DNA of 64,000 nt from Macrostomum lignano (lineage: Eukaryota). The stretch is taken from assembly GCA_002269645.1 (NCBI GenBank), contig NIVC01001857.1, positions 1 to 64,000 on the forward strand, read 5' to 3'. The notes under the pieces were generated by a model. That model was not told the origin of the DNA and ran no database searches. It worked only from the letters and a program-made list of their open reading frames with translations. Positions within the stretch are counted from its first letter, which is position 1. Each line of letters begins with the position of its first letter. Positions 1 to 64,000 of this stretch are shown here, one piece after another. Both the position numbers and the translations under genes were made by a program.

Positions 1-2109
1 TGGGAGCATGAAAAATTGGAAACTTAGTGTTGTTCCGCAATCATCCGAGCGATACTTGTCACTAAGGGCGGAATTCCCTGTTGCAAGTTACGTAAAGAAC
101 GGAAAAGTTGTGCCAATCATGTTTACAATTCAGTTCATCGACTCGCTCTGCTTTTTGAAGGAAGTTTGTCCAATTTGTTTGCTAATCTTCCCGAAGCTGA
201 ATGCAAGCTGACAATGCAAATGCTTGAGTCAAGACCACATCTTTCAAGAGAGCTACTTCGAAAAAAAGGGATTTTCCCATATGATTACCTCACAGGATTT
301 GAGATTCTCGAGCAGTCGGTTTTGCCGCCTAAAGATGCTTTTTTTAATCGACTTTCCGATCGGGGAATTTCCGACGACGACTACAATAGAGCAAGAGCGG
401 CATGGGCGGCATTTCAATGCAAAAGTTTGAAGGATTATATGCTCGCCTATCTTGAAATGGATGTAAGGCAGCTGGCTGACATTTTCGAGACATTCCGACA
501 GGCCAGTCTGAAAGAGGACGGATTGGATCCGGTACACTACTTTACTACTCCTGGTTTGTCTTACGACTCAGCTCTAAAGTCGACTGGAGTGGTTCTAGAG
601 CAGCTGACTGATGCTGACATGTATCATCTGTTTGAGAAGGGAATACGAGGAGGCATGTCCTTCATTAATGTGCATTGCGTCAAAGGTAATAATCCTAGCT
701 TGCCAGGTTATGATGATCAGCAAGAGAGTGTAAGCCTCATGCCGATCGATATGAACAACTTGTATGGCTTTGCCCTGTCGCTTCCGCTTCCATGCAGGGA
801 ATTCAGGTGGGTACCGGAACAGGAAATCCAGTTCTGGGACTCCAATCGGTTTCTGTCACTCAATCCAGAAGCCGAGATCGCCTACCTTGTTCAACTCGAT
901 CTAGAATACCCAGCTGAGATTCACGATTCGACTCAGGAGTTACCGTTTGCACCTGAAAAATCAAAACCACAGCCAGATCAATTCTCGCCGTACATGGCCG
1001 AACTATGGAAAGAGATTGCTGAACAGCGAACTGGCAATGCTGAAGCTAAGTTTCAAGCAACGGAGAAGCTTCTACTCACCTGTACCGACAAGGATTCTTA
1101 CGTAGTTCACAGCACCGTTTTAAGATTTTACCTGCAACACGGAATGCGGATCAAGTGCGTCAAAAAAATGATTTCGTTCAAGCAGGAAAATATTTTCGCG
1201 CCGTACATTGCCAGCAACAATGAAAAAAGAGCTTTGGCAACTTCCGAGTTTGCTAAGGATTTTTACAAATTGAAAAACAATTCTCTCTTTGGAAAAACTA
1301 TGGAGAACGTTCGAAAAAGATGCGATGTTCGAATTTGCACTAACCAGACTCAAGCAGAAACTTGCGCCTCTCGACCAAACTGTGCCGCATTCTCGATTAT
1401 CAATGAGTCGTTGAGCATTTTTCAGCTCAAAAAAGATAAAGTCACGCTTGACAAGGCCATTTTCGTTGGCCAGGCAGTTCTCGATCTCTCTAAGATGGCC
1501 ATGTACAGCCTACTATATGACAGGCTCCGACCGCTGTTCTGTCATTCAGACGGTTCCAGAGACATGATGCTTTGCGGAGGTGATACTGACTCATTTTTTC
1601 TAGCTTTCAAGAATCATGATTTAACATCGGAGGTAATCCCGAAGCTTAGAGAGGAAAAAATACTTGACACATCCAACTATTCTCGAGACCATCCGCATTT
1701 CTCTGAAGAGTTAAAAGGAAAGCTGGGCTGCGTTAAAGATGAATCTGCTGGTGGAATTTACCAGGAGTGGATTCTTTTGCGTCCAAAACTTTATTCGTTT
1801 CTCCCTGCCGAGAATTCGAGTGCAAAGATCAAGAAAACTGCCAAAGGCGTGAAGCAGTCAGTAGTAAGACAGCAAATTTCGCATGCGAACTATGTCGACG
1901 CGTTCGAGTCCAAGCAAGAGCAGATGGTTGCCATGACAGCGATTGTTTCCAAGAAACACGAAATCTTCACGTCGGTCATGGAGAAAAGAAGCCTATCGGT
2001 GTGGGAGGATAAGCGAGTGTGGCTTAGCAGTAATCGAAGCCTGCCCTACGGACACTATGCGCTGACGCCCGCATCCCACGATCAGCTGAAGCGCATCCGA
2101 CTGGTCTAG
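1..2109 (+). CDS. polB: Protein-primed family B DNA polymerase (pPolB), 5'-truncated by the window edge, apparent 1-nt frameshift at 160-161
   Basis: Motifs FIDS (exonuclease region, in ORF 8..211), KGIFPYDY, YLEMDV (ExoIII), IRGG, DMNNLYG (A), KLKNNSLFGK (B), GDTDS (C), KLYS, KGV. Adding one G at 160-161 joins ORF 8..211 to 166..2109 (FIDSLCFLK-GSLSNLFANL). The frame is open to the window start. Confidence 0.95.
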
Positions 2110-2684
2110 TGCGGGTGTTTAACAGACTGTTTAGTACTTTTTCTTGCTTTTAGAGTTGTTTAAATTGCCAAATTCTGTTTTAAATGTAGTGACTTGCATG
2201 TAGTAACTTTTACAAATTTGTATGCTTGGCTAATTGCGCTAGATTTAGCTGTCAATTTGTTTTTGCGGCGTGAAATATTGATATCAATTTAAGTTTTACT
2301 TTTTATAAAGCTGTGTGGCAAGTGCGCTCATACAATATTAATTCATTTTTGTTTGCTTTGTGTACTACTTGTTTAAAATGTGTTTTTGGTTTTTATCTGA
2401 CACAAATTGTTCCTGTAAATTCAATCAGCGTTTTAATCATATTTTCTCTATCACTTTTCTATTTCTCTTCTCTCGGTGCACATCGTTTGTTATAACGATG
2501 GTAGTATTGTTTACTTTCGGATTTGATATGCGTTTTGCGATACTTTTGGTGATGGGCTAAATACGTTTTTGAAGTGTTCCATAGCTGTCTGCCTGGGAAA
2601 ATGAATGTAAAGAATACCAAGTTTATCCTTTTATTCACTTTTCACTAATCATTGAAATATTTGCGGCAAATTGCTTGACTTGAC

Positions 2685-2696
2685 TTTATTTTTATT
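2685..2696 (-). terminator. Tandem AATAAA polyadenylation signals overlapping the TBP-like stop codon
   Basis: Minus strand reads GAA TAA AAATAAA at the end of the leftward gene cluster, facing the polB 3' region. Confidence 0.65.
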
Positions 2697-3264
2697 CAAT
2701 GGAAAGAACTACATTGAGTAGACGCATGCTATCGGTATGCAACTGATTCAAGGACCGAGCTCCACTGAGAACAAAAGAGCCGCTGTGAAAAAGCAGACAT
2801 TTACAAAAGTTTAAATTGAAAATTAAAGCAGAAAAGGATTCTGGTTCATATTCGGCGTTTGGGATAATTGATTTTAACATTAATAAGGAAAGTGCGGAAT
2901 GAACTGGGAGCTGTCCATGAGCAGTAATAGTTTTAATTCGAACACAAATTGTTTGATGAGGCAGCAGTTGAGCCGGCACTCTCCGATGCAGCATAGCCAC
3001 GAAGCGACGGGCAGCCCTTTTGGCGTCTGCGTGGGTCTTGGCACCGCAGATGCTCAGTTGCCCAGTAGGGTAGAGTAGGAGAGTCACTCTGGGAATCCGC
3101 ATCCGCTTGATGAGCACCCGGGGCCAGACGGGCCGGTAGATCACATGAGCCATGCTGAGAGCCAGTTCCCGTAGAGGCAGCTGAGCGCCCCTGCCACCAT
3201 CCAGTCTCAGATCTACTCCGCCAACCAGATTGGTCACTCTTAGGGCTGTAGCTGGTGGGCTCAT
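2692..3264 (-). CDS. Divergent TATA-box-binding protein (TBP)-like protein, 190 aa from ATG 3264
   Basis: Two TBP repeats: VTNLVGGVDL...YRPVWPRVLIKRMRIPRVTLLLYPTGQLSICGAKTHADAKRAARRF and YEPESFSALIF...CLLFHSGSFVLSGAR. These match TBP IQNIV / YNPKRFAAVIMR / LIFSSGKMVCTGAK and YEPELFPGLIY / LIFVSGKVVLTGAK. Confidence 0.9.
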   Translation of the reverse strand: MSPPATALRVTNLVGGVDLRLDGGRGAQLPLRELALSMAHVIYRPVWPRVLIKRMRIPRVTLLLYPTGQLSICGAKTHADAKRAARRFVAMLHRRVPAQLLPHQTICVRIKTITAHGQLPVHSALSLLMLKSIIPNAEYEPESFSALIFNLNFCKCLLFHSGSFVLSGARSLNQLHTDSMRLLNVVLSIE

Positions 3265-3305
3265 TTCGATCGTCAACTTCTTCACCAAATCTGCTTCTGC
3301 CAACT

Positions 3306-3784
3306 TTACTGCTCGTGTGCCACGGACACTGCTCGCTTCTTAAGTTGATGCAGAACTTTGGCTTAAGCCAACTGTAGTGCAGCAACGAATTTCTCACTGC
3401 ACAGCCAGTATCTGAATCTTCAGTCGAGGGTGCTCCCAAATCTTCTAGGTTATAAACCTGTCTTCCAAGCAGCTCAGTCAGAAAAATCGACTTCCTTTCC
3501 CCATTTGACCAGATCGGACCACTGGCAATGCTCAGAATGTCTTCCGCCAGTTCCATGTACGGACGGGTTCCATCATTCCACTTAAACTGGTGCAGACTCT
3601 TAGATAGCTGTCTGTAGTAAACTCGCATGTCAGGTGAGACTCTCTCCCATGGATACGGAGGTGCGTACACATGGTGAGCAATGTGGTAGCTCCCCGCTCT
3701 GATTTGAACAACTGCCAACTCCTTCACAACAAATTTTTTGCTTGTGCTGTTGCACGGGAATCCTTGGAAGTCAATGTAGTTCAT
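3306..3784 (-). CDS. Polinton accessory protein, possible DnaQ-like exonuclease fold (~159 aa after a 1-nt correction; ORF track gives 283 aa, 2933..3784)
   Basis: N-terminal IDFQGF...FVVKELAV...PPYPW...HQFKWNDG...VYNLEDLG...CAVRN...W pattern, which I recall from Polinton-type elements. Adding one A near 3357-3359 ends the ORF at TAA 3306, 42 nt before the TBP ATG. The fold assignment is inference. Confidence 0.55.
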
Positions 3785-3910
3785 GATGCAGCTTTCCTTC
3801 GAAAATTTCGGAGTCAGTCCACCTTCTTATATACTTTTCTGGCAGGCAATTTCAGCCAGGCTGTGTTGCTCCCGTACCCCTTGACTAGACTCTCCTGTTC
3901 TTTCTCCAGT

Positions 3911-4504
3911 TCACCCCCTGCTGGTTGCCATTTTCTTCTTAACTGATTTACCAACAGCGGAAAGCGGAACATTAAGCTTTTTCTGCTGCAGAAAATCGAT
4001 GAACTCGTTCCACCCAACTGGTTCACGCTCACATGGCGAATCCCTCACTGTGTGCTGAATCAAGTCCAGTATGTTTGAGGAAGGGATTGACGTGCCTGCG
4101 ATTTCCACCTCCCCGTTTTCACAAACTCGAATCAGCTCTGGATTGGTGGACAGGATCGTCCACAGACTGCGAGCCCTGGTTTTGAATTTCTGTGGCACCG
4201 ACTTGCTGATCTTCTCTTCCCAGGTGCTTATCTGGGGTGTCTCTGTTTTCATCAACTTGGCTTCAGTATTGCGTGCTCCTTCTTTTCCAGCGTGCTTGCG
4301 CTTGGCCAGCAAACTTTGCATTGCACTTTGGTACATGGCGGTTTTCACATCTTCTGGACAATCCTCGGCATACAAGATGTCATCGCATTTCTTCTGAGCC
4401 TGCTTCAAGTCAGCTTCAGTGGTAGTCTCATTTGGCTTCAAATTCTGCATCAACATCTCATACTCTGCTTTAGGAATCAGAACCATTTCTGAAAATTTGT
4501 TCAT
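3911..4504 (-). CDS. Conserved Polinton protein of unknown function (197 aa)
   Basis: ATG-initiated intact ORF in the compact gene cluster. The MVLIP...VPQKFKTRARSL...GEVEIAGTSIPSSNILDLI...PVGWNEFIDFL...NVP pattern is typical of the Maverick gene near the ATPase. Confidence 0.7.
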   Translation of the reverse strand: MNKFSEMVLIPKAEYEMLMQNLKPNETTTEADLKQAQKKCDDILYAEDCPEDVKTAMYQSAMQSLLAKRKHAGKEGARNTEAKLMKTETPQISTWEEKISKSVPQKFKTRARSLWTILSTNPELIRVCENGEVEIAGTSIPSSNILDLIQHTVRDSPCEREPVGWNEFIDFLQQKKLNVPLSAVGKSVKKKMATSRG

Positions 4505-4808
4505 TTTGCTTCTTCTTCTTTACCAGCTTAAGCAGAATCGGGAGTATTTTGATGAAGCCAGCCTTCAACAAGTCTGTCTTTCTTCTTTTGTGAGTAATTT
4601 TTCGAATTATCTCTTTTGACTTTGCAAGAACAGCTTTTTCATCGAGCGAAAACGATAGATTGTTTTGTAAGAGATTATGGCAGGCCTCGACAAGAAAATA
4701 ACGCACTTCTTTTGGACAATTTTTTATCAACAGCCGCTTGAAGCGCACGGTATATTTAGGTGACGCAAGAACCGCAAAAAGACTTGCATATGAATCAAGC
4801 ACTTCCAT
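4470..4808 (-). CDS. Small basic conserved Polinton protein (112 aa from ATG 4808)
   Basis: Intact ORF between the ATPase and the 197-aa gene. It has an LIKNC...EACHNLLQNNL...basic tract...GFIKILPILL pattern with an amphipathic C-terminus. Confidence 0.6.
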   Translation of the reverse strand: MEVLDSYASLFAVLASPKYTVRFKRLLIKNCPKEVRYFLVEACHNLLQNNLSFSLDEKAVLAKSKEIIRKITHKRRKTDLLKAGFIKILPILLKLVKKKKQNEQIFRNGSDS

Positions 4809-4849
4809 TGCGATGAAAACAATAGCTGATAAAAACAAGCTTCACTTTC

Positions 4850-5496
4850 TTAAGCAAATACAAGATGGGGTCGCTGGTTGGGCAGAATTCTGGCCCGCAC
4901 TCGCAGCTCATCGGGAGTTGATGGGTGAAAGTCTAGGAACAGGTAGGCTCCCCTGCCCTGCGCGGTCACGTGCTTGAACACTGACAGCAGAAAGCCGGGC
5001 TTCTCTGTAAAGCACTGCCTGCCCAGTGCTGCAATCTGCAGCTGGTCTCGGGGTTTTTCAAGATAGCTAAGTACATTACATTCAAGCTCATTGTTCGCGA
5101 CTCTTTTCCCTTGAAAAATATATTCTGAGTCAGCATCACCAAAAAGCACGGCAAGTGATGTGCGATTCCTGTGAAAAAATTTCGCATTGAAGCAGAGTTT
5201 GAAGTTTCCTCTATTAAGTCATCGAAAACAACCAGGTCATTGGGCCTAAGTGCTGCCTCGATGTTGGTGGGAAATCCCTGGCGCAGCTGCACACCTAGGC
5301 TGTTCAGTTCTGCATGGCCTGCCTGTGAGATCCCATAGTACCACAGAACTCTGCCAGGCTTCACATCAAACATGACGTCTCTGTACTGGATCAGGTGTTC
5401 GACAAAGGTTGTTTTTCCTGCATTGGTGGGCCCGCAGACAATCATGCAGCTTCCCTGCCTGAGGCGGATATCGTAGCAAACTTGCTTTTCTCCCAT
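4850..5496 (-). CDS. A32/FtsK-like genome packaging ATPase (~215 aa after a 1-nt correction at 5050-5053)
   Basis: Walker A GPTNAGKT, Walker B LVVFDD, TQN motif. The KN-PRD motif is restored by one extra C, joining ORF 4966..5529 to 4850..5149. Confidence 0.92.
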
Positions 5497-5519
5497 GTTT
5501 AATGCATAAATATTAGAAA

Positions 5520-6032
5520 TCACGGACATCTTTTTCTTAAGTTGGCTTCAAACCTCTGTAAGATTCTATCATTCAAATGATTTTTCTCATTAGCATGCAA
5601 ATGCTTCAAAATCCCCTCAAATGACCGATTGAACAGAAACTTTTGATAAGCAAAATAGATGCAAAACATTCCGCATTTATTAGAGTTAGCACATTGAACT
5701 CTGTTTATATTGCTTCGGAGCCAAAAGCCAGTTGTTTTAATCTCTCGAAACAAATTATAAACCAAAGATAAAATTTCAGGTTCCCAGCCGAGGGAGTTGA
5801 ACAACTCAATGCGATTTCCTTGCCCAACATAGCACACCACCCAGTGACCAAATGAGCCATTGTGCTGAAGTAGGACAAAAACAAACTTGTTTTCAAAGGA
5901 AATTGATGATCTAAATTTTCTTTTTACATTCAAGGGCAGAGAATTTTTATAGCGCAAATGTAAAGTAACTATGAGAAATTTTTGGTAAGGCAAAAATTTT
6001 CTGGCGAGATTAAGTAGTTGAATTGCATCCAT
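5520..6032 (-). CDS. Adenain-like cysteine protease (virion maturation)
   Basis: GHW...ELFNSLG...RVQ...KCGMFC arrangement (His, Asn in place of Asp/Glu, oxyanion Gln, Cys); 170 aa; lies next to the capsid gene. Confidence 0.88.
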   Translation of the reverse strand: MDAIQLLNLARKFLPYQKFLIVTLHLRYKNSLPLNVKRKFRSSISFENKFVFVLLQHNGSFGHWVVCYVGQGNRIELFNSLGWEPEILSLVYNLFREIKTTGFWLRSNINRVQCANSNKCGMFCIYFAYQKFLFNRSFEGILKHLHANEKNHLNDRILQRFEANLRKRCP

Positions 6033-6037
6033 GTCAA

Positions 6038-7320
6038 TTAAGAGGAATAGTCCAGCAAAAGCTCTCGGTGCTTGGTGACCTCAATCAGCGAGTCATACAG
6101 GCACATAGCAATCAGGGACACCGCTTCATTCAGAGCCTGTTGGAAGCGAATCTCCAGCCGCAGGTTGCCCTCCTTCTGTCCGTACCACAGAGCCGCTCCC
6201 TCGGGTGTGAGATCGAATGCAAACACCGTGGTGTTGTTGGAGAAGAGCTGGTAGGGGATCCACGGACCGAGTTTGTGTGGCTTGCAGATTGACAGCTTTT
6301 CAGGTAGTGCAAGTATTCTCTTACGAAGGAATTGTTTTCAGGTGTGAAGGCGCCGTGGCACACGGTTTCCCCACCTTTCTTTAGAGCCAATCGGCTAAGG
6401 TTGAAGCTCTGGAACTGTAACGGGCTCGCGTGATGATGACCGTTGAATGCTCGGTGGCTCACGAAGGCCAGCATGATGAACTTCGGCAATTTTCCATGAG
6501 TGAATCCTTCAATGTTTTTTGACTGAATACCCTGGGGTAGGATGAAGTTCTGCATTTCAGTTCGCTCGATGGGATACAGTGCATTTTGGTTTGTCAGCCC
6601 CTGCTCATGGGCCAGGCTGATGTGGGGCATCACTTTGACTCGGCGAAGATGCAGAATGCTGTGAGAGATTTCCATTCGGTATGCCGCGTTGTTTGCATTC
6701 GGGGTTCTGATGGCAAAGGCCCCATCGCTGGGGACCAGTTTGATGTGCAGGTGCAGATTGCTTAGCAGAAACACTGGGCACTGGAAAACATCGCTGAAGA
6801 GCGGCCCCGCATACTCCATCCATTGGGATTCCCTGTGGCTCTCCGTGTGCTCTTCAGCTGCCGAGTTCGGCTCCAGGAAGCCAGCAGGGTAAAGTTTTAG
6901 TTGCTGGGCATCGGATGAGCTCATTAGTGCTTTGAAGTACGCATGGTAGGGATAGAGCTGGTCTCCACCAGACACCACTCGCTGGTTAATGCTCACAATT
7001 ACATCTGAGAAGGCTGTAGACAGAACAAAATTTTCTGGGTGCACGTCACTGTCTCTGCGCTCGGTGATGATGCCATCTCCATCTCGAACATCCTCCCTCA
7101 GCAAACCCCCATCCAGTCTCACAAGGCGGCAGCGAATATAAAGAAAAGAATTAAGCAGATCTGTATATTCATCGGCAGATTGGTGGCAGTCAAATTCAAT
7201 GGGAGAGTTTGCAACAATGGAATTAACTGGGTGAATATCAACATAAGTAGCTTTTTCAATGCAGGTTTGTAGAACGGGCGTCTTAAATAAATCAAGTCTG
7301 GGATTGAATCCGTAAGCCAT
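6038..7320 (-). CDS. Major capsid protein (double jelly-roll; ~427 aa after a 1-nt correction at 6297-6300)
   Basis: N-terminus LDLFKTP...YVDIHP...PIEF...YTDLLNSFLY; C-terminus VFAFDLTP...GNLRLEIRF...LIEVTKHR. One extra A joins ORF 6130..7320 to 6038..6226. Confidence 0.9.
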
Positions 7321-7322
7321 GT

Positions 7323-7699
7323 CTATGACAGAGAGTCGAGCACGCGTTTCACAGTTTTCTTGCTGACTTTTTGCTTTCGCTTTCCTCCGCCTGCTCTATT
7401 CTTCTTTGCTTTCGTCTTCCTATTCTTAAGCTTTTTCCCACTAGCCTTGCTCGACCTCTTACTGCGATTTCCACCAGTTGCCTTTCGGGTGCCCTTCTTT
7501 TTCTTCAATCGTTTCGGACTTGCTTCAGTATTTCTTTTGCGCCTGACGTTGCTAAGCGTCGAGGCTGATGATGATGATATAGCCGCTGGCGGAGGCTGGT
7601 ATGTCATGATCCCTGGGAAGCTCCCACAGCCATAGAGTGCAGGCTTTTCGTGTCCTGTCCTCACCCCGAATATTGCTGGATTAGCTGCTGGTAGTTCAT
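7323..7699 (-). CDS. Lys/Arg-rich putative DNA-condensing core protein (~125 aa after a 1-nt correction at 7664-7667)
   Basis: ATG 7699 overlaps the minor capsid stop (ATGA). The corrected N-terminus is MNYQQLIQQYSGVRTGHEKPALYGCGSFPGIMTYQ, followed by a very basic tail (RRKR, KKKK). LYGC/G fits the adenain cleavage consensus. Confidence 0.65.
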
Positions 7700-8513
7700 T
7701 GAATGCGTTTCTCCTGAATTTGAACTGTAAGCAGAACAGGGCTGTGAGTCTGTGCAATCAGTGGGCAACCATAGATGTCCCGCAGCTGAACTCGAATGCT
7801 GTGAAGAAGACTGATTCGTTGAATCGGGAAGAATATTGTTTTCTTAAATATTTTTGTTTGATAGTTGCCCCATTCAATGCCAGCTTTCATTCCAACTGTT
7901 CTCAACAAGGAGCTCCAGTTGCAATTAGTTGACTCAACGATACTGCAGTGCACATTGATTAAGCTGGTGCGCGGGCAGCCAATGCAATGCTCGGATACGC
8001 GGCTCCCTGGCTGGATTTTCACAGCCTGGTTTCCAAATCCCAGCCAATGCAGAATTTTACTAGATGGAAGAAACAGCTCTGCTCTCGCAGTGTTGTTGTG
8101 CACCACAGTTCGTGAGTTGCGGATTTCGAACTTCATACCAATTCCCTGTTGCCACTACGCCCCATCAGGCCGGACTCATCAGCCTCCATCTCAGACTCCC
8201 TGTCACTCATTGCATCAAAGAACAGCGAATCAGAGTTGGCCAGCAGCTCATTCAGGCGCTCCACCAGCTCCTCCACTCTAGCAAAGCGTCCGGGTTGAAG
8301 AACCAGGGCCTCATGCTCTCTTCCATCTGAGACAGTGAAGCAGTAAGGCTCGTCAACATTGAACCATGCAGCAGGCAGATGGATTTCAGCCAGACCTGCC
8401 TCATAGTCCACATTTCGATCCAAGTAAATAGGTGAAGGCAGGTAAAAATTAAAGTCACTAGGAGTACCTTCAGCATGCTCACTGTTAATCAAAATAGTTC
8501 GCATTATAATCAT
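7696..8513 (-). CDS. Minor capsid (penton-like) protein (~272 aa after a 1-nt correction at 8144-8146)
   Basis: N-half TPSDFNFYLPSPIYL...YEAGLAEIHLP..WFN; C-half LGF...SLINVHCSIVE...LLRTV...IRVQLRDIYG. One extra G joins ORF 8133..8513 to 7696..8136. Confidence 0.82.
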
Positions 8514-8541
8514 AAACTACATGATGAGGGCTGTGCCAAAG

Positions 8542-9612
8542 CTAAACCTTTCTTAAGTCTTTTTCATCCACCCAGCCAGTCGAGTCGTAGCCCGCCCATT
8601 TCACCAGATAGCGAATTTTTCCCTTCCGCTTCTCCGTTTTCAGGATCTTCTCAATCACATACAGCCGCTGTGAGTCCGGGACAGCCTGCAGCTCGTGCTC
8701 ATGGAAGAGTCCTCGAATCTCTTGCCCCCGCATGTCTTTAATCTTGTACATGTAGGGATAATGTTTTGGGGCTCTGCTCACCACGGTGTACACTTCCTCA
8801 CTCCAGCTCGCTTTGTATCCCTTTTTGAATATCCGTGGAGCATTGGAAATTCTCACTGACTGGTTTTCAGCGAACTTAGGCTTCTTTAATTTTTCTAGAG
8901 TCTCGACTGCTTTTCCATCGTACAGGTTCATCCACACTTCAGATTCATTCTCTTTGCAGACACTAGTGGGTGCCATTTTGATGCTTCTGTGGTAGGTATT
9001 GTTGTAGGATTTTACCAGCTTAGGCAGCACATCAAGCCAGTGCAGTGTGCTCTTGTAGGTGAAGTAGCGCCACATTCTACTTTTCAGAGTTCGATTCCAT
9101 CGCTCAATGACAGCTGCCTTCTGCTCGCTGTTAGTTGGGAAAGCCAGAATCCCTCTGTCAATGCAGTATTGACGGAAAGTGGAGTTGATAAATTCCTTCC
9201 CCTGATCTGTGCGAACTGTGCGTGGCTGGCGCTTTGAACTTCTCAGTATGCTCTCGAATGCTGACTTCACTTCTGCAGCAGATTTATTTTTCAGTGCCTT
9301 GGCCCAAGCACATTTTGAGAGCACGTCAATGCATGTGAGAATATATTTGTAGCCTTTATTATGCTTTGCGAATGGAATCATTTCCACTAAGTCAAGTTCC
9401 CACTGATCATCGATTGCGCGCACTATGATTGGGGCCCTTGGATATCGCCTCCTAGCTGGCTTGTGCAGAGTGTGCACTGGCTGCTCGCTGAGCCACTGCT
9501 CAATGCTCTTTGCAGATATTCGATCACCTCTTTGCCTCACTTCATGCAGCAACTTTGAGGCACAAGAAAAACTAGCCGGTTGCTCAGGTTTCAAATAAAT
9601 TTTCTCCATCAT
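8542..9612 (-). CDS. int: Retroviral-like (rve) DDE integrase with C-terminal chromodomain
   Basis: DDE triad in WELDLVEM / RTDQGKEF / IERWNRTLK; C-terminal YVIEKIL...YLVKWAGYDSTGWV chromodomain; intact 356 aa. Confidence 0.96.
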   Translation of the reverse strand: MMEKIYLKPEQPASFSCASKLLHEVRQRGDRISAKSIEQWLSEQPVHTLHKPARRRYPRAPIIVRAIDDQWELDLVEMIPFAKHNKGYKYILTCIDVLSKCAWAKALKNKSAAEVKSAFESILRSSKRQPRTVRTDQGKEFINSTFRQYCIDRGILAFPTNSEQKAAVIERWNRTLKSRMWRYFTYKSTLHWLDVLPKLVKSYNNTYHRSIKMAPTSVCKENESEVWMNLYDGKAVETLEKLKKPKFAENQSVRISNAPRIFKKGYKASWSEEVYTVVSRAPKHYPYMYKIKDMRGQEIRGLFHEHELQAVPDSQRLYVIEKILKTEKRKGKIRYLVKWAGYDSTGWVDEKDLRKV

Positions 9613-9676
9613 GGGTTTATCAAGATACGTGCCTATCCACCTGCTCTAGCTGTACAGTATTTTTTCTTAAGTAGAA

Positions 9677-9683
9677 ATTTATA
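9677..9683 (-). promoter_or_regulatory. TATA box upstream of integrase
   Basis: TATAAAT on the minus strand ~65 nt upstream of ATG 9612. An AATAAA for the PC4 gene lies just upstream at 9721-9726. Confidence 0.5.
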
Positions 9684-9932
9684 TTCCAATTAAATGATAG
9701 AGAAACGAGTGGCAAATTAATTTATTACTGTCAGATTGAAACCTCTAACATCGTAACAGTCGGTGTATTTTCCGAAAGCAAACAATCCATAAAAACGAAC
9801 ACTAAAACACTCGCACACCAGCATTTCAGAAATAGCAGAGATAAAAAACAGCATAGTGCCGTCAGGCTGGATAATCATGTGCAAGCTAAAAGTAATTTAG
9901 TTAGTCCAATGCATTCAAAGCATTCTAGCTGT

Positions 9933-10709
9933 TCAGTTATCAAAGCGAACATTGGGCTGCAGCCTCATCGCGTCCTGCCGACGAAGTTGAAATGGCAGCT
10001 TTCGCTTCCTGCTGCTGCTGCTCACCGTCGAAGCCGCTGCATGCGCCCTGAACTGATACCACACCGGATCTTCCTCAAGGTTGGTGTCCCGCTGCGGAAG
10101 CAGTCCAGCATCAGAATCAACCGAAGGTATCGGTGTGGATGTGATTGGCTCAGTCACAATGCGCGGCCTTGTGGGCGAGCTAACGTCCTCGTCATCAGCA
10201 TGATCTCCGCCCTCATCAGTCTCCATTATGGGCTTCGTGTCCTGGTCAGCCTCCAACTTGAGCTTCTTGTCCTCTTCCTCCTCTTCCTCATCAGACTCCA
10301 GCTCGTACTGCATTGTGTTCCTCAAGGGAGCCACCAGCTGACCGTCGATCCAGGAGGCGATTTTCCAGAGCTTCTGCCACAGCGGCGGAGTCAGTGGTAC
10401 GGCGTTTCGTCTCAAAAACTCCTCGCAGCAATCTTCCGGCAGCCGTTTGAGCCAAATGATGCCGCCTTTGACTTCCACAAACTTATCGAAGCCGAGTTTC
10501 ACGACCTTGGGCTCGTTGTTGCGTGCAGAAATCACAAGTGAGCGTTTCACCTCCTTCAATTTCTTCCATTGGTGAACATTCAGGTTGAATCCTGGGACGC
10601 CTGGCTTCAGACTTGCCGTGCTGCCGTGTCGGTAAAATTTGCGAATAGCGATAAATTTTTGTCCTTCAAACTCCTGGACTTGTGCCTTATAGCCTTCACA
10701 GATGTCCAT
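9933..10709 (-). CDS. PC4/Sub1-like ssDNA-binding protein with a second degenerate PC4-like repeat, acidic tract and basic putative NLS
   Basis: YKAQVQEFEGQKFIAIRKFY...KPGVPGFNLNVHQWKKLK matches the PC4 domain. A second unit reads KLGFDKFVEV...AVPLTPPLWQKL, followed by SDEEEEEED and RKRK. Confidence 0.82.
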   Translation of the reverse strand: MDICEGYKAQVQEFEGQKFIAIRKFYRHGSTASLKPGVPGFNLNVHQWKKLKEVKRSLVISARNNEPKVVKLGFDKFVEVKGGIIWLKRLPEDCCEEFLRRNAVPLTPPLWQKLWKIASWIDGQLVAPLRNTMQYELESDEEEEEEDKKLKLEADQDTKPIMETDEGGDHADDEDVSSPTRPRIVTEPITSTPIPSVDSDAGLLPQRDTNLEEDPVWYQFRAHAAASTVSSSSRKRKLPFQLRRQDAMRLQPNVRFDN

Positions 10710-10813
10710 TTTCCTTTCGCAATTGAAAACTCACAAAAGTTAAAAGCTGAGGAAAATTTCGGATGAAATTTTGGATTTGAAAAATTGAGAATTCTTTCTT
10801 GTCAATTTCGGGG

Positions 10814-10874
10814 CTTATATACCCTCGACCGAACCACCCCAAACCACCCATCCCACTCCGGGCTCTGTGATTGG
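10814..10874 (-). promoter_or_regulatory. Pol II-type promoter of the PC4-like gene: CCAAT box, GT-rich box, TATA box
   Basis: On the minus strand, GCCAATC (CCAAT at 10874-10870), then GGGTGG tracts, then TATATAAG (10821-10814), ~105 nt upstream of ATG 10709. Confidence 0.65.
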
Positions 10875-10914
10875 CTCTTTCGCAAACATTATTTCCAATT
10901 ACATAGATTAACAT

Positions 10915-11855
10915 CTTATCTCTGCAGTGTTAACCACCCCCAATGCAAAGAGATAGGCCGCCTCTCCTCCTATCTCTGCAGTGTTAACCACCCCAATGCA
11001 AAGAGATAGGCCGCCTCTCCTCCTATCTCTGCAGTGTTAACCACCCCCAATGCAAAGAGATAGGCCGCCTCTCCTCCTATCTCTGCAGTGTTAACCATCT
11101 CCAGTGTAAAGAAATAGGCCGCCTCTTCTCCTATCACTCCTGTGTTAAGCAGAGATAGAGCTCATATCTCTGCAGTGCTTAGCCGTCCCCAATGCACAGA
11201 GATAGAGCTCATATCTCTGCAGTGCTTAGCCGTCCCCAATGCACAGAGATAGAGCTCATATCTCTGCAGTGCTTAGCCGTCCCCAATGCACAGAGATAGA
11301 GCTCATATCTCTGCAGTGCTTAGCCGTCCCCAATGCACAGAGATAGAGCTCATATCTCTGCAGTGCTTAGCCGTCCCCAATGCACAGAGATAGGGCTCAT
11401 ATCTCCGCAGTGTATTTTTCCCTATACATTTGCATTGCCGCCTATCTCGCCAGCGCTAGTGCGGCAGTATCATGAATCGCCTCTATCTCCGCAGTGCTTA
11501 GCCGTCCCCAATGCACAGAGATAGAGCTCATATCTCTGCAGTGCTTAGCCGTCCCCAATGCACAGAGATAGAGCTCATATCTCTGCAGTGCTTAGCCGTC
11601 CCCAATGCACAGAGATAGAGCTCATATCTCTGCAGTGCTTAGCCGTCCCCAATGCACAGAGATAGAGCTCATATCTCTGCAGTGCTTAGCCGTCCCCAAT
11701 GCACAGAGATAGAGCTCATATCTCTGCAGTGCTTAGCCGTCCCCAATGCACAGAGATAGGGCTCATATCTCCGCAGTGTATTTTTCCCTATACATTTGCA
11801 TTGCCGCCTATCTCGCCAGTGCTAGTGCGGCAGTATCATAATTCGCCCTACTACT
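10915..11855. repeat. Putative right terminal inverted repeat region with 54-bp and 47-bp hairpin-forming tandem units and a 366-bp higher-order duplication
   Basis: 54-bp unit about 3.5 times (10916-11130). 47-bp units start at 11151, 11198... and again at 11517..., an offset of 366. The block ends in ACTACT. The matching left TIR is outside the window. Confidence 0.75.
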
Positions 11856-12275
11856 ATAGAGAAAGTGAAGAGAAAGGTGAAGAATGAGTGAAGAGAGAGG
11901 GGTGAAGAAAGTGAAGAGAAAGGTGAAGAATGAGTGAAGAGAGAGGGTAGAAGAGAGTGAAGAGAGAGGGGAGGAGAGAGTGAAGAGAGAGGGTAGAAGA
12001 GAGTGAAGAGAGAGGGGAGGAGAGAGTGAAGAGAGAGGGGAGCAGAGAGTGAAGAGAGAGGGGAGGAGAGAGTGAAGAGAGAGGAGAAGAGAGTGAAGAG
12101 AGAGAGGAGAAAAGAGTGAAGAGAGAGAGGAGAAAAGAGTGAAGAGAGAGGGAGAAGAGAGTGAAGAGAGAGAGGGTAGAAGAGAGTGAAGAGATAAGGT
12201 AGAAGAGAGTGAAGACAGCGAATAGAGGGAAGAGAGAGAAGAGGGTGAAGATAGGGAAGAGAGTGTGTGGGAATG
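11856..12275. repeat. GA-rich low-complexity tandem repeat flanking the element end
   Basis: Iterated AGAGAGTGAAGAGAGAGG units. Confidence 0.9.
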
Positions 12276-12713
12276 AGGGGTGAGTGATGTCAGAAAAGAC
12301 GAACATAGAAAAGTAAGTTTGGGAGGCAAGAGAGAGTTGCTCAATGCAACTGGGGCCCGCTTTATCTGCACTTGTGCCGTTAAAAGCAGAAACAAAGAGC
12401 ACAGGAAAGGCTGGTCTAATTTTGTTTTTCCCAGTCCTTGGCGTCGGTTCCCAGAGAAAAAGAGAGCCTCTGCTTGTCCATCAATCTTGCTAAAATTTCT
12501 TTAAGTCAAAACGTCCTTCAAGATGTTCTGTTTATACAATTAATTGGCTGCAAGTTTAGTCTGGCAGTGCGGCAAGCTATCTGATTCCCAGCAGAATTAC
12601 ACAGTGTCTGCCGTGTGTACTTCCTCTTGCTGTGCGTCTTTGAAAACTCTATAAAGTCACTTAGGATTTTTTCTGACGCGTAAATTACCTAATCGTAAAA
12701 TAACGACTCGTGT

Positions 12714-12892
12714 CACACACTCACACAGGAGTGTACAGCGGTCCTAACTTTATTTATCGATAGGCATGTACACTTCACTGTGCCTTGGGGGTTGGCCCTC
12801 AAGGCCGTTAATTGCACGAGCAGAGCCAAGCCGAGATTCCAATTTAGTGCCAAATTAATGTGACGGCACATCAGAGAGCCGCGCCAGACCAC
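12714..12892 (+). repeat. Interspersed repeat family, copy A (5'-truncated)
   Basis: Near-identical to 27066-27407 and 58895-59193 (CACACACTCACACAGGAGTGTACAGCGG...GGCACATCAGAG). Confidence 0.85.
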
Positions 12893-13029
12893 CTGTGTGT
12901 GGCCTTACCTATGGTTAAAGAATATGATGAGAGGAGGAAGTGGTCGCCAAATATGGCCATCGATAAGGCTGCAATGGTTGTCCTCTTTCTCGGCTTGACA
13001 AGTGGCTGCTCAATCACATAAAACCGAAA

Positions 13030-13395
13030 TATTGTCACTGATCACTTGTCAATTTGTCACTGGGGTCCCTTGTCAAATTGTCACTGGTCACTTGTCAAAT
13101 TGTCACTGGGGTCACTTGTCAAATTGTCACTGGTCCCTTGTCAATTTGTCACTGGGGTCCCTTGTCAAATTGTCACTGGTCACTTGTCAAATTGTCACTG
13201 GGGTCACTTGTCAAATTGTCACTGGTCACTTGTCAAATTGTCACTGGTCACTTGTCAAATTGTCACTGGGGTCACTTGTCAAATTGTCACTGGGGTCACT
13301 TGTCAAATTGTCACTGGGGTCACTTGTCAAATTGTCACTGGGGTCACTTGTCAAATTGTCACTGATCACTTGTCAAATTGTCACTGATCACTTGC
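13030..13395. repeat. 22-24 bp minisatellite (CACTTGTCAAATTGTCACTGG[GG]T)
   Basis: Direct tandem iteration. Confidence 0.9.
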
Positions 13396-14206
13396 CACAT
13401 TTGAACCAAGTTCGAGCGTTGCTGTTCTTCTATAATACTTTTGTTTCAAAACTTTTTCTTGACAAACTTTGTGAACGCAAAGAAGTTGCTCATTTTTGTG
13501 TGCTCCTAGTTCATGCTCCAAGGAGGAGTGGGGTAATCAAGACCCAGGTTCGATTTCGCCACATTAATAATAGTCTTCAGTGATGAGAGAGAGAGAGCCA
13601 GAACTGACACTATGTGAGTGAACACCTGAGCTCAGAGGTCAGGTATGCATGCTTAATTGCTTCCCATGCTGATTGAGGTAAGTCTCTACTCAGGATTGCC
13701 ACCCTTAGGCAACTATGAGAGATGGGAAAATGTATAAACAAGGATCACAACTAACTGAGGACGGGACAGAAGCAGTAAGACTCCGCACTGCATCCAGTCA
13801 GTCAGTTAGCAGCTGTGTGAAAGGTATTCAATCATCAGTAGTCGGCCCCCGACTGCTTATATTAGTTTTTTTGGGAAATTCAATAACTTCTCCCACAAGA
13901 AGGAAAGTTGAGCCCCGTGTAACAAAACCCGAGACCCCCGAGGCAACGCGATGCAAACTTTTAGCGTCGTCCCGAACTGCCGACACAGGGCAGAGAAAAT
14001 TGAATTTTCTGTTCGACCAGATCGCTAAAGCTCGACCGCTGCTAGGTGGCCGGGGGTAGCATTGATCCGGGACAGAATGATAGCAGCTCGAGTGGGTTGA
14101 GAGGGCCAGGAACACGCGGTCACTTCTTCAGTTCGAAAGTTAACTAATTTAGCGATTGCTGCTTTCTGCTTGCGTATTCTTTAGAGCTGGTTAGTGCTTA
14201 TGATTG

Positions 14207-16083
14207 AAAGGAATAGAATGGATTGCTAATCTAGCCAATACACGGATGCAGGAATAGAATGGATTGCTAATCTAGCCAATACACGGATGCAGGAATAGAA
14301 TGGATTGCTAATCTAGCCAATACACGGATGCAGGAATAGAATGGATTGCTAATCTAGCCAATACACGGATGCAGGAATAGAATGGATTGCTAATCTAGCC
14401 AATGCACGGATGCAGGAATAGAATGGATTGCTAATCTAGCCAATACACGGATGCAGGAATAGAATGGATTGCTAATCTAGCCAATACACGGATGCAGGAA
14501 TAGAATGGATTGCTAATCTAGCCAATACATGGATGCAGGAATAGAATGGATTGCTAATCTAGCCAATACACGGGTGCAGGAATAGAATGGATTGCTAATC
14601 TAGCCAATACATGGATGCAGGAATAGAATGGATTGCTAATCTAGCCAATACATGGATGCAAGAATAGAATGGATTGCTAATCTAGCCAATACACGGATGC
14701 AGGAATAGAATGGATTGCTAAAATATCCAATGCATGGATGCAGGAATAGAATGGATTGCTAATCTAGCCAATACACGGATGCAGGAATAGAATGGATTGC
14801 TAATCTAGCCAATACACGGATGCAGGAATAGAATGGATTGCTAATCTAGCCAATACACGGATGCAGGAATAGAATGGATTGCTAATCTAGCCAATACACG
14901 GATGCAGGAATAGAATGGATTGCTAATCTAGCCAATACACGGATGCAGGAATAGAATGGATTGCTAATCTAGCCAATACACGGATGCAGGAATAGAATGG
15001 ATTGCTAATCTAGCCAATACACGGATGCAGGAATAGAATGGATTGCTAATCTAGCCAATACACGGATGCAGGAATAGAATGGATTGCTAATCTAGCCAAT
15101 GCACGGATGCAGGAATAGAATGGATTGCTAATCTAGCCAATACACGGATGCAGGAATAGAATGGATTGCTAATCTAGCCAATACACGGATGCAGGAATAG
15201 AATGGATTGCTAATCTAGCCAATACATGGATGCAGGAATAGAATGGATTGCTAATCTAGCCAATACACGGGTGCAGGAATAGAATGGATTGCTAATCTAG
15301 CCAATACATGGATGCAGGAATAGAATGGATTGCTAATCTAGCCAATACATGGATGCAAGAATAGAATGGATTGCTAATCTAGCCAATACACGGATGCAGG
15401 AATAGAATGGATTGCTAAAATATCCAATGCATGGATGCAGGAATAGAATGGATTGCTAATCTAGCCAATACACGGATGCAGGAATAGAATGGATTGCTAA
15501 TCTAGCCAATACACGGATGCAGGAATAGAATGGATTGCTAATCTAGCCAATACACGGATGCAGGAATAGAATGGATTGCTAATCTAGCCAATACACGGAT
15601 GCAGGAATAGAATGGATTGCTAATCTAGCCAATACACGGATGCAGGAATAGAATGGATTGCTAATCTAGCCAATACACGGATGCAGGAATAGAATGGATT
15701 GCTAATCTAGCCAATACACGGATGCAGGAATAGAATGGATTGCTAATCTAGCCAATACACGGATGCAGGAATAGAATGGATTGCTAATCTAGCCAATGCA
15801 TGGGTGCAGGAATAGAATGGATTGCTAATCTAGCCAATACACGGGTGCAGGAATAGAATGGGTTGCTAATCTAGCCAATACATGGATGCAGGAATAGAAT
15901 GGATTGCTAATCTAGCCAATACACGGATGCAGGAATAGAATGGATTGCTAATCTAGCCAATACACGGATGCAGGAATAGAATGGATTGCTAATCTAGCCA
16001 ATACATGGATGCAGGAATAGAATGGATTGCTAATCTAGCCAATACACGGATGTAGGAATAGAATGGATTGCTAATCTAGCCAA
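14207..16083. repeat. 41-bp minisatellite (AGGAATAGAATGGATTGCTAATCTAGCCAATACACGGATGC), ~45 copies
   Basis: Exact 41-bp periodicity; variant units recur at a 697-bp offset. Confidence 0.95.
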
Positions 16084-16689
16084 AACCATTGATTTAGAAA
16101 CGGAGTAAATGACTAATCTGTACAATGCACTTACTCATCAAATATTTATGCGAATCGTATCATCACCCGAGAACCGTGTCAGTGCAATCTCCCAGCCTTC
16201 TAAATGAAATTCAGCCAAATCAGTCCAACACCTATTCCCTATCATCTCTTTGCCGCTCTCTGTATTTATCCTCCCTTCTTCTCCCCATGTCGCTAAAACC
16301 AACATCGAGCTGATTAGAGGCGGCAGAATGCATTTTCCATTTTCTGCCTCAGCTCAGCCTCAGCTCCCTCATCACCCTACCCAGCCATCCAAATGTAATT
16401 GAAGCTGCATCAGCTGTGCCTCAGCGGCTGCATTGAAACTGCTGAACCAACAGCAGCTGTGCCGTTCGGTGTCGGCAATGGCTGAGGCGAGAGCTCAACT
16501 GCAGAGAGAAAGTCATTTGGACAGAGAAGGGGGGATGAGCATCTCAACCTAACCGTGTGTTTGGCCTCGGCTAGCAAATGCAGCTGGTGGTGGTGTTGTC
16601 TTGGCGAGATACCCGCATCATCTGCGTCACTGCCATGCCCGCCTCTCTCTCCAGCTTCCCTCATCTCTCCATGCTGCACGTTTCTCCCT

Positions 16690-17215
16690 ATCTATTTCCT
16701 TCTCTCTCTTCCTCTCCTCCTCCCCCCTCCTCTCCCTCTCCTCTCCCTCTCCTTCTCTCTCTCTCTTCCCTCCCTCTCCTTCTCTCCTTCTCTCCCTCTC
16801 CTTCTCTCCCTCTCCCTCTCTTCCTCCCCCTCCTCTCCCTCTCCTCTCCCTCTCCTCTCCCTCTCCTCTCCCTCTCCTTCTCTCCCTCTCCTCTCCCTCT
16901 CCTTCTCTCCGTCTCCTTCCCTCCCTCTCCTTCTCTCCCTCTCCTTCTCTCCCTCTCCTTCCCTCCCTCTCCTTCTCTCCCTCTCTCCTTCTCCTTCTCT
17001 TCCTTTCCCTCTCTCTCTCCTCTCTATCCAGCTTCCCTTATCTCTCCACGCTGCATAATTCTCCCTGTCTATCTCATTCTCTCCCTCTACTTCTCCCCGT
17101 CTCCTTCTCTCCCTCTCCTCTCCCTCTCCTTCTCTCCGTCTCCTTCTCTCCTTCTCTCCCTCCCTCTCCCTATATCTCTCTTCTTCTCTCCCTCTCCTTT
17201 CCTCTCGTTTCACTC
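16690..17215. repeat. CT-rich low-complexity tract
   Basis: CTCTCCCTCTCCTT iterations. Confidence 0.9.
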
Positions 17216-17278
17216 TCCATTTCGTGTTTCTGATCTCTCATTTTGAGTTTGCCATCTACCCAACTCCAACTCCACAAG

Positions 17279-19405
17279 CTCCTACCAGCCGCTTTCCCCT
17301 CTGCCTCCCATATCCAGCGTTCAGCTATAAATTCAAGCCATCCACCAGAGTCTGGTCCTTCCGGCTTCTGAGTTCAGTCAGTCAGTCACCCAGGCAGCAG
17401 TTTTGCACCAATTTAGATAATGGACCCGGCCAGCCCTCTCTCATAGCAGTAAAACCGGATCGAATGAAGCTGAAATATGCTGAGGACACACAGACAGTCA
17501 GTCGGGGATCATTTATTTCGAATGGTAGAAAAATAATTCCGTGACCCTGCACTTAGAGCGAAATTTAATTCCCACTTGGAAGCTCAGGAGCTAAGTTAAA
17601 AATTTCAAGCTCAGATCAATGCGCAAGCAGAAGAGACTGGGGGGTTCCTTTATTTTTCCTCTTTCACCCTCTCTCTCCACTGCGGCGAACCCCTGGGGAT
17701 CAACAGAGGATAGCTATTATATGCTACCTATATAGTGTACACAGGCATACACATGCAGTAGCCAAAGGACTGTGTCTAAACAAAATCAATAAATAATTCA
17801 AAAGACTTTACAGAGACAGACAGCTGCTGGACCCGAGAGAGAGGGGGGTGTTATGAGGGTAGATAGAGAGAGAGAGGCCCTCTTGCAGGAGCAGAAAACG
17901 GGTGGGAAGACTTCGAGTCAAGCTGACGGTAAACAGGAAAAGCCTGCTACGCACTACTTGAAGTAAAAAAGTTTAGAGTAAAATACAGCATGAAAATCGA
18001 AGTAATTTAAGCGCGGGATTTAAACATCTGAGCAGAAATATGAAGGTGGCACTCTAGTAATTTAAGAGCTCTACAAACGTGACACGTTTTTTAGTTTTTT
18101 AACTTGAAGCTATAAAATAGAACCTGAAGCTATAAAATAGAACCTGAAGCTATAAAATAGAACCTGAAGCTATAAAATAGAACCTGAAGCTATAAAATAG
18201 AACCTGAAGCTATAAAATAGAACCTGAAGCTATAAAATAGAACCTGAATCTATAAAACAGAACCTAAAGCTATAAAATAGAACCTGAATCTATAAAACAG
18301 AACCTAAAGCTATAAAATAGAACCTGAAGCTATAAAATAAAACCTGAAGCTATAAAATAGAACCTGAAGCTATAAAATAGAACCTGAATCTATAAAACAG
18401 AACCTAAAGCTATAAAATAGAACCTGAAGCTATAAAATAGAACCTGAAGCTATAAAATAGAAACTGAAGCTATAAAATAGAACCTGAAGCTATAAAATAG
18501 AACCTGAAGCTATAAAATAGAAACTGAAGCTATAAAATAGAACCTGAAGCTATAAAATAGAACCTGAATCTATAAAACAGAACCTAAAGCTATAAAATAG
18601 AACCTGAAGCTATAAAATAAAACCTGAAGCTATAAAATAGAACCTGAAGCTATAAAATAGAACCTGAATCTATAAAACAGAACCTAAAGCTATAAAATAG
18701 AACCTGAAGCTATAAAATAGAAACTGAAGCTATAAAATAGAAACTGAAGCTATAAAATAGAACCTGAAGCTATAAAATAGAAAGTGAAGCTATAAAATAG
18801 AAACTGAAGCTATAAAATAGAACCTGAAGCTATAAAATAGAAAGTGAAGCTATAAAATAGAAACTGAAGCTATAAAATAGAACCTGAAGCTATAAAATAG
18901 AACCTGAGGCTATAAAATAGAAACTGAAGCTATAAAATAGAACCTGAAGCTATAGAATAAAAGCTGAAGTGACAAATTTTGAACCTTAAGCGACAGATTT
19001 AGAACCTGAAGCAACACAATTAAAATCTGAAGCGACAGATTTAGAACCAGAAGCGACTCATTTCGAATCTGAAGCGACACAATTCGAACCTGAAGCAACA
19101 GAATTCGAATCTGAAGCGGCACAATTCGAACCTAAAGCAACATAATTCGAACCTGAAGCGACACAATTCAAACCTGAAGCGACTCATTTCGAATCTGAAG
19201 CGACTCATTTCGAACCTGAAGCGACACATTTCGAACCTGAAGCGACAGATTTCGAACCTGAAGCGACAGATTTAGATTCTGAAGCCAACTCTCAATTAGT
19301 TTTATTTTAATTTACAGAGACGTTAATGGCAAGGTGGACTTTTACACAGTCAATGTCCGCCACAGGCTGTTCAGTTCGCTTCAGTCGGACCGGCGTCTCC
19401 GCTAG
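17279..19405 (+). CDS. Candidate 3' exons of an unidentified spliced host gene (17279-17524, 17889-17916 or 17928, 19318-19405)
   Basis: AG/GT boundaries with compatible phases and a strong acceptor TTTTAATTTACAG at 19317. The joined reading is ...FCTNLDNGPGQPSLIAVKPD...SRGSFISNGAENGWEDFE..DVNGKVDFYTVNVRHRLF. I could not identify the family. Confidence 0.35.
18100..19285. repeat. 20-bp (GAACCTGAAGCTATAAAATA) grading into 21-bp (TTCGAACCTGAAGCGACACAT) minisatellite
   Basis: Tandem periodicity with a shared AACCTGAAGC core. Confidence 0.9.
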
Positions 19406-19867
19406 CCAGGGTGAGCACACTGCTGCCCATAGCAACCGGGTGCTGCTGAGTAGCCTCATCGTTGCCGCCTCGCCGTCGCCTCCGCCAACGTCGCCAGACC
19501 TTCCCGATCGCGTCGCCCGCAGTCACCGCCGCGGCCAAGACCGTGACGCCTAGCAGCCAGGCCTGAGCAACGGCAGCCGCTTCGAGCTCAAAGTTGCGTT
19601 GGCAACTAGCCGGCGAGCTGGTGTTACCGGCCGCTTCGGTCATGCTGAAGCTGCACTGCGCCTAATTGGATTAGGAAGAGTCCGATTTTATAGCAAGCTG
19701 GAGTGGGCGCACCTGATGAGACTCCAATAAGGCCTACAAAGAGTTTTCTGTGAACAAAGAAGCTATTTGCTGCGAAGCGAGCTCTGTGTAGCAATAGTTT
19801 GGGGCCCCGCAGTGAGCGAGAGATAATTAATTGATTGAAGTGGGAGAGTGGTGTGAAGGAGAAAGAG

Positions 19868-19917
<50 letters not shown>

Positions 19918-20644
19918 AGAGGGAAGAGGGAGAGAGCGAGAGAGGGAGAGAGAGAAAGGACGAGAGGGAGAGAGGGAAGAGGGACAAAGGGGAGAGTGGC
20001 GAGAAGGAGAAAGAGGAGATAGAGAGAGAGAGAGAGGGGAGAGGGAGCGAAGTCGAGGGAAGACAGCTAGAAAATTATGAGGAAATTAAATGCAGTCATT
20101 AATTTATTTTCAACCTGCTACTGTTTCTAAGTAGTAACATGATTAGGTAATGTATGTGCACAGCTATAGCACTATCAAAGCCAAAATTATCCCCTTTTGC
20201 TATTGCTTGAAATCCCAAAACCAATGACCCAGGGCGCAACAAATTGACGGTCATTTTATCCGCTTCAAATTAATTTGCAGCTGTCAGAATGTCAATCTCC
20301 AAACCCACTGGCCGCGGGCTGCTGTACGGCGGCGGGTAAACAGGTGGGGGGATAAGAATCCCATTGTGAGCTGAATAGACATGCCGGAAACAGCAAAAAA
20401 GTGGAAAAATTCCCTGTGCAATTCATTTGGGCTTGGCTTTGAGTTTTTGCTCTCCCGTTAATTTCCGGAGATGCCTCAGGCCGTGAGGCTGTCATGGCAA
20501 CCGTGATTAGCCACGTTTGTGAGAGCGGCTTGCTAAATACAACTCGCCTCTGACTCCGGCTGCATCTGCGGCAACAAAGGGATTGGAGGAAGCTGAGGCC
20601 TCGGTTCGCCACCTGAATCTCGAGCGATTCAAGTGAATCTGAAG

Positions 20645-21465
20645 TGTCATATTATAAACTGAAGCGACTTGAAAGAACCTGAAGCGACTCAATTGAACCT
20701 GAAGCGACTCAAAAGAAACTTAAGCGACTCAATAAAATCTGAAGCGACTCAGTAGAACCTGAAGCGACTCAATATAACCTGAAGCGACTCAGTAGAACCT
20801 AAAGCGACTCAGTAGAACCTGAAGTGACTCAGTAGAACCTGAAGCGACTCAATATAACCTAAAGCGACTTGAAAGAACCTGAAGCGACTCAATAGAACCT
20901 GAAGCGACTCAATAAAATCTGAAGCGACTCAGTAGAACCTGAAGCGACTCAATTGAACCTGAAGCGACTCAGTAGAACCTAAAGCGACTCAGTAGAACCT
21001 AGAGCGACTCAATAGAACCTGAAGCGACTCAGTAGAATCTGAAGCGACTCAATAGAACCTGAAGCGACTCAGTGGAACCTGAAGCGACTCAATATAACCT
21101 GAAGCGACTCAGTAGAACCTGAAGCGACTCAATATAACCTGAAGCGACTTGAAAGAACCTGAAGCGACTTGAAAGAACCTGAAGCGACTCAATAGAACCT
21201 GAAGCGACGCAGTAGAACCTGAAGCGACTCAATAGAACCTGAAGCGACTCAATAGAACCTGAAGCGACTCAATAGAACCTGAAGCGACTCAGTAGAACCT
21301 GAAGCTACCCAATAAAATCTGAAGCGACCTGAAAGAACCTGAAGTGAACCAATAAAACCTGAAGCGGCTCAGTAGAACTGAAGCGACCCAATAAACCTGA
21401 AGCGACCTGAAAGAACCTGAAGTGAATCAATTGAGCCTGAAGCGACTCAGTAGAACCTGAAGCAA
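20645..21465. repeat. 20-bp minisatellite (AACCTGAAGCGACTCAGTAG)
   Basis: Tandem periodicity; same core as 18100-19285. Confidence 0.9.
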
Positions 21466-22001
21466 TGAGGCGCTTCAGTACAGCCACCAGTCACCGGTTG
21501 GAAGGCCGGAGGCGCAGTGAGTTCGGATGCGGAGGCAGCGCCAGTCAGCTCAGCAGGCGGTCCATTGCTCTGCAGCCGCGGCACCACCTGCTGGCGTCTC
21601 CCGACGCGTCGGGGAAGTCGGAGATTCGCGAAAATCTGGGTGCACCGCCGCAGGAGGGGTGAGGTTTAAAACTAGTATTATAATAGGAGTATTGCGTTCC
21701 TGACCTTTGACCGCTTCATTCAATTCTGACCTCTCGTTTCGAATTTAGGCCCCCTATCCCGACTTTTGACCCCCCCGTATTTCGACTTTTGACCCCCTAT
21801 TTCGACTTTTGACCCCTCTATCCCGACTTTTGACCCCCCCCCTATCCCGGATTTTGATTCCCCAATCCCGACTTTTGACCCCCGTATTACTCAACTTTGC
21901 TGCATCATATGCACATAAATTTACTATCGTAGGACTCAAATTTTTGTCGTTTCCATGCCAACGCCTGGCAGTAGAAAGCCAAACTTCCTCAGCTTCCCCA
22001 C

Positions 22002-22144
22002 TGAGTTTGCCGTGTTCCGTGTTTGCCAACCCAGCTGCAGGGGTTAGCCTCAGACTCCTCATGTTTGCCGCCCTTTGCTCTGAACCTTACATTTGCGAGT
22101 ATATTAAGCTGCGCTCCCAGCTGCTTCTGGAAATCCCAAACCAT
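22002..22144 (-). CDS. Candidate first two exons of an unidentified minus-strand gene (22144-22091, 22034-22002)
   Basis: AAACAATG start; short intron GTAAGG...CTAACCCCTGCAG with a branch-point-like CTAAC; in-frame MVWDFQKQLGAQLNILAN-LGWQTRNTANS; X-box ~40 nt upstream of the ATG. Confidence 0.35.
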
Positions 22145-22183
22145 TGTTTCGTGACTGGTCAAGAATGGAGTTAAAAATCGGCA

Positions 22184-22197
22184 GTCACCATGGAAAC
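22184..22197. promoter_or_regulatory. RFX X-box
   Basis: GTCACCATGGAAAC fits the GTHNYYATRRNAAC consensus exactly. Confidence 0.5.
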
Positions 22198-23439
22198 GCT
22201 TCAGAGTGAGTAGCTGTTACACTGTTTTTTATGACAGAAATTTGAAAGAGTGAATCAAGTCTGATATGATTCAGAAATCAAAGACTTTGATCATCTGTTA
22301 CTAATGCTGTCCATAGTCACCTTGGTGCCATCTGTTGAAGGTGCCGACGGCATCAGGGGGATGACGGAATGCTTGAGAGACTAGCTGAGGATGTCCGGCA
22401 GTTGAGTTTTGAGATCAGCGAAACTCGAGAAGTTCGCAACAGGGTGTCCATAGTCACCTGGTGCCACCCGTTGAAGGTCCAGAAGCTCCGCCTGGGTGAA
22501 GGCCAGTGATCAACGAGTCAGAGCTGATGCGCTTTATGGAACAAATCCCACCTTCTGGCAGAATCGTCGAATATCTCGACGGTCCGGAAGGCAGGCAACT
22601 TGATTCTTATTTGAAAAGGTTGAAGCGATCTCTTTAGAGATTTAACATTTTCTAGCCAAAATTGACACGAATTGACAAGCAATTGCTCATGAGATTTCCC
22701 AATCCAGGTTTCTCTCTGTCTAGCAGTCCCTGGACAGACGCTAAAACCCTCTGACTCTCAATGTTTTAGAGACCGTTGTCAATGGTAACCAAAACGTTTT
22801 TTAACGTGAGGGCATCGCTAGATGGACGGCTCAAGGCCTCATTGTTTGTTTAATCTGCCCCCCTCCTGTTAGCCACCCGGTAGCAGCACCCAGTCACTGA
22901 CCCACCCTCATCTCCAAGATCAATACGCTTTACTGCTCAGTGTAAACTTGACATGTTGGAATACCTTTATTGGCGTACAACGGTTTTGAAGCGGGGCAAT
23001 TGCTTCTAGAAGAGAATGAGAAAGAGCGAGAGTGGGAGACTGCTTGTGGAGTTCGTTCGAGATACTCAGGAAAACTTCGGGACAGTAGGGGGGGGGTTAG
23101 ACTAGTAGTCTTGACTTAAATTTAAACAAAACCGACCCACCTTAACAAAGCTGCCAAGTGTGTAAAGCTGGCAGAGAACTGCTTATTCAATTCTTCTTTC
23201 AACGAAAGCAACAAAACTTCCAGTAGATATTCAAATCTGCATTTAAAAGGCCTCGTGAGTTTTAATTGTTCGAAGAAAGCGGACAACATCTTTAAAAACA
23301 AGATTCTGCAAAGTGAAAACTTTTATTGGATTTTCTAAAAACTCCTTTCTAAGAAAGCGACAGGTCTTGTCGTCTTCCCTTCCGTATCTTGCAAAGGACT
23401 TCCAAGTACTGCATTCCAGGAAAGCAACAGACAGTAGGA

Positions 23440-24143
23440 TTCTAAGAAATCGACGCTCAGCACCATTAAATTTCTAAGAAATCGACGCTCAGCACCATTG
23501 AATTTCAAAGAAATCGACGCTCAGCACCCTTGAATTTCTAAGAAATCGACGCTCAGCACCCTTGAATTTCTAAGAAATCGACGCTCAGCACCCTTGAATT
23601 TCTAAGAAATCGACGCTCAGCATCATTGAATTTCAAAGAAATCGACGCTCAGCACCCTTGAATTTCTAAGAAATCGACGCTCAGCACCATTGAATTTCAA
23701 AGAAATCGACGCTCAGCACCATTAAATTTCTAAGAAATCAACGCTCAGCACCATTGAATTTCAAAGAAATCGACGCTTAGCATAATTGAATTTCTAAGAA
23801 ATCGACGCTCAGCACCATTAAATTTCTAAGAAATCAACGCTCAGCACCATTGAATTTCAAAGAAATCGACGCTCAGCATAATTGAATTTCTAAGAAATCG
23901 ACGCTCAGCAATTTGAATTCTTAAGAAATCGACGCTCAGCATCATTGAATTTCTAAGAAATCGACGCTCAGCATCATTGAATTTCTAAGAAATCGACGCT
24001 CAGCATAATTGAATTTCTAAGAAATCGACGCTCAGCATCATTGAATTTCTAAGAAATCGACGCTCAGCATCATTGAGTTTCGAAGAAATCGACGCTCAGC
24101 ACAATTGAATTTCAAAGAAATCGACGCTCTAATTTCTAAGAAA
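23440..24143. repeat. 32-bp minisatellite (AAGAAATCGACGCTCAGCACCATTGAATTTCT), ~22 copies, ending just before the ADGB start codon
   Basis: 32-bp periodicity. Confidence 0.92.
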
Positions 24144-24150
24144 GCATAAA

Positions 24151-56193
<32,043 letters not shown>

Positions 56194-56293
56194 ACAAAGT
56201 CACCAACAGCCCCCTGACTACGTATGTACCTACCGAGAGAGACAACTCATTTTTACGTAATTTATGGATTTAATGGCGTGTTACCTCGTGTTA

Positions 56294-56580
56294 GCGGGTT
56301 GTAGCCTAGCGGTCAGAGCGTCGGACTTATGACTGAAAGGACGTTGGTTCGATTCCCGATCCCACTCGAAATAATTGTCCTTGAGCAAGACATTTTCTTG
56401 CATTGCTTCAGTTCACCCAGCTGTAAAATGGGTGCCAACATTAGCTGGGGTAATTGAGGGTGTGTGGCGACCTCCCAGTCCTTAGACTGAACAGCCGTAC
56501 GCAGCCTTCAGATGCGCCATTCAATAGCTGCGGCTGAGCTATCGGTTGCACACCTGGCCACTAGGGTAGAGGTAATCAAT
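56294..56580 (+). mobile_element. tRNA-derived SINE with CORE-like domain
   Basis: A box TAGCCTAGCGG (56302-56312) and B box GGTTCGATTCC (56346-56356), then TCCTTGAGCAAG...CTTCAGTTCACCCAGCTGTAAAATGGG resembling the CORE-SINE consensus. No proper cloverleaf. The 3' end is approximate. Confidence 0.7.
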
Positions 56581-58894
56581 TATTTTTATTAGCTCGTAAA
56601 GAACCATTAAGCATGTAAAATTTCGTCACTTTTTCTGGCATAAGGGGGACTCATTTCATTTAAGGGGGAGCGCAAGCCCCAAGGGGTGCCAAAACCCATA
56701 TTACACTGAAAGCGGCGCCATGTACTTTTGCCATACTTTTGATGGCGACGAGCTGTAAGCTTATCAGTTAATTAAGAAATTTCAAGAAGCATAAGCTACT
56801 CATAGTAGTTGCATAATTTCAGTCAGAAATATGCCTACTTGGCTTTCTGTCCCCGCGCTAACCGCGGCAACCTGTGCTTGACTTTTGGCTGATTGAGTAA
56901 TCCAGGACCCTTTGGTTGTTGAAATTAATTGTTTACTTTGAACAACTTAATCTTAATATACAAAAATTAAAAATACAAAAAATGGAAATAGTAAAATCAT
57001 GTCAATTTTTTAGAAGTCTGTTCCACTTTCATTGGTTACTCGTATTCGCTCCTGCACAATTCTGCGCACTGCAATTCAAGCTTACTACTTGCAGTAGCTG
57101 TACTGAATCGCAAGTAAAATTTGTGATTTTTCAGTTGAATTAAAAAATTATTTCAGGCGCTGTTGTTTAATTGCGACTGAATCTATAGCTAATATTATCC
57201 CTATTTTTGGGAAATTTTATTGTGTTTTTAATTACTTAGATTTTTATGCATCAAGGCTCATCGCGCTGTGACTTTGTACAGAAGTTTTATTGATTTTTTT
57301 TATTTAAGATGCTTCTCGTCATCACGTGATCCTTTTTCATTTTGGATAAGAAATTGGCTTTAGGTTAAAACAAAAACTTCAGATTATCATTAATGTTTGT
57401 TGAGAGCTGATTTGTAGCCAACATGTAGTGACCTCAAGACTGATATTTGTTCTTGCGATAAACTTTTGATTTAATTTAATGGTTGTGGAATCATCAAATT
57501 TTAAACAAAGTGGCTTCTGTACTTTCTCGTAACTCAGTTCATCCATTTTCGGACCCTCTACCGTCCTGTTTGTAAAGAAAAACAATTTTAAGAAATTGGT
57601 GTTCGCTTCACTGCCAAGCTTCTGATCTTTAATTGATTTTTAATTAGGCCCTCAGCCCAGCCCACACAACCCTAAAAGCAAATTGCACTAGCACCAGCTG
57701 ATGCTCGCTTTTTGCCGTGAAATTGCACCGAAATTGTTGCGAAAATATCGCAGGCGGTTGCTTTTTTATTATGTTACCTTCATTAAATTGCTTCTGCAAC
57801 TGGACAAAGGCCGGACCAAACACATGTAAAAATGTTTTTTATCATACGAAGTAATCGCATTATGTTTTTGATTTACTTTTTTGTTTCATTTTGCTTGCTT
57901 GGCGGTTTATACATTTTTTAATTTGAACGATTTCTCTCCGAGTTTTTCGGGAATCTAATAAAACATGTTAACCATGTTTTCTAAAGTAACTGGAAGCAAA
58001 TTTGAATTTGCACCAATTTTTTAAAACAAAAGATTGAATTGGGAAAGTTTGTAAATTGCAAAAAAAATTAACTGTAAATTTATTAAATCACTAAAAAACA
58101 TTTTTGGCGCAAATTTGAATTGCAAATCTAGACTTACCGAACTGAAACGGATAGTTATTGATTTTCGAAAATGTCTCCGCCTGCAGAACCATACTTCAAC
58201 ACATTCCTTGTTACAGGTGTACAGTCGCTAATTTGCCTTGATGGCAAGATGTTTTAATTATAATTGTTGCTATCTTTTTTTCGGTGAATATTTTAAGATT
58301 GCCACAGCGCTGCTTAATTATGCACAGATTGCTAATCATCTTCTCTATACAAGCAATGCTATTTAGTCTGATATTGATGGTTCCTTAATTCTATTTCCAA
58401 TAAATAATCGATGAAATATATATTTGATAAGCTATCGCTTTTAGCTGAGGTCTCTAACCATAATTAGATTTAAGCAAGCCGTTTCTTTAAAGATTATAAA
58501 GAGCTTTATTATTTTGTTTTATTTTAAATACAGTTACCGGTAATTTAAATTAATTTTAGCATTGCACGGTACACACATGTATATTTTTAGTTGATTGAAT
58601 GCTAAATAATAGAGTACACAATAAATTGTTTTTGACTCAACAACAGGAAAATCATAATCTTGCATATTTCCTTTGTTACGTCCAGTAGCGCAACCAGAAA
58701 TTTTTCAAGGGGGGGGGCGGATTCTGAGGGTAAAGTCCCGGGAGGGGGGGGGGCGGAGGGGTGGCTCTGTTTTTGGCGAAAATTCGCTTGGTCCCCCCTT
58801 TGATTTTTTTCGATCCCCCGCCTAAGGGGGGGCCTTGGTCGTTTTGATTGATTGAGCTTCATGCCCTTAGCTTCAACTATATTTTAGTTAGAGG

Positions 58895-59193
58895 CAGGGG
58901 GCCTGTTGCGCACCCTGGCGCACTTTAAGCGACATTGTCGCACAACCGGCGAGAGGCATTGCTGCCCATTCCGCCCACTCCCCTGAGCAGGCATACAAGC
59001 GCGCGGATACGTACGCAGTCATACGCACAGGCACACACTCACACAGGAGTGTACAGCGGCCCTACTTTATTTATCGTTAGGCATGTACACTTCACTGTGC
59101 CTTGGGGTAGTGACCCAAGCCGAGATTCTAATTTAGCCCCAAATTAATGTGACTGCACTTGGAATCGAGCCTGGGCCGCTGGCACATCAGAGC
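58895..59193 (+). repeat. Interspersed repeat family, copy C
   Basis: Matches 27066-27407. Confidence 0.85.
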
Positions 59194-60939
59194 TTATAAA
59201 AATGGTTAGATCCCACCACTTTGCTTGACGACAACGCAGTTTACAGAGAAAAAAATCTTCAGCACCGATGGCTTTGATTTTTGCTTTTACTTTTGGTAAG
59301 AAATTGCGCAATTATTTCTCTGTGAAAAGCAGTTCCACCACCTGCCGTCTTCAGCTATTTATCTCAATAATTCTTGTTTTATTCAGCTTTTCCAGGCAAA
59401 CAAGAAAACAAGATGATTTCCGGACACAAAGAAGTCGTGAATTCTCGCATTTTAGTTGAAGAGATTCTAAAAGCCACCTGCGACTCATAGCTGATTGCGT
59501 TAAAAATTGATAAAAAGCTGTGCATGCGCTGCGCTCCAAAAAATTGCAACGACCAGCACCGGAAGAAGATGGGCCCGTGTAGTAGATTTTAAATTTGCAC
59601 TGAATTAAATGCATACTGACCTGCTCCTAGCGCTGCTATTTCTGACTGCCGTAGCCCCGCCGCAGTCAGCTGGCTTTTCGCTCTGGAACGACTTTGAAAC
59701 GGTAACAAATGCGCGTTTAGAAACGTAAATGATCACTAACAACTGCATATGGCTTCATTCCTCCCGCGTTTGGTTCCAGACGATGGACACCGAGTCCTAC
59801 GACACAACGACCACTGAAGATCAGGTCGAGGCTCTTCTGCCTAAACTGAAGCCAGCTGAAGAGGGCCTGAAGGGCGCCGCTGTCAGAAAGAGACGTCGCA
59901 GATACAGGGTGTGCTGGCGCGTGTTCCACCCTATCGCCTGCATTGGAGTTCAGTATTTGTAATCAGCAAGGATCACCGCGGTGCAACCAAGCGCGGTCCA
60001 GTGCTATTAGTATCCACAGTACTGGCCGTTGGCCTGAAAATTTAACGAACGACATTGAAATTTTTAATATGTACATCAGGGCTGCATTTTTAATAAATGC
60101 ATGGGATTTAACTATATATTCACAACTTAACCGGGACTCTAACTATTCGATATAGTGTCCAATCCAAGAAATTCTAAAACAGTAATCCAATATCCAACAA
60201 TAATTATTATTTGATAATAAAATTTTTGCGCTGCATCCTAATTGCAGCATTTAATTTCACCCTGGATATGTTAAAACCTACTAACAAAGGCAATTGCAGA
60301 CGGCTCAAATTGTGTCTATTAATTTTTTTCAAAATTTGTGACTATATGACTTATGAAAATGATTACTTACTGCATCAAATCTTTTTACGAAGAATATGGT
60401 GAGGACGCACTTTTTTCCAAATCCCGCGCTAGCACATGGGCTCTAAACTTACTAGCCTACTAACAGTGGGCAATGGGCATTTTTATCCTTTTTCTGCGAA
60501 TAGTCATAGAATCTATACTAGATATAATGTCTGGCCATACTAGTAGTCATAATAACATAGGCGTAGCTTTTTGGGTCGTAAATCATCGCTTCCGAAGTTG
60601 TCTGACAGCCACCTGCGCCTCACTCAGTGTTGAGACGGGCGCCAGATGGTCTGAGAGGATGCGGGCGGTAGCTTTTTTCTCATCATTTTGACAGGCCATC
60701 AAGATTTATGAGGTCAGAGCCTATTGTTCGGGTTCACTCAAGCGTGTGACAGCTTTGACAGCTATGCGTTTTACCCCTAAAAGTACCTTGGGATTAGCGA
60801 TTAGTGATTTCTCTTCATTATCTCCACTTTCTATTTAATAAGAGCTTTCTAATGTATATTTTTTCATTAATTTTTGTCAATTATACGCGAAAATTCATAA
60901 ATCATTTTGTTGCGATTTTGATCGATTTATGGCCGCACC

Positions 60940-63700
60940 TGTCATGTTTTTACGACCCCGAGGGAACTTATAGGATCTCCCGGTCACGTGATTCTGGGTA
61001 GCAACCAGCTTAGCCAATCAGAAAATTCGACGCTCATTTAAACAAATCGGCTCAGCCAATCAGAATCGACGTGTTCCATTATAACAAACTGCGGTCCAGT
61101 TGGCGGCTATTTAAACCGGTGTTTTTGGCCCGCTTGGACCAACTCCTCCTGGGACCTTAGCCTAGATTGAGACGTCCCGGAGCGCGACCGTCGTTTCTTG
61201 ATCCCCGGATTGCGACCTCCCCCATCATCATCAAGGACGAGTCCCCCCGGTCATCAGCAGCGAACATCAAAGTTAAGAGCATCACCTGCTAGCTATTTGC
61301 GAAGACCGTGACATCAGCACCATCCCGGGTCTACAGCTGCGAAGCACTAAGCCGATTCGGTCACTGTGGATTACCTGGTCTCCGGCTGTTGAGTTTCTGA
61401 TTGGTTGGGTGAGAGGCTACCTGGACTTGCTTGATTGGGTGATTCTCTATCTGTCCCCTGTTTCAGTAGCTGAATTAGGCGCACACTTTTGCTCACTTTG
61501 TTCAGTAGTGCTGTTGCTGAGGCAGAAGTCATTCAATAATACTGCTAGTAGTCTAAAACTCCAATTCAATCTGAAGTGTGAAGTGATCTGAGGAGAAGGT
61601 TAAGTCTGACAGTTATTTTTATCGGTTTTATTTCTTTGTTCGCCGATGGCTCAGATGAGTAGCTAAGCTAGTAGGCGCCGGTCACAGTGGACCAATGGCG
61701 AGGCAGTTCTCAGTCGATCAATCTATCAAATCAGTTAGCGAAATTGCCAATAGTGCAGAATCGGCTCCAGAGATGTACTCTGTGCACTCTAGGTTAGCCA
61801 AGCGGCTCGGGTGATTAATCATGCGGTCTCTGAAGTTCGAGTTAGCCTATCATCAGCGCTAGGAGAGGCTAGTTGGCGCGTTGAAGGCCAAAAGTACAAT
61901 TCTTCGTATTTAGCAATGTAATAGTACATGTAGCTACCCCATAGACTCGCCACTGCAAGAATCCCCTGCACAAGTCCTCTCTGTACCTGCATGGCCAATG
62001 CGATCTAGTCCCAACAGTGTCCCTTAACATCGGCTATGACTTCGAGATTGACAGCAAAAAGACACTAGTTGGCAGGTAAGTGCAAAGCCTCTTCTAGTCG
62101 GAAGCCCGATTTCGAGAGTCCCGGTGTGGTGAGCCAGGACGTACGGGCTGGTGGCTAACCTGCGGATTAACTAATTTCTACCTTCAAAATTCTCCCTGCT
62201 TGTCTCTCGCTGTCCCTCTCTTAGCTATAGGACCTAGACTGCTCGCCACACGATCAAGCTACCATGGGCTGATCATCTGACAGGAGTGGGGGGCCAGGAC
62301 TCTAATTGATTTATTTCTGAGACCTGAGGCCCGAAGGCTTCCCCACAAGGGGGCCGAAAGGTCGAAACCCATCAAATACATTAATACATGTAAGCGAACC
62401 GGAATGTGAAATTACTTGGTATGTAACTAGTGTTATGTAAGACGGTCTCTGACTGTTTTTATCCCGGCTGCCTTCTGGCGGCATTTCTCGGGTTGTGCGC
62501 AATCCAATTGACCTGCCCTTCGTGTAGCTCAATATCTAAGTGTCCTCACCGGAGGTGATGTACACATCCAAAAAAAGATCCTCTATTTTTCTATTATTTC
62601 GGCCCTGCCAATTGGTTTAGGGAGGGGAGGGTGTACCTGGAGTGATTATGACTCTGGACTGCAGTGCGGCTAGATCGGGACTGCAGGAAAGACGACCATT
62701 CGCAAAAATATACGGTAGAGCCCAGTTGAATGCCAGCCCTGAGGCTGAGCCCCAGAATAAGGGTTCAGGTGCTCCTCTCTATTGTTTTTATTTCTTTGCG
62801 CTTTTATAAGCTTTGTATTTTATCCCTGGCAATTCAGCCGCCCAATCTTTAAAGTTATGCAAGCTCTGCCCTTCTGGTCCATCATGCTCTCCCTTGGTCC
62901 ATCTGCTGGCTCCTCTGGTTGTCTCCCTGCTTATTGTGTCTTGGCTCTCATCTCTGACAGTGGATTGGTGTCCTGGGGTTGATGTTCGTCCCGAATCGGG
63001 GAATACCGGCTGAGTCCGGTGTCCCTTGCTCCATGGTGCCCCTTCTCCCACCCCTTGGCTTGGGCTTATTTGAGCTGGGTATAGTGAAAAAGCCTTGGCT
63101 TGCAGCCCTATAGGGGGAGCTTCTCGTACCTTGCCGCCTCCTGATAGGAGACTCGCCCTTGGTAAATAAGCTGTCCAGACTCGTTCCAATCTTAAAGCTA
63201 TTTCCGTAGACTTCGAGTTTCCCGCTCTCGGACCGCTTTCCAGAAAAACTCAAAAAGTTTTTCGTTTCCAATCTTTTTGCACGCGCGCACTCGGGACTTG
63301 TCGTTGGGGCGTGGCTTGGGTGGACCATCTTTGCACCCGTCCCCCTGATTCCACTATGGGTTGGCGGTGTCTTTGTCCATGGACTTGGGGTTGTAGCGCC
63401 CAATAAGGTTATTCAGCGGAGCCATGGAGTCCTAGCCCCAATCTGGGTCTCTCGGGCTTTATGCCCCTGGCAGTATAGCCCCCAATATATCCAGCGGCAG
63501 AGCCCTTCCCTAAGCTGATCTGCGGGTTGCCCACGCTTCCCGTGTGAAAATAATCGGTCAAATTAACTGATTCACAGGATTGGCATTGCACGCTCCTATT
63601 AGAACAGGCGTAGAGCTTTAGAACAGCAACATATATAACGGGCAGTGACGGGGCAGACAACCGGCCCGAAACTAAAACCGATCGCATGTTATCTACGTAC
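60940..63700. mobile_element. Possible decayed retroelement-derived sequence
   Basis: Promoter-like block with two AGCCAATCAG and a TATTTAAA (61010-61115), and broken, GC-balanced minus-strand ORF remnants at 62300-63690. No RT, integrase or paired LTRs seen. Confidence 0.25.
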
Positions 63701-64000
63701 GAATTCGTACGTTTGGGCCTACAGCGCGTTGCTGCGCGTAAAAAAATAATAAAAGCATCAACATCAGTAACCAGCCGTGAGCGAATGGTGCAGAAGGTTC
63801 CACCATTACTCTTTTTTAGGCAAGATATAAAATTATATGATGACCAACGTGAGCTTTTTTCTACAGATGGATTTCACGTTTTATATGTACTACTACATGT
63901 ACTAAAATAATCCTAAATAACCGAATGCAATGCATTAAAGAAAATTTCCCTAATTATGACTCTTTCGAAATATTATACTAAGAGTTGTGCGTGAAAATGT

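Follow-up and report, generated by a model that had tools for sequence, protein, structure and literature searches.

Viral and cellular TATA-binding protein (TBP) variants have been described, among which the TBP mimics of the beta- and gamma-herpesviruses, such as KSHV ORF24, stand closest to the gene reported here from a Maverick element of Macrostomum lignano. As presented in the available text of PMC12529657, these viruses resemble Mavericks as we envisage them in having no RNA polymerase and in leaving their early genes to host TBP, and the virion genes of KSHV lie behind a variant TATA box, TATTWAA, that is read by the viral TBP-fold protein; the likeness of the Maverick box described below is one of sequence pattern only. 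ORF24, large and composed of several domains, makes direct contact with Pol II in a six-protein complex, and its model is called incompatible with direct TFIIB binding (PMC12529657, available text). By contrast, the Maverick protein, which we designate vTBP, is a bare 190-aa core in which the TFIIB stirrup is intact. With neither the Pol II-binding N-domain nor the extra C-domain typical of ORF24, vTBP falls outside that class.

TBP-like proteins of large dsDNA viruses (Ravarani 2020, PMC7221094, available portion) share the two-lobe fold with vTBP, which has matches in BFVD, and the Atlas neighbours of the lineage-2 protein introduced below are mostly viral TBP clusters. In the same portion of that source the large-virus TBPs are mostly accompanied by their own TFIIB, whereas none was found in the Maverick element: a TFIIB family search of the genome gave 15 matches at 7 loci, none of them high-copy. 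Their stirrups are variable (about 40% conserved) and 90% of them keep the L5.1 phenylalanine (PMC7221094), whereas vTBP keeps both glutamates and has a tyrosine for an N-lobe phenylalanine. The metazoan paralogue TRF2/TBPL1, which serves a subset of promoters (PMC4422821, available text), is like vTBP in having lost intercalating phenylalanines, but the residues lost are different ones and vTBP has a TATA-shaped candidate site.

Mavericks, Polintons and adintoviruses share a protein-primed DNA polymerase B (pPolB), an rve integrase, a packaging ATPase, a protease, inverted ends and a 6-bp target duplication (PMC8502044, in the part available). A 'TBP' label appears in the figure legend for one adintovirus-like element in that paper (Starrett 2021), the accessible text of which holds no TBP family, residue, selection or promoter analysis and the supplement text of which gave no match. 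The main text of the Polinton papers examined makes no mention of TBP or TATA, and in the open literature consulted we found neither a family of Maverick TBPs nor a late box described, although annotation of this kind could be present in subscription journals, in Repbase or in supplements on bioRxiv. The novelty claimed in the original prediction was therefore slightly overstated in view of the 2021 label, although as a family the Maverick TBP seems undescribed in the sources available.

The element and its genes

The window, by which we mean the whole 64-kb stretch of DNA analysed, carries a Maverick/Polinton, as identified by the genes that flank vTBP, which encode pPolB, a protease of adenovirus type, an integrase (rve with chromodomain) and PC4. 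Its features are as follows.

214..2109 (+): C-terminal portion of the protein-primed DNA polymerase B, which in another copy is 1152 aa long
2685..2696 (-): pair of AATAAA hexamers at the stop codon of vTBP, a likely poly(A) signal separate from the box
2692..3264 (-): vTBP (type A), Maverick-encoded TBP-fold protein of 190 aa, final gene on the virion-module strand
about 2900..2950 (no strand): recurrent recombination boundary inside vTBP, between virion module and polymerase arm, from subfamily comparison and a loose contig end at 2913 in run X3
2933..3784 (-): exonuclease-like ORF (a Maelstrom-like lead only), its frame reaching about 110 codons into vTBP
4470-4808: ORF of gene X, preceded by the box at 4847..4854
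4966..5529 (-): putative packaging ATPase with P-loop, frame broken in the window copy; weak Pox_A32 match in a relative
5520..6032 (-): adenovirus-type cysteine protease
6130..7320 (-): putative major capsid protein, frame broken here; conserved in all three lineages
7696..8513 (-): putative minor capsid protein, in two pieces in the window copy
8542..9612 (-): rve integrase with chromodomain
9933..10709 (-): PC4-domain protein
10814..10821 (-): canonical TATA box TATATAAG preceding the PC4 gene, a candidate early, host-TBP promoter
11350..11854 (no strand): right terminal inverted repeat, ending ACTACT

The element ends at 11854, where about 500 bp match, in inverted orientation, the left ends of three sibling copies. 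Its terminal repeats have ends of the AGT type, and the one sibling copy of which both ends were compared shows a target duplication of 6 bp. The putative capsid genes had no library match and are named by size, place and conservation. Between positions 1 and 8513 the window copy has frame breaks in the 5' part of polB, in the ATPase and in both putative capsid genes, part of which may be assembly error because contigs of four sequencing runs (of a type that we guessed) show small indels there; no indel is listed in vTBP in these contigs, which span the whole element, including intergenic DNA, without joints. Canonical TATA boxes, often TATATAAG, precede the PC4 gene, the left-arm gene and the terminal genes of lineage 3 (window 10814-10821(-); L055:3068; L125; L135). 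The host flank, at 29000-55000 of the window, contains long simple and short-period tandem repeat tracts.

Fold and relationships of vTBP

The ORF at 2692-3264(-) comprises 190 codons in the ORF list, and its translation contains all the motifs quoted in the original prediction. The complete two-repeat TBP core proposed there is borne out, as Pfam TBP (PF00352) matches vTBP in two stretches at 87 bits against a curated cut-off of 22.9, placing two TBP lobes above threshold. Solved TBPs are matched at E values of 2e-18 to 3e-10, and the AlphaFold model (pLDDT 96) is a saddle with TM scores of 0.79-0.84 to solved TBPs, a structural support that is partly circular because the alignment behind the model included TBPs.

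The identity of vTBP to host TBP is 29%. Types A and B of the protein, defined below, form a branch separate from host TBP and TRF2 (SH-aLRT 98 or 78 in two quick trees with long branches), so that the phylogeny suggested at the outset places vTBP on a branch of its own. A branch uniting all three Maverick lineages has an SH-aLRT of 92, again with long branches, and the relative P0174 fell outside it. That vTBP is a recent copy of host TBP or TRF2 is disfavoured, as it groups with neither paralogue in the quick trees and its identity to host TBP is low. Host TBP and a TRF2-like gene both lack introns across the core region and are present at three loci each (L051:2210-2866, L053:1842-3014).

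Relatives in public collections (P0002-4, P0006-9, P0030 and P0174) extend the vTBP family beyond this assembly, and a public protein with 99% identity to vTBP bears the source label Macrostomum lignano, in line with this flatworm as the host. Scans of viral contigs with vTBP, capsid and ATPase alignments gave no confirmed locus. In a metagenome scan, which did not recover the family members that protein searches had revealed, there were 26 loci with 19-29% identity that we took to be ordinary TBPs.

Copies, selection and recombination

There are at least 152 vTBP matches in the genome (150 of 231 candidates were scored), of which 25, the window protein itself included, are identical to the window protein. 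They split into type A, at about 73-100% identity, and type B, at about 38%, the latter with 26 matches of at least 150 residues in one genome search. In all 20 stretches examined vTBP lies beside Maverick genes and is always the last gene on the virion-module strand, and this last gene terminates in AATAAA in 6 of the 8 copies checked, both exceptions being type B.

Among nine type A subfamilies dN/dS is 0.13-0.41 in 36/36 pairs, which rejects the idea that vTBP is a neutral relic; the gene is thus present and constrained in sibling copies, and type A is free of the neutral decay that would have spoken against a functional TBP. The N half has dN/dS values of 0.06-0.45 and the C half, in the 28 of 36 pairs that are unsaturated, of 0.05-0.33. 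One type B pair has dN close to dS (0.040/0.033), indicating decay after insertion. Subfamilies are mosaic: in several of them the virion module and the vTBP N-lobe are 93-99% alike and the C-lobe with the polB arm only 50-80%. The faster change of the C half arises only because the boundary at about 2900-2950 links this half to the polymerase arm, which is divergent. We reject positive selection on the C-lobe as an explanation, since the faster change tracks dS and this boundary.

In both types, A and B, the exonuclease-like ORF extends without a stop for at least 105 codons into vTBP, in a frame other than that of vTBP (window 2933-3264(-); L045:4220-5101). The chance of the overlapping frame staying open under synonymous shuffling is 0.006-0.024 in each of the four genes tested, and in one copy checked the frame stops earlier.

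An altered but conserved DNA face

We compared residues in 9 type A and 4 type B proteins (n=13), seven of them from public collections, using what we take to be the yeast TBP numbering, which we checked on the colinear host TBP. Unchanged relative to TBP in 13/13 are N69, V71, T112, L114, F190, F207, E186 and E188, whereas F99>Pro, F116>Tyr, T124>Cys, Q158>Lys, N159>Thr and V203>Lys are altered and invariant in all 13, and V122 is Ser or Thr throughout. Relative to canonical TBP, vTBP thus has two of the four intercalating phenylalanines and one of the two central asparagines. These patterns uphold much of the original reading of the window protein: the acidic C-lobe stirrup that contacts TFIIB in TBP (E186, E188) and both C-lobe phenylalanines (F190, F207) are present in every relative, the second N-lobe phenylalanine is a tyrosine and the second-repeat asparagine a threonine (IKT). 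The replacement of the first N-lobe phenylalanine by tryptophan was a register error; aligned without gaps, between identical residues that fix the register on either side, F99 falls on Pro48 and Trp47 on the preceding arginine position (R98).

At 21 positions that we take to constitute the DNA face, identity between types A and B is 0.65, compared with 0.35 overall and 0.34 at 18 neighbouring positions (p 1.5e-4). To judge from these alignments, the DNA face, though altered, is the best-conserved surface of vTBP. The N-lobe basic helix, the surface for TFIIA, TAF1 and Mot1, carries a net charge of +2 to +6 in the 9 type A proteins and of -2 to -4 in the 4 type B proteins. The basic TFIIA/TAF helix of the earlier reading, acidic in type B, thus does not appear to be a feature of the family. 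Taken together, DNA face, stirrup and helix indicate conservation in this family of an altered DNA face and of the stirrup for TFIIB, but not of the surface for TFIIA/Mot1.

A box upstream of the virion genes

The virion strand carries eight copies of an 8-bp box, YWTAAGAA:

3337..3344 (-): CTTAAGAA, 80 nt before the vTBP start, within the upstream ORF
3824..3831 (-): TATAAGAA, 47 nt before the exonuclease-like ORF
4847..4854 (-): CTTAAGAA, 46 nt before ORF 4470-4808 (gene X)
5534..5541 (-): CTTAAGAA, ahead of the packaging ATPase, 42 nt from its second Met and 12 nt from its first
7423..7430 (-): CTTAAGAA, 110 nt before the putative major capsid gene
7841..7848 (-): TTTAAGAA, 149 nt before a basic putative core-protein gene
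8550..8557 (-): CTTAAGAA, 44 nt before the putative minor capsid gene
9664..9671 (-): CTTAAGAA, 59 nt before the integrase gene, intergenic

The box patterns were fixed after seeing the data, from unbiased k-mer rankings, in which TAAGAA leads all 6-mers and TTAAGAA all 7-mers across types A and B. The virion strand, 7069 nt long, has 8 sense and 0 antisense occurrences, against a mean of 0.73 and a maximum of 3 in 200 shuffles. All 8 lie 42-149 nt before a gene start, in zones with a coverage of 18% (p 1e-6), and 8 of 10 genes are preceded by a box, the protease and gene Y being those without. The signal is confined to the virion strand: the whole window is not enriched (13 boxes, 12.4 expected), and the box is absent from the left arm and polB of the copy checked. 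In four subfamilies the boxes are 88-98% conserved, compared with 60-80% in their flanks; several are within coding sequence, and conservation extends to the intergenic sites. In type A a box precedes the vTBP gene itself, whereas type B vTBP has a canonical TATAAAAG about 50 nt upstream; the type A arrangement fits feedback better than a clean early-late switch.

Three lineages, each with its own box

The TBP gene is not peculiar to this element: a TBP-like frame is present in 9/9 Maverick families examined, belonging to three lineages. A TBP-less Maverick, sought as a control among the families of the genome by capsid searches (the best 95-129 of 393-487 candidates, so that further families may exist), was not found, and because all nine families carry such a frame the box and the TBP gene cannot be dissociated.

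Lineage 2 comprises families C1, C2, D, E and H, in which the TBP-like frame lies upstream of polB and has at least 84 matches in the genome (96 scored). Its Pfam TBP scores are 31.2, 29.1 and 25.7 bits in three families and 21.2 bits and no match in the other two. These frames start at a splice-acceptor-like site without Met (L107:2428-2985, L097:845-1396, L117:8169-9590, L138:2516-3598), and that of family D continues into a deoxynucleoside kinase domain. The frame of lineage 3 (families F and G; L136:227-763, L130:410-1003) is weaker, scoring 22.6 bits in G, just below the cut-off, with no Pfam match in F and profile E values of 7e-10 to 2e-8; an alignment-seeded model aligns to yeast TBP with Z 14.3 and an rmsd of 3.1 over 155 residues. 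No pPolB was found within 30 kb around four F and two G copies. A Fic/DOC-domain ORF adjoins a lineage-3 copy (L135:7912-8691), with an ATAAATA motif before it.

Each lineage has its own box. The lineage 1 box YWTAAGAA has sense/antisense counts of 8/0, 7/0 and 5/0; the lineage 2 box TWTAAGYA has 5/0, 5/0, 5/0, 5/1 and 4/0, where 0.3-0.9 are expected and one shuffle of family E reached 5; and the lineage 3 box TATAAATA has 6/0 and 6/0, where 0.13 is expected. Cross-lineage counts, for three boxes in three lineages, are 0-1. The canonical TATAAATA at equivalent places in lineage 3 marks the sites as TATA-type. Where lineages 1 and 2 combine Tyr-Pro at F116-A117 with a G as the sixth base of the box, lineage 3 has retained Phe and has A, a covariation of residue and box that spans three lineages and perhaps represents a single change.

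Proposed mechanism and alternatives

To our knowledge, Mavericks have no RNA polymerase. We think it probable that vTBP is a Maverick late-promoter factor that recruits host TFIIB and Pol II. Host TBP would transcribe the early genes, such as PC4 and the left-arm ORF, from ordinary TATA boxes, and vTBP would then bind YWTAAGAA before the integrase, capsid, ATPase and accessory genes. Its C-lobe, with two phenylalanines retained, may kink the 5' half of the box, while the rebuilt N-lobe (Phe/Phe replaced by Pro/Tyr, Val by Ser/Thr and Thr by Cys) would accept G at position 6, and the intact acidic stirrup would recruit host TFIIB and Pol II. TBP touches the 5' half of the box with its C-lobe and the 3' half with its N-lobe (PMC1636458, available text), so that the rebuilt lobe is the one that would face the new G, a base that wild-type yeast TBP did not select at positions 6-7 (PMC1636458). 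Binding to the box, the contact with TFIIB, the start sites and the late timing are what we infer from the sequences. The shifted promoter specificity, combined with host TFIIB recruitment, that was originally suggested for vTBP gains indirect support from the changed but conserved DNA face, the invariant stirrup glutamates and the candidate box.

A different explanation is that host TBP reads the boxes and that vTBP is a decoy or antagonist that titrates TFIIB, TFIIA, NC2 or Mot1, or represses early genes. An invariant stirrup in a protein that has lost half of its intercalating phenylalanines is in keeping with this, and host TBP might read the sites, since the lineage-3 box is canonical and wild-type TBP has cavities that can take G at positions 3 and 6 (PMC1636458, available text). 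However, the conserved surface is the DNA face and not the factor-binding helix, which is acidic in type B; lineage-specific boxes would be unexpected if one host TBP read them all; and of 20 lineage-1 sites 13 begin with C and 15 have T at position 2. We regard this explanation as unlikely, and a DNA face conserved more than any other surface speaks against the decoy titrating TFIIA, TFIIB and NC2 that the original prediction offered as its second option. Alternatively, vTBP could be needed for late transcription as part of a complex, in the manner of TRF2 or ORF24, while another element protein (PC4-domain, exonuclease-like or unknown) reads the sequence. TRF2 does not bind TATA boxes (PMC4422821, available text), ORF24 needs ORF34 and Pol II for stable binding (PMC12529657, available text), and in both types there is an overlap of vTBP with the exonuclease-like gene, while in type B vTBP also faces PC4. 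Yet a TATA-shaped box of 8 bp is the footprint of a TBP, and tblastn found neither the exonuclease-like nor the PC4 gene in those stretches of lineages 2 and 3 that we examined, which makes such a division of labour rather improbable.

TAAG is a baculovirus-like motif, and this core of the lineage 1 and 2 boxes might be a late promoter read by a co-infecting large DNA virus, with vTBP in another role; virophages that borrow giant-virus promoters, as described in the literature available, offer a precedent. Lineage 3 has TATAAATA at the same places, however, and the distance of at least 35 nt to a usable start codon fits an upstream TATA element, so that a helper virus appears the least probable of the readings considered here. 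It is also very unlikely that the box is no promoter at all, reflecting codon bias or a 3'-end signal, with vTBP a selected gene of unrelated function. In tandem genes the upstream region of one is the end of the previous one, and some sites read Leu-Lys or Leu-Arg, but the sites before vTBP and the major capsid gene lie mid-ORF, where cleavage would truncate the upstream gene, no box follows the last gene, and intergenic sites are conserved as well. With two of its sites in the middle of an ORF, and with AATAAA at the end of the last gene, the box is unlikely to be a 3' signal.

Returning to vTBP as a late-promoter factor, the comparison with KSHV suggests that it may work like ORF24, and a viral-TBP strategy for late transcription with a candidate cognate promoter seems undescribed in Mavericks. 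More tentatively, and with rather less confidence than we place in the mechanism itself, a fast-evolving TBP may belong, hidden until now, to the core genes of many animal Mavericks. The matched TBP and box of each lineage could then amount to an orthogonal late-transcription code, which would set the timing of virion-gene transcription by host Pol II and stop lineages resident in the same host from activating one another's promoters.

How Mavericks, lacking an RNA polymerase, control their virion genes is not addressed in the literature searched, and a named factor with a named 8-bp site makes late-gene control directly testable. The vTBP and box pair would be a minimal counterpart to the herpesvirus late system, and the three natural TBP/box pairs in one animal form a set for learning how TBP specificity changes. 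Together, vTBP and its box suggest that these elements may run an autonomous early-to-late programme without a helper virus.

Follow-up and report, generated by a model that had tools for sequence, protein, structure and literature searches.

The window, a stretch of 64,000 nucleotides from a contig of the flatworm Macrostomum lignano, contains the gene arm of a Polinton/Maverick present in multiple copies (Table 1). The hallmarks of such elements are present: a protein-primed family B DNA polymerase (PolB), a retroviral-type integrase with a chromodomain, an adenain-type protease, a packaging ATPase (a Walker A motif with weak P-loop matches only) and terminal inverted repeats (TIRs) with AGTAGT ends, with a 6-bp target duplication in seven of the nine copies examined. 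Elements of family A are 16.0–17.2 kb long and those of family B 12.9 kb. At the capsid and penton places, ORFs of 427–441 and 272–329 amino acids are conserved in the expected context; they have no match in Pfam, PHROG or PDB sequences, and we provisionally assign the former to the capsid from synteny and take the latter to be penton-like. We likewise presume that the gene at 3911..4504 is PW-like and, from an IDF.G motif, that the gene overlapping TBP encodes a DEDD exonuclease; library searches gave no match to the latter.

The reading frames broken in the window copy are whole in its relatives, the PW-like, capsid, core and penton genes each forming one ORF in sister copy C906 (in which PolB is an ORF of 1,096 amino acids) and the ATPase a single ORF in C114, and Logan contigs of sequencing runs, of uncertain type, disagree with the window at the frame-break places. 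The ATGA junction at 7696–7699, where the penton stop lies over the core-protein start, is as the first-pass annotation of this DNA described it (the gap is −4 in an unbroken sister copy), as are the tandem AATAAA signals at the TBP end; AATAAA also directly follows TBP in C114, C1297, C3901, C130 and the family-B copy C2485. As described in the available sections of PMC8502044 and PMC8097293, Polintons, Mavericks and adintoviruses share with these elements the protein-primed PolB, rve integrase, C5 protease, P-loop ATPase, capsid-like genes, TIRs ending AGTAGT, 6-bp target duplication and a length of 13–17 kb. Those sections contain no mention of PC4 or of a promoter motif of the elements; TBP is named in legends only, a figure legend of Starrett 2021 (PMC8502044) giving ‘TBP’ among its gene labels for certain MELD viruses or elements related to them.

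Table 1 Features of the Polinton gene arm, in window coordinates
Feature	Position	Strand	Remarks
Protein-primed family B DNA polymerase, 3′ part	214..2109	+	Pfam DNA_pol_B_2 (PF03175) E 1.7e-10; contig begins within gene
Tandem AATAAA over TBP stop codon	2685..2696	-	probable shared 3′ end of the block
Divergent element-encoded TBP, 190 aa, core only	2692..3264	-	Pfam PF00352 E 7.9e-25
DEDD-exonuclease-like gene (presumed)	2933..3784	-	frame open 332 nt into TBP
CTTAAGAA, 80 nt 5′ of TBP ATG, within exonuclease-like gene	3337..3344	-	kept in 10/10 listed family-A copies
TATATAAGAA, 47–49 nt 5′ of exonuclease-like ATG	3824..3833	-	TATTTAAGAA in subfamilies A2/A3
Conserved Polinton gene, presumably PW-like	3911..4504	-	frame-broken near 3917
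112-aa gene	4470..4808	-	family-D counterpart matches Adeno_PX core protein
CTTAAGAA, 46 nt 5′ of 112-aa gene	4847..4854	-	over ATPase stop codon of unbroken copies
P-loop packaging-ATPase-like gene	4966..5529	-	frame-broken near 5049
Adenain-type C5 protease	5520..6032	-	Pfam Peptidase_C5 E 7.2e-5
CTTAAGAA, 45 nt 5′ of conserved ATPase start (5496)	5534..5541	-	
Major-capsid-like gene (assumed)	6130..7320	-	frame-broken near 6265; 427 aa in C906
Basic core-protein gene, from ATGA junction	7323..7699	-	frame-broken near 7663; 125 aa in C906
CTTAAGAA, 110 nt 5′ of capsid ATG	7423..7430	-	CCTAAGAA in A2/A3
Penton-like gene (assumed)	7696..8513	-	frame-broken near 8139; one 272-aa ORF in C906
TTTAAGAA, 149 nt 5′ of core-protein ATG	7841..7848	-	
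Retroviral-type integrase with chromodomain	8542..9612	-	Pfam rve E 3.2e-13, Chromo E 1.4e-5
CTTAAGAA, 44–53 nt 5′ of penton ATG	8550..8557	-	within last integrase codons
CTTAAGAA, 59 nt 5′ of integrase ATG	9664..9671	-	rest of spacer unlike between subfamilies
TATAAATT, including TATAAAT 9677–9683	9676..9683	-	integrase TATA box of the first-pass annotation; not conserved
Tandem-PC4 protein	9933..10709	-	two PC4 repeats (1–126), then acidic low-complexity tail
Canonical TATATAAG, 112 nt 5′ of PC4 ATG	10814..10821	-	
Subterminal tandem repeats and TIR ending ACTACT	10900..11855	.	

Homologues of two general transcription factors, TBP and PC4, had been recognized in the block, and both identifications hold. 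The TBP ORF scores 87 bits against the Pfam TBP family over two repeats, and its AF2 model (pLDDT 94.2) has the two-repeat saddle fold, with a TM-score of 0.84 to human TBP (1cdw). The protein may or may not have been captured from the host (31% identity to host TBP, AU p 0.15), and it is under purifying selection, with dN/dS about 0.1–0.2. Its DNA face departs from the four phenylalanines and N/V/T residues of cellular TBP: in what we take to be yeast numbering, all 18 aligned element TBPs retain F190 and F207, together with E188, and have lost F99 and acquired F116>Y, V122>S/T, N159>T/S and V161>T/S. In the element TBP itself the variable positions of this set read V122>S, N159>T and V161>T, and its DNA face has T124>C and P191>S in addition. 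The N-lobe bearing the altered face is the most conserved part of the protein within family A (dN 0.06–0.08), and the acidic C-lobe stirrup that contacts TFIIB is present in sequence, as E186 and E188 in families A and B and as E188 with D/N186 in family D.

A search for a common non-TATA motif ahead of the structural genes, advised in the first-pass annotation, was rewarded. An 8-base TATA variant, YTTAAGAA, is the top word of the block, occurs on the sense strand only and lies 40–150 nt 5′ of most structural genes, often within the preceding gene. CTTAAGAA is found six times against 0.21 expected and TTAAGAA eight times against 0.84; these are the top 8-mer and 7-mer, their enrichment was reached in 0 of 1,000 dinucleotide shuffles, there are no antisense occurrences, and TTAAGAA is the top 7-mer in all six family-A blocks. 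The block had been thought to leave no intergenic room for promoters; the word precedes seven genes in the window, mainly inside the preceding ORF, and a second TATATAAG (3826–3833) stands ahead of the exonuclease-like gene that overlaps TBP. Nor is TBP simply the last gene of a cascade, as it has an upstream word of its own, which is the variant in family A and a canonical box in B and D. The TATAAAT assigned to the integrase exists but recurs in two of eight listed family-A copies, against seven of eight for YTTAAGAA in the same 170 nt, and the latter recurs 39–62 nt 5′ of the integrase in spacers with little else in common. The full word is absent upstream of the PW-like gene (CTTAAGCT at 4525–4532, in A1 only) and, in families A, B and D1, upstream of the protease.

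Two other TBP-carrying families have related words, YATAAGAA and TATAAGYA, so that the association spans three families. In placement zones 25–165 nt upstream of ATGs, which cover 16–23% of the sequence and were, like the words, chosen post hoc, the word was found in 8/8, 8/8, 7/7 and 7/7 cases in A, 6/7 in B and 5/5 in D1. When words inside ORFs were compared with synonymous-codon shuffles, family A was matched in 0–1 of 1,000, family B in 31 (weak) and D1 in 546 (null); four of the nine TATAAG in D1 derive from one duplicated spacer. A prediction fixed beforehand for four further D lineages placed 20 of 38 sites in the zones (p 4e-7), and the penton, pX-like, core and capsid genes carried the word in 16/16; contrary to the prediction, it was found before the ATPase in 0/4 and the integrase in 0/4, and proteases had TATAAGGA in 3/4 despite its predicted absence. 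In the negative control, the single AT-rich, TBP-less family C, the word is not enriched and none precedes the capsid, ATPase or penton gene in two of two copies. No initiator signal stands out 25–35 nt downstream of 39 sites.

The protein and the word appear to vary together across three related lineages. P191 favours T at TATA position 1 (PMC12529657, in part); it is retained in 8/8 D proteins, whose word begins with T, and lost in 10/10 A and B proteins, whose word begins with C or T, and L114>Q in D accompanies C/T at word position 7. A changed-face TBP and YWTAAGAA lying 40–150 nt before most structural genes together suggest that the TBP likely reads the word, and the position of the word before particle-building genes suggests that the element likely switches these on itself. 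On sequence grounds we consider it probable that the element TBP, with host RNA polymerase II, drives the structural genes, and that PC4 is a replication ssDNA-binding protein. Of the earlier proposal, transcription of structural genes by the element TBP from non-canonical sites has strong indirect support in the existence of the shared motif; its ‘module’ of TBP and PC4 is not supported.

We propose that host TBP would fire canonical TATATAA boxes beside the ends (those of PC4, of the Cys-rich gene that family A has on the PolB side, and of PolB in family B). In A1, B and D it would also fire the canonical box that precedes TBP or the gene overlapping it. A2 and A3 lack a canonical box before either gene, so the model gives no source of the first TBP there. 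Element TBP would then bind the variant words within upstream coding sequence, with an expected preference for YWTAAGAA/TATAAGYA over TATAAAAG, and bring in host TFIIB and RNA polymerase II to express the particle-building genes late. The retained C-lobe stirrup (YEPE.F) would take TFIIB, which is presumed to come from the host because no TFIIB gene was seen in the element. Nested transcripts would extend to the poly(A) signals behind TBP, with word-less genes (protease and PW-like; in D also ATPase and integrase) as second cistrons, and the word ahead of TBP in family A could provide positive feedback. KSHV ORF24 requires all four phenylalanines (PMC12529657, in part), and with both N-lobe phenylalanines changed here, DNA bending may be weak or lost.

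The words could instead be weak TATA boxes for host TBP/TFIID or TRF2, a paralogue that is present in the host, with the element TBP, for example, sequestering TFIIB/TFIIA and damping host transcription. The B and D words (TATAAGAA and TATAAGCA) are a single base away from canonical and may thus be readable by host TBP, PDB 1qn5 holds host-type TBP on a G(−26) variant, and retained TFIIB glutamates beside two changed N-lobe phenylalanines would suit a decoy. We nevertheless judge this unlikely: CTTAAGAA of family A is three changes from TATAWAWR, the word shifts with the TBP family, including the match of P191 to T1, TBP-less family C lacks the word in the same host, and a decoy sits poorly with the conservation of the altered N-lobe.

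The tandem PC4 protein is under purifying selection, scores 32.6 bits against Pfam PC4 and has two β-sheet/helix repeats in residues 1–126, each with the ssDNA-binding fold (rmsd 1.2–1.6 Å per repeat). The PC4/Sub1 coactivator has an N-terminal serine/acidic and lysine-rich regulatory region; the element protein lacks one, starting with a PC4 repeat and carrying its acidic tail behind. It shares sequence and fold with the human PC4 C-terminal domain, the phage T5 homologue and PUR-alpha repeats I–II (PMC7549692, in part; model TM-score to PURA I–II 0.57), and differs from other PC4-fold ssDNA-binding proteins in having two repeats per chain with an acidic tail, on elements with protein-primed PolB. 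Upstream, the canonical TATA box is found in seven of seven listed family-A copies and also in families B and E. The CCAAT-TATA promoter attributed to PC4 stands as far as its box and a CCAAT (10870–10874) exist, but CCAAT has 14 minus-strand occurrences in 11 kb and none in the 160 nt of five other family-A copies, and the box lies not next to the terminal repeat but about 700 nt inside the TIR, behind the subterminal tandem repeats.

PC4 and TBP do not go together in families D and E, although their co-occurrence had been expected. In family D, TBP and capsid genes occur with the motif, and PC4 was undetected in 4 + 10 loci whose left ends are not delimited; family E has tandem PC4 and protein-primed PolB between TIRs, with neither TBP nor a capsid gene found. 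That element TBP and PC4 would work together at the pre-initiation complex, forming a single captured switch from early to late genes, accords with the presence of both genes in families A and B, with the canonical box of PC4 and with human PC4 being a transcription cofactor (PMC7549692, in part), yet it is improbable given the 14 D loci, the capsid-less family E, and family B, in which PC4 and PolB, at swapped ends, share one TATATAAT inside their common TIR. The element PC4 moreover has just the ssDNA-binding domain and acidic tail, and the T5 homologue is tied to replication (same source). Tandem PC4 is likely the ssDNA-binding protein of the polymerase, with a role in replication and not in transcription.

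Polymerases of the baculovirus/nudivirus type use TAAG as their late initiator motif, and each word holds TTAAG or ATAAG. The Polinton as a satellite transcribed by such a polymerase of a large DNA helper virus, much as virophage promoters mimic helper-virus late promoters, is nonetheless very improbable: (A/G/T)TAAG alone is unenriched (19 versus 19.6 expected), the signal is eight bases and family-specific, assigned sites lie at least 28 nt before the ATG, like a −30 element, and every such family has its own TBP. Slightly more doubtful still is that the word is no promoter but arises incidentally from stop codons, Leu-Arg-Lys codons and A-rich gene ends (some sites overlap a TAA stop, Leu-Arg-Lys or gene-terminal codons, and the D1 codon-shuffle test is null) or is an RNA-processing signal (trans-splicing affects 38.8% of host genes; PMC5730564, in part), because non-coding sites recur in unrelated spacers, family A stands out from codon shuffles, the purine-rich upstream flanks contain no pyrimidine tract, and the rows listed show neither splice joints nor leader-like loose ends at the sites.

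We hold it an even call whether animal Polintons run their own late transcription by a one-protein switch, in which a TBP with a changed DNA face and its TFIIB interface kept would read a family-specific variant (G at position 6), TBP residues and promoter bases co-evolving between families. They would then be nuclear viruses with early and late phases that need no helper, and tandem PC4 would be their single-strand-binding protein. Polinton virions have not been observed (PMC8097293, in part).

The closest parallels are the TBP mimics of beta- and gammaherpesviruses (EBV BcRF1, KSHV ORF24 and CMV UL87), which likewise combine a TBP fold with a variant TATA word, at TATT late promoters, use host RNA polymerase II and have a DNA face more polar than that of cellular TBP (PMC4893493 and PMC12529657, in part). 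Here the words before structural genes are YWTAAG, not TATT, with a variant G at position 6 rather than T at position 4 and a function that is predicted for the element, and the protein is a stand-alone 190-aa core with clear TBP homology rather than a domain in a large protein. It keeps the TFIIB glutamates, which KSHV ORF24 lacks with a predicted TFIIB clash (PMC12529657, in part). Nothing of the five-protein viral activator set was seen, the 13 window ORFs having no Pfam match to herpes activator families. TBPs of large DNA viruses (Ravarani 2020, PMC7221094, in part; BFVD matches) share the two-lobed fold without N-terminal extension; they mostly accompany a viral TFIIB, diverge at TFIIB-contact positions and conserve the L5.1 phenylalanine at about 90%, unlike the element TBPs, in which E188 is invariant, E186 is kept in A and B and the N-lobe phenylalanine is tyrosine.

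A matched TBP and word, if true, would be a simpler, independent answer to the problem that beta- and gammaherpesviruses solve with a six-protein complex, and would provide natural altered-specificity, orthogonal TBP–promoter pairs that retain TFIIB contact, useful for understanding TATA recognition. Published transgenesis methods for the host (PMC5730564, in part) make minimal-promoter reporters feasible. The word also predicts gene starts: one seemingly misplaced site in the further D lineages precedes an unannotated ORF of 57–92 amino acids in 4/4.

The element in the window is a Polinton/Maverick. Its leftward gene block follows the PolB gene, and Pfam confirms the protein-primed PolB, TBP, a C5 protease, an rve integrase with chromodomain and PC4; the best-matching protein record carries the label Macrostomum lignano. 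Complete sister copies, which together with this element form family A (subfamilies A1, A2 and A3), measure 16.0–17.2 kb and have AGTAGT ends, with 6-bp target duplications in seven of nine copies examined. TBP matches in the same genome number 152, among 150 scored of 231 candidates, and 25 are full-length and identical. Because the assembly contains three loci of host TBP and three of host TRF2, its element copy counts may be similarly inflated. The capsid and penton candidates matched nothing in Pfam, PHROG or PDB-sequence searches, and are labelled as such from their genomic context. Genes that are frame-broken in the window are single ORFs in sister copies; an apparent split penton was rejected on the same grounds.

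Coordinates of features in the window
Feature	Position	Strand	Remark
Protein-primed PolB (pPolB)	214-2109	+	Pfam; window begins inside the gene
Family A mosaic breakpoint	2692-2935 vs 2935-3264		near TBP codon 110
Exonuclease-like extension inside TBP gene	2933-3264		different frame
Frame breaks	near 3917, 5049, 6265, 7663, 8139		
ACTACT	11850-11855		end of leftward gene block
Region just outside the element	12327-13128		very high contig depth in four of four runs; highly repeated or abundant sequence
Simple-sequence satellites	about 29000-45000 and 53600-54800		long, strongly skewed; array of 8-nt units from about 32970, inverted arrays at roughly 38800-44700

No 8-mer in the block is more strongly enriched than CTTAAGAA, which is found six times against 0.21 expected (0 of 1,000 shuffles; none antisense), and TTAAGAA occurs eight times against 0.84 expected. 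Sites of this type lie upstream of the start codons of integrase (59 nt), penton (44–53), core (149), capsid (110), ATPase (45), the 112-aa protein (46) and TBP (80), so the first-pass annotation was mistaken in holding that the packed genes leave no room for promoters. The exonuclease-like gene has TATATAAGAA 47–49 nt upstream, where other subfamilies have TATTTAAGAA. TTAAGAA was the top 7-mer in all six family A blocks tested and recurs before integrase although the spacers are otherwise unalike. The word could also be read with G at position 8 (NN-TATAAG); we prefer G at position 6 (YTTAAGAA in family A) because positions 7–8 are conserved and the two preceding bases are not.

Related words occur in other element families of the genome: YATAAGAA-type words in family B (TBP 36% identical), at positions matching those of A, and TATAAGYA in family D (TBP 22–23% identical). 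The family words fell inside upstream windows in 8/8, 8/8, 7/7, 7/7, 6/7 and 5/5 cases, with windows that cover 16–23% of the sequence and that, like the words, were picked after the data had been seen. Codon shuffling was weak in B (31/1000) and null in D1 (546/1000), and four of the nine TATAAG in D1 derive from one duplication; for these reasons, a prediction was fixed beforehand for further D loci. Of ten more D-like loci, four were scored; two were set aside because they shared a lineage with another locus, and four because they were incomplete or disrupted. Of 38 sites, 20 fell in the windows (p 4e-7). The prediction held for penton, a pX-like gene, core and capsid (16/16) and failed for ATPase (0/4) and integrase (0/4), with an unpredicted TATAAGGA at three of four proteases. 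The D site upstream of integrase precedes a 57–92-aa ORF in 4/4 loci and that upstream of ATPase a PLA2-like ORF in two of three checked. In family C, used as the negative control and without TBP by profile search, the word is not enriched and no site precedes capsid, ATPase or penton.

Family C itself is an AT-rich 17-kb Polinton with no PC4, a long fibre-like gene and AAAAATG starts. The family D Polintons also encode a deoxynucleoside kinase, a dUTPase, a PLA2-like gene and a small Cys-containing ORF; their TBP, with 72 matches in the genome, is very divergent and itself without a Pfam match, which appears in two protein relatives (P0168 and P0169).

The structure model of the element TBP (pLDDT 94) superposes on human TBP with a TM score of 0.84, and dN/dS is about 0.1 over codons 1–110 and about 0.2 beyond. 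Residues are given in yeast numbering, and base contacts other than that of P191 are putative. Among 18 aligned element TBPs, E188, F190 and F207 never vary and F99 is always missing; the changes F116>Y, V122>S/T, N159>T/S and V161>T/S are common to them. Host TBP has the canonical residues. V122 presumably faces TATA position 6, where every family word has G. L114 is Q in D, in which word position 7 is C/T. PMC12529657 links P191 to a preference for T at TATA position 1. This residue is kept in 8/8 D proteins, whose word begins with T, and is lost from 10/10 A/B proteins, whose word begins with C or T. The change of both N-lobe phenylalanines and a search downstream of 39 sites that gave no clear initiator peak argue against a role as DNA bender. 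Because the elements keep the TFIIB-contact residues and show no TFIIB gene, their TBP would use host TFIIB. By contrast, KSHV ORF24 is without these residues (PMC12529657), and the TBPs of large viruses tend to be divergent at the contact and to be accompanied by a viral TFIIB (PMC7221094). The element's proposed mode of action resembles that of the herpesvirus TBP-mimic/TATT system (PMC4893493); the element is not a member of that system.

We think it probable that canonical boxes close to the element ends are fired by host TBP, which would yield PC4, PolB or a Cys-rich protein, as well as TBP in A1, B and D. The element TBP would then recognise the variant words, together with host TFIIB and Pol II. 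Nested transcripts would run toward the AATAAA after TBP (present in 5/5 other copies listed), and genes without a word would be second cistrons. Alternatively, the words could be weak boxes read by the host, with element TBP as a decoy, which we consider unlikely. The first-pass annotation had host TBP firing PC4 early, followed by TBP and PC4 as a joint early/late switch. It placed both proteins, TATATAAG, CCAAT, TATAAAT, the tandem AATAAA and the ATGA junction correctly. The integrase TATAAAT is present in 2/8 copies shown, and the CCAAT at the PC4 end is not kept in other copies. Such a module is improbable: the two proteins do not travel together, tandem PC4 being present in A, B and the TBP-less family E and a PC4 profile finding none in 14 TBP-bearing D loci (ends not delimited). 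A TBP–PC4 complex prediction scored 0.01, a result that counts neither for nor against the module. A helper-virus TAAG initiator is very improbable, as DTAAG alone is not enriched. Least credible is a by-product with no promoter role; in family A the word beats synonymous-codon shuffles (0–1 of 1,000).

The PC4 protein comprises two PC4 repeats and an acidic tail (model pLDDT 86); the predicted repeats lie within an rmsd of 1.2–1.6 Å of the PC4 domain, with TM 0.57 to PURA repeats I–II. In family E, a TIR-bounded pPolB element without capsid, integrase or TBP matches, it is found at E 4e-13 (hhalign probability 97). In family B, PC4 and PolB lie at opposite ends, with one TATATAAT inside the TIR common to both. 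Because PC4-fold proteins bind single-stranded DNA and the homologue in phage T5 is connected with replication (PMC7549692), tandem PC4 is probably a single-strand-binding protein for strand-displacement replication. Family E elements (four contigs) are 9–10 kb, with TIRs of about 1 kb seen in two; their pPolB is interrupted and their PC4 gene is transcribed divergently from it. Family F (three contigs) resembles E, with PC4 not detected.

In a quick TBP tree (85 rows, LG+G4), the A and B proteins group on a single branch (SH-aLRT 97) that is separate from host TBP and TRF2. Neither a single A+B+D clade (p 0.61) nor A+B with host TBP (AU p 0.15) was rejected; element and host TBP are 31% identical. 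Viral-contig scans for relatives with flanking DNA beyond this genome gave no usable locus (one 2-kb weak ATPase match) and a metagenome scan none; ten protein relatives sit on short contigs without context. Searches pairing Polinton with PC4 or TBP, or Maverick with TATA-binding protein, returned nothing on point, and no paper on Polinton PC4 or a Polinton TBP–promoter pair was found, in a search that did not take in subscription articles, Repbase reports, figures or bioRxiv supplements. In the accessible text of Starrett 2021 (PMC8502044), TBP appears only as a figure label, with no text match in the supplement file searched; the searched parts of PMC8097293, PMC11296320 and two 2026 preprints hold no TATA/TBP terms and no element promoter motif.

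Logan contigs from eight runs cover the element evenly, without starts, strand or level; given their uncertain type and the multicopy element, they are not counted as expression evidence. Family A is a mosaic, in which the TBP C-lobe, PolB, PC4 and integrase diverge strongly between subfamilies and the structural block is 93–95% identical. A Cys-rich ORF of 324–448 aa on its PolB side, possibly an early regulator, adjoins the other TIR and has its own TATATAAG upstream. In 14 of 15 rows from A and B, the exonuclease-like ORF runs on without a stop for 332–389 nt inside the TBP gene (one copy is broken earlier); within this extension dN exceeds dS in its own frame, evolution as TBP dictates.
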